Assembly: GCA_951406725.2 (NCBI GenBank)
Contig: OX597817.1
Coordinates: forward strand, 166,904,001-166,968,000
Origin: Octopus vulgaris
Lineage: Eukaryota
Reading direction: 5' to 3'
DNA: 64,000 nucleotides
A model generated the notes under the pieces. That model saw nothing but the letters and a program-made list of their open reading frames with translations, had not been told where the DNA came from and made no database searches. The translations under genes and the position numbers were made by a program. Position 1 is the first letter of the stretch, and the number at the start of each line of letters is the position of its first letter. This document shows positions 1 to 64,000 of this stretch, one piece after another.

Positions 1-128
1 ACAATTATAAATAAGGGCAAAAAGAAAAAGAAAAAAGAATCGTATTTAAAATTTTCACCTTAAAAGGTATTTTTTATATGCTGGCCACTGATAAAATACC
101 TTAATAAAATTTTATCCTTATACTAGAA

Positions 129-188
<60 letters not shown>

Positions 189-192
<4 letters not shown>

Positions 193-640
193 AAATATTA
201 TTCATGTGGTTATACAATTAAGGGCTCCTAAATAAAGATGCCGAGTGCTGGGAACACAGAGATTTGAAAAGTTAAGATCTGCTAGTAGTCGGGTTTAACA
301 TATAGCCCCACATCGCTGCAGACCTCGATTAAATTCAGGCGACTCGCTGATGAAGCCAGCCTTAGCAAACATATTCTGTGTTTTGCTAGAAAGAAGCAGA
401 AACCGCGGTACGAGTTGTTAAAGTTATCGGTAAACGTTTTTGATTTTCACTCTCGATAAATTCATCCCCTTTTTGTGTTCCCAGCACTCGGCATCTTTAT
501 TTAGGAGCCCTTAATTGTATAACCACATGAATAATATTTTTCTATATGAATAATATTTTTCTATATGAATAATATTTTTGTCTTATGACTAATTCGTCTT
601 TTGTGCTGGGCACCTGGTAGTAAATAATATTACTACCCTT
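189..640 (+). mobile_element. Penelope pLTR-like/retrozyme-like remnant (family A) with ~70-bp inverted repeat and a hammerhead
   Basis: Inverted repeat ~189-258 vs ~474-543; follows (TA)n; hammerhead motif at 341-416. Confidence 0.6.
341..416 (+). ncRNA. Minimal type-I hammerhead ribozyme (family A)
   Basis: gactcg CTGATGA [stem II tagcaaa/tttgcta] GAAA C CGCG GTA cgagtt; A-A mismatch at the base of stem II. Confidence 0.7.
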
Positions 641-750
641 AACGGCCATAATAGGCCATTCACCCACTAGAAATAACAGCCAAAGCTTCAACCGCAAATA
701 AAAGTTAATTCTGTAAACCAGGAGAAAATTTTAAAAACATTTACCCTGTA

Positions 751-857
751 ATTTCTTATACGATATACCGTTTCATCTGCTGATTAATGGTAAACTAACC
801 TGATTAAATTAAATCAAGCCAATCTTCCACAGGCCCTCAGATTCCTCAGTAAGAAAT
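751..857 (-). ncRNA. Hammerhead ribozyme (family B, inverted copy)
   Basis: Reverse complement of 1311-1417. Confidence 0.85.
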
Positions 858-1310
858 AGCCCAAGTCGGAACAGATATTTTCACGAGGCATTTCCGACCT
901 TGCCAAGTTTATATCTGACCTAAAATTTTCAAATCGTCGCACTCGCGCCAAATTTATCGGCAGCAAATAAATATAAGCCGTCGATTCCATTACGGAATTA
1001 ACCAGAAAATTCATAATTAATCAATATAGGGTGGCAAAAAAAAAAATTTTGTAGAATTCTTTTGCCACCAGCGGCCTAGTAGGAAAAAATTAAATAGTCA
1101 TAGACCATTTTTAAGTTCAACATCATTTTTTTGCCACCCTATATTGATTCATTATGAATTTTCTGGTTAATTCCGTAATGGAATCGACGGCTTATATTTA
1201 TTTGCTGCCGATAAATTTGGCGCGAGTGCGACGATTTGAAAATTTTAGGTCAGATATAAACTTGGCAAGGTCGGAAATGCCTCGTGAAAATATCTGTTCC
1301 GACTTGGGCT

Positions 1311-1417
1311 ATTTCTTACTGAGGAATCTGAGGGCCTGTGGAAGATTGGCTTGATTTAATTTAATCAGGTTAGTTTACCATTAATCAGCAGATGAAACGG
1401 TATATCGTATAAGAAAT
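1311..1417 (+). ncRNA. Hammerhead ribozyme (family B)
   Basis: atttctta CTGAGGA atctg...cagat GAAA CGGTATATCG TA taagaaat; predicted cleavage after GUA (1409). Confidence 0.85.
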
Positions 1418-1642
1418 TACAGGGTAAATGTTTTTAAAATTTTCTCCTGGTTTACAGAATTAACTTTTATTTGCGGTTGAAGCTTTGGCTGTTATTTCTA
1501 GTGGGTGAATGGCCTATTATGGCCGTTCCTTGATTGTTTGATGTTGAACTTAAAAATGGTCTATGACTATTTAATTTTTTCCTACTAGGCCGCTGGTGGC
1601 AAAAGAATTCTACAAAATTTTTTTTTTGCCACCCTATATTGA

Positions 1643-1679
<37 letters not shown>

Positions 1680-2099
1680 CATACATACATACATACATAA
1701 ATACATACATACATACATACATACATACATACATACATACATACATACATAGATACATACATACATACATACATACATACATACATACATACACATGTGA
1801 TAAGTTCATTCTATACACTGATCTGTAAATGTGTTTGAATGGGGATGTGTTACATGCATGGAATAAGTGCACCTACGAATGGAATCATACAAACAAATAT
1901 TATTATATCATATTTGCAAGCATGCTAGGGTGAGTGCATACATACATGTATGAGTATCGGTATGCATGTCAGTTTTTATATTCTTTGAAATATTCCTCGA
2001 TAGATGTGGCTGATTTCAAAGTGAAACTACAAAGACAGGAGAATAGAATTCTGATAAAAGCAACTGTAAAGTGTTACATGCTAAGATTTAGAAATGTTT

Positions 2100-4470
2100 T
2101 AGGGCGGCGAGCTGGCAAAATTGTTTGCACACCAGGCAAAATGTTTAGGGGCTTTCGTTTGTTATAATGTTCTGAGTTAAAATTCCATCGAGGAGGTGTT
2201 TGCCTTTCATCCTCTAAAGGTGGATAAAATAAGTACCAGTTGATCACTGTGGTTGATGAAATCGACCTACGTCCTTACCCGAGCTTTGTGGCTTTGTGCC
2301 AAAATCTGAAATCAATTTAGAGACGTTTTATGACTGCGAGCTGGCAAAATCGATAGCACACCGAACGAAAAGCATAGCGGCATTTCGTCCGTCTTTACGT
2401 ACTGAGTTCAAATGCCGCCAAGGTAGACTTTGCTTTCATCCTTTTGGAGTCGATAAGATAGGTACCAGTTGAGCAGTGAGGTCGATGCAATCGATTTTCC
2501 CCCTTCCCGATACTGCTGGCCTTCTGCCAAAATTTGGAACCAATATTTATATATATTAGGGGCGATCTGGTAGAATCGTAAGCATGCCAGAAAAAACGCT
2601 TAGCAACATTTCGTCGAGTTCAAATACCTCCAAGGTCGCCTTTGCCTTTTATCCTTTCGATGTCAATAAAATAATTACCAGTTAAGCACTGGGGGCTCAA
2701 TGTATTCAACCAGCCCCTTCCCCAAAATTTCTGGCCTTGTGCCAAAATTTGAAACCAATATTACTGAAATGTTTAGGATATTTTGCCTGTCCCACTTAGA
2801 GATGAATTCACAGAACACAAATTAGCCATAGCGAATTGACAGAGTGGTAAGATATCAGACAGAATGCTTCGTGGTAATTTCTCTGACACTTTACCCTCCG
2901 AGTTCAGTTCCTAATGATGTCAACTTCGTCTTTCATAAAAACGTATCAATCCAATATCTTTTAATTTCAGAACTGTAAGATCATAGTTGCGCTATTATCG
3001 GGTCTCAGTTAGTTCTGAGTTCAATCCGTACCGCGGACTACTTGATAAGCTTAATTCGACATCAGCCTTCAGGGAAGTTCACTTCGTTGCATGCATTGGG
3101 ACCAGGTTCCCTCTTTGACGATACCTATTTACTTCTCTCCTTCGTACAAATCTAGGAAGCCCTGTTACGTGTTACGGGCACTGCTTTTCTCCCCAGCTCC
3201 TCGCTAAATAAAAGGTGAAATGAAAATTACCTCTCTTATTTTTCGACTTCCGAAAGATGAAAGAAAAGTTAATCTCGGCGAGATATGAACTCAGACTGTG
3301 AAGAGTTGGAAGAAATGTTGCTAAGCATTTTATCTGACTCTCAAACGTTTGTGCCAGCTAACTGTAAAAATCATTTTTATTTAGTTACAAGGCTAGTAAA
3401 TTTGATGAGCGAGTGGTAGTCGGTTACATTGATCCGTGTACTTAAGTGGTACAATGGAAAAATGAAAGGTGAAGCTGACTTCGGCTAAATTTGAACTCAC
3501 AACTTAGAGAATAAACGCTGCAAGTAATTTTTTCTGAGTTTCCTATAAGTCTGCCGATCCATCACTTACTGTTCGTAATTTAGACACGAGGCCAGTGATT
3601 TTGATAGGAAGGAGTTAGTCGACTGCTTCGATCGTGTTGCTTGATTTGCACTTCATTTTATCGAACCTGGAATTTTGTTTCGGTAGGATATGAACTCAGA
3701 ACGCAGGTTGATGCACCAAAATATTACAATATAGTTTTTCGGACGCTCTAATGCTTCTGTCAATTCACTAAATTCTGACTGTGTGACTCTTTATCTATCA
3801 ATATATCTATCCCTTAAAGGTGGTGAGCTGGCAGAATCGTTCACACGCTGGGCAAAATGCTTGGTGGTATTTCGTCTGCCACTACGTCCTGAGTTTAAAT
3901 TCCGCCGAGGTCGACTTTGCCTTTCATCCTTTCGGAGTCGATTAAATAAGTACAAGTTACGCACTGGGGTCGATATAATCGACTTAATCCCTTTGTCTGT
4001 CATTGTTTGTCCCCTCTGTGTTTAGCCCCTTGTGGGCAATAAAGAAATAAGAAACGTTAGCACGCCGGGCGAAATGCTTCGCGGTATTTCGTTTGTCTCT
4101 ACGTTCTGAGTTCAAATTCCACCGAGGTCGACTTTATCCTTTCGTGGTCGGTAAATTAAGAACGAGTTGCGTTCTTAATTGACTGTGCCCCTCCCCAAAA
4201 ACTTCAGGCCTTGTGTCGCGAGTAGAAAAGAATATTCTTATTGTAGTTAAGGCGGTGAGCTGGCAGAATCGTCAACACGCCGGGAGAAATGCTTAGCCGC
4301 GTTTCGTTTGTCTTTATGCATTAAATTCGAATTCCTCTAAGGTCAACTTTATTTTTCCTCTTTTCCATTCAGGATCGATAAAATAAGTACCAGTTCAGCA
4401 CTGGAGTGGACGTAATCGATTTACCCCATACCCGGAAATTGTTAACTTTGAACCAAAATTTGAAATCAAT
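2100..4470. mobile_element. Cluster of diverged tRNA-type SINE copies (ggcgagctggcagaa...gcctttcatcctttcggggtcgataa family)
   Basis: Repeated diverged copies with a gagttcaaattcc B-box-like motif and a shared central domain; mostly + strand, some - strand. Confidence 0.7.
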
Positions 4471-4516
4471 ATTCTTTTTGTGATTTTATATATTTTTTTC
4501 TTCTTTTCCCTTTCAG

Positions 4517-4660
4517 AATATCGGGAGGCGTTCACCATGTTTGACCGAGATAAGGATGGGAGGATTACCGCTAAGGAACTAGGGACCGTGCTGCGTTCCC
4601 TGGGTCAGAATCCGACCGAAGTAGAGCTTAGAGATATGATTAATGAGGTTGACATTGATG
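4517..4660 (+). CDS. Calmodulin-like gene, internal coding exon (EF-hand 1 and start of EF-hand 2 loop)
   Basis: Pyrimidine tract + tttcag acceptor, 144 bp, gt donor at 4661; encodes (E)[47 protein letters not shown](G); size and phase match the canonical calmodulin exon. Confidence 0.95.
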
Positions 4661-5025
4661 GTATACTATCACTATAGCAACTATAATTATCACTAACCGC
4701 ATTTTCTGCACCCGTCCACTCGAACACCCTCGATGCTCCATCGGACAAAGATTAACTTCCTTTGGCTTTTACTGTCTTCAGCACTTGCACATGCGCGCGC
4801 ACGCACGCACACACGCACTCACAAACAAATAAACAAACCCATACACATACATATACAAGTACACACACACACACACACACATGCATTTGTCCGCATACAC
4901 GTACCCCACATACATTTTACACGCACATGCATACATAGATACGCATGCACAGAAGCACATATAGATGATGCATTCACTGAGCACCTGCTCAGACTGTTGC
5001 ACAGACACATCATTGCATATGCTTG

Positions 5026-7400
5026 CACCACCACCACCACCACAACCACCACCACCACCACCACAACCACAACCACAATGTCCACCACTACCACATACCA
5101 CCACCACTACTACCGCCACTACCAACACCACCACCATTACTATCACCACCATCCCCATGATCACTACCATCACTGTCACAGTCACCACCACAACCACCAC
5201 CACAACGCCCACCTCTACCACAATGTCCACCACTACCACAATGTCCACCACTACCACAATGTCCACCACTACCACATACCACCACCACTACTACCGCCAC
5301 TACTACCGCCACCACTACCACCACCACTACCAACACCACCACCATTACTATCACCACCATCCCCATGATCACTACCATCACTATCACAGTCACCACCACA
5401 ACCACCACCACCACCACCATACCGCCACCACAACGCCCACCACTACCAAATACCACCACCACCACCACAACCACAATGTCCACCACTACCACATACCACC
5501 ACCACTACTACCGCCACCACTACCACCACCACTACCAACACCACCACCATTACTATCACCACCATCCCCATGATCACTACCATCACTGTCACAGTCACCA
5601 CCACAACCACCACCACCACAACCACCACCACCACAACCACCACCACAACGCCCACCACTACCACCACCACCACCACCACCACAACCACAATGTCCACCAC
5701 TACCACATACCACCACCACTACTACCGCCACCACTACCACCACCACTACCAACACCACCACCATTACTATCACCACCATCCCCATGATCACTACCATCAC
5801 TATCACAGTCACCACCACAACCACCACCACCACCACCGCCACCACAACGCCCACCACTACCACATACCACCACCACCACCACAACCACAATGTCCACCAC
5901 TACCACATACCACCACCACTACTACCGCCACCACTACCACCACCACTACCAACACCACCACCATTACTATCACCACCATCCCCATGATCACTACCATCAC
6001 TATCACAGTCACCACCACAACCACCACCACCGCAACCACCTCTACCACATACCACCACCACCACCACCACCACCACAATGTCCACCACTACCACATACCA
6101 CCACCACTACTACCGCCACCACTACCACCACCACTACCACCACCACCATTACTATCACCACCATCCCCATGATCACTACCATCACTGTCACAGTCACCAC
6201 CACAACCACCACCACCACCACCGCCACCACAACGCCCACCACTACCACATACCACCACCACTACTACCGCCACAAGCACAATGTCCACCACTACCACATA
6301 CCACCACCACTACTACCGCCACCACTACCACCACCACTACCAACACCACCACCATCACCACCATCCCCATGATCACTACCATCACTGTCACAGTCACCAC
6401 CACAACCACCACCACAACGCCCACCTCTACCACATACCACCACCACCACCACAATGTCCACCACTACCACATACCACCACCACTACTACCGCCACCACTA
6501 CCACCACCACTACCAACACCACCACCATTACTATCACCACCATCCCCATGATCACTACCATCACTGTCACAGTCACCACCACAACCACCACCACCACAAC
6601 CACCGCCACCACAACGCCCACCACTACCACATACCACCACCACCACCACAACCACAATGTCCACCACTACCACATACCACCACCACTACTACCGCCACCA
6701 CTACCGCCACCACTACCACCACCACTACCAACACCACCACCATTACTATCACCACCATCCCCATGATCACTACCATCACTATCACAGTCACCACCACAAC
6801 CACCACCACCACCACCATACCGCCACCACAACGCCCACCACTACCACATACCACCACCACCACCAAACCACAACGCCCACCACTACCACATACCACCACC
6901 ACTACTACCGCCACCACTACCAACACCACCACCATTACTATCACCACCATCCCCATGATCACTACCATCACTGTCACAGTCACCACCACAACCACCACCA
7001 CCACAACCACCACCACAACGCCCACCTCTACCACATACCACCACCACCACCACAACCACAATGTCCACCACTACCACATACCACCACCACTACTACCGCC
7101 ACCACTACCACCACCACTACCAACACCACCACCATTACTATCACCACCATCCCCATGATCACTACCATCACTGTCGCAGTCACCACCACAACCACCACCA
7201 CAACCACCACCACCACCACCACCACAACGCCCACCTCTACCACATACCACAACCACAATGTCCACCACTACCACATACCACCACCACTACTACCGCCACC
7301 ACTACCACCACCACTACCACCACCACTACCAACACCACCACCATTACTATCACCACCATCCCCATGATCTGTCACAGTCACCACCACAACCACTATCACT
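5026..7400. repeat. Compound (CAC/CCA/ACC)n minisatellite with a ~200-bp higher-order unit
   Basis: ccccatgatc landmark recurs about 12 times at ~180-215 bp spacing. Confidence 0.9.
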
Positions 7401-7636
7401 ATACCATCGACATCCCCACCATCAGCTATACCAAAGCAGTATCACCGTCATCACACAGTCATCACCGTTCCTGCTCCTACGACGACAGCCTCCCCGCCAC
7501 AATAGAGACCCGTACCGCCATCATCCCGTCCTTATCCTTCTTATTACTATCTCTACAGAGGAGAATGCTAAACCCAGTTACGCATTTAGACCTTAACACT
7601 TCTCACCACCAATCCCACACAACTCCTCTTCCTCCG

Positions 7637-7649
7637 ACTACTACTACTC

Positions 7650-7697
<48 letters not shown>

Positions 7698-7737
7698 GTA
7701 ATACTACTACTATTGCTACTACCACTACTACTACTAC

Positions 7738-7770
<33 letters not shown>

Positions 7771-7808
7771 ATGATGATGATGATGATGATGATGCTGATG
7801 ATGATAAA

Positions 7809-7862
<54 letters not shown>

Positions 7863-7872
7863 GAAGAAGAAG
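7637..7872. repeat. Serial trinucleotide microsatellites (CTA)n-(TAA)n-(TGA)n-(TAA)n-(AAG)n
   Basis: Seen directly. Confidence 0.95.
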
Positions 7873-8715
7873 AACAATGGTTTCTTACATAGGCACCAGG
7901 CCAACAAATTTAAGAGGAGTGTGAGTAGTCAATACCATTGTCCTCAATATTTGAATGGTACTTTATTTCATCGAAACCGAAGGGATGAACGGTTAAGTTA
8001 ACCCCGACCCCTTTCGAACACAGAACATAAAAAGCCGGAAAAATACAGCAAAGTATTTTTTTTCCAACGTCCTTCCGATTCTGTACCCATGACATGGCGC
8101 TGCTCCAGAATGTTCCTTCAATCATGAATGTCCATAAAGGCTTCTAAATCCCCTGCTAATCTCTACCGCCCAGATTATATACCGTTCTTCATCATCTCAG
8201 TTTTTATCACCCACCTTTGTTGTGCTACAAAGATGACAAGAGACCTAAAGATCAATATCGTTTCTAACACCACTTACGCGTTGGTGCTGATGGCGAATGT
8301 ACTCCAGTATAATTTAATGGGTGAGTCTATATCTTACAACCACTGCTTGTCTTTTGTCCCCACCTCCGGTTTCCGGAAGTAGGTAGGCACCGTTTCTCGC
8401 AACAGACAAGATATTTTCCAAAACATCGGTTCAGGCCATTTTCACTTCATCCTTCGAGAGCATACAAAACTTTCCCCTCTCCTCGTTAAGCAAATTTCTC
8501 CTTACCTGCTCATCATTTTTCTGTCCAATTGGACTCTGGTATTATTGTCAAACATGTTGTCAAAATCGATCCAATTCATATTAAAAAAAAACAACACTGA
8601 ATCATCATTTTCGTTTCTTTTAGTAGTACTTCCCTTTACGGTGATTTTTCCATTTTCTGCTCATTTGTGTGTGTGTGTGTGTGTGTGCATTTTCTGCTCA
8701 GCTGTCAAGACTTGT

Positions 8716-9070
8716 TTAGTCCCACTGCGTGGCACCTTGGGCAAGTGTCTTCTACATTAGCCTCGGGCCGACCAAAGCCCTGTGAGTGGATTTGGTAGAC
8801 GGAAACTGAAAGAAGCCCGTCGTATATATGTATATGTATTAATATATATATATGAGTGCGTGTGTGTGTGTTTGTATGTCTGTGTTTGTCCCCCAACATC
8901 GCTTGACAACCGATGCTGGTGTGTTTACGTCCCCGTAACTTAGCGGTTCGGCAAAAGAGACCGATAGAATAAGTACTAGGCTTACAAAGAATAAGTCCTG
9001 AGGTCTATTTGCTCGACTAAAGGCAATGCTCCAGCATGGCAGCAGTCAAATGATTGAAACAAGTAAAACA
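8716..9070 (+). mobile_element. SINE (cactgcgtggcaccttgggcaagtgt family), 5' truncated
   Basis: Homologous to copies at 12803, 44684 and 54841. Confidence 0.8.
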
Positions 9071-9360
9071 GAAGGTTTATAGCAAACGATCTTAGTTGAA
9101 TATCAAGAAAGAACAAAAATCTTCAAAAAATATTTTTTGACCCAATTTTACTAAAAAAAATAACCTGCCACTAACCTTCAGTCTCCAAGACTGTTCCCCT
9201 TAACATTAACTCAATAGTTTCAACTCCACCCAACACTACCACCGCCAACAAAAATGTATCAATGAGATAGCTCCCAATGAGAACCTGACCTACTAGAAAT
9301 AGCAACTAGATTTCCTTTAACTCACACCAGACCATAACGCTACAGTGGAAAATGCAGTTC

Positions 9361-9588
9361 TTATTTCTTTACTGCCTACAAGCGGCTAAACATAGAGGGG
9401 ACAAACAAGGAAAGACAAACGGATTAAGTCGATTATATCGACCCCAGTGCGTAACTGGTACTTATTTAATCGACCCCGAAAGGATGAAAGGCAAAGTCGA
9501 CCTCGGCGGAATTTGAACTCAGAACGTAAGGGCAGACGAAATACCGCTAAGCACTTCGCCCGGCGTGCTAACGTTTCTGCCAGCTCGC
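9361..9588 (-). mobile_element. SINE (ggcgagctggcagaa family)
   Basis: Near-identical to copies at 38674 and 53617. Confidence 0.8.
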
Positions 9589-10726
9589 TGGAAAATGCAG
9601 TTCTGCTACACAACTGGTATGTCTTTGATCACACGTATGCTTGATTGAAGCTGACCACGGGCTAAACCACAACAAGAACAGTAACAACAAAAACAGCCCC
9701 AATAATACTTGCAATAACAACACTATCAGTGCCACCATACAATTTTCCAATTCTATCGATTTTTGACTGTCATCTGTAGGAAAAATGCAAATACCATGAA
9801 CACAATAATCTCATCCTTTCCGCAAACACGAACCAATCAAACCGAGAAGACCTCCAATATAAATACAACCATGACTGCGACTGCTAAGTTCCATCATCAC
9901 CACGGTAATCGTTAGCATCATCGTCGTCGTCACTACCATTATCACTGCCACCACCACCACCACCACCACCACCACTACTATCAGCAGCAGCAGCACCGTC
10001 ACCACTGCTATCATTATCATCATTATCACTACCACCACCACCACCACCACCATCACCACCAACACCACCACCACTACCATCACCACCACCACCACCACCA
10101 CCAGTATCATCACCACCACCACCACCACCATCATCAACACCACCACCACTCTCACCATTATCATCATCATCATCATTATCATCATCACCACCACCACCAC
10201 CACCACCATGATCATCATCACCACCACCACCACCACCACTACCGCCATCATCATCACCACCACCACTACTACCACCACTACCACAACCACTACCACCACT
10301 ACCACGCCCAACACCACCATCATCATCACTGTCATCATTACCATCACCAACATCATTACCAGGGTGTGACTTGAGAGAAATTTGCCTCTAATTTCTAGCA
10401 GGTCCTGCATTGACTCGGGGTTCCTGTTGTTCGCGTTCTTTGTCTTTATCTCACCTCTCTCATAAATTTTAGTTTTCTGCTCAGCTATCAAGACTTGTTT
10501 AGTCCCACTGCGTGACACCTTGGGCAAGTGTCTCCTACATTAGCCTCGGGCCGACCAAAGCCTTGTGATCATCATCACTGTCATCATTACCATCACCAAC
10601 AGTCATTACTGAAACAGGAGTGTGACTTGAGACAAGCAAACCTTTTGTATTGAACAGAATATTTGCTGTAGCCCAACTTTTATATCAAGATGTACATGAT
10701 AATACTTCCAATCAGTTAAGACCAGA

Positions 10727-10795
<69 letters not shown>

Positions 10796-10798
<3 letters not shown>

Positions 10799-11879
10799 TA
10801 GTTTTATTTTTATAGCGTGCTTTCACTTCACTACCGAGCGCAGCTCTGTGTGCCTTGGGTATGTGCTGTGATTTGTTGTGATGCTCTGATGGTTATTGTA
10901 TGGAAAGTGTTCTGCGTAGGATGTGTGCAGTGCCTAGTAGTGCAATTTTCTGTATGTTATTTGTGTTTGTAAGTCCTGGTGTTTTTGTTATGTATTTGTC
11001 TGAATATTTTTTTATCATGCCTAATGCACCTACTATGATAGGAATTGTTTCTGTTTTCAGATTCCACATTCTAGTTACCTCTATTTCCAGGTCTTTGTAT
11101 TTTGAGAGTTTCTCCATTTCTTTTAGAGACACGTTGTCATCAGCCGGTATTGATACATCAATTAGAAAGCATTTTTTTCTTCATGATCTCTGACAACTAT
11201 ATCTGGTCTGTTGGCCTTAATTTCTCTATCTGTGTGTATCGGCATATCCCAGAGTATGGTTGCTTTCTCGTTTTCTGTGACCTTTTCTGGTGTGTGCCTA
11301 TACCATCTTTTTTCTGTTGTTATTCCATAATGTTGGCATAGCTTCCAATGTATGTAGGTTCCAACTCTGTCATGTCTGTGAATATATTCCTTCTTAGCCA
11401 AGACTGGGCAGCTAGAGATAATATGATTTATTGTTTCTTGTCCATCTCCACATATTCTGCAGTTACTTGTAATATTTCTTTTCATTACATGTTTTTGGTA
11501 ATTTCTGGTGGGGAGGCTTTGGTCTTGTGCTGCAATTAAAAATCCCTCTGTTTCTGCTTTGAGTCCTGAGCTTCTCAACCACTGCTGGGATTTTTCTTTG
11601 TCTATTTCTTTTGCGTTTAGTTTAGTCCAGTATTTACCATGAAGGGGCTTTTCTTGCCATCGTTTTATCATGGTTCGTTGCTGTTCTATTTTTAGTTTGG
11701 ATTTCATTTGTTTTATAGCTTTTGTTGTTTCTTCATCATCTTCTTCTTCTTCTTTGTGTTTATTAGGTGGTATGATTTCTTGTTTGTATTTGTCAGCTTC
11801 CTTAAATACTGAGAACAGTTTTTTGTTTTGCTCGTCTTTTGCCGCTATCTGGATCAGTTTTCCTTCCTTCTGAAGTAGA

Positions 11880-11880
<1 letters not shown>
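10796..11880 (-). mobile_element. 5'-truncated R4/Dong-like RLE non-LTR retrotransposon (frameshifted)
   Basis: ORFs 11162-11707 and 10893-11132: CCHC knuckle CRICGDGQETINHIISSC, RHD, RPDIVV..D, KLSKYKDL, PIIVGALG; flanked by (TTA)n on both sides. Confidence 0.9.
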
Positions 11881-12592
<712 letters not shown>

Positions 12593-12802
12593 CTCTTCTA
12601 CAACAAATCAGGTTGGCTGAATTGTAAGAGCGTCGAACAAAATACCTTACGGCATTTCTACCGGTACTTTATTGAGTCAGCTTTGGGTTTCATCCCACCA
12701 GGATGGATGAGATATAGTAGAAATCAAATATTGGAGTCGAAAGTATCAACTTTCAAAATTGTTACCCTTGTGTCTAAGTCAGAAAAAAAAAAAAATTATT
12801 AC

Positions 12803-13250
12803 CGTAGGAGTGGTTGTGTGGTAAGTAGCTTGCTTCCCAAGCACATGGTTCCGGGTTCAGTCCCACTGCGTGGCACCTTGGGCAAGTGTGTTCTACTATA
12901 GCCTCGGGCCGATCAAAGCATTGTGAGCGTGTTTGTTAGACGGAAACTGAAAGAAGCCCATCGTATGTATGTATGTATGTATGTATATATATATATATAT
13001 ATATGTATTTATATATGTATGTATGTGTGTGTATATATTTGTGTATCTGTGTTTGTCTCCCCAACATCACTTGACAACTGATGCTGGTGTATTTACGTCT
13101 CCGTAACCTAGCGGTTCGGCGAAAGAGACCGCTAGAATAAGTACTAGGCTTACAAAGAATAAGTCCTGGGGACGATTTGCTCGTCTAAAGAAGGCGGTGC
13201 TCCAGCATGCCCACAGTCAAATGACTGAAACAAGTAAAAGAATAAATAGA
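12803..13250 (+). mobile_element. tRNA-derived SINE with internal microsatellite
   Basis: aggagtggttgtgtggtaagtagc...ggttcagtccc head; gtaaaaga-type tail; multicopy in the window. Confidence 0.85.
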
Positions 13251-13551
13251 GTATATTATAGAGCTGTGAAGTAAAAGAATCTTTGAGCATTCGTAAAAAA
13301 AAAGGCTTTGCACTAATTCTTCCGGTTCTTTACATTTCGAGCTGAAATCCCACCGAGAAAACTTTGCCTTTCAGATCTCCAAGGTCAATATAACAAAGTA
13401 CCAGTCACGCACTGGAGCCGAAGTTATCGATTAACACTTAATATTCGATATTGCTGATTTAAATTAGGAAAAAAAGAATTAAGCTTTTGTGGTCAATTAA
13501 GAAAATAGTATTGTTGGTGTTCTTACTGCCATTTGATGTAGTAGCAGTAGC

Positions 13552-13622
<71 letters not shown>

Positions 13623-13626
13623 CAGC

Positions 13627-13750
<124 letters not shown>

Positions 13751-14595
13751 ATAGTAGAAGTAGAAAGCGATTCATACATACCGCATACATATATTTCCAT
13801 ATATGTATATATGTATATATGTACACACACACATATATACACACACATATAAACATACACACATATGTGTGTATATATATAGATACGCATATATATATAT
13901 ATATATATATGCCTATATATATATACGTATATATACATACATTTATATACATATATATATATACATGTATATATAAACATATATATGTATATATGTATAT
14001 ACACACTCACACATAAACACACACACACATATATATATATATAATGTATGACGTAACAAGAAAGAAGGGAGAAAACGAAAAACAAAAAGCAAAATAGACA
14101 GAGAGGGTGAGGTGAGAAAGGGAAAAACAGAAGTGTGGGACCAAAGGAGAGAGATTGGGGAGGAAGAGGGAAGAGAGAGGAAGACAGAGGAAAGATGGGA
14201 GAGAGAGTGATGGGAAAAAGTGAGAGATATCGGTAAATGATAACGGGGAATGGACGTGGTGTTCCTTTTGTCATAGAGTATTTATAAGGAAATAGTAAAA
14301 ATGTGTGACCAACGCATCATTCTGGCTGATATTACCATAGCAACGTTATCTGATTAAATATCGATAGCTACAGTGATGACGTAGGTCTTTGTTTTACACA
14401 AAAGATACAATTGCATGCATTGGGTTGGAAGGGAGGGACAGTGCCCATAACACTGCCTAAAGTATAACATATACGGCGGCCATTTTGTTTACATTGACAA
14501 ACACACAGACGTTCACTTATATGCAAGTAGATATTCTTTTACGCATGCGTATACGGGAACATATAACTATATATTACGTATATGCATGTACATAC

Positions 14596-14661
<66 letters not shown>

Positions 14662-14664
<3 letters not shown>

Positions 14665-16846
14665 TTAATCCAAACGGGAAAACAGAAAAAACAACAACAC
14701 GTGGAACAATTAAAGTATTATTATTATTAGGCGCTCAGGAAAAATGGAAGAAGGAGGGTATGACGTTTCGAGCGGAGCTCTTCGTCGGAAACATAAGAGA
14801 AGGAAGAAAGAAGAAAGAAGGAAAGATCCCGAAGCGGGCGAACGGAGGGGAAAAAACGCGACTGGTTTTTACGAAGTTAACATGCTGAAAGGCCGGAAGT
14901 TTTGGATAACAAGGGCAAGGTTGGTTTTTAAAGACAAAAGAGCGGAGACAGGAAGGTTGGTAACAAGAATGATGTGTATGTATGTGTGAGTGTGTACGTG
15001 TGCGTGTGTGTATGTGTGTGTGAGGCGAGATAAAAAAATATATAAGTATATGTTAGTGCGTGCGTCTGTATGTAAGTGTGTGTACGTAGGGCGAAAAGTA
15101 GTTGACATAGCAGTCTCAAGTGAGTGGTCAGTGGTAAAAAGGAGGAAGGAGAGAATGGGTGGGGGCGTATGTAACGTGCCAGTGTGTGTGTTGAGTGGTA
15201 GTGTGTGTGTGTCCAGTGTGCGTAGTTGTATGTTTGGCAAGTAAATTTGAAGTGTGTGTAAGTGTAATGTATATATATATGCAAATATGTGTGTGGGAGT
15301 GCGTGGGAGTGGATGTATGTATGTGTGTGTGCGTGTGTGTACAAAAGGGGGGTATTAAGGAAACAAACTGCAACTGAGGGAAAGATGGAAGAGTGCTCCC
15401 ACAGTGACAGGCGTAGGAGAAACCCAAAGACACGCGCCGGCCCCAGATACGAACAGGAGATCTAGTCGGTACCCACGGGCGTGGTGCATGCATGCGTGTA
15501 TGCGTGCGCGAACGCGCACATGCGTGTATGTGCGCGCGCCTGTGAGTGTGTGTGTAAGTATGTGTGTGTGTGGATGTGTGAGTGTGTCTGTGTGTATGTC
15601 TGGGTGTCAGTGTGTCCGATGATTGTATGTAAGTATGTGTGTGTATATGTGTGTGTATAGATGTATGTCCGTGTGTATGTGTGTGTGTATGTGTATGAGT
15701 GTGTATGTATGTACGTGTGTGTGGGTGGAAGTGTGTGTATGTGCATGTGTGTGCGCGTGCATGTATGTGTATGGGTGTATGTATGTGTGTGTGTATGTAT
15801 GTATGTGTACGTGCGTGTGTGTGTGTGTATGCATGTATGCATGTATGCGTAAATGCGTGTAGGTGTGCGCGTGTGCATGCATGCATGTGTGCGTATGTAT
15901 GTGTGTGTGTGTGTGTGTGCATGTGTGTAGGTATATAGGTATGTACGTATATGTGTGTATGTGCGTACATGTGTGTGTGTGTGCATGTGTGTGTATGTAG
16001 GTGTGTAGGCGTGTGTGTATAGGTGTATGTATGTACGTATGTATGGGTGTGTCCGTGTATGTGTGTGTGTGCGCATGTGTGTGTATGTAGGTGTGTAGGC
16101 GTGTGTGTATAGGTGTATGTATGTATGTATGTATGGGTGTGTCCGTGTATGTTTGTGTGTGTGTATGCATGTGTATGTAGGTGTGTGTGTACGTATGTAA
16201 TATATGTATGTATGCGTGTGTGTGCGTGTGTATGCGTGTGTGTATGTAGGTGCTTATGTATGTGTGTGGGAGTGTGTGTGTGTGCGTGTATGTGTGCGTG
16301 TGCATGTATATGTTGGTGTGTGTGTATGTGAGTGTGAGTGTATGGGTGTTTGTCATGCATGTGTGTGCGCGTGCAGGCGAGTGTGTGTGTAAGTATGTGT
16401 GTGTAAGTATGTGTGTGTGTATGTATGTGTGAGTGTGTATGTGTGTATGTCTGTGCGTATGTACGTGCGTATAGGAGTATGTAAGTATGTGTGTGTGTAT
16501 GTGTATGGGTGTATGTATGTATGTATGTGTGTGTGTGCATGTGTGTAAGTATATGTGTGTGTGCGTATGTATGTGTATGTGTATGTGTGTGTGTTTATGT
16601 GTGCGTATGTATGTGTGTATGTGTATGTATGTGTATGTATGTATGGGTGTGTGTCTGTGTGTGTTTGTGTGTGTGTGTAGGTATGTGTGTATGTATGAGT
16701 GAAGGTATGGCTGCGTAGGTGTGTGTGTGTGTGTATGTGTGCGTGTGCGTGTATATGTGTGTGTGTGTGTATGCGTCTGAGTGTGAGTGTATGGGTGTAT
16801 GTCTGTGTGTGTGTATGTCTGTATGTATGTATGTGTGTGTGTGTGC

Positions 16847-16886
<40 letters not shown>

Positions 16887-18940
16887 TGTGTGTATGTGTG
16901 TGTGTGAGTAGGTGTGCGTGTATGTATGTGGGTAGGGATGCATGCGTGTGTGTGGGTATTATGTATACATACGCACGCACACACACGAAACACGCCCACA
17001 CACACGAAGCACGCTCACACACACAACACACAAACAATACAACGCAAGCCTATGGGGCCGACCAACCTCCAGCACGCGCTAGGGCGCGCGGGCCCCCGAA
17101 CAACCCGCTCCACGGGAACCGAGGATCCATCAACCAAAACCAGAAAGCAGAAATGAGGGCGGGCTGCCTGGATGCAAATGGGTGTATGTGTGTGTGCATT
17201 CGTGTAAAGGTGTGCATGTGTAGGTATGTATGTATGTGTGTGTGCATACATGTAACTGTGCATGTGTGTGTGTGTATGTAAGTATAGGTGTGTGAAGTAT
17301 GTATGTGCTATGTGTGTGTGTGTGTGTGTGTATGTATTTGCGTATGTATGTGTGTATGTATGTATGTATGTATGTATGTGTGTGTGTGTGTGTAAGTATG
17401 TATGTGTGTGTGTATGTATGTATGTGTGTATGTATGTGCATGTTGGTTTGTATGTTAGTGTTTGCATGTATGTCTATAAGTATGTGTGATTAAATGTGTG
17501 AATGTATTTACGTAGATGTGTATACGTATGTGTGTGTGTGAACAGGCGTGTGGGAGGTAGGTATGTGTGTGTGTGGGGGGGTGTTTATCCGAAAAAAAAA
17601 AACCTTAAGAGGAGGGGGCTGTGTTAAGTCCGTGTGGGGTAGTGGTTTGTAGGGTGAAGATGTAGCGTTGCTCCAAGTGGAGCCTAGAATGTGGACGACC
17701 ATTGTGGGGGGCGAGACCAAACACTGAGATGTCATCTAGGGAATGGCTGGCCGAGCGGAAGTGGCGTGCGACGGGAGAAAAAGAGTGTAGGCGAACGTCC
17801 CTCAAATGTTCAGTGAATCGGTCGGACAACCGGCGTCCCGTCTGTCCTACATACAGCATCCCGCATAGGTTGCATTTAATGCAGTAAATAAGGCCAGACG
17901 AGGTGCACGTAAAAGAGTGCCTAATACGTACAGTTCGCCGGTTGGAGCCGGTGACAGCAGTGGTGTTGGTGATGAAGGGGCAAGTGTTGCAGCGGGATCT
18001 GTAGCAAGGGAATGATCCGTGTGGGGCTGAGGGGGAAGGAGAGAGAGTGCAGTGGACCAGGAGGTCACGTAGATTCCGGGCTCGTTTGAAGGAGGACAGG
18101 GGTGGGTTAGGGAAAATGGGGCGGGTTGTGGGATGAAGCTGGAGGCGACGGAAGGCACGTAGTATCTTGCGACGAAGAGGTAGAGTAGAGGGGGGAAAGG
18201 AGGGGGAAGGGGGTGCGGTTGGGGGTGGGTGGGGGTAAGTAGACAGGGCGGTGGTGCGGTCGATGCGACGGGCGCGGGTGAGGGCATTAGAGATGAGTAT
18301 GGGTGGGTAACCTCGGAGTCTGAACAGGCGGGCCAGGTATTGAGATTGGGTCTCGAAATCCTGGTCGCGGCTGCACAAACGTCGGAGGCGGAGGAACTGG
18401 GAGTAGGGGATGGCTCGTTTGGTGTGGAAGGGGTGGGAGGAGGAGAAGTTGAGATAGAGGTGGGAATCCGTAGGTTTAAAGAAGGCGGTGGTGGTGTGAG
18501 AGTTGGAGGGGTGGTCGATTCGGAGAGAGATGTCAAGGAAGTTGACAGAGGTGTTGGAGATGGTTGAGGTGAATTGTAGGGAGGGGTGAAAGTTGGAAAG
18601 GAAAGAGATGAATTGGCAGAGAAGTTCACGGGAAAGGGAGGTGGCACTTATGCAGTCGTCTATATAGCGACCGTATAGTTCGGGGGTCGGCCCAGAGAAC
18701 TGGGAGAATACTTGGGCCTCAATGTAGCCAAGAAAGAGATTGGCGGAATTGGGGCCCATCCTAGTTCCCATCGCGACCCCGGACACCTGTTGGTACGTTT
18801 CCCCGGCGAACGTGAAACAGTTGAGGGTGAGGACGAGCTCAGCCAGGCGGAGAAGGTGGGGGTGCTAGGGGTGGGGTCAGGACGACGGTCGAGGAAGTGT
18901 TGGAGGGCTAGGAGACCGTCATTGTGGGGAATCACTGTAT
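14662..18940 (-). mobile_element. Penelope-like retroelement 1 (5' truncated): RT + GIY-YIG, long (CA)-rich 3' region, terminal pLTR with a degenerate hammerhead
   Basis: Coding region 17605-18935; terminal segment 14662-14860 is homologous to solo copies at 33955 and 50987; (TA)n at both ends. Linking the terminus to the ORF is inferred. Confidence 0.75.
17605..18935 (-). pseudogene. Penelope RT C-terminal half + GIY-YIG endonuclease (frameshifted)
   Basis: GVAMGTRMGPNSANLFLG, RYIDD, KPTDSHLYLNFSSSHP, CxxxRCxTC, GLIYCIKC..YVGQTGRRLSDRFTEH, PHGLN. Confidence 0.93.
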
Positions 18941-18995
18941 ATATATATATATAAGTATCTGAAAGAATGGAGTTGAACGACTAGTTATCAAATAT

Positions 18996-19090
18996 CCTTT
19001 ATTCTCGACATATGTTTCGAAGGCTGCATATTCCTAATTCCGAAGGAATAAGGAGTACATTATGCAGATTTCTCTTCAAGAAAATCAAGG
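18996..19090 (-). ncRNA. Hammerhead copy in the other pLTR with a core C3>U change (TTGAAGA)
   Basis: Reverse complement of 21286-21380 with a few substitutions. Confidence 0.7.
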
Positions 19091-19648
19091 AAACTTAAGT
19101 CGACATCAAAATGCACAAAAAACTTTTAGCTGACCGCTCTCAAGGAGCCCATCGCGATAATGAGTGTCTCTTTATAATGAGTGACGTCAGAGTGGCTGAA
19201 TGTAGAAGAATCTAGAAGTTTCTAAAGGTTCAAGAGTTCAAACGAAGTAGGAGGAGGGAGGCATAAGAATAGTAAGGTGAGAGAGTGCAGGTCAAAAGAA
19301 TGGTGGCTTTAAATGATTTCTTTTGTGAATGAGTGCCTGTGTGTGTGACTGTATATAATTGTCTTAATGTGTGTATGTGTGTGTCTGAATGCGTAATTGT
19401 GTTTGTGGATGGGTAGAAGTCAGAAAACTGACAGCTGTGAGTTGAAAGGTCTGTATCTGTGTGTTCGATTATGTTTACTGTAGGGAAAGGAAAGTAGATA
19501 GCGAAAGGGAGAACGAATCGGGCGAGGTGAGAGGCAACGCAAGAATGGATAGTAGTAATTGGGAATATAAGAAAATCTTTTTTGACTATTGGGGTGAAAT
19601 ATAGCTAAAAAAATTCGGGGGAATTCGAGGGGTTATCTATATTAGTCA

Positions 19649-20816
19649 CTATTTATATGAATGAAAGGTGTGTCTTTTCCAGTGTAAGCACCTGTAGGAT
19701 CTTTCGACGATCGTGTTTATTAAAGGGCCTTTGGCGAACAAAATATGAAAAAGTTCGGAATTACAGATGCCACAAAATTTTCTGCCTTTATCAAACGGGA
19801 AGGACACCGACAAAATGGACCATTCGAGCTTGAACGTAGTGTTATTGTTCTTCAGACGCCATACTAATTTGCTTAGCCCCGTGCTGTGTTGCTTTCTCTT
19901 ATCTCTGAAAGTGGAATAATGGTTGGAGACTTTTTGGGCTAATTTAGAAGAGGTTGCGCCAATATAGAAGTAGACATCGGTTCCAGAAGAGATTTTGCAT
20001 TGGTAAGTGGTGTTTCTAATTTTGGAATTTTTGGATAAGAACTTTAATCTGTTGGGGTTGGTGGTTTCCGATACTAACACAGAGTTTTTATTATTGTGAT
20101 AGGTGTAAAAATTGTTGCTGGTTTTGGCTACGATACTATTCATCTTTAGTAATTATCATTACTATTAGTTATAATATCGTCGGCAAATTCCCTGGCTATA
20201 GGAATGCTGCGATTGTTATCATCAATAATATAACTGTTATTAAGAATGCTGGTACTATTACCACTAACACCACCACTGTTAATAATCTGGCTAATGTTAT
20301 TATCATTATAACTATTGCTAACGCTAATGCTGCTATGAATGTTGCTAATATTCATACTACTTCTATTATTATTATTATTGTATGTTACGTTGGAATGGGT
20401 AAGGGCGGTGTCGCTACTCATGGGTGGAGAGACCCTATTTAGCAGCTTATTATTGTGGGAAGCTATTATCTGCGAAAGATTTTTAGTATTTGAGAATGCT
20501 ATTCTTACTTTATGCGAATTTATAGTGGAGTAGTATCTAGAATTCCTAGGAAAATTCTTAGTAACGGCTTCACGGAATTGTAAAGGGAGATTAGACCTGA
20601 TTTGTCTCCCGAAAGGAATCACAAACCAGATATAGTTTTTTTTTTGTTCTTGGAATGGCTGAGAGTGTTGACATTTACATTAAAGGGTATCTTTCTGTGT
20701 TGTAGAATGGGTTTTGGTTTACGCTGGCCTCCCCTGGTCCGTAAGTTATTATTGTAAAATATATTTGTGTCGACGTTGCTAGAGCTGAAATCACTATTTA
20801 TGTTATCATATATCAT
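19649..20816 (-). pseudogene. Penelope C-terminal linker + GIY-YIG endonuclease remnant
   Basis: KVRIAFSNTKNLSQIIASHNNKLL; TYQC..FYIGAT..NHYSTF..STGLSKLVWRLK..EWSIL..CGICNSE..RCLH; contains stops and frameshifts. Confidence 0.82.
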
Positions 20817-21285
20817 ATATCGATCCGGCCCATCCTAAACTAATATCTGCCCATCAAGATAAGATAACTTCTAATAATAATATAAATAACATAAATAGTG
20901 ATTTCAGCTCTAGCAACAGATACAGACCTTTCAACTCACAGCTGTCAGTTTTCTGACTTCTACCCATCCACAAACACAATTACGCATTCAGACACACACA
21001 TACACACATTAAGACAATTATATACAGTCACACACACAGGCACTCATTCACAAAAGAAATCATTTAAAGCCACCATTCTTTTGACCTGCACTCTCTCACC
21101 TTAGTATTCTTATGCCTCCCTCCTCCTACTTCGTTTGAACTCTTGAACCTTTAGAAACTTCTAGATTCTTCTACATTCAGCCACTCTGACGTCACTCATT
21201 ATAAAGAGACACTCATTATCGCCATGGGCTCCTTGAGAGCGGTCAGCTAAAAGTTTTTTGTGCATTTTGATGTCGACTTAAGTTT

Positions 21286-21380
21286 CCTTGATTTTCCTGA
21301 AGAGAAATCTGCATAATATACTCCTTATTCCTTCGGAATTTGGAATATGCAGCCTTCGAAACATATGTCGAGAATAAAGG
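21286..21380 (+). ncRNA. Hammerhead ribozyme in a Penelope pLTR
   Basis: ccttgattttc CTGAAGA gaa..ctgcata...tatgcag..ttc GAAA C ATAT GTC gagaataaagg; cleavage after GUC (21369). Confidence 0.85.
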
Positions 21381-21591
21381 ATATTTGTTAACTAGTCGTT
21401 CAACTCCATTCTTTCAGATACTTATAATTTCAAAATAAACATACAAATTTCCGCACGAAGACGCGTAGTCTATGCCCTAGCGACGTAGCTTCAACGGTGT
21501 TCTTTCTGATGTGAATTTGCTACCCAGGTATCGGTTATCTTTCGAATTATCCTTAATAAGATAATTCATTCAATTACTCAAATATATATAT

Positions 21592-21646
<55 letters not shown>

Positions 21647-21904
21647 GTGTGTATGTTCATGGGGAGGATGTTTATTCCTTTCCGTTGCAGCGATTTTCAG
21701 AATCGTTAGCGTACTGGACAAACACACTCTTTCCCTTTATACACAGACAGACAGATAGATAGACAGACAGATAGATAAATAAATAGATACATACATAGAT
21801 ACATACATACACACATACATACATACATACATACATACATACATACATACATACATACATACATAGGCAGACAGGCAAGCAGGCAGGCAGATAGACGGAC
21901 AGAC

Positions 21905-22005
<101 letters not shown>

Positions 22006-22289
22006 TGTTTCTTTATTAGCCACACAGGGCTGAACACAGACGGGACAAATTACAAAGTAGAGCTTTTCTTTTGGGGGAGAAAGACGAAAAAGTGGGGTAG
22101 GTTTTCTATCAAAAGGGATCGTAAAAAAAAAGACGATTAATAGGGATCGTGTATCACAGAAATGTCATGATGTAAAGTGTAAAGGGGGAAACAGATAAGG
22201 TTTATCCGTGGAAAGAAAAGCCTACGGTAACCTCGGTCAATAATTTCACATGTTAACACATTTATTTGCAAGTAAGTAACTCTCTGTTT

Positions 22290-22379
<90 letters not shown>

Positions 22380-23078
22380 TAAATTGATATTACTTGGGTG
22401 ATATCATAACGTCCTTAACAAAGTTCCTTGACGAGTATTTGCTACATTATTATATAGATACGTTTAGATATATCTATGTATATCTTTAATTAGGTTTGTA
22501 TAAACACAGGAACTTATTAATACGCAGATATGTATACATATGTGTGTGCATATATGTGTGTATGCACACACATGCACACGCAATTACGCACTAAGAAAAG
22601 CATGCATATGAAAGTTGATAAACGTATGTTGTTATGCAATGTCCATTCATCTTCATACAAAACCTTCTTCTATCCATCTATCTTTCCTTCTTCAAGCGTA
22701 GGCTCGAAACGTCAAAAACTCTTCCATTTTTCCTGAGTGTCAAAATAATACACCCTGTTTCTTATTCTCTTACCTGTCCTGTCTTTTGTCTATTTTGTTT
22801 GTTAATTACACGTTCCATGCATTTACGATGACCAGAAGCATCTGTGAAATTCGGGCTGAACAAGCACCATGGGATATTTCAATTCGAAATCACCGTTTAT
22901 CGGTTATATCAATAGTCTGCATCTTTTGCTTTCGACAAAGACAAAAACACTTATGCACACACACTGATAAACACACACGCACACACAGACAGTCACACAC
23001 ACAGACACACAGGCATACACACACACCCACATGTATACATATGATTGTGTAGATGCTTTTATATGTATATATATATAT

Positions 23079-23354
23079 CACGTGATCACGTGACCGACCA
23101 GACCATCAGATGTTGCTACACATCGCTGGTCACAATGCGCTTCGCATTGTTTTAGCCTTCGAATGACGCCACCCCGCTGACTAAGCGAGCAGGCCAACAG
23201 AAGAAAGAGTGGCGAAAGAGTACAGCAGGGATCACCACACCCTGCTGGAGCCTCGTGGAGCTTTTAGGTGTTTTCGCTCAATAAACACTCACAACACCCG
23301 GTCTGAGAATCGAAACCGCAAGTCCGCTGCCCTAACCATTGGGTCATTGAGCCT

Positions 23355-23357
<3 letters not shown>
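23079..23357 (-). mobile_element. tRNA-derived SINE (tggaggcgcaatggcccagtggttagggc family)
   Basis: Head homologous to 29361 and 55334. Confidence 0.75.
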
Positions 23358-23442
<85 letters not shown>

Positions 23443-23787
23443 CACAGTGTACGTACGCCGCTATATATATATATAATACAAAATGGGATAAGAACGCAAA
23501 ACATCCGGACAACTAGGTGATACAAAAAGGGACAACAAAACATCCAGATAGACGATACAAAAACAAAAAAAAACAAGGACGGGTCATTCGAAGCTTTCTA
23601 TCCTCAGTCAAGAACCGGATCATCCTCGCAATTTCGGCTGATTAATCTTGAGATTGCTCCAATCTGGCCAGCCCCAAGGAAAAACTAAGCTAAGAGCATT
23701 AGATTCCTTTGAGGAAAGGAGGGAAAACAAGGACGAAAACAAGGACGGAAAAACAGACGATGTTACACAAATATAAATACAAAATAC

Positions 23788-23841
<54 letters not shown>

Positions 23842-23842
<1 letters not shown>

Positions 23843-24180
23843 GCTAAGTAGTTAGAGCGTCGAGCTTACGATCGTGAGGTTGTGAGCTCGAATCCCGGAC
23901 CGGGCTGCGTGTTGTGTTCTTGAGCAAGGCACTTTATTTCACGTTGCTCCAGTTCACTCAGCTGTAGAAATGAGTTGCGACGTCACTGGTGCCAAGCTGT
24001 ATCCACCTTTGTCTTTCCCTTGGATAACACTGGTGGCGTGGAGAGGGGAGGCTGGTATGCATGGGCGACTGCTGGTCTTCCATAAACAACCTTGCCCAGA
24101 CTTGTGTCTAGGAGGGTAACTTTCTAGGTGCAATCCCATGGTCATTCATGACCGAAGGGGGTCTTTACCCTTTTACCCTT
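23842..24180 (+). mobile_element. tRNA-derived SINE
   Basis: A/B-box-like head (ggctaagtagttagagcg...ctcgaatccc), ttgagcaaggcact core, ttttaccc tandem tail. Confidence 0.7.
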
Positions 24181-24654
24181 TAATAACATGACAAAACAAC
24201 AGGTGTCTTTCGACTGGGGACGAATTGAATTCAGTTGACTTTATTTTCTAAAGTCGCGAAAATACATACCGTTTATATGCGAGTGATTGATCTAATTAGC
24301 TAGACACCCTATCTCCACCCTTCATATTTGTTGCGTTTTGTCTGTGTTAGATCTCAAAAATGAATACGAATAAATATAAGTGGGTGTGTTGACGTAAATC
24401 TATTTGTAGAATTTGATGTAAATGAACAGTGGAGAAGTTTGCCTACAACAGCTTTTTTTACAATATAATTGGAATGAAATTGTCATTGGCATTATTCTTT
24501 AAAATTCAGAGGCGCCATCTGCTAATGGTATGAATTGGTGACTTATGATACTTTTGTCTCGTTTCATAATTATTTCTAATTAGCATTTCTTTAATGCTAC
24601 CAACATTAAATGCATAAATAATGTTAGCATAATATTTTAATTTCTAACTTAATA

Positions 24655-24903
24655 AATGCGCCCTTTTAAAGCCTAGCCAGTCTCATGGGCCCGGTTCCCC
24701 GGTTTCAATTGCGTATGTGTACCCCAGCTGGACGGGACGCCAGTCCATCACAGTGTTACTCATTTTTGCCAGCTGGGTGGACTGGAGCAACGTGAAATGA
24801 AGTGTTTTGCTCAAGAACACAACGCGTCGCCCAGTCCAGGAATCGATACCACAATCTTACGATCATGATACTGACACCCTAACCACTAAGCCACGCGCCT
24901 CCA
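24655..24903 (-). mobile_element. tRNA-derived SINE
   Basis: Reverse strand reads ggaggcgcgtggcttagtggttagggtg...atcgattcct. Confidence 0.7.
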
Positions 24904-25426
24904 CCAATTTCTAACTTAATTGCTCGTTTTTCATGTTAATTGGCCTTCTGAACTATTTATTCCCTAATAAGCATTATTTTCCTTCTTCAACAAATCCTAT
25001 ACATTCACCTAATAACTATTTCGTCGCTGCTTCCACAATTCCGATAGAGGTTGCACTTTACTGATGAGGTCAGAATAAGAGTGCAATATATCCGAAGTTA
25101 TCTCACGTACTTGCCGAAAAATGAAAATGATATATTAGTCACTAATATTTTTTTTATTTCGCTTGTTTCTTTTTTCCCTCATCACATATTTAAAATTAAT
25201 TAATTTTTCTTTTAATGTTCGGTGTAATACATTTATTCTTCTATAATTAATGTCATTGCCACTTTGATATGGAAATAAATATATAATGTTATATCAACGA
25301 TAAATATAAAGGCGTTTGTTTCTGAAGAGGGTGGACTAGACTTTTGTGTCTTATGGGGCTAATATAACGCTTCTAACGGTGAAATTTGCTTGTCATCGTT
25401 GGTCATTTTGTTTTTATATTTGTATG

Positions 25427-25485
<59 letters not shown>

Positions 25486-25677
25486 TACTATTAAAAGGGA
25501 TGTAGCTTTTTTCTCTACAGAAAAAAACTCCAAACTCCATCAGGAATTGTGGCAGTATATTAAAAGAACCTTTACGGTTAAAATTATAAATATCTCCAGT
25601 TCAACTTTCTGTAGCACGTAGATTAAACGTGGATTTCAGTATATTGGCTTTAGAAAACTTTCTTTAGCCATTGCTTA

Positions 25678-25721
<44 letters not shown>

Positions 25722-25745
25722 CAAAATATAACATGGAGGTAGGGA

Positions 25746-25793
<48 letters not shown>

Positions 25794-26059
25794 CATGTGT
25801 TACAAATAATGCCGAACGAAAATTACAAGGCAAGAAATATAATTTACATGATCAAAATTTAAATGTTTCGAAGAAAACCGAAAACAAATATTAACAGTCA
25901 AAGAACAGTTCCTAACAATACTATTACTATTTATGAATTACTAAACCCAGAGATTTTGGCCTATAATCAACAAGGACCTTATTCTTCCGTAACAAGTGTA
26001 GACTAGGCACCGATAACGACCATCACGCTGACCTGATTGTCTGGATATAGAAGATTGAT

Positions 26060-26590
26060 ATTATTTTTTTCCCTTCATAGACTGGCCCTTGATCGGGCGG
26101 ACCTATAGATGAAAGTCTCTCCATCCGTGTCAATTTCATATATTTTCAATGCAGTATATCTAGTACTACATTATCCAATGCAAACTTATTTATTTTTAAA
26201 TGACTAAGTGTGATTTGGGGAGATTCTGCTGCTATTTTATTTTTTTCCCTTCATAGACTGGCCCTTGATCGGGCGGACCTATAGATGAAAGTCTCTCCAT
26301 CCGTGTCAATTTCATATATTTTCAATGCAGTATATCTAGTACTACATTATCCAATGCAAACTTATTTATTTTTAAATGACTAAGTGTGATTTGGGAATTC
26401 TGCTGCTATTTTATTTTTTCCCTTCATAGACTGGCCCTTGATCGGGCGGACCTATAGATGAAAGTCTCTCCATCCGTGTCAATTTCATATATTTTCAATG
26501 CAGTATATCTAGTACTACATTATCCAATGCAAACTTATTTATTTTTAAATGACTAAGTGTGATTTGGGGAGTTTCTGTTGCTATTTCTAG
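26060..26590. repeat. Three near-identical ~175-bp tandem direct repeats
   Basis: cccttcatagactggcccttgatcgggcgg at 26071, 26247 and 26420. Confidence 0.9.
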
Positions 26591-27329
26591 CAGGTCGAGT
26601 TACCTTAAAGGGGCCACCCTTCCCACATTGGTACGGTAAGAGATTATGGAAGACTGCAAACACATGGAATTGATTTTCTTTCAGAATTAATCTTTTAATG
26701 GAAACTTCGACGAAAACCCTCTCAAGGATAATCCACAACGGCGCAAGAAGGAAAGATGTTTATTTGTAAACCTATCCTGAAGTGATGCCAGTTTATCTGT
26801 GAGTTCAACAACACGGAGTTGTTTTCTTTTGTTCAGTGGACTTCTTTCCCAACCGCTTGTTGTTGCCTTCTTGTATTATTCTACGAAGGTGGCATCAAAG
26901 GGTCAGGAAAGGGAACCTTATTCTGCAACAAACACAAGACCTTACAATGTACAATACATAAAGATTTACCACAAGATTTACTACGAGATTTACAATGATA
27001 ATTCAAATGGAATTAGCACAGAAGTCTACGAACTGATGTCCGTCAATATTTATAAAGAGATCACTAGATTATAAATCAGTATGTTTTTTTAACAATTCTT
27101 TGTAACTTTGATACAAGGCTAGAAATTTTGAGGGGAGGGGTTCAAATCGAATATATCGTCTCTAGTACTTGGCTGATATTTTATTTTAACGACACCGAAA
27201 GTATGGAAGGCAAAGTCTATTTCGGTGATATTTGAACTCAGAACATAAATCCGGTAGAAATGCCGTTAAGCATTTTCACTGACGTGAAGACGAGTCTGCC
27301 AGCCCACCCACATAACATTTTTGTTAATT

Positions 27330-28280
27330 CTTTTTACTATAGATACAAGACCCGAAATTTGGGGTGGGGAAGTTTAGTCATTTACATCGGTCCCAGTATT
27401 TAACTGGCATTTATTTCATCGACCCCAGGTAAAGGCGACCTCAGCGGTATTGAACTCAAAACGTAAAGACAGACGAAATACCTATTTGTTTATTACCCAC
27501 AAGGGGCTAAACACAGAGAGGACAAACAAGGACAGACAAACGGATTAAGTCGATTACATCGACCCCAGTGCGTAACTGGTACTTATTTAATCGACCCTGA
27601 AATGATGAAAGACAAAGTCGACCTCGGTGGAATTTTAACTCAGAACGTAGCGGCAGGCGAAATACCTATTTTTTATTACCCACAAGGGGCTAAACACAGA
27701 GAGGACAAACAAGGACAGACAAACGGATTAAGTCGATTATATCGACCCCAGTGCGTAACTGGTACTTATTTAATCGACCCCGAAAGGATGAAAGGCAAAG
27801 TCGACCTCGGCGGAATTTGAACTCACAACGTAACGGCAGGCGAAATACCTATTTCTATTTCTTTATTACCCACAAGGGGCTAAACACAGAGCGGACAAAC
27901 AAGGACAGACATAGGTATTAAGTCGATTACATCGACCCCAGTGCGTAACTGGTACTTAATTTATCGACCCCGAAAGGATGAAAGGCAAAGTCGACCTCGT
28001 CGGAATTTGAACTCAGAACGTAACGGCAGGCGAAATACCTATTTCTATTTCTTTATTACCCACAAGGGGCCAAACACAGAGCGGACAAACAAGGACAGAC
28101 ATAGGTATTAAGTCGATTACATCGACCCCAGTGCGTAACTGGTACTTAATTTATCGACCCCGAAAGGATGACAGGCAAAGTCGACCTCGGCGGAATTTGA
28201 ACTCACAACGTAACGGCAGGCGAAATACCGCTAAGCATTTTGTCCTTTATGCTAGCGATTCGACTAACACGTTGCCTTCA
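27330..28280 (-). mobile_element. Head-to-tail tandem array of SINE bodies (~180-bp units)
   Basis: About 4-5 copies of acccacaaggggctaaacacagag...gtcgacctcggcggaatttgaactc. Confidence 0.85.
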
Positions 28281-28834
28281 TCTTTTTAATAATAAATACA
28301 TTAGTATTTATGTATGTAAGATATTCTGCAATAATATCATATCCATAACAGATCTCTTAAATGGTATTTGTAACAAAATTGTTAGAGCGTTGAACAGAAT
28401 GCCTTGCGATATATAGTTCTGGCTGTTTGCGTTCAAATACTGCCAAGGTCGGCCTTATTTTTCCTCAAACAGTTAACTCTTTGCCTTTCTTCTGTATCAC
28501 ATGTGATACACAAGTCGTATTCCCTCTGACGCTTACGACGACGAGGGTTCCACTTGATCCGATCAACGGAACAGCTTGTTTGTGAGATAAACGTGCAAGT
28601 GGCTGAGTATATTTCAGAGACACGTGTACCCCTTCACATGCTTCTCAAGGAGAGTCAGCGTGACACAGAGTGTGACTAGACTGGCCCCTTGAAATACAGG
28701 TATTACTCAGTTTTGCCAGCTGATTTCATTGGAGCAACGTGAAATAAAGTGTCTTGCTCAAGAACACAATGCGCCGCCGAGAATCGAACTTGCGACCTTA
28801 CGATCGCGAGCCGAATACACTAACCACTAAGCCG

Positions 28835-28877
<43 letters not shown>

Positions 28878-28912
28878 ACACACATATGTATATATACGTA
28901 CATATATATCTA

Positions 28913-30503
28913 TTAGGTTGGCAACCAAGTTCCCAACGTTTTTTAAATTTAAATTTTTTAAAAGGTTTAATAAAAAATAACAACTAATTAATCAATAATG
29001 TATTCACCCTTGTTGTTTACAACTTCTTCCCAACGTTCAACAAGATTTTCAATACTTCGTTGGAAGAACTCACTTGATTTCGACTCGAAAAATTGATCCA
29101 ACCAAGCTCTCAATTCTGCATCAGTATTGAACGAAACTCCGCGCATAGCATTTGAAAGAGATCGAAAGAGGTGGAAATCCGTTGGTGTCAAATCAGGAGA
29201 GTACGGCGGGTGTGACAGCACTTCCCAGCCATGCTTTTGAATGGCTTCCTTGTCATATTGGCAATATGAGGGCGTGCGTTGTCGTGCAGCAGAAGAACTC
29301 CATGCTGACGATTAGGTCTTTTCTCTTGAATAGTCGTGTCGAGTCGTTCTATCTGTTGAGTGGAGGTGCAATGGCCCAGTGGTTAGGGCAGCGGACTCGC
29401 GGTCGTAGGATCGCGGTTTCGATTCCCAGACCGGGCGTTGTGAGTGTTTATTGAGCGAAAACACCTAAAGCTCCACGAGGCTCCGGCAGGGATGGTGGTG
29501 ATCCCTGCTGTACTCTATCACAACTTTCTCTCACTCTTACTTCCTGTTTCTGTTGTACCTGTATTTCAAAGGGCCGGCCTTGTCACTCTCTGTGTCACGC
29601 TGAATATCCCCGAGAACTACGTTAAGGGTACACGTGTCTGTGGAGTGCTCAGCCACTTACACGTTAATTTCACGAGCAGGCTGTTCCGTTGGTCGGATCT
29701 ACCGGAATCCTCATCGTCGTAACCGACGGAGTGCTTCCATCATCTGTTGAGTATATAGTTCCGCGTTGACCGTTTGGTTCCGTTCAAGCAATTCGTAATG
29801 GATAATCCCTTCCCAATCCCACCGTACGCACAACATCGTTTTACATAGATGAAGAGCTTGCTTCACGCGCGGTGTCGCTTGTTTACCGTGGCAAAGCCAT
29901 TCCTTACGCTGCTTCATATTGATGTACAAGCACCATTTTTCTTCGCCATTAACGATTCGGTGAAGAAATCGTTGCTTGTATCCATGAGATGAGCGGTGAT
30001 TGTGGCTCGTTGATTTTTGTTCTTGTCATTAAAGCATGCGGAACTCATGCTCCATACTTCTGAACCTTTTCCTTCGAGTGAAAATGCTTCTCTATAGCAG
30101 TGAGGGAGTATTCCATTCTCTCTGCCAGTTCCCTTGTCGTTTGACGAGAATTTTTGTGCAAAATTTGGCTTAATCGCTCTTCAAAGAACTCAACTGGACG
30201 GCCAGAACGAGGTGCATCTTTGAGGTCAAAATTGCCATTTTTGAACTTGGCATACCAAACACGAGCGCTTCTTTCAGCTATGGCACCCTCTCCATACACA
30301 GCACAAATGTCGCGAGCAGCATTTGCGGTATTAAACCTTGATTAAAAGCAAAAAGAAGGAGGTGTCGAAAATGCACGGTTTTCTTAACTTGATATTTCAT
30401 TTTAATGATCTGAAAATAAACAAAAATTAACTACAATTAACTAGAAAAAAAAAATAGATTCCAAAAGTAAAAAAAAACAGCGGGGACTTAGTTGCCAATC
30501 CAA
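28913..30503 (-). mobile_element. Mariner (Tc1/mariner) DNA transposon, defective
   Basis: Imperfect TIRs ttaggttggcaaccaagt / ttggattggcaactaagt; TA TSDs; transposase pieces 28988-30400 (RSGRP, *VPHAL, HDNARP, HPPYSPDL..DFHLF). Confidence 0.93.
29361..29741 (+). mobile_element. tRNA(Arg-like) SINE inserted in the mariner transposase
   Basis: 10-bp TSD atctgttgag at 29351-29360 and 29742-29751. Confidence 0.92.
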
Positions 30504-30539
30504 TATATGCATATATACATATATCTATGTATCTGTGTG

Positions 30540-30576
<37 letters not shown>

Positions 30577-30723
30577 CGTTTTGGGATTTGGTTTACAAGA
30601 TTCTTTATATGAGTTAGTGTGTTGAAGCATATTCTGTTGTGTCTGGGGAGAGGCATTTTCTTTACCGGTGAGTGTGTTATATTATAAGGCACAAAAAGAA
30701 AATGACTCTCCCCAGACACAACA

Positions 30724-30759
<36 letters not shown>

Positions 30760-30889
30760 CTACATATATGTATATATATACATATATGTATGTATATATA
30801 TATGTATTGTGTAAATATATGTATGTATGTATGTATGCGGTATTCAGTTCCCTATATGTATGTCTTATTATCATTACCACCACTCAGTC

Positions 30890-31740
30890 GGCGAACAAAC
30901 AGAATCGATAGCGCGCTGAGAGACATGCTTAGCTGTATTTCGTCCGTCTTCACGTTCTGAGTTCTAAGTTCGCCGAGGTCGACTTTGCCTTTCATCCTTT
31001 CGGGTTCAATAGAATAAATACTATTTGAGCAGTGGGGTCGATGTAATCGACTATTCCCCATCCCCAAAATTTCAAGTCTTGTGTCTATATTAGAAAGGAT
31101 TATTTTTTTTCTACTCTAGGCACAAGGTCTGAAATTTCAAGGGAGGGGTCAGTCGATCAGGTCGACCCCAGTACGCAAATGGTACTTAATTTATCGACCC
31201 CGAAAGGATAAAAGATAAAGTTGACCCCGGCGGAATTTGAACTCAGAACGTAGCGGCAGATGAAATACCTATTTCTTTATTACCCACAATGGGCTAAACA
31301 TAGAGGGGACAAACAAGGACAGACATAGGTATTAAGTCGATTACATCGACCCCAGTGCGTAACTGGTACTTAATTTATCGACCCCGAAAGGATAAAAGAT
31401 AAAGTCGACTCCGGCGGAATTTGAACTCAAAACATAAAGACAAATGAAATACTGCTAAGTATTTCGCCCGGCATGCTAACGATTCAGCCAGCTCGCCACC
31501 TTATTTAAAAGGATTATTACCATCACTAATGCGGCGAGCTGACAGAATCGATGGCACGCTGGGCAAAAATGCTTAGCAATATTTCATCCTTCTTTACGCT
31601 CTGGGTTCAAGTTCCACCCGGATTCGACTTTGCCTTTCATTCTTTCGTGGTCGATAAAGTAACTACCAGTAGAACATTGAGGTCGATTTATTCGACTTAT
31701 CCTTCCCCGGAAATTGCTGGCCTTGCGCCAAAATTTTAAA
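30890..31740. mobile_element. SINE cluster (ggcgagctggcagaa family, both orientations)
   Basis: Homology to the 27330-28280 units. Confidence 0.75.
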
Positions 31741-32363
31741 CCGTTATTACCATCACTAGGCGAAGGATTGGTACGATCATTGGACCATCGTAAAAGAATA
31801 CATTGCGTTATTTTTTCTGGCTCTTCACGTCCTGATTTCAAATCTGCAGAGATGAACTTTATCTTTTATCCCCATCAGACTCCAGAAAATAAAGTACCGG
31901 TCACGTACTGGAGTCAGTATAATTGATTAGCAGCCTCTCTTCAAAATGTTTGGCCTTGTACTCAATGCAGAAACCATTATTGTCATAATAGGGCAACAGA
32001 GTGACAGAATCAGTAAAGAGTCGTTAAAACAATATCTTGTAGTATTTGTTGTGCCTCTTTACATTAGCCCTTGTATCAAAGTTACTATTTTTGTGTTTTC
32101 AACAGTTTCGTGCGTGTTTCTACTGTACCAACTGGTACATCTCGACATTCCTCAGAGGCGTGTTACATATTGTTTTAGCGACATAGAGTTGTGTTTGTTA
32201 TGAAATATATTGCTTGTTTTTCTTTAGAGTCTCGTTTTCCCTTTTCTTTTCTTGCTTGTTTTTCTTTTTATGTTATAGTATTTAGTTTATTGTGTGCTAT
32301 ATGTGTGGATTGTTTGTGATTTTTTCCTCCCTCTTCCTTTTCTCTTGGACTTTCCTCTGTCTC

Positions 32364-32402
32364 GTGTTTCTGAAGAAGAACTTTGCTCGAAACGTTAAAC
32401 AC
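32364..32402 (+). ncRNA. Minimal hammerhead-like motif (family D) in a solo Penelope-type terminus
   Basis: gtgttt CTGAAGA a gaac ttt gctc GAAAC GTT aaacac; one mismatch in stem II. Confidence 0.6.
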
Positions 32403-33465
32403 CCTTTCTTTCCTTCCCCGAGCGTCTTTTAATATTTGGATCTACCACGTCCTTGCGTTGTTGTTTTTTCTTGTGTTTTTTCTTCGTTTTCTTTTATTAA
32501 CTTTAGAGATATATAGGCGTAGAAGTGGCTGTGTGGTAAGTAGCTTGCTTACGAACCACATGGTTCCGGGTTCAGTCCCACTCCCTGGCACCTTGGGCAA
32601 GTGTCTCCTACTATAGCCTCGTATTTAAACACAGGCCATGCTCGTGTAGGATTTTGAGGACGTTTCTTTTTACTGCTCTACACAGATCACGTTTTCCGCT
32701 TCTATTGTGGTAAGGTACTTCGAAACTTCGTTGATTTTTTTTTCATTCAAATGCCAGAAGAACAGGGTAAATTTTGTTATATTCCTTTCTCCCTAAATAT
32801 CTATACCAGCATGTATAATTATAGAATCTTTGTTTAAATCTCCCTTCCTCATGCCAATGTAGTGTATACATTCTACTTTCAGGCTGAATTGTATACTATT
32901 TAAACCTCGTAAATTATGCGCTCTGTCCTGCAAAATATATCTATTGGGCATGTATCTCTGTTTCTGCACGAGCATGTGGCTTCAGCTTTGTTAGTGAGTG
33001 TATGATATGGTTTTCTTATATATATATATCTTATAATTCAAGTTGTGCAACTGTAACTTATTTTCTACGATTGGAAAGGAAATGCTCTGGGATTATTATA
33101 AGCGCGCACATTTCTATTCTGAATATATAAAACTTTTTTAATTGACCCCCCCCCTCCTTATTGTAGCAATTTTGTTAAAGTCTACAAAACGTATACTTCT
33201 CCAGTTTCCACAAAATCATCACATGTTTTCTTCAAATAAATATTTCCGAATGTACCAACGAAAACAGTCAAGGGAAATAACTCAAATTTACATTTAAAAG
33301 CTTTGCTGCTGAAAGGAATTAAGGTTAGCAGAAACGTTATGTGTGAGAGTGTGTGTGTGCGTGCATGTGTGTGTGAGTGTGGATATATATGAATATATAC
33401 ATACGTGTGAATATATGAATATATACATACATATGTATAATATATGTATATAAATAAATATATAA

Positions 33466-33509
<44 letters not shown>

Positions 33510-33954
33510 ATATATATATCTGTGTATGTGTGTAGGTATGTGTAACATTTCAATGTTTTTCTCCTGTCAAATCCATTCAAGCAAGTAATATTTTGCGTTG
33601 TATAAATGAAACGAATATATTTCTTTCGGGGTGCGGAAATAATTTTACTAGGAAGAAAACGGTGATCCGCATTTTAGTAATTTCAATTCCTGCTCCATAA
33701 TAATCACCCATTCTTTCTTTTTACGTCATCCACTTGACTTGTCACTGTCTTTGTCATTCTGATATCCATTAATTGGAACGTACGTCTTACATGTTGTGGA
33801 GCCAACTTTCTGAAGTTGTATCACTATGTGATGACGTTTAAAAGACTGTGGCAATAAAGGAATTGATGCGTGAAATTTGACTGTCTTGTTCAACAGACAG
33901 AGCCATTGGTGTAGAATTTCGTCGAACCTCATCTAACATACATGCATATATATA

Positions 33955-34119
33955 GTTAATCCAAACATGAAAACACAAAGAGAAAACACAACAACGCGAG
34001 GACGTGGAACGAGTATAGTATTATTGGACGCTCAGGAAAGAAGGAAAGAAGGAGGGTTTAACGTTTCGAGCGGAGCTCTTCGTCAGAAACATAGGAAAAG
34101 AAAGATCCAAAGAAGGGAT
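33955..34119 (-). mobile_element. Solo Penelope-type terminus (family D) with hammerhead at 34056-34090
   Basis: Reverse strand reads gttt CTGACGA a gagc tcc gctc GAAAC GTT aaac; homologous to 14662-14830; inserted in (TA)n. Confidence 0.75.
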
Positions 34120-34120
34120 A

Positions 34121-34151
<31 letters not shown>

Positions 34152-34404
34152 CACTTGACCGACCAGGCTATCAGATGTTGTTACACATCGCTGGTCACAA
34201 TGTGTTTTTGGATGGTTTAAGCCTTCAAATGACGCTATCTCACTGACTAGGTGAGCAGGCCAACATTCTCTGTTGGTCGAAAGAAGGATTGGAGCAATGT
34301 GAAATGAAGTGTTTTGCTCAAGAACAACGCGCCGTCCAGTCAGGGAATCGAACCCACAATCTAGCGAACGTAAGTGCACCAGCCTAACCACAAGGCCACG
34401 TGCC

Positions 34405-34447
<43 letters not shown>

Positions 34448-34458
34448 TATATATATAT

Positions 34459-34532
<74 letters not shown>

Positions 34533-34859
34533 ATAGATATATATATATATGTATATGTATATCGCAGTATAGCTGTGGTAACGGCAGAAAGATTGAGTAT
34601 TTCACCCTTATAAGACGGAAAATGTTGCCAGCAGACAGGCACGGGACTCGAACCTGTACCCCTCATTTTTCCGGCTGAGTACCTACCATTAAGCTAAACT
34701 ACCTGCTGACAACAACCTTCGTCAAATTAAACGCTAAATATTACAGCTTTTGGAATGCAACAACATTCATACATACATACATATTAATATGTATATGTGT
34801 GTATCGGTAGCACTTTCTTTCATTGAACTTAGCCTTCTCCCTCTGTCCCACTCTCTCTT

Positions 34860-34900
<41 letters not shown>

Positions 34901-35186
34901 GTCATAATGAATTTAGCTTATTTTTTGTCCATGATTCACACCTCATACTTCAAGTACTATCAAGTATTTCATTATTCAATGTTTTTCTTTACACATTATA
35001 AAACAAGAAATTTGGTTACTATTTCTAGTAGGCCGAGTGACCTCCGGGTTAGCTTGTAATTGTATGGCACTTCATCTCAGGGGTGTAGTGTAACATGTAT
35101 TAAGTGTGATTGTATTAGATTTCAAGTAATGTGGATTTAGTTAATAGCGAACTCAGCAAATTTCATCTATTACAACAGGCGTTATG

Positions 35187-35619
35187 GGATCTTTTCGGTT
35201 TGAACGGCAGTTTTTAACATAATTTCTAGGTAACTAAAAAATTTTAAACTTTGTATACTGGTAGAATGTGTTTATAAAACATTTTTTTCTCTCGGCTTTA
35301 TTGAGAAAATTCTATAGTTTGTAAGATATTTGTGGGGTTTTTTCTTCAATTTCTGCAATTTCAACCAATCAATGACGTCCATTGAGTTAAAAAAACATTC
35401 TGTGCCGTATGAATATGTCCCTCGTTTAAGAAACAGATTGGGTTTATTTACATTTGTGAAGAAAAAAAGATACCCTTCCCCCCCCCCTAACCCTAACCCT
35501 AACTAACACTAACACTAAAACAGATTGAAATGCAATAGATCGATACTAGGGTCATAATTATGGGTGACAATTTCATATGACACCGCTAGAAAAAACTGCC
35601 GTTCAAACCGAAAAGATCC
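35187..35619. mobile_element. MITE with ~29-bp TIRs and an 8-bp TSD
   Basis: TIR ggatcttttcggtttgaacggcagttttt; TSD gcgttatg at 35179-35186 and 35620-35627; internal (CCCTAA)n. Confidence 0.92.
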
Positions 35620-36245
35620 GCGTTATGTTCTTAAGCTTCTCGCTCTTGCCTCTTACTTTATTACAATATTCATGTTAGACGCCATAACAGTGACACCTTT
35701 TGTAAAATAATTATGCAAATCGGTTAGAATACGAAAGAGCATTTTGATAGTTTGCTTATTTCTTTTCCCTCCTGATTAGAATTAACTTGGACGCTTCATT
35801 TTCCTAATACAATATTTAATGTCTGCCTGAAAATAATTCGTAACAGCTAATACTAATTCGGTCGGGGAGAGAATGACCATAATAGAAGTTTGTTTTCTTT
35901 CTTTTTTTTCTTTTTTCTTTTTCGAGAATAAATGTTTAATTAATTAATTCTCTCCGTTTTTAACTTATTTGTATTAGCGCAAAGAGCTAATACCGTAGCA
36001 AGTACTGCTTGAATATAAAGCTGGACTCTTGGGATATCTCAGTAAAATGTCGGTTAGTATGACAGCATTGCGGCAAAACTGTAAACTGATAATCACAGCG
36101 AACAGAATCTGCGGTCTAGTTTCGATCACCGATCGTAAATTGCGCTATGAATTTCTTGAGAAATGCATCAACATCACACATTCCTTTCTCCCTTCTCGTA
36201 AATAAAATGCCCGTCTTCTTATATAAGGATCAATGATGATGAAAG

Positions 36246-36805
36246 GGATCTTTTCGGTTTGAACGGCAGTTTTTAAAAATAAGTTCCACGTAACTAAACA
36301 CTTTTAAACTTCGTATACTGGTAGAATGTGTTTATACAACATCTTTTTCTCTTGGCTTTATTGAGAAAATTCTATAGTTTGTAAGATATGGATCTTTTCG
36401 GTTTGAACGGCAGTTTTTTAAAATAATTTCCACGTAACTAAACACTTTTAAACTTCGTATACTGGTAGAATGTGTTTATACAACATCTTTTTCTCTTGGC
36501 TTTATTGAGAAAATTCTATAGTTTGCAAGATACTTGTTGGTTTTTTCTTCAATTTCTGCAATTTCAACCAATCAATGATGTCTATTGACCTGAAAACATT
36601 CTGTGCCGTATGAAAACGTCCTTCGTTTAAGAAACAGATTGGGTTTATTTACATTTGTGAAGAAAAGAAGATACCCTTCCCCCCACCCCTAACCCTAACC
36701 CTAAAATAGATTGAAATGCAATAAATCGATACTAGGGTCATAATTATGGGTGACAATTTCATATGATACCGCTAGAAAAAACTGCCGTTCAAACCGAAAA
36801 GACCA
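36246..36805. mobile_element. Second MITE copy with a duplicated left end
   Basis: TSD gatgaaag at 36238-36245 and 36806-36813; left ~145 bp repeated from 36390. Confidence 0.88.
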
Positions 36806-37663
36806 GATGAAAGTTCTACATAATGGTACCCAGCCGCATAAATGGTGATATATTCGTTTAAGTTTAAATGAACCTAAGACTACATTATCCTATATATACA
36901 CGTTTCTTTCCATTTTTTAAAGACGATAAACTGTAAATTACTGAAGATATAGCTTCTATTTCTATAGGGCTGAGCGACCTGGGAGAGGCCATTTTTGGGG
37001 TAACATACAATGAAGCTTTATTTTTGAGTGATCTTGTGGCTTGCAACAAAGACACCTTTATCCCTATATTAGTCTAATGGTTTGTTACCTTTTAACTACG
37101 TAAGGTTCAGATCTTCCCTTTGATGAAGCCATTCAGATAACTTCTTTAGCCCCCATAAAATTCGTTTCAGTATCAAATTTTTACTTGATAATATTGTCTC
37201 CCTTGCGTTGTAGCATAGTGTATACTCAGTGAATTAGTGTGCATATGCATGGTGTCTTTGAGTATGTATATGTCCGTATGTATGTATGTATGTATGTATG
37301 TATGTATGTGTACCTTTGCTTGTCTTTGTGTGCCTGGTTGCATGTGTGTGTGTGTATCCGTGCGTGTGTGTGTGTGTATGTGGGTGTGTTTGTGATAGTC
37401 TTTATTCGATTGTTGAGTGACAACTAGTTATAATATAGAACAGACGATTGACTATTGAATTGAAGCAGGTTGTAGGACTGCATAAATAATTAAAAGATTT
37501 TCTATTTGTTTTAACAATAAGTGTTCCGTCAGCTGAACTGTCAACTCATTGTATTATCCTTTAGATGGTTGAGTATTCCAATGACACTTGTACACTCAAT
37601 GTAATCCTCAGGCAGAATCAGTGTGACACACTGTGCGACAGGAGCAGATTTTCAGATTATATA

Positions 37664-38262
37664 TTTCTTTACTACCCACAAGGGGCTAAACACAGAGAGG
37701 ACAAACAAGGACAGACAAACGGATTAAGTCGATTACATCGACCCCAGTGCGTAACTGGTACTTAATTTATCGACCCCGAAAGGATGAAAGGCAAAGTCGA
37801 CCTCGGCGGAATTTGAACCCAGAACATAACGGCAGACGAAATACGTATTTCTTTACTACCCACAAGGGGCTAAACACAGAGAGGACAAACAAGGACAGAC
37901 AAAAGGATTAAGTCGATTACATCGACCTCAGTGCGTAACTGGTACTTAATTTATCGACCCCGAAAGGATGAAAGGCAAAGTCGACCTCGGCGGAATTTGA
38001 ACCCAGAACATAACGGCAGACGAAATACGTATTTCTTTACTACCCACAAGGGGTTAAACACAGAGAGGATAAACAAGGACAGACAAAAGGATTAAGTCGA
38101 TTACATCAACCTCAGTGCGTAACTGGTACTTAATTTATCGACCCCGAAAGGATGACAGGCAAAGTCGACATCGGCGAAACTTGAACCCAGAACGTAACGG
38201 CAGACGAAATACAGTTACGCATCTCGCCCGGCGTGCTAACGTTTCTGCCAGCCCGCCGCCTT
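37664..38262 (-). mobile_element. Tandem trimer of a SINE body
   Basis: 3 near-identical ~184-bp units; a single head at the right end. Confidence 0.85.
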
Positions 38263-38907
38263 TATTTTCAGATTATACTTGAAGTGTCATCGTCAGTTTA
38301 CGTTTACCTTGATTCAAGCAGAAGGATTTGGTCAGTCCGCAACTTCGATAACAGGCTTTTGCATGTGATACCATGTAACGGGATCAAGCGTGAGATCTCA
38401 TGAATGCAAAGCAAAACTCTTAGCCACTTAGCCAAAACTCTTCCCATGATTATATGGACTGAACGTTTATCATTACCAAAGTGAAAATCGATTTTATCAT
38501 TTTTTTTTTTCTTTTAGACCAAATCACATTTGAATCTATATTGACATTCTTCAGTCTGTTGCGCTGAAAATACATACAAATAAATCAGGTTGAGGCAAAG
38601 CCATGTTGTTACATGATCAAATCACATTTGAATCTATATTGATATTCCTCAGTCTGTGGTGATAAATATATATTTCTTTACTACCCACAAGGGGCTAAAC
38701 ATAGAGGGGACAAACAAGGACAGACAAAGGGATTAAGTCGATGAAATCGACCAAGTGCGAAACTGGTACTTTATTTATCGACCCCGAGAGGATGAAAGGC
38801 AAAGTCGACCTCGGCAGAATTTTAACTCAGAACGTAACGACAGACGAAATACCGCTAAACATTTCGTCCGGCGCGCTAACGTTTCTGCCAGCTCGCCGCC
38901 TCCTGTG

Positions 38908-38944
<37 letters not shown>

Positions 38945-39264
38945 ATAGTAGTGGCGAGCTCTGTTATTGTTATTTGGCGGTATACCTTACAGCTGTTACT
39001 TCTAATGCTGTTGTGGTGGTATATATATATATATATATAATTAATCAATATAGGGTGGCAAAAAATTTCGTAGAATTTATTTGCCACCAGCGGCCTAGTG
39101 GGAAAAAAATTAAATAGTCATAGACCATTTATAAGTTCAACATCACAATCAAGGAATGGCCATATAGGCCATTCACCCACTAGAAATAACAGCCAAAGCT
39201 TCAACCGCAAAATAACATTAATTCCGCAAACCAGGAGAAAATTAAAAAAACATTTACCCTGTAA

Positions 39265-39369
39265 TTTCTTATACGATGCACCGTTTCATCTATTGTTTAA
39301 TGGTAAACTAACCTGATTAAATTAAATCAAGTCAATCTTCCATAGGCCGATAGATTCGTCAGTAAGAAA
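39265..39369 (-). ncRNA. Hammerhead ribozyme (family B, inverted copy)
   Basis: Reverse complement of 39800-39904. Confidence 0.85.
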
Positions 39370-39799
39370 CAGCCAAGATCCGAGCAGATATTATCACGAG
39401 GCACCTCTGCCCCTGCCTCGGCAATATCTGACCTAAAATTTTCAAATCATCGCACTCGCGCCAAATTTTATCGGCAGCAAATATAAGCTGCCGATTCCAT
39501 TACGGAATTAACCAGAAAATTCATAATTAATCAATATAGGGTGGCAAAAAATTTCGTAGAATTTATTTGCCACCAGCGGCCTAGTGGGAAAAAAATTAAA
39601 TAGTCATAGACCATTTATAAGTTCAACATCACAATCAAGGAATGGCCATAATAGGCCATTCACCCACTAGAAATAACAGCCAAAGCTTCAACCGCAAAAT
39701 AAATTTGGCGCGAGTGCGATGATTTGAAAATTTTAGGTCAGATATTGCCGAGGCAGGGGCAGAGGTGCCTCGTGATAATATCTGCTCGGATCTTGGCTG

Positions 39800-39904
39800 T
39801 TTCTTACTGACGAATCTATCGGCCTATGGAAGATTGACTTGATTTAATTTAATCAGGTTAGTTTACCATTAAACAATAGATGAAACGGTGCATCGTATAA
39901 GAAA
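39800..39904 (+). ncRNA. Hammerhead ribozyme (family B)
   Basis: tttctta CTGACGA atctat...atagat GAAA CGGTGCATCG TA taagaaa. Confidence 0.87.
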
Positions 39905-40023
39905 TTACAGGGTAAATGTTTTTTTAATTTTCTCCTGGTTTGCGGAATTAATGTTATTTTGCGGTTGAAGCTTTGGCTGTTATTTCTAGTGGGTGAATGG
40001 CCTATTATGGCCATTCCTTGATT

Positions 40024-40119
<96 letters not shown>

Positions 40120-40331
40120 TTAAATCAGTTGTTACACAATATATTATATAATACATAGCAAATAATAACAATATGTGAAAGATATATATATACATAATAA
40201 ACCACGGAGCCTCGTGGAGCACGGTGTATATATATCAGCCACAACAAATATATGGGAATCGAAATATATAAATATATATTGTGCATACATGTGTATGTAT
40301 GTATATATAAATATGTATATGTATATGTGCA

Positions 40332-40374
<43 letters not shown>

Positions 40375-40999
40375 ATGTATGTATGTATGTATTGTGTATA
40401 TGTGTGTATGTGTGTGTGTGTGTGTGTGTTATGTCTTAATATAAATATATTTTGGATAATTTTCAAAGCTGAGTATTTTCATGATGTATTTTCTAAATTT
40501 ATGTTGTCTATTAAAAAAGGATGTATGTTTTGATGTATGTAAAAAAAAAAAAAAAGAGGGAAAAGAAAAGAAAGATAAAATAACTACAAGCTCATAATTC
40601 AAATACAATATCTTTAGTATTACAACAAACATTCTGTACAATCAATTCTACATACTTCTCCTTAAAAAAAAAAAATATATAATAATAATAATTAAAAATA
40701 ATTAAAAGTAATCAACAAAACTAAACGAACAAAATAAAATTTAATAAAACAGTATCAACCAGAATGGCTAGCCACCAAATGTTGTATGTAATGAAAACGT
40801 TCTTTATGATAGACCGAACGAGAGCATATGGTCTTCTGAACAAATTGCTAAACGAACAATCACCATTGCAACACCACTCGATCACACTATACAAGTACTA
40901 TATATACACAAAACAAATTTGTCTTGGAATTATAAATAATAAATAAACACTTCGACATATACTGAGATGTGTTTTTTTCTGAACGCATCACCGGCGCAA

Positions 41000-43900
41000 C
41001 AACAACAACAACAACCTCAACAACAACAACAGGATGAACCACTCCTTGATTCATCTACAATGGCCGATTTGCTAAATGAAATCGATTGACCCCCAGTCAT
41101 CAGGGTCACACAGCAGGAAGTGCATTCCTTTCACTGCCCCAGCAGCTCAATCATCATCATTGTCAACACCATCTCCTCTGCTTACTACTACTAGTACTAC
41201 TCCCACTATATATCGACAAACATCTTTGTCTTGGAATCGACCTCCTCAATCATTACCACCGTCAACATCTCTTCTACCTACTACTACTACTACTAACTTA
41301 TCTCAAGGAATTTACCTCATCTCCCGGGGACTCGTCGGACATTTAAAGATAACCACTCACATAAAAATAGCCGCGGCCACACACACCTGCGGTTCCCTAG
41401 ACAGGAAACCACCTTTCTCGATATTTTTATAGAATGAATCTATGCTGATAGAAGAACTGAAAACATCGACATCACCCAAACTACAATTACACTACCAGCC
41501 ATTAAAAGCAATCAAAACAAATCACCAAAACAATTCCAGCCATTTCCCACTCAACATTTCTGCTTAATGCACAAGGCATCAGCCCATTCCCGGGACTCGT
41601 CGGACATTTAAAGATAACCACTCACATAAAACCACAGTCACCTTTCTTCGTCTTCACTGACTTCTTAGTGACCTCCACTTGGAAGCCGAGGTGAAAGTTA
41701 AAAGAACTGGACATGCTGATCGTGTTGGCAGAAGAAAGGTGGGACTGCCATTTATGTCCATGATTCAAAAGCCATGAACATATTTTCGAACCATCCACTC
41801 TCGCCTCAACATTTGCTGCTTAATGCCCAAGGCATCAGCCCTTCCACCAATACACAGTAGACAGACCACCCCACCCACACACCCATCCAAACCACAACAG
41901 CATAAAGTGTTTCATTCAGCAGTGTCAACCTGACAACATTTTAATGATGGGAGATTGTTTCCCATTCGGGTTGACTGGTCATAAAAGTGGGATTCTTTAT
42001 GTCCATGAACCACTCATGCCATGATATTTGTCAGAACCGAAGCATGTCATAACAACATGTATAGTATGTATGGTATGTATATGAGGAATGTAACACTGTG
42101 TTTTTCAGCAGTGTCAACCTGACAATGATGATGGGAGATTTCAACCTTCCCGGGGTTGACTGGTCTACAAACAGTCTGCCGTGAATATTCTTCAACCCCT
42201 GACAGGGAGGCAGTGGAATCGCTTCTTGACTTCATGGATGATTTCTTCTTGTCCCAACTGGTACTCGAACCAACGAGATGTAAAAAAACGTCTTAGACTT
42301 AATTTATACACAATCACATATACTATCCACAATAGATAAACCCTACTTGACCATGATCAATAATGATCTTGCACAAGTCGATTGGTCCTTCACGTACACA
42401 TACACACCCACTAACATCAAAAAGTCCTGGCAGTCACTTGTAGACACCATCACGAACATATGTGCAAGACACACCCCATTAAGATCTGCAAACAAATCTA
42501 AGTGTCGAATCCCTAGAAATAGAAAATCTCTCATAAGGAAAATTAAAAGAATCAACAAAAAGATCAACATGCTGAAATACTGTCAACAGCAACACACCAA
42601 CCTGACTGCCATCTCGTCGCTAGAGATTAAAAAACATAAACTCCAAAACAACATGATGTCTATCATCAATAGTCAGCGAAGAGCTGAAGAGGCCTGGGCC
42701 ATTGAGAAGATCAAACTCAATCCCAAAGTGTTCTTTTCATTTGCAAAAAAACACAGAGTCACTGGTTCTACTGTTGGCCCTCTGATTGATGAAAATGGTA
42801 TTCTTCAAGACAATGCCAAAACCATGGGAGAAATATTGCAGAAACAATATTGCTCTGTTTTCAGCAATCCTGATATGACTGATCTGGGCTGTATCAGTGA
42901 TGTTACTCCCCAATACACTTTATCGGACGTAACATTTGGCGCTCCTGATGTCTTAGCAGCAATAAAGGAAATGAAGCATAATTCAGCAGTAGGTCCCGAT
43001 AGGTTCCCTGCTTGTGTCTTGAAGATGTGTCAAAACCAACTTGCACTCTAGCCAATCTGTGGCGGAACTCATTGGATGCTGGATATATACCAGAAGACCT
43101 TCTATCCCAGTCTGTTGTCCCAGTTTTCAAAAAGAAACAAATCGCTTGCCGTGAATTACCGTCCAATCTCACTCACCTCTCATATCATCAAGGTATTTGA
43201 GAGGGTGCTGAGATCGCGTATGACTCACTTCCTTGAGAGTCATAATATGCTGAACCCCAACCAGCATGGATTCCGTAATGGGAGAGATTGCCTGACGCAG
43301 CTACTGCATCATTTTGATGACATTTTGAGAGCCTTGGGAGAGGGTTCCAACACTGATGTCATCTACCTTGATTTCAGCAAGGCCTTTGACAGGGTTGATC
43401 ATAAGATCCTTCTGAGAAAGCTGTCCAATATTGGTGTCACTGGAAAGCTGCTGCAATGGATCAAGTGCTTCCTCTCTAACAGAACCCAACATGTTGTAGT
43501 CGAAGGAGTCAAATCCAGCCCAGCCAAAGTCAGCAGTGGTGTCCCACAAGGCACTGTGTTGGGCCCACTTCTCTTCATCATCTACATAAATGATATTACT
43601 GACACCATCAAACACAGCAACATCAGAACCTTCGCTGATGATTCCAAGCTCCAGAAGGTCATCAATGGCGTGGATGACCGAATAAACCTTCAGTCAGACC
43701 TACTGGCTGTTGTCCAATGGGCGGAAAAGAATAACATGTTGCTAAATGAAGACAAATTCGAACTGATCCACTTTGGAAGGGAGGACGCTCTGAAACTCCC
43801 ATACTCTCTTCCTTCTGGAGAAATTCTCATGGCATCCAACAACATCAGAGACCTGGGAGTAACAGTGGACAACAACATAAGCTGGGCTACACATATAAGC

Positions 43901-44527
43901 AGCAAAGTTGACATGGCCCGCAGAATGTGTTCCTGGATTCTCAGAACCTTCCAGTCGAGAGATTCCCACGCTATTATCCTTCTCTTCTCCACTTTTGCCC
44001 GACCCCACCTTGAATACTGCTGTCCACTGTGGTCTCCCTACACAAAACAAAATATTATGAGAATTGAAGCTCCCCAAAGGTCAATCACAAAAAAGATAGA
44101 TGGCATGTCAGACCTTGACTACTGGGGTAGACTAGAGAAGCTGAAATTGTATTCACTCCAACGACGCCGTGAACGCTACATTATCTGTATGATGTGGAAA
44201 ATATTCCATCAGCACTGTCCGAATGATGTTGGCATCACCTTCAAAATGCATCCAAGGCTTGGACCACGTGCCATCCGTCCACAACAAAAATCTATCGCAT
44301 CATACGGCACAACTATTTCATATCTCTTCAACATACACCAGGACACGTCAAAAAAGAAACTATATAGTACCGGACAAACCTTCCACACCCGGATATGTCT
44401 CCGCAAACAATAACTCTCTGCTCGAATGGGCCTAAATCCTGAACTGAAAGACTTCGCCAGGTGGTGCTATTAAGTTAGACATGGCCTGGGCCAATACTGG
44501 CCAAAAACCTTTCTAAGTTATTCTAAG

Positions 44528-44530
<3 letters not shown>
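41000..44530 (+). mobile_element. Decayed APE/RT LINE (CR1/L2-like group)
   Basis: APE remnant MMGDFNLPGVDW..EPTR (~42126-42310); RT NYRPISLTS, QHGFR, YLDFSKAFDRVDH, GVPQGTVLGPLLF, FADD, RPHLEYCCPLWSP; 3' (ttctaagtta)2 tail; 5' boundary approximate. Confidence 0.9.
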
Positions 44531-44583
<53 letters not shown>

Positions 44584-44683
44584 GTGCGTGTGTGTATTAT
44601 ACACATATATTTACATATATATATATATATGTATATATATGTGTGTGTATATATATATACATATATATACGCATATATATACT

Positions 44684-45100
44684 TTTTTACTCTTTTACTT
44701 GTTTCTGTCATTTGACTGCGGCCATGCAGGAGCACCGCCTTTAATCGAGCAAATCTACTACTCTTTGCAAAGATTTATTCTTTGCAAGCCTACTACTTAT
44801 TCTATCGGTCTCTTTTGCCGAACCGCTAGGTTACGGGGACGTAAACACACCACCATCGGTTGTCAATCGATGTTGGAGGAACAAACACAGACACACAAAC
44901 ATATACACACACATACATACATATACATGCATGTATATGACGGACTTCTTTCAGTTTCTGTCTACCAAATCCACTCATAAGGCTTTATGAGTGGATTTGG
45001 GCCCGAGGCTATAGTAGAAGACACTTGCCAAAGGTGCCATGCAGTGGGACTGAACCCGGAACCATGTGGTTAGTAAGCAAGCTACTTACTACACAGCCAT
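44684..45100 (-). mobile_element. SINE (same family as 12803)
   Basis: Reverse-complement homology. Confidence 0.8.
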
Positions 45101-45111
45101 ATATATAAAGA

Positions 45112-45183
<72 letters not shown>

Positions 45184-45743
45184 TGTCTGTCTGTCTGTCT
45201 GTTTGCAAAAATATATTAGATAAAGTCAGCAATATTTGAAGAACTTCTTTCTTAGAAGTTATTAACTATTTTTTTTAATCTTAAAAAGCAAAATGTCACA
45301 AATCTTTTGGAATGAAGTTTTAGTAGAGACACACCTACACAAACACTCAAGTGCACACGCGCAAGCACTCGTTCACATACAGCACACAACACACACACAC
45401 ACGCACGCACACACACACACACACACACACATTTGTGAAAGTAAATGAATGACAAAATCACGCAATGCACTTCATTAGCCTGCAGTTGTTTCTGCTACAC
45501 CATGCGATACACTCAGAGCTGAGTGCTTGTGCATCACCTAATAGTTTCCTCAGAGCTTAGAAGAAATGGCTTGGAAGTAATTTAATACAGTTCTTTGCAT
45601 AATTTAATATTACTTTGTCATTTATTTAACTTCATATTACGCTCTGTACTCGGCTTACTCTTTATTCTGAAGCGTATGTACTTTGAATACTAATACAAGT
45701 TATTTGTATCGCCGTGCCTAAGCAAAATTCTAATACACAAACG

Positions 45744-45779
<36 letters not shown>

Positions 45780-45812
45780 CATATATATATGAATATATAT
45801 ATACATATAAAC

Positions 45813-45863
<51 letters not shown>

Positions 45864-46013
45864 GTGAAATAGAAAGATGAATAATCTTGTAGTAGATTAA
45901 TCAAAAGTTTAATCAAAAGTTTAATCAAGAGTTTCGCCATGGGCTCTTAGGAGCATAGTTCGATTTGTTTTTGCTCCGCCTCTGTTCTGTTTTTGTTTTT
46001 CCAACGGATTTCC

Positions 46014-46107
46014 TATTTTCTTCCTGAAGAGAAAGACACAATATGGTCCCATTATTCCATCGGATTTTGGTAATTTGTGCCTTTCGAAACACGTGTAGAA
46101 TGAAATA
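46014..46107 (+). ncRNA. Hammerhead ribozyme in a ~300-bp (TA)n-flanked remnant
   Basis: tattttcttc CTGAAGA gaaag acacaa...ttgtgc ctttc GAAA C ACGT GTA gaatgaaata. Confidence 0.82.
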
Positions 46108-46256
46108 AAACGATTTCTGTTCAATCTGCGTTCAGCTCCATTTCTTCAATTCACCAATAATGTTATATATATATATATATATATATCTTATATATATATA
46201 TATACATGTGTATATAAATATATATATATTTATATATATATATATTCATGTATATA

Positions 46257-46298
<42 letters not shown>

Positions 46299-46639
46299 TA
46301 TATATTTATACGTATACACGCACATACAAATATGTATATCTATAGATGTATATATAGATGTATTCATAAATGTATATGTGTGTAGGTGTGGGGGTGTGGG
46401 TGTGCGTATGTGTGTGTGCGTGGGTGTGCGCGCGTTTACGTTTAAGTATTTGTTTTGCAAGATTCCTGATGTGAAATCGTATGTTGAAACGGATGCTGAA
46501 ACAAACGTTTTTCAAAATAAATACACGCCGTTTTGACGCTTATTTCTAGCAATAGTGGTATTACTTAGTACCTTCTGTCACTTTAGTGACGTCTATAAAT
46601 TTTCTTTTAGGTTGTTAAATTGCTAATAAGCCACCCATA

Positions 46640-46699
<60 letters not shown>

Positions 46700-46960
46700 G
46701 AAGGGTAGTGAGTGGATAGCGAAAGGGGTGCTAAACAAACACACACGCGTATATGTGTGAGCGTACATAAGTATATAATCACACACTATTCCCTAAATAC
46801 TTCCCTTTCTTTCTGCTTTTTTCCCCCTTTTCTTCTCTCTGTCTTCCTCTCCTCTCTCTTTCTCTCTTCCTTTCCTTCCTCTTTTCTCCTCCTTTTCTCA
46901 AACAAAACAAAACAACATCCTCTTTTCGATTTGAATAAACGGCAAAGAAATTTCCAGTAA

Positions 46961-47011
46961 AATCTTACCTGAAGAGTCTCCACCAACAGACGAAAGCGCT
47001 TATAAAAGATT
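46961..47011 (+). ncRNA. Possible minimal hammerhead (weak stem I)
   Basis: aatcttac CTGAAGA gtct ccaccaac agac GAAA GCGC TT ataaaagatt. Confidence 0.45.
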
Positions 47012-47044
47012 ATCCAAAATTCCGATGATCTCCTTTTTCTTAAT

Positions 47045-47156
<112 letters not shown>

Positions 47157-47560
47157 CAAGATAGTAGTGCATTACAGCCGTTTCAAGCGGCTCGATTTAA
47201 TCGAACAATGCAAGCACTACAAGAATTTGAAATGCACAATAACAACAGCATATAATTCTTTCATTTTCTAATTCCCATGAAATATTTGCTAAAAATAATA
47301 ATGGAGTATCCTATATCGTGAAAACTTGTAAGACCTTATACATCCGAAGATGGCCGTGTATTTCAAATTGATGTAATTCTTGCGTTGTTCGGTGAAATGG
47401 AGCCTCCTAAAACGGCCGTAATTCACTAATACTTTGACATCATTGTTACTTATTTGCTTTTTAGTCACCTCGTGCTGTAAGGATAATACTGGATTGACTT
47501 GGTGTCTCAACTTAAGTGCCTAATTCAACTGAATTTTAATTATTTATATGTATGTATATG

Positions 47561-47634
<74 letters not shown>

Positions 47635-47635
<1 letters not shown>

Positions 47636-47725
47636 TCAAAATAAGCAACAAGAATAACTTCGGTAATTTGGTACGATCGTTTCACGCTACAAATTACCGA
47701 AGTTATTCTTGTTGCTTATTTTGAT
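47635..47725. repeat. 36-bp perfect inverted repeat enclosing half of a hammerhead
   Basis: Arms 47635-47670 and 47690-47725; spacer on the - strand reads GAAAC GATC GTA. Confidence 0.8.
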
Positions 47726-47861
47726 TATAATCACCCCATGGATTTATATGGATAACACCATACAAAATTCTGGTGCATCTAACTTAAGTACCATATTCAT
47801 TTGAATCTAAATTTTACATATATATATATATATACATAGATACATATATGTATGCATGTAC

Positions 47862-47997
<136 letters not shown>

Positions 47998-48099
47998 TAC
48001 CAACTAGTTTCATGATCTCAAGTTATACTGTATTGAAAAGCTCAAATAAAGGCGAAATAACGTTATCTATAGCTACTTGGACACGATATATGCATACAT

Positions 48100-48134
<35 letters not shown>

Positions 48135-48321
48135 CTAAGTAATTAAGGGTTTAGCAACGAATTGCCTCACCACACACCGAATTTAGAAATAGCAGTCAAA
48201 GAGTTATAGCTATTCTTTCTACTAAAAGGGAGATCTCAGTAAAAACACACCACTTGAAAGGCAAACACAGACAGGTAAGAGAGAATGAAATGACGGCAAT
48301 CTATCATACAATTTTAAGTCA

Positions 48322-48412
48322 CCTACGGACGTACGTTTCGAAATTAAGTTTTTGGAAAGCATAAGAATTAGATAATCATGTCTTACCCAACTTCTTTTCT
48401 CATCAGCGTAGG
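48322..48412 (-). ncRNA. Hammerhead ribozyme (family C, inverted copy)
   Basis: Reverse complement of the copy-1 motif with minor loop-II changes. Confidence 0.87.
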
Positions 48413-48642
48413 ACACTACAATTATGAATAATTGTTACTGATAGCCATATTTCATCCCAGTAAATGACCACAGCATCTTGTCTTGGCTACACGCGGGTGG
48501 GAAGGGGTTGGTGACACAAACTTTCATTCACACTTTGAATTTGGTGATACTGGTAACGGCTTTAGCTCGCTCTGATACTGAGTTGAGATGATGCCTTCTA
48601 GTATCTCGAAATTTAATATACAATTATTCATAATTGTAGTGT

Positions 48643-48733
48643 CCTACGCTGATGAGAAAAGAAGTTGGGTAAGACATGATTATCTAATTCTTATGCTTTC
48701 CTAAAACTTAATTTCGAAACGTACGTCCGTAGG
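48643..48733 (+). ncRNA. Hammerhead ribozyme (family C, copy 1)
   Basis: cctacg CTGATGA gaaa...tttc GAAA C GTAC GTC cgtagg; cleavage after 48727. Confidence 0.9.
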
Positions 48734-49225
48734 TGACTTAAAATTGTATGATAGATTGCCGTCATTTTATTCTCTCTTACCTGTCTGTGTTTGCCTTTCA
48801 AGTCCTGTGTTTTTACTGAGATCTCTCTTTTAGTAGAAAGAATAGCTATAACTCTTTGACTGCTATTTCTAAATTCGGTGTGTGGTGAGGCAATTCGTTG
48901 CTAATACCTTAATTACTTAGTATTACTTAAACTTTCCTCGAATGAGGCTTTTACATGCCTAGATCTACTTGGTGTAATTAATGATTATTCCAAGTTAATT
49001 AATTTCACCCTATATTGTTACTGATAGCCATATTTCATCCCAGTAAATGACCACAGCATCTTGTCTTGGCTACACGCGGGTGGGAAGGGGTTGGTGACAC
49101 AAACTTTCATTCACACTTTGAATTTGGTGATACTGGTAACGGCTTTAGCTCGCTCTGATACTGAGTTGAGATGATGCCTTCTAGTATCTCGAAATTTAAT
49201 ATACAATTATTCATAATTGTAGTGT

Positions 49226-49316
49226 CCTACGCTGATGAGAAAAGAAGTTGGGTAAGACATGATTATCTAATTCTTATGCTTTCCTAAAACTTAATTTCGA
49301 AACGTACGTCCGTAGG
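49226..49316 (+). ncRNA. Hammerhead ribozyme (family C, copy 2)
   Basis: Same motif, +583 bp; cleavage after 49310. Confidence 0.9.
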
Positions 49317-49808
49317 TGACTTAAAATTGTATGATAGATTGCCGTCATTTTATTCTCTCTTACCTGTCTGTGTTTGCCTTTCAAGTGCTGTGTTTTTACT
49401 GAGATCTCTCTTTTAGTAGAAAGAATAGCTATAACTCTTTGACTGCTATTTCTAAATTCGGTGTGTGGTGAGGCAATTCGTTGCTAATACCTTAATTACT
49501 TAGTATTACTTAAACTTTCCTCGAATGAGGCTTTTACATGCCGAGATCTACTTGGTGTAATTAATGATTATTCCAAGTTAATTAATTTCACCCTATATTG
49601 TTACTGATAGCCATATTTCATCCCAGTAAATGACCACAGCATCTTGTCTTGGCTACACGCGGGTGGGAAGGGGTTGGTGACACAAACTTTCATTCACACT
49701 TTGAATTTGGTGATACTGGTAACGGCTTTAGCTCGCTCTGATACTGAGTTGAGATGATGCCTTCTAGTATCTCGAAATTTAATATACAATTATTCATAAT
49801 TGTAGTGT

Positions 49809-49899
49809 CCTACGCTGATGAGAAAAGAAGTTGGGTAAGACATGATTATCTAATTCTTATGCTTTCCTAAAACTTAATTTCGAAACGTACGTCCGTAGG
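49809..49899 (+). ncRNA. Hammerhead ribozyme (family C, copy 3)
   Basis: Same motif, +583 bp; cleavage after 49893. Confidence 0.9.
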
Positions 49900-50160
49900 T
49901 GACTTAAAATTGTATGATAGATTGCCGTCATTTCATTCTCTCTTACCTGTCTGTGTTTGCCTTTCAAGTGCTGTGTTTTTACTGAGATCTCCCTTTTAGT
50001 AGAAAGAATAGCTATAACTCTTTGACTGCTATTTCTAAATTCGGTGTGTGGTGAGGCAATTCGTTGCTAAACCCTTAATTACTTAGTATTACTTAAACTT
50101 TCCTCGAATGAGGCTTTTACATGCCGAGATCTACTTGGTGTAATTAATGATTATTCCAAA

Positions 50161-50215
<55 letters not shown>

Positions 50216-50285
50216 ATATACACATGCACATATATATGTTTACTCTTTTTCCTTTTGTTTTTCCTCTTCCTTCTTTCTTCTACAG

Positions 50286-50528
50286 GTAACGGCACCATAG
50301 AATTCAACGAGTTTCTCGAAATGATGATGAAGTGTAAATCGGAAACAAACGAGCGGCAAGAAGTAACAGACGCCTTCAAAGTGTTCGACACGAACAAGGA
50401 TGGTTTCATTAATGCTTCTGAGTTACGTCACGTCATGATGAACTTAGGCGAAAAACTCACCGATAAAGAGGTGGAGGATATGATCAGAGAAGCCGACGCA
50501 GACGGTGACGGCCGAATAGACTATGAAG
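50286..50528 (+). CDS. Calmodulin-like gene, coding exon (rest of EF2, EF3, EF4)
   Basis: Long pyrimidine tract + tacag acceptor, 243 bp, gtaaag donor; [14 protein letters not shown]...[47 protein letters not shown]; phase 1 joins in frame with 4517-4660. Confidence 0.95.
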
Positions 50529-50810
50529 GTAAAGCGAGTTCGAATTAGGCAGTAGGTAGTGAATGAGATGTTATGGGTATCGCTGTTATTTGTATTGCGT
50601 TCTTTTACTTGTTTTAGTCATTAGACTACGGCCATGCTGGGACACCACTTTGAAGAATGTTTTTGTCAAATGCATCGAGTCCAGTACTTCTTTTTTAAGC
50701 CTGGTTTATTTTTTAAGCCTGGCATAGGTTTGTGCTTCTAAAAATCTTACACACACACACACCTATATATATATATTTAAAAAAGATGTGGAACACAAGT
50801 TGTGATATAT

Positions 50811-50921
50811 AAAAAAGGAAATGAAGAAAATGCTGACAAAATAATTTAAGTAATTTAAGTAATTACTTAAATTACTTAAATTACTTAAATTATTTTATTT
50901 TGTCAGCATTTTCTTCATTTC

Positions 50922-50926
<5 letters not shown>
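50811..50926. repeat. Fold-back palindrome with internal (taatttaag)n
   Basis: aaaaggaaatgaagaaaatgctgacaaaata ... tattttgtcagcattttcttcatttcctttt. Confidence 0.85.
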
Positions 50927-50986
<60 letters not shown>

Positions 50987-50989
<3 letters not shown>

Positions 50990-51194
50990 GACCGTGTGTG
51001 CACCGTTGGCGATATTTTTCCTCCGTCTTCCCTTCTTTGGATCTTTCCTTTTCCTATGTTTCTGACGAAGAGCTCCGCTCGAAACATTAAACGCTCCTTC
51101 TTTCCTTCTTTCCTGAGTGTCCAATAATACTACACTTGTTCCACGTCCTCGCGTTGTTGTGTTTTCTCTTTGTGTTTTCATGTTTGGATTAACT
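50987..51194 (+). mobile_element. Solo Penelope-type terminus (family D) with a mutated hammerhead at 51058-51092
   Basis: gttt CTGACGA a gagc tcc gctc GAAAC ATT aaac; inserted in (TA)n. Confidence 0.75.
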
Positions 51195-51774
51195 TTATAT
51201 ATATATATATATATTATTCAAAGGAATTCCAACTCTGTTTTTTATGTTATAAATTATATTCTTTATAATATTAATGTAGAATATAGAATATATAGTATAA
51301 ATAGTATATATAGTAAAATGAAATGAAGTATTGATTGTCTTATTGAATAGATGAAATATTGAATATCAAATATTAAGGGACATTAAGGGACTAGTATACT
51401 TTCTTGCATTTAAGCAGTCTTCAAGGTCCCAGGTTGTGACAGGAATGTTTCAACTGTATGTATATATATATATATACATAGAGAGAGAGAGAGGGGGGAG
51501 ACAGACAGACAAGCAGGCAGACAGATAGAGTCAGAGACTGAGAGAGAGACAAAAAGAGAGGGAGATAGGGAGAGAGAGGCGTGATGGGGAAAGCTGAGAG
51601 CCAAAAAGGGATCCAGAGATATACCAAATTGGTGGAGAACGGGATGGAGAATGAAAGGATAAGAGATAAATGAGTGAAAGAGAATGGAGAAAGATGAGGA
51701 GATGCTGATATAAGAAAACCTTTCGGGAAGGTTTATTAATTTTATTTTAATGATATTTTTGTCTTTCTTTGCAG

Positions 51775-51803
51775 AATTTATTCAGATCCTGATGGCCAAA
51801 TAG
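51775..51803 (+). CDS. Calmodulin-like gene, last coding exon (EFIQILMAK*)
   Basis: ttctttgcag acceptor, 29 bp to TAG; same size as the canonical last calmodulin coding exon; missed by the ORF track. Confidence 0.9.
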
Positions 51804-53616
51804 CACCAACGTACCTTAAATATTTTATCTAACAACGCACGTATTTTTGCATATTTTTCACCATATTAAAACATATTGTTCACTATAACTTTATATCATT
51901 ATTCCTCACTATCAATTTACGACATTTTTGAAGTTTTGAAATTCACGAATACAGCACGTCTTTTAAAAAAGAAATGTGGACAAGCACAGAAATATTCATC
52001 CTTTTTTAGATCTGATTCTTTACCACAGCAGAAATTCTTCATATATTTCACGAAAAGGCCTTTTTAACTCATTCTATTTACATTCTATTTTAAATTGATA
52101 ATGCACAATCTTTTAGCTGAATTATTAAAAACTATATTGATTAAATCTTGTTTATTTCTTATTTTCTTCTGTGTAATATCGATTTCAAATTTTGGCACAA
52201 GGCCAGCAATTTTGTGAGAGTGAGTAAGTTGATTACATCGACCTCAGTGTTCAACTGGTACTTATTATATCGACCACTGAAAAGATGAAAAGCAAAGTCG
52301 ATCTCGGTGGAAATTTGAACTTAGAACGTGGAGACGGACGAAATGCATGCTAACGATTCTGCCAGCTCGCTACCTTGAACTAAACAAATATTAAATAAGT
52401 AACGATTGCAAATTTTGATTCTAGAATTGTATTTAAGCAACCGATCTTCAGAAATTTTAGAGCGTTTTACAGAATATTACTAACGCTTACGTTCTGAAAA
52501 AAAAAATCCCAACTCTGTTAACTTTATTTTTAATCCTTTCAAGGTCGATAAGATAAGGTGCCAGCAAATGTGGGAGCGTTCTCCAGTTGAGTACTGTTCA
52601 CAGAACCATTATGGTTGACAAGGGGGGGATTAGAAGGGTTTTGTAAAGGATCGAAAAACATCGGCTGCAGTTTTTGAGGCAATAAAGTTCGAGGTATGTG
52701 CGATGAGAAGAGGTATCATTTGCACTTCAGTTAATAATCTTGCAGTTGTGGGGTTGGTTTACGAACTGGGGTCGAAGTAATCGACTTAATCCGTTTGTCT
52801 GTCCTTGTTTGTCCCCTCTATGTTTAGTCCCTTGTGGGTAATAAAGAAACAGATATCGTTCTATTCAGAGAGTCTGTGGAAGCAATGGACACAACCTGAT
52901 CAGCTCTAGACCAAAAGAAAACAAGAACAACAACAAAAAAGAAAAAAAATACCAAACAAAAGCAGTTTGAGGGGTGGGTAATTTTCCTTATGTGCTGTAT
53001 ATATTCGATGACCACATAGCATCCAACACCATACTAGATAAACCTCCTCCAAAAGAACCCCTTAACATTTCACAGGGATCACCAGCATTGACATATTGGT
53101 CACTTCACGCTATCAAGGCCACCGGCTCTAACAATGTCTCCTCTATGTTCCTCTCACAGCTCGCTCCAGTCCTTGCCCCTGGATGAATCCAGTTATTCAA
53201 TTGATGTATCTTCACGTTTTCTGTTCATTCTTACTTCCTTTCTTTCTCTCTATCTATTTTCTGCCTGTCTCTATGTCTATCTCCCACGTCTATCTCTTTC
53301 TCTCTATCTCTCTTTCTCTTTCCCTCTACCTCTCTTTCTCTCTCTCTCTCCCTCCATTTCTCTCTCTTTCTCCTACTTTCTCTTTCTATCACTACTACAG
53401 TAGCCTCTGCTCTTAGGAGCCGTATGATCTCAAGCCACCTCCACTGAAGCATTCTCTTCACTCTCACTCTTTTCCTCATTACCTCATACCAATCCCTACG
53501 TCCAGTCTCTTCCGCACAAAAAGTCAGCCTATCGAATTAAGCTCCTCCTTTATGCACATGCATTTTCTGAAGCAATCAACTTGGATGAGTTTCAGCGGGG
53601 CTCTAACAGCATCAGA

Positions 53617-53845
53617 CGGCGAGCTGGCAGAACCGTTAGCACGCCGGGCGAAATGCGTAGCCGTATTTCGTCTGCCGTTATGTTCTGAGTTCAAATTCTG
53701 CCGAGGCCGACTTTGACTTTCATCCTTTTGGGGTCGATAAATTAAGTACCAGTTACGAACTGGGGTCGATGTATTCGACTTAATCCGTTTGTTTGTCCTT
53801 GTTTGTCCCCTCCATGATTAGCCCCTTGTGGGTAATAAAGAAACA
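53617..53845 (+). mobile_element. SINE (ggcgagctggcagaa family), full length
   Basis: Head to tail (aaagaaa) intact. Confidence 0.8.
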
Positions 53846-53880
53846 GATATCGTTCTATTCGGATATATATATATATATAT

Positions 53881-54258
53881 AGGAGCACTCCGTCGGTTGC
53901 GACGATGAGGGTCCCAGCTGATACGATCAACGGAACAGTTTGCTCGTGATATTAACGTGCAAGTGGCTAAGCACTCCACAGACACGTGACCCTTAACGTA
54001 ATTCTCGAGGAGATTCAGCGTGACACAGATTGTGACAAGGCTGGCCCTTTGAAATACAGGTACAAGAGAAACAGGAAGAAAGAGCGAGAGAAAGTTGTGG
54101 TGAAAGAGTACAGCAGGGTTCACCACCATCCCCTGCCGGAGCCTCGTGGAGCTTTAGGTGTTTTCGCTCAATAAACACTCACAATGCCCGGTCTGGGAAT
54201 CGAAACCGCGATCCTCCGACCGCGAGTCCGCTGCTCTAACTACTGGGCCATTGCGCCT
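53881..54258 (-). mobile_element. tRNA(Arg-like) SINE
   Basis: Reverse complement of the 29361 family; ctattcggata repeated at the flanks. Confidence 0.85.
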
Positions 54259-54840
54259 CTATTCGGATAGTCTGGGAAAGCAATGGACACAACCTGATCT
54301 CCTCTAGACCAAAAGAAAACAAGAACAACAACAACAAAGAAAAAACTACCAAACAAAAGCATAAAGAGAAAGAAATAAGGAAAATATCTGGAATTTTGAG
54401 TAACAATAACTGGAAAAGTTATGCAAAGGGAACAGCTAAAGAAAAGCCATCGAAAAATACCGATGTGTTGAAAGCTTCCCATTTCTACTAAGCAAACTTT
54501 TTTTTTTAAATCATTTTTCCTGTATTTCTATCGGTAATTTGCACTGCCGTTGTGCTTGGTCAACACTTTAAAGGGTTTTAGTTGAACAAATCGACCCCGG
54601 TATTTTGTTTTTTTTTTTTTCTCCGTTTCAAGACTGGTACTTATTCAATTGATCACTTTGACCGAACCGCTAAGTTACTGGGGCGTAAACAAACCAACAC
54701 CGGTTGTCAAGCTGTGGCCGTGATGTTAACTAACACAGATACCAAGACTAACACAGTTACACGCGCGCACACACACACAAACATGTATATAACATATATG
54801 TGTGTGTGTGTGTGTGAGTGTTATAATATATATATATATA

Positions 54841-55265
54841 GGCGTAGGAGTGGCTGTGGGGTAAGTAGCTTGCTTAGCAACCACATGGTTCCGGGTTCAG
54901 TCCCACTGCGTGGCACCTTGGACAAGTGTTTTCTACTATAGCCTCGGGTCAACCAAAGCCTTGTGAGTGGATTTGGTAGACGGAAACTGAAAGAAGTCTG
55001 TCGTATATATATGTATACGTATGTGTATATGTATATGGCTGTATATGTTTGTGTGTCTGTGTTTGCCCCCCCCCCAACATCGCTTGACAACAGATGCTGG
55101 TGTGTTTACGTCCCCGTGACTTAGCGGTTCGGCAAAAGATTCCGATAGAATAAGTACTAGACTTACAAAGAATAAGTCCTGGGGGTCAATTTGCTCGACT
55201 AAAGGCAGTGCTCCAGCATGGCCACAGTCAAATGACTGAAACAAGTAAAAGAGAAAAGAGTAAAA
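54841..55265 (+). mobile_element. tRNA-derived SINE (12803 family)
   Basis: Full-length homology. Confidence 0.85.
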
Positions 55266-55333
55266 GAGTATATGTTTGTGTTGTGTTCGTGTATACATAA
55301 TATATATACATATAATACATATATAATTGACGA

Positions 55334-55721
55334 GTGGAGGCGCAATGGCCCAGTGGTTAGGGCAACGGACTCGCGGTCATAGGATCGCGGTTTCGATTCC
55401 CAGACCGACCGGGCGTTGTGAGTGTTTATTGAGCGAAAACACCTAAAGCTCCACGAGGCTCCGGCAGGGATGGTGGGGATCCCTGCTGTACTCTTTCACC
55501 ACAACTTTCTCTCACTCTTACTTCCTGTTTCTGTTGTACCTGTACTTCAAAGGGCCGGCCTTGTCACTCTCTGTGTCACGCTGAATATCCCCGAGAACTA
55601 CGTTAAGGGTGCACGTGTCTGTGGAGTGCTCAGCCACTTACACGTTAATTTCACGAGCAGGCTGTTCCGTTGATTCGGATCAACCGGAACCCTCATCGTC
55701 GTAACCGACGGAGTGCTTCCC
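55334..55721 (+). mobile_element. tRNA(Arg-like) SINE
   Basis: 12-bp TSD tataattgacga at 55322-55333 and 55722-55733. Confidence 0.92.
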
Positions 55722-56517
55722 TATAATTGACGAAATTGGAGTAATGAGGAGGGAGTACAGTTGGACATTTGTTTATTATTCACTGAAATTGTCTCGACGC
55801 AACGTAGTTCTCCAAGAATACAGGTATTTGATTATGCAACTGTTTGTTTGCACAATGTGATCTAATTGTGTTACCTCAGGCGCTATAGAAGTGCTGTCTC
55901 CGTTAGTTTAAAATCACCGACTTCACGAACATCTCCTCTCTTTGTAGTGGTTTGAATTTAGTTGTAGCTGAAATACTCGTAGTGCAAGGTGTGAGAGCGT
56001 GTTTGTCCGACTGCTATGAAAAGCAGTAGATGGTACAAGCTAGCCTTTAAGTGGGATAGTCTTTTATTTGGTTGTATTTCAGATTTGTTCTTCATGGTTG
56101 GCTTCATGGCTGGAATTTTCTACTCTGACCTTTAGCATCCATTGATAACTATAATATATAATCAAAATAAACAACAGGATTTCAAGTAGTAATGCAGTAC
56201 GACCGTTTCAAGCGGATCAATTTAATTGAACAATGCAATCATTACGTCAATTTAAATATAGCGCTATCTTCAGCTGCACAAAAATTATGGAACTTCAAAA
56301 GGCAAGATACATTAATTTAATTTTAATTAAATATTTTAACAGAGCAAGAAAATGAAGAAATTCATGATGTCGCTATTGTAGCAAGAATGGCTAAGAAAAC
56401 AGACAACAATTTCTTAGAATAGCATGGAGCATAGTGAGGTCACAGGGTTGTAATTCATTTCCAACTTATTTATCTCTTTATCATCCGCTAAAATCTGAGA
56501 CTAGAAGACTGTGTACA

Positions 56518-56918
56518 TCTTTATATATAAAAGTCAAGTTGTGTGAGTGTCTGTCTCCTACGATTTAGATTCCTAACTACTCCCACATTTTGCGGTGCAG
56601 TGTAACCAAAACCGGGTATCTTATAGTCGTGATTCATATCGAGCCCTTCTGGGTATTAGCGCGCGTCTACGATGAATCTACGATTTAAAAAAAAAATTAC
56701 CATCATTTATTTCCATTTTAATGCATTTTTTCGCTATTATATGAGGGAAGTAACTCTCTAAAAATGCCTACGATGAGTCAACGATTTTTAAAAAAATTCA
56801 CCATCATTTTTTTCTATTTTTAATGCATTTTTTTGCTATTTTTTGGCTATAACTCTCTAAAAATGCTTATATAGTTATTTCCCTTACAAACGCGAGCAAC
56901 GCCGGGCGATACTGCTAG
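56518..56918 (+). mobile_element. Non-autonomous Helitron (401 bp)
   Basis: A|TC...CTAG|T, no TSD; degenerate subterminal hairpin cgcgagcaacgccggg. Confidence 0.88.
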
Positions 56919-57197
56919 TTTAGAATAAAGAGCAAAATTGAGTTGACAGCTCATGGCTAGCTATTTGTCATAAATATTGTCATAGGTTCCCCTTTACCTA
57001 CAAGAAAAAAAAACCAAAACTTTAGAAAGAGTTAATTAGATAGAAGTATCTGTCTATAAAAAGAGGTAGGGTAGGGCTGACTTTAATTTATGATGATATT
57101 ACCAGTTAAGGGGTAAAGCACAATGTAAAAATCAAGATGCTATAATGAGATGCAGGAACAATATTAGGGGTTCGACGGAAAAAACGTTTATATGCAA

Positions 57198-57595
57198 CTA
57201 GCAGTATCGCCCGGCGTTGCTCGGGTTTGTAAGGGAAATAACTATATAAGCATTGTTAGAGAGTTATAGCCAAAAAATAGCAAAAAATGTATTAAAAATG
57301 GAAAAAAAAATATGGTAAATTTTTTTTTAAATCGTTGACTCATCGTAGACATTTATAGAGAGTTACTTCCCTTATATAATAGCGAAAAATATGCATTAAA
57401 ATGGAAACAAATTATGGTAAATTATTTTTAAAATGGTAGACTCATCGTAGACACGCGCTAATACCCAGACGGGCTCGATATGAATCACGACTATAAGATA
57501 CCCGGTTTTGGTTAAACTGCACCGCAAAATGTGGGAGTAGTTAGGAATCTAAATCGTAGGAGACAGACACACAACTTGACTTTTATACATAAAGA
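57198..57595 (-). mobile_element. Non-autonomous Helitron (398 bp), inverted sister copy
   Basis: 5' TCTTTATGTATAAAAG; 3' cccgagcaacgccgggcgatactgCTAG|T. Confidence 0.9.
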
Positions 57596-57658
57596 CTAGC
57601 TGAAGGTGACCCGCTCTACGCGCGGGTAAGAGTGTGGTATATATATATAAATGTATAC

Positions 57659-57724
<66 letters not shown>

Positions 57725-59626
57725 TATATGCACTTTGTATATATAAAAATTATTATATATACATATTTATATATAGATACACACACACATATATAAATTA
57801 ACCCAATAAATATCTGATTCATAATATATGTTGTCATGATTGAGTGGTCGTTGTGGCGATGATAATTCTCTCTATGAATGCAGACAAACGTAGAAAGTGA
57901 GAGTGTGTGAAAGCGCTGTGGAAGGCAGGGAGGGGGGATAACGGACGCTGTGAAACGACGTTATAAAGAGAAAGTGAATGTAAGGGAGGTAGACGCTGTG
58001 AAACGACGTTATAGATAGAAAGTGAAAGGAAGGGAGAAAAGTGAGTGAGTGATGGAGGAAGACAGATACATAAAAGAATGAGAGTGTTGGATGTTTTGTT
58101 TGTTGGACCAATGTATTAAGGTAGTATTGTTTTATTGTTTTAAAACGAAAGAGGCAATGTGTTTGTTTCAAAAATTAAAAAAATCTGTTATAGTGAATGA
58201 AATTAGAATTCACACCCAGCTTAGTTTTGTAGAAAGAGTATCACGATGTGAACTCATGAGTTGGAAGTTTGACTGAGAGAGTTTATATGGTGACACATGC
58301 CAGTCCTTTCGACACCACCTAAACAATGGAATAGTGTATAAAATGTAATTAACAACTCATTCACTTTATGAATGTCTTATGTTAGCGAAAAAACAATAAC
58401 TTGACAAAACCGTTTAATGGAGACGTAGAAGGAATCGGAAAATGAGGAATAAAGAGAATGAGTTGGATCAAATGTTTGCAAACATCTGAACCCAATGTTC
58501 TTTATGAACCATGTTCTTTTTAATGTCTTTATTTTCAAGAATGAAGAGATAATGAAGAGGTGCAAAATAAAAAATCAAGCAAAATTTCATGACTTACAAT
58601 CAGTTTTCTTTTGTCAGAGCCTCTGATAAACCACGTTCCTTGTGCGCTCATGATTGCCAAGAATGAAGAGTTTATGTGGATTTCCAACTCGAGAACAGGC
58701 TACGTACAATTGACCATGACTGAAAACCGGTTGTGACAGGTTAATGCCTACAATGTCCAGTGATTGTCCCTGTGACTTGTTGATTGTCATCGCGAAGCAT
58801 AGTTTTATCGGAAATTGAAAGCGTTTAAACTGAATAGGAACATCAGAGGGTGAAATACTCATTTTATGTATCATTTTGATTGTTCCTACAAATGGTCCAC
58901 TCAAAATTTCAGCAGTTATAACATGGCATTGAATCCTCCTAATAACCATTCGGGTTCCATTGCATATTTCAGGCGTTTCCATATTTCTGAGCACTATGAT
59001 TGGGGCACCAACTTTCAAACACAAATGATGAGGTGGAAGTCCCGGAGGTGTTAGCTTGTTGAGTAGCTCGGGTGGATATTTGACTGCATCATTCTCATCT
59101 TTATTTGTATCGATGGACATGAAAGAAACTATCTCACCAGGATTCATATCAAGTACTTGTTTATTTGTAGCATGAGCTGTTGTATTATGAGGCGATAGAA
59201 TAGCTCTTGCCCTTAGCCAATCGAGATCCTGGAAGTTGGTTTCGACGTCAGGTAAAACGGCTCTTATAAGTTCTTCTACATTTGGAACGAAATTCCCAAA
59301 AGGCAACCGAATATGCTCATCATCAACGAAAGGCAAAACTCCATCACCAAGATCTAATAGGTGTTTTGCGAAAGCCTCAGACTCCACATCACCATGTAGG
59401 TGGACTCTCATGTTTGTTTGAAGATGGCGACTGATAACACTGTGCCACACAAAAGAATGCTTTATACATGCATTAACCTCATCAGCTCTAGTGCCTGCTC
59501 GGACAACAGGAAGAGTTTGTCGAAAATCTCCTGCCATGAGAAACGTAGCTCCACCCATTATTTTTGTATTGTGACGCAAATCTTGGAGAGTTCTGTCAAG
59601 AGCCTCAAACATGGCCTTATTACTCA
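57596..59626 (-). mobile_element. 3' part of host Helitron (Helitron 2): PIF1 helicase C-terminus, 3' region and terminus
   Basis: Helicase 58614-59626 (GDFRQTLPV, NMR, CNGTR, FAMTINKSQGQS, HGQLYVACSRV); end acccgc-gcgtaga-gcgggt hairpin + caccttcagCTAG at 57596. Confidence 0.88.
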
Positions 59627-62600
59627 CTAGCAGCATAGCCCGGCGTTGCCCGGGTATGTAAGAGCCCCTAGTAGGCAACGACTAATCCCAATGTAGTCCT
59701 TTCCCTCCAGGGAACGAAGGTGCATGTGGACGTTGCAATGTCTTGTCTTCACTGGAATACTTCTGTATATACGATGTTCCTAGCTGTCCGTTTGGGCGAA
59801 AACATGAAAACATCATTGCGCCTCCCAACGCGTGAACAGCCCACGTAGAGTTGACCGTGGGCGAAGCACTGTTCGCCCAAATGTAACCCAGCGACTTGTA
59901 GCGTTTGGCCTTGGGATTTATTGATGGACATTGCGAAGCAGAGTTTAACAGGAAACTGAGAACGCCTGAAGTGGATTGGTAGGTCAGCGCCCGACGGTTG
60001 AAGGTGCATCCGTGGAATGAAGACGTCCTCTCCCTTCCCACAACCGGTAAGTATTGTGGCCGTTATTAAATGTGGTGCCAAATGTTTCACAACCAAACGT
60101 GTGCCGTTGCACTGTTTAGGTGGAACCAAATTCCTGATGAGCATAATGGGCGCACCGACTTTTAACTTCAGGATGTGTGGTGGCAGGCCTGGCGGTTCAA
60201 GTGAATTCAGGAATTCAACAGGATAATCGGCAAGCTGGGCGGGGTCTGCTGTCCTATCTATAGATTTGTAGACGTGGACATCACCAGGAATAGCTTCAAG
60301 TAGCTGGATATTGATGGAGTTGACGGTTGTATTTTTGGGTGCGAGAATAGCTCTGCCTGCCAGCCATTTTAGGTCGCGTAAATTGTTTTGTAGGTCGTGG
60401 AAGACAGCGTCCCGGAGGCTAGCAGGGGTATCGACAATGGTGCAAAGTGAGTCCAATTGAACGTAGCCATCCGCATCAGACAGCATCCTATTTTCACCGA
60501 GCGATAAGAGGTCCCTGGAGAATGCAGCGGATCCGCTGTCACCAATTAACTGCGCGCGCATGTTAGTTTGGAGGTGCAAGGGCCGCACATGTGCCCAAAG
60601 AGCTGACGACTTAAGGCACGCGCGCACGGCATCGGCACGGGTTCCTTTTGGAATAACAGGTAGAGTCTGCCTGAAGTCTCCTGAAAGAAGTAAAGTTAAT
60701 CCTCCCATGGGGGCCGTAGAGTCTCTGATGTCTTGCAGGACCTGTCCAGTGCCTCAAGGGCGCCTTTGTGTGCCATAGTGCACTCGTCCCATACGATGAG
60801 TTTGCATCTGCGCAGAATGTCGGCCTGTTCTGAGTTCTTGGCGATGTTGCAGATAGGTGACTCGGACTTTGCCAGATCGAGCGGGAGTCTGAAGGCAGAG
60901 TGGGCGGTTCTGCCACCCGGAAGCAACGTGGCCGCGATACCAGAGGAAGCTACAGCCAGGGCAATGTCCGTGTTGCGTCTGACCTCTGCCAGAATTAGTT
61001 TAGTGACGAAGGTTTTGCCAGTGCCGCCGGGTGCATCAAGGAAGAAAATCCCCCCACGTTGCTGTCTGACAGAGTCTACGATGGTGTTGTAGGCTATGCG
61101 CTGGTCTGGAATCAGCCGTGGTTCATTATCTTGGACGTACTGGTGCAGTTCCTCAATGCAGTAGGAAGTTTCGCGTAACAATTCAGCAGACATAACATTG
61201 GCGTGTTCACGTGTGGGTGGTGGAAGGCCGTACTCTGTTAAAGCAGACCCACCCATATCGATGACAGCGTCTTCGAGTTGAATGAGCGCAAAATTGTAAA
61301 TGAAGTTGGTGAACGTGATCTCGGCGGAAGGGCAGTGTTGCTGAGCCGTACGTAAGAAGTCGTGCGACATGTCATCCCTGTATTTCATCCAGAGACTTAG
61401 TGGATCACTAAGCTGACATTTTTGAAGAAGGATTGCGAAAAGATGTCGTAGGGCCGAATGCGTTTGCAGTAAAGCACCCTCTGCCATCGTGGCGTCCCAC
61501 TGGGAGTCATCCTCTAGAAGGCCAAGTCTCATACATGCTTCCCTGAAGGTGTCGCACAGAACCCCATTGACGGTACGTATATTGGCGAAACCTGTTGGAC
61601 CAGTGACCTCATGTAGAAGGAGACGGAGGTAGAAGCATTCTTGCTGGTTTGGCGGGATGTTGTAAACTCGACCCAGGCAGGAGTCAAACTTGACGCCTGG
61701 GAAGCTTTCGACGTTTTTGCCGGATTTCCGTCGGACCCAGGTGTTTTTAGACCACACGAAGTACGATGGGACCTGTGGGTACAAAAGCGTTCGAGCGAAG
61801 TCATCACGTTGGCATAATTTGAAGAAACCAGTCAACGTTGTGTCTTTAGGGCTGGTGGCTATGTGCACAGCACTTTGCTCTGTGAAGTAAATCCGCTGTC
61901 CATTTTCCAAGTGTACAGCAAGCTGCACCACAGCCGGGTGTCTCTGATGGAGCGGGAAGCCGTAAATGCGCCAAAACGCTTCGTTGCTGCTGAGGTACCG
62001 GCCAGCCAAGTAGTTGGACATTTCGTCGCGACTGGTGGTCCTCTGGATGCTGAACATGGCAGCATCGCTGCCTTTGTTGATATATTTGCAGACATATTGT
62101 ATTGACCTGATGGAGCTGCAGAACTCAACGTTGACGTGGGCTTTGAATATCTTCGACAGGAGAGGACAGTAGGGGACAATGTAGCTGTTGTCCACTTGAT
62201 GTCGCCCAACCGTAATCGTGCGGCCTCCATTGGCTGGACTCCTTCGTTTGTACAGCGGATACCCATCGCCGCCTGTTTGAGTCTCCAAAGTGAACCGTTT
62301 AGGGAATCCCTTTGAGCAGGCTAATCCGTTTTTGTAGCATGGTGTGTTGGCGTAATTTGGTCCACAGGGCCCGTGTACCATGGTAGTGCGGACAATTTCG
62401 TAGAGTCCGGGGTCCTCATCGGAGTCAGGAATCTCGGCGGAAATGAATTTGTCAATGTCATTAGTCTCGATTTTATGAGTGAGCCAAATTAAGATGTGAG
62501 CATGTGGCAAGCCCCTCTTTTGCCACTCGACCGAAAACATGTGGCACCTGACATGCCCGAAAATCTGACCCTTAACTATCAAATCCTTCATTTTGCCCAA

Positions 62601-64000
62601 ATTCAGACGGAAAACCCTAGCAACGATATCGTGTCGATGGGTGTGAGATTGACCCGGGAGGAGTTCGCGAGTGATTTCGTCACAGCTGGGATTGCACGTG
62701 TAGGTGATAAAGAGGTCCGGCCGGCCGTAAATGCGCACGTAGGTCAAGGCGTCTTGGGTCCTTTCACGCATATATCGCGGTCCTCCCGTGAAGGTGGAGG
62801 GTAGAATGCATGGCTTGCCGATGTTGCGAGGGTCATTTTCTTGTTGCAAACCGTCACGGAGATGAATGTAGGAGTCGGAGCGAAGTTTGGTCTGATTAAG
62901 TTTAATGTATAGCAGCCTTTCCGATTCCATTTTTGCGGCCATGTCGACGGCGAACTGGTTGAATAGCTGACGACAACGGGGCAATAAGTTGAACTCACCC
63001 TCCCTGACCATGAACCGGTATGAGTAGAACGCCCTGCAGGAAACCGTCTTTGATGCCGCAGTAGTTTGATTGGAGGGCTGCCGTAAAGGAATTCCGAAGT
63101 GGTAGCCGTCTTCCCCATAAGGGAAAAGCAATGGATACTGAAGCGCGTCATAAGATCTGTGAGTCTCGCTGATCCTGTGTAGGTTGTTACCACGGGAGGA
63201 GATGATTATGTCACGGCTGTTGTGTTGCTCTCCGTGTATGACTGCGGCAATTTCGTTGCACGCAGGTGCGTTGAAACGGCGTTCGTGCTCCCCGTGGGGT
63301 CGTTTATCAGCATCAATGACAACGGTGAAGTTTGGAGATGGAGCACTGTCCAAGGCATATCTGAAGCTGCAGACGTAGCTGTTGATATCATGAAGCATGG
63401 TTTGGAGACGGAGAAGAACGTCTTTGCGGGGAACATAGCTTGTACCCGGTATTATTCCAAGGCGTGCATCAACCTGGTGGTTGTAGTCGGCAATGAAGTA
63501 TATTTGGAGGAAAGAAGACTGCTGAATCTCGTCTGGCAGAAGTGACCCAATAAGATGGTAGACCTGTCCCTGCACTTTGAAAGTAGGCATCCAGCCTTCT
63601 CTGGGAGGAATTTTGGCCCCGAAAGAGGTCATTTGGAATGAGCAGTTGTACTTTCGAATTATTTCAAGGAATTGTGACGAATCGGGGGTTAAACCCGCCG
63701 CGAGATCCTTCAGTGGTTGAGGTGGTTCCCGTAGGGGTGGCAGGTCCACTTTGCCACCAGAGCAGCACAAACCAGGTGGCTCTCCGGGCCATTTCTTGGC
63801 TTTGCAAAACTGGCATACAATTGTCATTGACCCTATCTTGATGTCGTCACGCAAGGAGAAGTTAATTGTGGCGTCGTAGTTGAATGCTAGTGACAACCAG
63901 AAAGCGGGGGCAGGGGTACGTACACCACGAATGATATCCCGACGTTTGTTGATACTCTCAAGTCGAGTGCACCGTGCCTCAGCAGATTCAGATGCACGTG
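59627..64000 (-). mobile_element. Autonomous-type Helitron (Helitron 1); 5' end outside the window
   Basis: 3' cccgggcaacgccggg-ctatgctgCTAG|T at 59627; RepHel ORF upstream. Confidence 0.95.
59749..64000 (-). CDS. Helitron RepHel (HUH endonuclease + PIF1/SF1B helicase), with one frameshift at ~60739
   Basis: PDLFITYTCNP, VEWQKRGLPHAHILIW, YVCKYINKG, DAPGGTGKT, IVWDECTM, GDFRQTLPV, KSQGQT; the frame stays open to the window edge. Confidence 0.93.

Follow-up and report, generated by a model that had tools for sequence, protein, structure and literature searches.

Non-LTR retrozymes of metazoans are non-coding tandem elements in which each unit carries one type I hammerhead, and they are described with a GC content below 50%, many dispersed arrays, a self-paired predicted circle and Penelope-like elements (PLEs) in the same genome (PMC7229834; 10.64898/2026.07.22.740005). 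It has been argued that retrozymes originate from PLEs (10.64898/2026.07.22.740005). EN+ PLEs are described as partial tandems with an inverted arm, a one-ended tail and a microsatellite target, in which a hammerhead lies ~100-200 nt upstream of two internal reverse transcription (RT) start points (PMC8557442, PMC11167929, PMC4209133). Their typical pattern is an inverted, 5′-truncated copy that bears its tail at one end (PMC8557442); for the anole PLE, the inverted copy and the tail have been attributed to internal priming at two sites, and hammerhead mutants still inserted in vitro (PMC11167929). A third relevant system is the pDo500 satellite of Dolichopoda crickets, a ~500-bp repeat with a conserved hammerhead core, for which cleavage was assayed, changes in stems I and II were compared across species, compensatory stem changes were taken as constraint, and single and double hammerhead folds were discussed (PMC2837043).

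Here we analyse an insertion at positions 39037-40028 of the window, by which we mean the whole stretch of 64,000 nucleotides of Octopus vulgaris DNA. It resembles the metazoan non-LTR retrozymes in all of the features listed for them above, and its unit spacing of 483-494 bp across copies, in arrays that reach 9.4 units, exceeds the 170-400 nt given in PMC7229834 and falls within the 51-972 bp given in 10.64898/2026.07.22.740005. Unlike the retrozymes described in those sources, this family has a 58-nt extension of stem II and a helix III of four pairs, and we found no account of back-to-back arms with two fixed ends in those two sources. The layout is that of EN+ PLEs, including a hammerhead upstream of two putative internal start points, but the unit has no ORF, its tail measures 105 nt compared with 30-40 nt, and it has no similarity to the PLE copies at 50 loci. 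The 5′ ends of its arms cluster near the predicted cut, whereas at the cut site of the anole PLE, as far as its description goes, no RNA ends were found.

Published work already covers retrozymes and their link to PLEs, loops that are palindromic, and a hammerhead satellite with compensatory changes (PMC2837043). What distinguishes the present unit from pDo500 is a change in a loop pair that can form only in a dimer, together with a probable intermediate lineage within one genome; the capture of this non-palindromic, probably intermediate lineage is our addition. Judged by titles and the opening lines of abstracts, none of the papers surveyed treats a cephalopod retrozyme or a TGCA-TACA-TATA series, and the supplements of PMC7229834 and 10.64898/2026.07.22.740005 may list such families.

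The insertion and its hammerhead

By its sequence, the locus is a single young insertion of a ~490-bp non-coding tandem element with a type I hammerhead, that is, a non-LTR retrozyme. Its right end, previously set at 40027, was corrected to 40028. Two arms with 99.7% identity lie back to back, and (TA)n target sequence is found beyond each of them (39020-39039 on the left and 40027-40120 on the right). We number the unit from the first base after the predicted cut. The long arm (39037-39702, minus strand) comprises 1.37 units of the 486-bp monomer, running from unit position 57 to 235, and has its end in (TA)n at the distal fixed point; the short inverted arm (39701-40028, plus strand) comprises 0.67 unit, running from unit position 290 to 130, and likewise meets (TA)n at its end, here the proximal fixed point. 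The 105-nt tail (39037-39141, minus strand; unit positions 131-235) is present on one arm end only and, by analogy with the internal priming described in PMC11167929, is likely to be the stretch that separates two reverse-transcription start sites. The locus contains no ORF of at least 150 aa. A tandem repeat of the 184-190 bp kind adjoins the insertion on the left (38670-38900), and further tandem repeats in the window have periods of 176 bp (26061-26586), 190 bp (27427-28229), 184 bp (37662-38212) and 144 bp (36246-36532).

We searched 2.8 Gb of the genome on 227 contigs for copies and obtained 1,557 matches to one hammerhead motif, 1,834 matches to another and 2,871 matches, with up to three mismatches, to a non-hammerhead motif of the unit. 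Dispersed copies are thus numerous, and an LTR structure is absent, as in non-LTR retrozymes. The family is young: the two subfamilies compared in a preliminary description of this DNA differ at 44 of 486 sites. The second of these is represented in the window by an insertion with a TATA loop at 641-1650, with arms at 641-1125 (minus strand) and 1126-1650 (plus strand) and hammerheads at 751-857 (minus strand) and 1311-1417 (plus strand).

Sequence inspection, a descriptor scan and predicted folds place the type I hammerhead of the short arm at 39799-39905 on the plus strand. Stem I pairs 39799-39806 with 39898-39905 and forms an open helix I; it is followed by the core CUGACGA (39807-39813), in which N7 is position 39811, equivalent to unit position 400. 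The five pairs of stem II join 39814-39818 with 39877-39881, GAAA (39882-39885) forms the 3′ side of the core, helix III pairs 39885-39888 with 39893-39896 around the loop UGCA (39889-39892), and the motif predicts a cut after GUA at 39897. Accordingly, CUGANGA, GAAA and UH (H not G) are arranged around three helices with helix I open, as is typical of type I. An identical second hammerhead lies in the long arm (39264-39370, minus strand), where the core starts at 39362 and the predicted cut follows 39272. The descriptor scan recovered complete hammerheads at 39807-39897 (plus strand) and 39362-39272 (minus strand), as well as at 1319-1409 (plus strand) and 849-759 (minus strand) in the TATA insertion.

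Stem II continues into a 58-nt extension (39819-39876) that is predicted to fold as a long hairpin; across 68 distinct copies, 98.8% of the cells of its 18 pairs are paired, with zero double changes. The base of helix II in hammerheads is usually G10.1-C11.1, but this is not absolute. In this family the usual pair is absent, and the first helix II pair is A-U in 64 of the 68 distinct copies and unpaired in the remaining 4. The Rfam hammerhead models gave no match at the gathering score, nor at E values up to 10, which is likely explained by the long stem II. In model folds, the hammerhead lies ~2 kcal/mol above the minimum free energy, and the predicted circle of the unit is self-paired with z values of -3 to -6. 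From the conserved catalytic core of the copies we infer cleavage, that is, the ribozyme probably works.

The window contains further hammerheads. At 48135-50166 we observed a hammerhead repeat with a 583-bp unit and helix III ACGUACGU, whose back-to-back arms end at two different points in (TA)n. The 12-mer CACCCTATATTG is common to the 583-bp and 486-bp units, near the distal end, and was rejected as a signal of relatedness (E=0.12). A short inverted repeat at 155-575 surrounds a hammerhead-like motif with a core near 347 and helix III ACCGCGGU, which was found by eye and missed by the descriptor scans. A single hammerhead of a further family is located at 21297-21369, ~210 nt before a (TA)n run, with helix III ACAUAUGU; its relative at locus L172 has the non-palindromic ACACAUGU. 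Finally, the minus strand carries two PIF1-like helicase frames (58617-60753), which are probably pieces of a Helitron.

Arm ends and a possible Penelope-like partner

Arm ends were surveyed at 94 loci with an arm, 63 of which are clean two-arm loci. Among these 63, the arms end near unit positions 130 and 235 at 55 loci, at 235 twice at one locus and with one other end at six loci; the remaining locus ran off the fetched DNA. Another 22 loci contributed 15 with two arms, 12 of which have the 130 and 235 ends and 3 one other end. In total, 67 of 78 two-arm loci end at unit positions 130 and 235, and 148 of 175 arms reach (TA)n. The family therefore combines a partial tandem, an inverted 5′-truncated arm, a one-ended tail and a microsatellite target in the manner of PLE insertions.

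The 5′ arm ends are enriched in unit positions 1-30, just past the predicted cut (24 of 151, compared with 11.4 expected). On contig C1, 18 of 72 5′ ends fall there compared with 5.6 expected; the 30 nt that follow hold 5 (P=0.003). Among arms that had already run past the cut once, there is no excess (7 compared with 5.1). Selection by the non-hammerhead motif alone gave 11 places, of which two have variant hammerheads and one is a single arm starting at position 7. The eight others are hammerhead-free two-arm insertions, and in 7 of them both arms start within positions 1-30 (P~4e-9 under a uniform null, with one arm read in two pieces). That short insertions begin just past the predicted cut is likely a footprint of cleavage in vivo, and the pattern as a whole suggests two kinds of template, namely linear RNA that has been cut and RNA that is circular or uncut. 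A private change is present in all units in 3 of 14 arrays, which lends thin support to circular templates.

The same ends could instead arise if RT stalls at helix I or joins in the A/T tract at unit positions 19-33, without reference to a cut RNA end. Indeed, of the 24 ends within the first 30 positions, 13 fall at 19-28, in the A/T tract, and the hairpin region at 91-120 has a smaller excess of its own (16 compared with 9.3). However, the other 11 ends are at 1-16, both arms stop there together, and later passes over the same sequence show no excess, and we regard stalling or joining as the less likely source of the ends, though one to be taken seriously.

The genome contains a young intact PLE in (TA)n that encodes 781 aa with RT and, at the C terminus, a GIY-YIG domain, and its tail is found on one arm only in both of the two loci for which both ends were scored. 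This PLE has no sequence similarity to the 486-bp unit, and no canonical hammerhead was found in it by the descriptor scan. Likewise, no pLTR sequence shared with the unit was found in 50 PLE loci (GIY-YIG search, with 150 of 6,136 candidates scored). The intact PLE is present at L212:1244-6460 and 15 similar loci; its 781-aa RT-GIY-YIG frame overlaps an upstream 479-aa frame, and the motifs TGACG(T) and ATTGG are repeated in its pLTR region. An RT frame in the window at 43052-44410 (RVT_1, E 3e-31) was rejected as a partner; it looks LINE-like and gave no GIY-YIG match.

Overall, the best explanation, to which we assign a probability of roughly 75%, is a retrozyme insertion whose RNA likely cuts itself and was likely copied into (TA)n in trans by a Penelope-like RT-GIY-YIG protein, with a palindromic loop III that is favourable and dispensable. 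The arrays would be transcribed. The hammerhead would then cut after GUA or GUC, and the PLE enzyme would break both strands of the TA repeat and prime two cDNAs, the first at unit position 130 and the second at 235. Short arms that stop close to the cut would come from linear cut RNA, and long arrays from RNA that is circular or an uncut multimer. Selection during RNA propagation would act strongly on the catalytic core and weakly on the helix ends. Contigs of 4 runs guessed to be RNA cover the locus and a LINE control alike, and their coverage carries no information on transcription or RNA ends.

Paired changes and constraint on the ribozyme

The preliminary description had compared the hammerhead of the TATA insertion at 1311-1417 with that of the locus, and all of the bases cited for both copies were confirmed, except that the bounds of the latter are 39799-39905 rather than 39800-39904. 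The copies differ at 12 of 107 positions, namely N7, the fifth stem II pair, two loop III bases and the outermost base of stem I, with the remaining six in the stem II extension. As described, the core differs at N7 alone (1323, G compared with C), the fifth stem II pair is swapped (1330 G/A with 1389 C/T), and the inner bases of loop III are swapped with the palindrome kept (1402-1403, AT/GC). The change in the outer stem I base (1311, A/G) turns an A-U pair into G.U.

We redistributed the same 12 substitutions over like bases in 200,000 permutation trials. At least two double Watson-Crick changes occurred in 0.22% of the trials, zero broken pairs in 5.0% and an unchanged core in 20%, and the joint outcome of two double changes without a broken pair has P~0.002. 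The paired changes therefore exceed chance, whereas the unchanged core between two copies does not. To this extent the claim of compensatory changes holds, but both changes mark subfamilies, and each is a single event on its subfamily branch. In addition, all four of the cited pair substitutions are transitions, and a double transition at a Watson-Crick pair always yields a Watson-Crick pair.

A larger alignment had been proposed as the check on covariation, and it gave no significant signal. Among the 68 distinct copies (those of 107 nt among 72 extracted), with double changes counted pair by pair, 3 of 37 pairs have a double change, and 267 of 500 shuffles reach that count. Pairing itself is well kept, with 98.0% of predicted-pair cells paired compared with 31-43% for slid controls. 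Some propagating lineages have a broken helix II: A.C replaces the first pair in 4 of 90 loci, and in 3 of 90 the cited fifth pair is broken to A.A.

Across the family, CUGANGA is kept in 1,826 of the 1,834 copies matched by 23 flanking bases, and N7 takes all four bases (37 A, 37 T, 14 G and 13 C in 101 copies). It is the most changeable site, changing 7 times on a tree of 58 loci and 10 times on a tree of 90 loci. On the latter tree, 269 non-hammerhead sites average 0.73 changes, with 7 at most, and the 11 core sites have one change, in one copy. Conservation of the six 5′ core sites alone is not significant on the tree (P=0.17), and the value for all 11 core sites (P=0.025) is inflated by ascertainment, the five 3′ core sites being fixed by the search patterns. 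H17 is A, or C in one lineage, both of which are allowed bases. Between 62 and 70% of the non-hammerhead sites are likewise invariant. A per-copy control for core conservation (142 expected mutants) was set aside; it was dominated by one subfamily change and misregistered copies. The evidence is consistent and, at modest power, supports selection on the ribozyme as judged from its copies; the modest power and the scarcity of covariation follow from the youth of the family. Selection on the ribozyme, which had been argued from two copies, is thus supported on the better basis of the family-wide intact core, free N7 and A or C at H17, and the two-copy comparison is the weaker ground for it.

N7 (unit position 400, window 39811) is far more changeable than apparently neutral sites (10 changes compared with the mean of 0.73). 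Relaxed constraint alone does not explain this excess, and a reverse-transcription hot spot, RNA modification or recombination is possible. In a small sublineage (L149, L156), the outer stem I pair goes from A-U through G.U to G-C, a possible second stepwise path. At locus L136 (G000:C1:173127607-173129714), successive units of the array switch back and forth between two variants of helix III, as if from a dimeric template.

Loop III lineages and dimer pairing

Among the 1,557 motif matches, loop III is TATA in 807, TACA in 23 and TGTA in 1, and a subfamily that combines the G-C stem II pair with the TGCA loop has 43 copies. The 23 TACA copies are located at 5 loci. Four of these are whole arrays on three contigs with TACA in every unit; they share a second change and, at 5 diagnostic sites where TATA has a derived state, are ancestral. 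The remaining locus is a lone reverted unit within a TATA array, and one TATA copy sits on the TACA background. The grouping of TATA with TACA has 99% ultrafast bootstrap on the 58-locus tree, a support value that includes the loop site itself. Once the stem II A-U/G-C swap had taken place, loop III most likely changed from TGCA through TACA to TATA, a path that is traced by one shared derived site and one linking copy; the two pairs cited in the preliminary description are, to judge from these lineages, subfamily markers that arose at different times.

TACA could also be a side branch or a recombinant and not the ancestor of TATA. Only one derived site is shared, G-to-A transitions recur easily, and a mutation that struck a TACA copy once it had inserted could account for the linking copy. 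Against this, the ancestral states at 5 sites in the TACA loci mean that these are not reversions, and the series is nested without conflict, with the bootstrap support given above. We therefore consider a side branch a possibility of the lesser kind, and continue with TACA as the probable intermediate.

The predicted helix III duplexes have energies of -17.5 (UGCA), -13.6 (UAUA), -10.6 (UGUA) and -7.1 kcal/mol (UACA), and the monomer hairpin of -0.1 kcal/mol. It was thus the weakest predicted duplex that propagated, and the G.U-tolerant TGTA has one copy. In the modelled UACA dimer, a 12-nt helix III retains five pairs on each side around two A.C mismatches. Helix III has four pairs, one of them G.U, and a tetraloop, whereas obligate dimers have 1-2 bp and a palindromic loop, so that a monomer fold is possible. 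No third palindromic loop lineage was found: with the first loop base fixed, a pyrimidine occupies loop position 2 in 6 matches compared with 3 in the control, and 2 of the 6 are copies of the family (TTCA). Among the other hammerhead groups in the fetched DNA, which are crude and hold few records each, helix III is self-complementary in 5 of 7 if G.U counts as a pair, and palindromy looks favoured across families, as in print (PMC4209133).

A stricter form of dimer action holds that two units must pair through a palindromic loop III for cleavage to occur and that selection restored the palindrome. Pairing between the two inner loop bases is impossible inside a single hairpin, which makes their joint change compensatory in a dimer only; the monomer helix III is predicted to be marginal (pair probability 0.02-0.08); TATA far outnumbers TACA (807 to 23); self-complementarity recurs in the 5 of 7 crude groups; and hammerheads with a short helix III are described as acting as dimers (PMC4209133, PMC7229834). 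However, TACA fills four whole arrays on three contigs, which means that TACA RNA was copied at least four times, and the route ran through the weakest duplex, UACA, rather than the G.U route through UGUA. The TATA expansion also carries five other substitutions and may reflect drift of source loci, and invertebrate retrozyme hammerheads with a sturdier helix III are reported to cleave as monomers (PMC7229834). An absolute need for the dimer is therefore improbable. The palindrome looks helpful, and not essential, for spread, and the earlier proposal of selection on dimer pairing is retained only in this weaker form, given the four separate insertions of non-palindromic TACA and the four pairs of helix III.

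Least probable, and in our judgement quite unlikely, is that the hammerhead is an inherited passenger from a PLE pLTR that spread through uncut multimeric transcripts, its core and double transitions reflecting youth and chance: the 62-70% of invariant non-hammerhead sites, the propagation of broken stem II pairs, the failure of 8 of 9 tested Xenopus retrozyme dimers to cleave (10.64898/2026.07.22.740005) and the dispensability of cleavage for PLE insertion in vitro (PMC11167929) fit such a relic, but N7 alone varies within an otherwise fixed core, H17 changed solely to another allowed base, the permutation gave P~0.002, and the 5′ arm ends are in excess and co-occur beside the cut.

On the preferred reading of a self-cutting retrozyme copied by a PLE protein, a bolder and more speculative account, which we hold only tentatively, is that one genome keeps the whole compensatory walk UGCA to UACA to UAUA of an intermolecular pair through its weakest duplex, that the later rise from tens to about 800 copies was driven by the restored palindrome, and that the pile-up of arm starts records hammerhead cleavage making the template end for a PLE enzyme that primes twice on one RNA. 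The arm ends bear on how the tandem-inverted insertions of PLEs form and on the role of hammerhead cleavage in the PLE cycle, for which none was reported in vitro (PMC11167929). The class of element is known and the finding is therefore modest; its value lies in a test set of natural alleles with known copy numbers, comprising the TGCA, TACA and TATA loops, four N7 bases, GUA and GUC sites and broken stem II pairs, with which one may ask whether dimer pairing and cleavage rate affect spread.

Follow-up and report, generated by a model that had tools for sequence, protein, structure and literature searches.

The DNA analysed here, called the window below, is a stretch of 64,000 nt from Octopus vulgaris (GCA_951406725.2, contig OX597817.1, positions 166,904,001 to 166,968,000 of the forward strand). 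On its + strand lie exons of a calmodulin-like host gene: one upstream of a 45.6-kb intron (4517..4660), an EF-hand exon (50286..50528) and the last coding exon (51775..51803). Towards the end of the intron stands a tandem array of 583-nt hammerhead units, and the acceptor AG, which ends at 50285, follows the array end by 118 nt, in agreement with the distance of about 120 bp reported in the initial annotation. Contigs from sequencing runs X2 and X13 connect the 4517-4660 exon to 50286; the X13 contig additionally links 50528 to the last exon, and an X4 contig covers the exon exactly. Three RNA-like runs show the host gene to be expressed and spliced; since contigs join the flanking exons, the array can be placed in sense orientation near the end of the 45.6-kb intron of an expressed gene. 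For the unique intron sequence of this gene, no contig was found in the runs examined. An A>G difference in the host exon at window 50365, seen in runs X4 and X13, may represent an allele or RNA editing.

The window also holds other repeats. Broken frames in the same host intron (42284-44413, +) are, judging from their motifs, what we take to be a LINE-type reverse transcriptase (RT); tandem arrays of 144-190-nt units at 26061-28229, 36246-36532 and 37662-38212 are presumably SINE-like, and the convergent frames of 355 and 334 aa at 58614-60753 we assume to be PIF1/Helitron-type helicase-like. A short near-perfect inverted repeat beside a TA tract (47634-47725) is possibly a minimal two-armed insertion of another family.

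The hammerhead block consists of a forward and an inverted arm. The forward arm (48431..50167, +) has a period of exactly 583 nt and amounts to 2.98 tandem units; in unit positions, where 1 is the first nucleotide after the predicted cut, it reads 287-583, 1-583, 1-583 and 1-274. It contains two complete monomers, 48728..49310 and 49311..49893 (both +), which by the predicted cuts are the exact 583-nt cut-to-cut units announced in the initial annotation. The inverted arm (48132..48435, minus strand, 304 nt) comprises unit 476-583 plus 1-196 and is 98-99% complementary to the forward arm; the copy is young, its arms differing at 2/304 sites. At their 5' ends the arms overlap by 5 nt (48431..48435). 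Remnants of the target flank the block, (TA)n-rich on the left (48086..48134) and (TA)n on the right (50166..50212). When the 583-nt unit is doubled, its longest stop-free frame is 69 aa, which leaves it without a protein-coding frame; no Penelope protein match was found inside the unit, and its GC content is 0.36, that is, below 50%. The initial annotation had described three near-identical ORF-less 583-bp units within (TA)n, with an inverted partial copy carrying a fourth hammerhead: the period, the absence of an ORF, the inverted copy and the (TA)n on both sides all stand, but the third unit is 12 nt short. Five private changes common to the two inner units are absent from the outer unit and the inverted arm, which suggests that DNA was duplicated later or that the template was mixed; the third unit may be such a later DNA-level duplication.

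Four type-I hammerheads are present in the block. Three are on the + strand, 583 nt apart, at 48643..48733, 49226..49316 and 49809..49899, with predicted cuts after 48727, 49310 and 49893, respectively; the fourth, in the inverted arm, is at 48322..48412 on the minus strand, with its predicted cut at 48328. They are built of a 6-bp stem I, CUGAUGA, a G-C pair at the base of a 60-nt stem II, GAAA and GUC, and stem III is one pair with a palindromic loop. A motif scan recovered all four, together with two in a Penelope element (six in the window, versus 0.03 per window in 30 block-shuffled windows), but an Rfam search with E up to 1 reported none of the array hammerheads and only sub-threshold, microsatellite-driven miRNA matches. 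The description of these ribozymes as perfect holds for core and stems but not beyond: the usual loop 1-loop 2 contact was not identified in the array hammerheads, and we restrict the word to core and stems because stem II is long.

In local folding, stem I has a probability of 0.94-1.0 and the monomer stem III only 0.003-0.004, versus an intermolecular duplex of -11.2 kcal/mol through the palindromic stem III of two copies. A two-copy (dimer) mechanism of cleavage is described for metazoan hammerheads in PMC4209133, and the array energies match it; the predicted dependence of cleavage on dimers, put forward in the initial annotation, is consistent with these values. A report on Xenopus retrozymes gives 8/9 dimers as failing to cleave in vitro (10.64898/2026.07.22.740005). 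As a whole, the linear monomer (49311..49893) folds with a z of -5.9, 0/100 shuffles being equally stable, and the circular monomer with a z of -3.0 to -5.8 in 7/7 units (20 shuffles each); the monomer is therefore, by prediction, highly self-paired, better than its shuffles.

The repeat belongs to a dispersed family. A 21-nt hammerhead word has 549 exact matches in the genome versus 0 for the reversed control, giving a family of at least 549 hammerhead copies genome-wide, and a search of the octopus genome with the unit returned 2,571 candidates, of which 40 were scored, with full-length matches at 94-100%. Two-unit and single-unit copies are not the only forms: locus L061 (G000:C8:3133797-3139511) is an array of about 10 units with two alternating haplotypes and recombinant units, the pattern that unequal exchange would produce. 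At L062 (G000:C11:47596388-47599990), identical insertions with identical flanks stand 2.7 kb apart, either a local duplication or an assembly repeat, and L045:6-620 is occupied by another, different hammerhead tandem, spaced at 533 nt and equipped with a palindromic stem III of its own.

A Penelope ORF is joined to the repeat in 0/26 distinct insertions, drawn from the first 30 of the 549 hammerhead-word matches and not selected for length, and enters the 5' side of the repeat in 0/150 loci; an ORF with RT and GIY-YIG between terminal repeats, the mark of an autonomous Penelope, was likewise seen in 0/26 and 0/150. Because none of the 26 unselected insertions carries a Penelope ORF, the element is not merely an attached pLTR, the reading that the initial annotation reserved for copies always found on such an ORF, but a non-LTR retrozyme. 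These counts, with the Penelope-type two-end footprint described below, support its proposal of a non-autonomous element that carries hammerheads and depends on a Penelope-type RT for its movement. At L140:8-1711, a repeat copy at a very short AT run has its 3' end within a Neptune-like ORF.

The unit is also present in sequencing runs under four organism labels. Contigs of four runs cover 30/30 bins of the unit, mostly as diverged subfamilies, and cover a neighbouring repeat fragment too; in 3/4 runs the cut junction is bridged by at least 31 nt, which fits a circle and an uncleaved tandem alike. Three of the four runs are RNA, since they hold spliced host mRNA; RNA of the family thus occurs in at least three RNA-like runs, a finding that fits passive read-through as well. 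For a Penelope-style intron, with a donor-like site just after the cut, no joint was seen in the unit contigs, which cannot show absence.

How the copies end was determined on 59 arm ends from 39 blocks at the best-scoring loci. The outer (3') ends fall at unit 196 in 22/59, at 299 in 8/59 and at 306 in 9/59, with others nearby, and none (0/59) lies at the ribozyme cut; the 5' ends of the copies are scattered, unlike the 3' ends. An inversion is present in 20/39 blocks and (TA)n abuts 50/59 arm ends. The preferred ends share 2-5 nt with the TA tract, and few of the 26 TAT/ATA sites of the unit are used. The view that the ribozyme cut sets the insertion ends gives way here to two internal RT start points, a proximal one at about 196 and a distal zone at 274-306. 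The ends are, moreover, paired. Two-armed insertions, pooled from 81 loci with blocks <150 nt or <85% identity left out, combine a proximal (165-205) with a distal (270-310) end in 36/42 cases; six have one atypical end and none (0/42) has the same end type twice. The window copy obeys this one-of-each rule, the inverted arm ending at unit 196, the proximal start point, and the forward arm at 274, within the distal start zone. Arm divergence is 1.3% within a locus versus 6.4% between loci. We infer, as the simplest reading of the paired ends, that one RNA was copied by two RTs, one per target strand. The traits of Penelope-type insertions (5' truncation, an inverted 5' arm, a tail at one end and a microsatellite target) are all present, and non-TA 5' flanks are common among one-armed copies.

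A fold around the start points is shared with sister families. These are co-linear and ORF-less, have units of 573-602 nt and stand at ~85%, 65% and 52% identity; across this span of 50-85% identity the hammerhead pairing appears to be kept through compensatory changes, as stem I is altered on both sides and the palindromic stem III is retained. Double-sided changes affect 25/54 consensus pairs, stems I and II included, in a count over 14 units of three related groups made without a shuffle control. In these 14 units, two elements hardly vary: a stem of unit 147-157/227-235 and, within it, a GCAA-N4-UUGC hairpin; the proximal start point is enclosed as well. In the window this fold stands at 50040..50128 (+), with further + strand copies in the array beginning at 48874 and 49457, and a copy of the conserved start-site motif lies in the inverted arm at 48154..48181 (minus strand). 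Genome-wide, the motif occurs 2,481 times versus 0 for its control. Among 77 copies sampled, 33 have the start of the TA tract 8-29 nt past the motif and 22 have it 113-127 nt past. When diverged relatives of the 3' motif were followed, they led to further ORF-less families and to no partner element.

Candidates for the supplying protein were sought among the Penelope elements of this genome. In the window, at ~18950-21580, a two-armed, 5'-truncated Hydra-type Penelope insertion in (TA)n carries two hammerheads of the same build as those of the array, and its arms end 53 and 212 nt after the cut. Two such families follow a two-end rule of their own: in one, copies end 48 or ~200 nt past their own cut, paired in 4/4 two-ended loci; in the other, at 53 or ~212, paired in 6/6 loci with both ends resolved. 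Their ORF motifs (RWL, DKT, no CCHH and CxxC/CxH) match the Hydra clade as described in PMC8557442, an assignment made by motifs. Since hammerhead build, target and two-end rule are shared with the 583-nt family, Hydra-type elements are the best partner candidate. The start-site fold had no clear match in the folded post-cut regions of Hydra elements. Neither the unit nor the start-site motif is an integral part of a Penelope element in 103 loci of four families (38 Hydra-type A, 29 Hydra-type B and 36 GIY-YIG, mostly Neptune-like), sampled by scoring 150 of 17,359 and 150 of 6,136 candidates, a small part of the genome's copies; nor do the two Penelope fragments of the window match the unit integrally. 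The second of these (17605-18864, minus strand) is a 419-aa fragment of another Penelope-like ORF, covering the C-terminal part of the RT, with a weak GIY-YIG match.

At L012/L089 (L089:890-1810; G000:C4, about 97758900-97759800) a repeat arm is joined through an 8-nt overlap, without TA, to a two-armed fragment of a Hydra-type element; the family of that element is young, with copies that are 98-100% alike. Such TA-free repeat-Hydra junctions number 1 in 277 loci. The junction may be a template switch or, equally well, a target deletion, and as proof of partnership it was downgraded, non-TA 5' flanks being common in one-armed copies. An intact Neptune-like family of 781 aa, ending in (TA)n, is an alternative candidate partner; at L262-L267 this very young family shows 781-aa frames of equal length at many loci, and the motif scan found no canonical hammerhead in it.

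Taken together, we think it fairly probable that the block is a single young retrozyme insertion, made by a Penelope-like protein that copied a predicted circular monomer from two internal starts. In the mechanism that we propose, a tandem copy would be transcribed, by its own promoter or by read-through; two hammerheads would pair via their palindromic stem III and then cut, and the released monomer would be closed into a circle by ligation. The conserved fold, roughly 150-300 nt past the cut, would be bound by a dimer of a Hydra-type Penelope protein, which would nick both (TA)n strands. Priming, through 2-5 nt of TA pairing, would take place near unit 196 for one cDNA and near 274-306 for the other; each RT would roll round the template for a variable distance, and microhomology would serve to join the two cDNA ends head to head. 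Unequal DNA exchange may later give rise to arrays of at least three units.

The form of the template decides between this reading and its closest rival. In 32 arms, chosen by the start-site motif after 50 rows had been de-duplicated by hand and with ends approximate in the diverged subfamily, 19 pass through the cut and 13 stop short of it; 8/32 are longer than one unit, and arms that extend far enough re-enter the unit itself. Arms that cross the cut imply a template that was either never cut or ligated again. Copying of cleaved linear monomers was rejected, as the expected pile-up of 5' ends at the cut is absent, a single arm (1/32) ending within 5 nt of it. An uncleaved linear multimer, transcribed from a few tandem masters and pasted in by a Penelope-type protein, could equally leave templates intact across the cut; the hammerhead would then serve for trimming or be protein-gated, and the masters would be renewed by unequal crossing-over. 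Such a scheme draws support from the anole protein, whose main substrate in vitro is uncleaved RNA and for which hammerhead mutants inserted normally (PMC11167929), from the 10-unit L061 array with alternating haplotypes, which could be a master, and from the inner units of the window, which differ from the outer unit. With a linear tandem template, however, a second pass copies a different source unit, and extra differences are expected there. Of 44 singleton differences, scored at 2,671 three-way sites in 17 loci (one of them entered from both sides), 12 fall in the second pass, 14 in the other arm and 18 in the same arm, which is no excess over one third (P=0.84). Rare alleles are common to all passes of a locus: 41 are carried by all copies of their locus versus 154 single-copy changes (80 loci, L061 excluded). 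The two arms of an insertion share one haplotype, and successive units differ no more from each other than the arms do; the window insertion is the exception, with 4/5 of its singleton differences in the second pass. Furthermore, a read-through copy of L061 would keep the alternation of its haplotypes, and at identities as low as 50% both the unit length and the hammerhead pairing are still conserved. The haplotype patterns and the read-through of the cut are likely to reflect rolling reverse transcription of the predicted monomer circle; a very young, homogeneous linear source would give the same haplotype pattern. On balance, we consider the linear multimer an unlikely template, though one to be reckoned with.

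Two further readings carry much less weight. If the unit were the pLTR of a low-copy autonomous Penelope, the copies would be its 5'-truncated products together with ORF-deleted tandem derivatives. Xenopus retrozymes do resemble pLTRs according to 10.64898/2026.07.22.740005, the hammerhead build and insertion footprint match the Hydra-type elements of this genome, and only a small part of its Penelope copies was sampled; yet the unit is unlike the terminal regions of all four Penelope families (103 loci), the ORF counts of 0/26 and 0/150 tell against it, and sufficiently long arms return into the unit (8/32 exceed one unit), which together make this origin improbable. The array might also be kept for the host, cutting or regulating the calmodulin-like pre-mRNA near its 3' splice site, as its sense orientation 118 nt before the acceptor of an expressed and spliced gene would allow. 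Against this, the copy is young (2/304 arm differences) and one of hundreds at (TA)n tracts, its 45.6-kb intron is full of other repeats, and nothing shows conservation at the site; we hold a host function to be very improbable. The calmodulin-like neighbour and the intron position are probably incidental, a product of chance, because the intron spans 45.6 kb and copies of the family occur at (TA)n throughout the genome.

Returning to the circular monomer, a broader reading can be offered more tentatively, with a chance that we put slightly short of even: the insertions would be a genomic record of rolling-circle target-primed reverse transcription, in which a circular 583-nt RNA is recognised through its fold by a sequence-unrelated Hydra-type dimer and copied from two starts onto the two strands of nicked (TA)n. 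If true, rolling-circle copying would be the integration step that the cycle of animal retrozymes still lacks, and a portable start-site module would serve a superfamily of some 2,500 copies. Re-entry of retrozymes into the genome is still hypothetical in the literature consulted, where circles are demonstrated and the RT step is not. Given exact starts, a conserved fold, a young candidate partner and the haplotype test, the RT step should therefore be reconstitutable in vitro. The 583-nt element itself is ordinary for this genome.

Literature searches listed no account of this family, of paired retrozyme start points or of an argument from haplotypes for a circular template; the supplements of PMC7229834, PMC8557442 and 10.64898/2026.07.22.740005 may list related repeats. 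A plant LTR retrozyme, with a type-III hammerhead, PBS, PPT and a 4-bp TSD, is ruled out by the type-I hammerheads, the tandem and inverted units and the (TA)n target. In the Hydra-clade Penelope elements of PMC8557442, by comparison, we find the same (TA)n targets, canonical hammerheads, 5' truncation, partial tandems and inverted 5' arm. The tail at one end only, a known Penelope trait, is shared as well, although it measures ~80-110 nt in the 583-nt family and 30-40 nt in the Hydra clade as described there. Unlike those elements, the 583-nt family is without an RT/endonuclease ORF and without similarity to local terminal repeats, among the families compared. The Chlamys MRC1-like elements of PMC8557442 are likewise non-coding and multicopy head to tail, with a Penelope-type protein as mover; as described, they share 3' sequence with their partner and are mostly without canonical hammerheads, whereas no partner-shared sequence was found for the 583-nt family.

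The Anolis element Poseidon offers the nearest biochemical parallel. In vitro, reverse transcription begins at two internal positions of its RNA, both downstream of the hammerhead, and the protein, a predicted dimer, cuts and extends both target strands (PMC11167929). In Poseidon, as in the 583-nt family, copies do not end at the ribozyme cut. According to the same account, however, Poseidon is autonomous and coding, uses a linear uncleaved template and starts at positions non-homologous to the target, whereas the 583-nt family is non-coding and its starts share 2-5 nt with (TA)n.

Coral, mussel and axolotl have tandem repeats with type-I hammerheads that are expressed as circles, Penelope being the proposed mover (PMC7229834), and in Xenopus 24/57 retrozyme families matched Repbase elements, nearly all Penelope-like (10.64898/2026.07.22.740005). 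The 583-nt family is a member of this known class, the metazoan non-LTR retrozymes, and is itself new. It is an ORF-less tandem with one type-I hammerhead per unit, a GC content below 50% and a self-paired monomer, it co-occurs with Penelope elements as they do, and its one-pair palindromic helix III is as in axolotl HHR_Amex1 (PMC7229834). The unit, called longer than typical in the initial annotation, does exceed the ~170-400 nt given for invertebrates in PMC7229834, but lies within the 51-972 bp that 10.64898/2026.07.22.740005, which links retrozymes to pLTRs, gives for animals. RNA circles are demonstrated for published metazoan retrozymes and only predicted for the 583-nt family, which, unlike their satellite blocks as described, occurs mostly as dispersed insertions of 1-2 units at (TA)n. 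To the class this family contributes an insertion footprint that can be measured and, from its haplotypes, an argument that the template was circular: the fixed paired RT starts, paired arms and per-locus haplotypes measured here have no counterpart in the retrozyme accounts compared.
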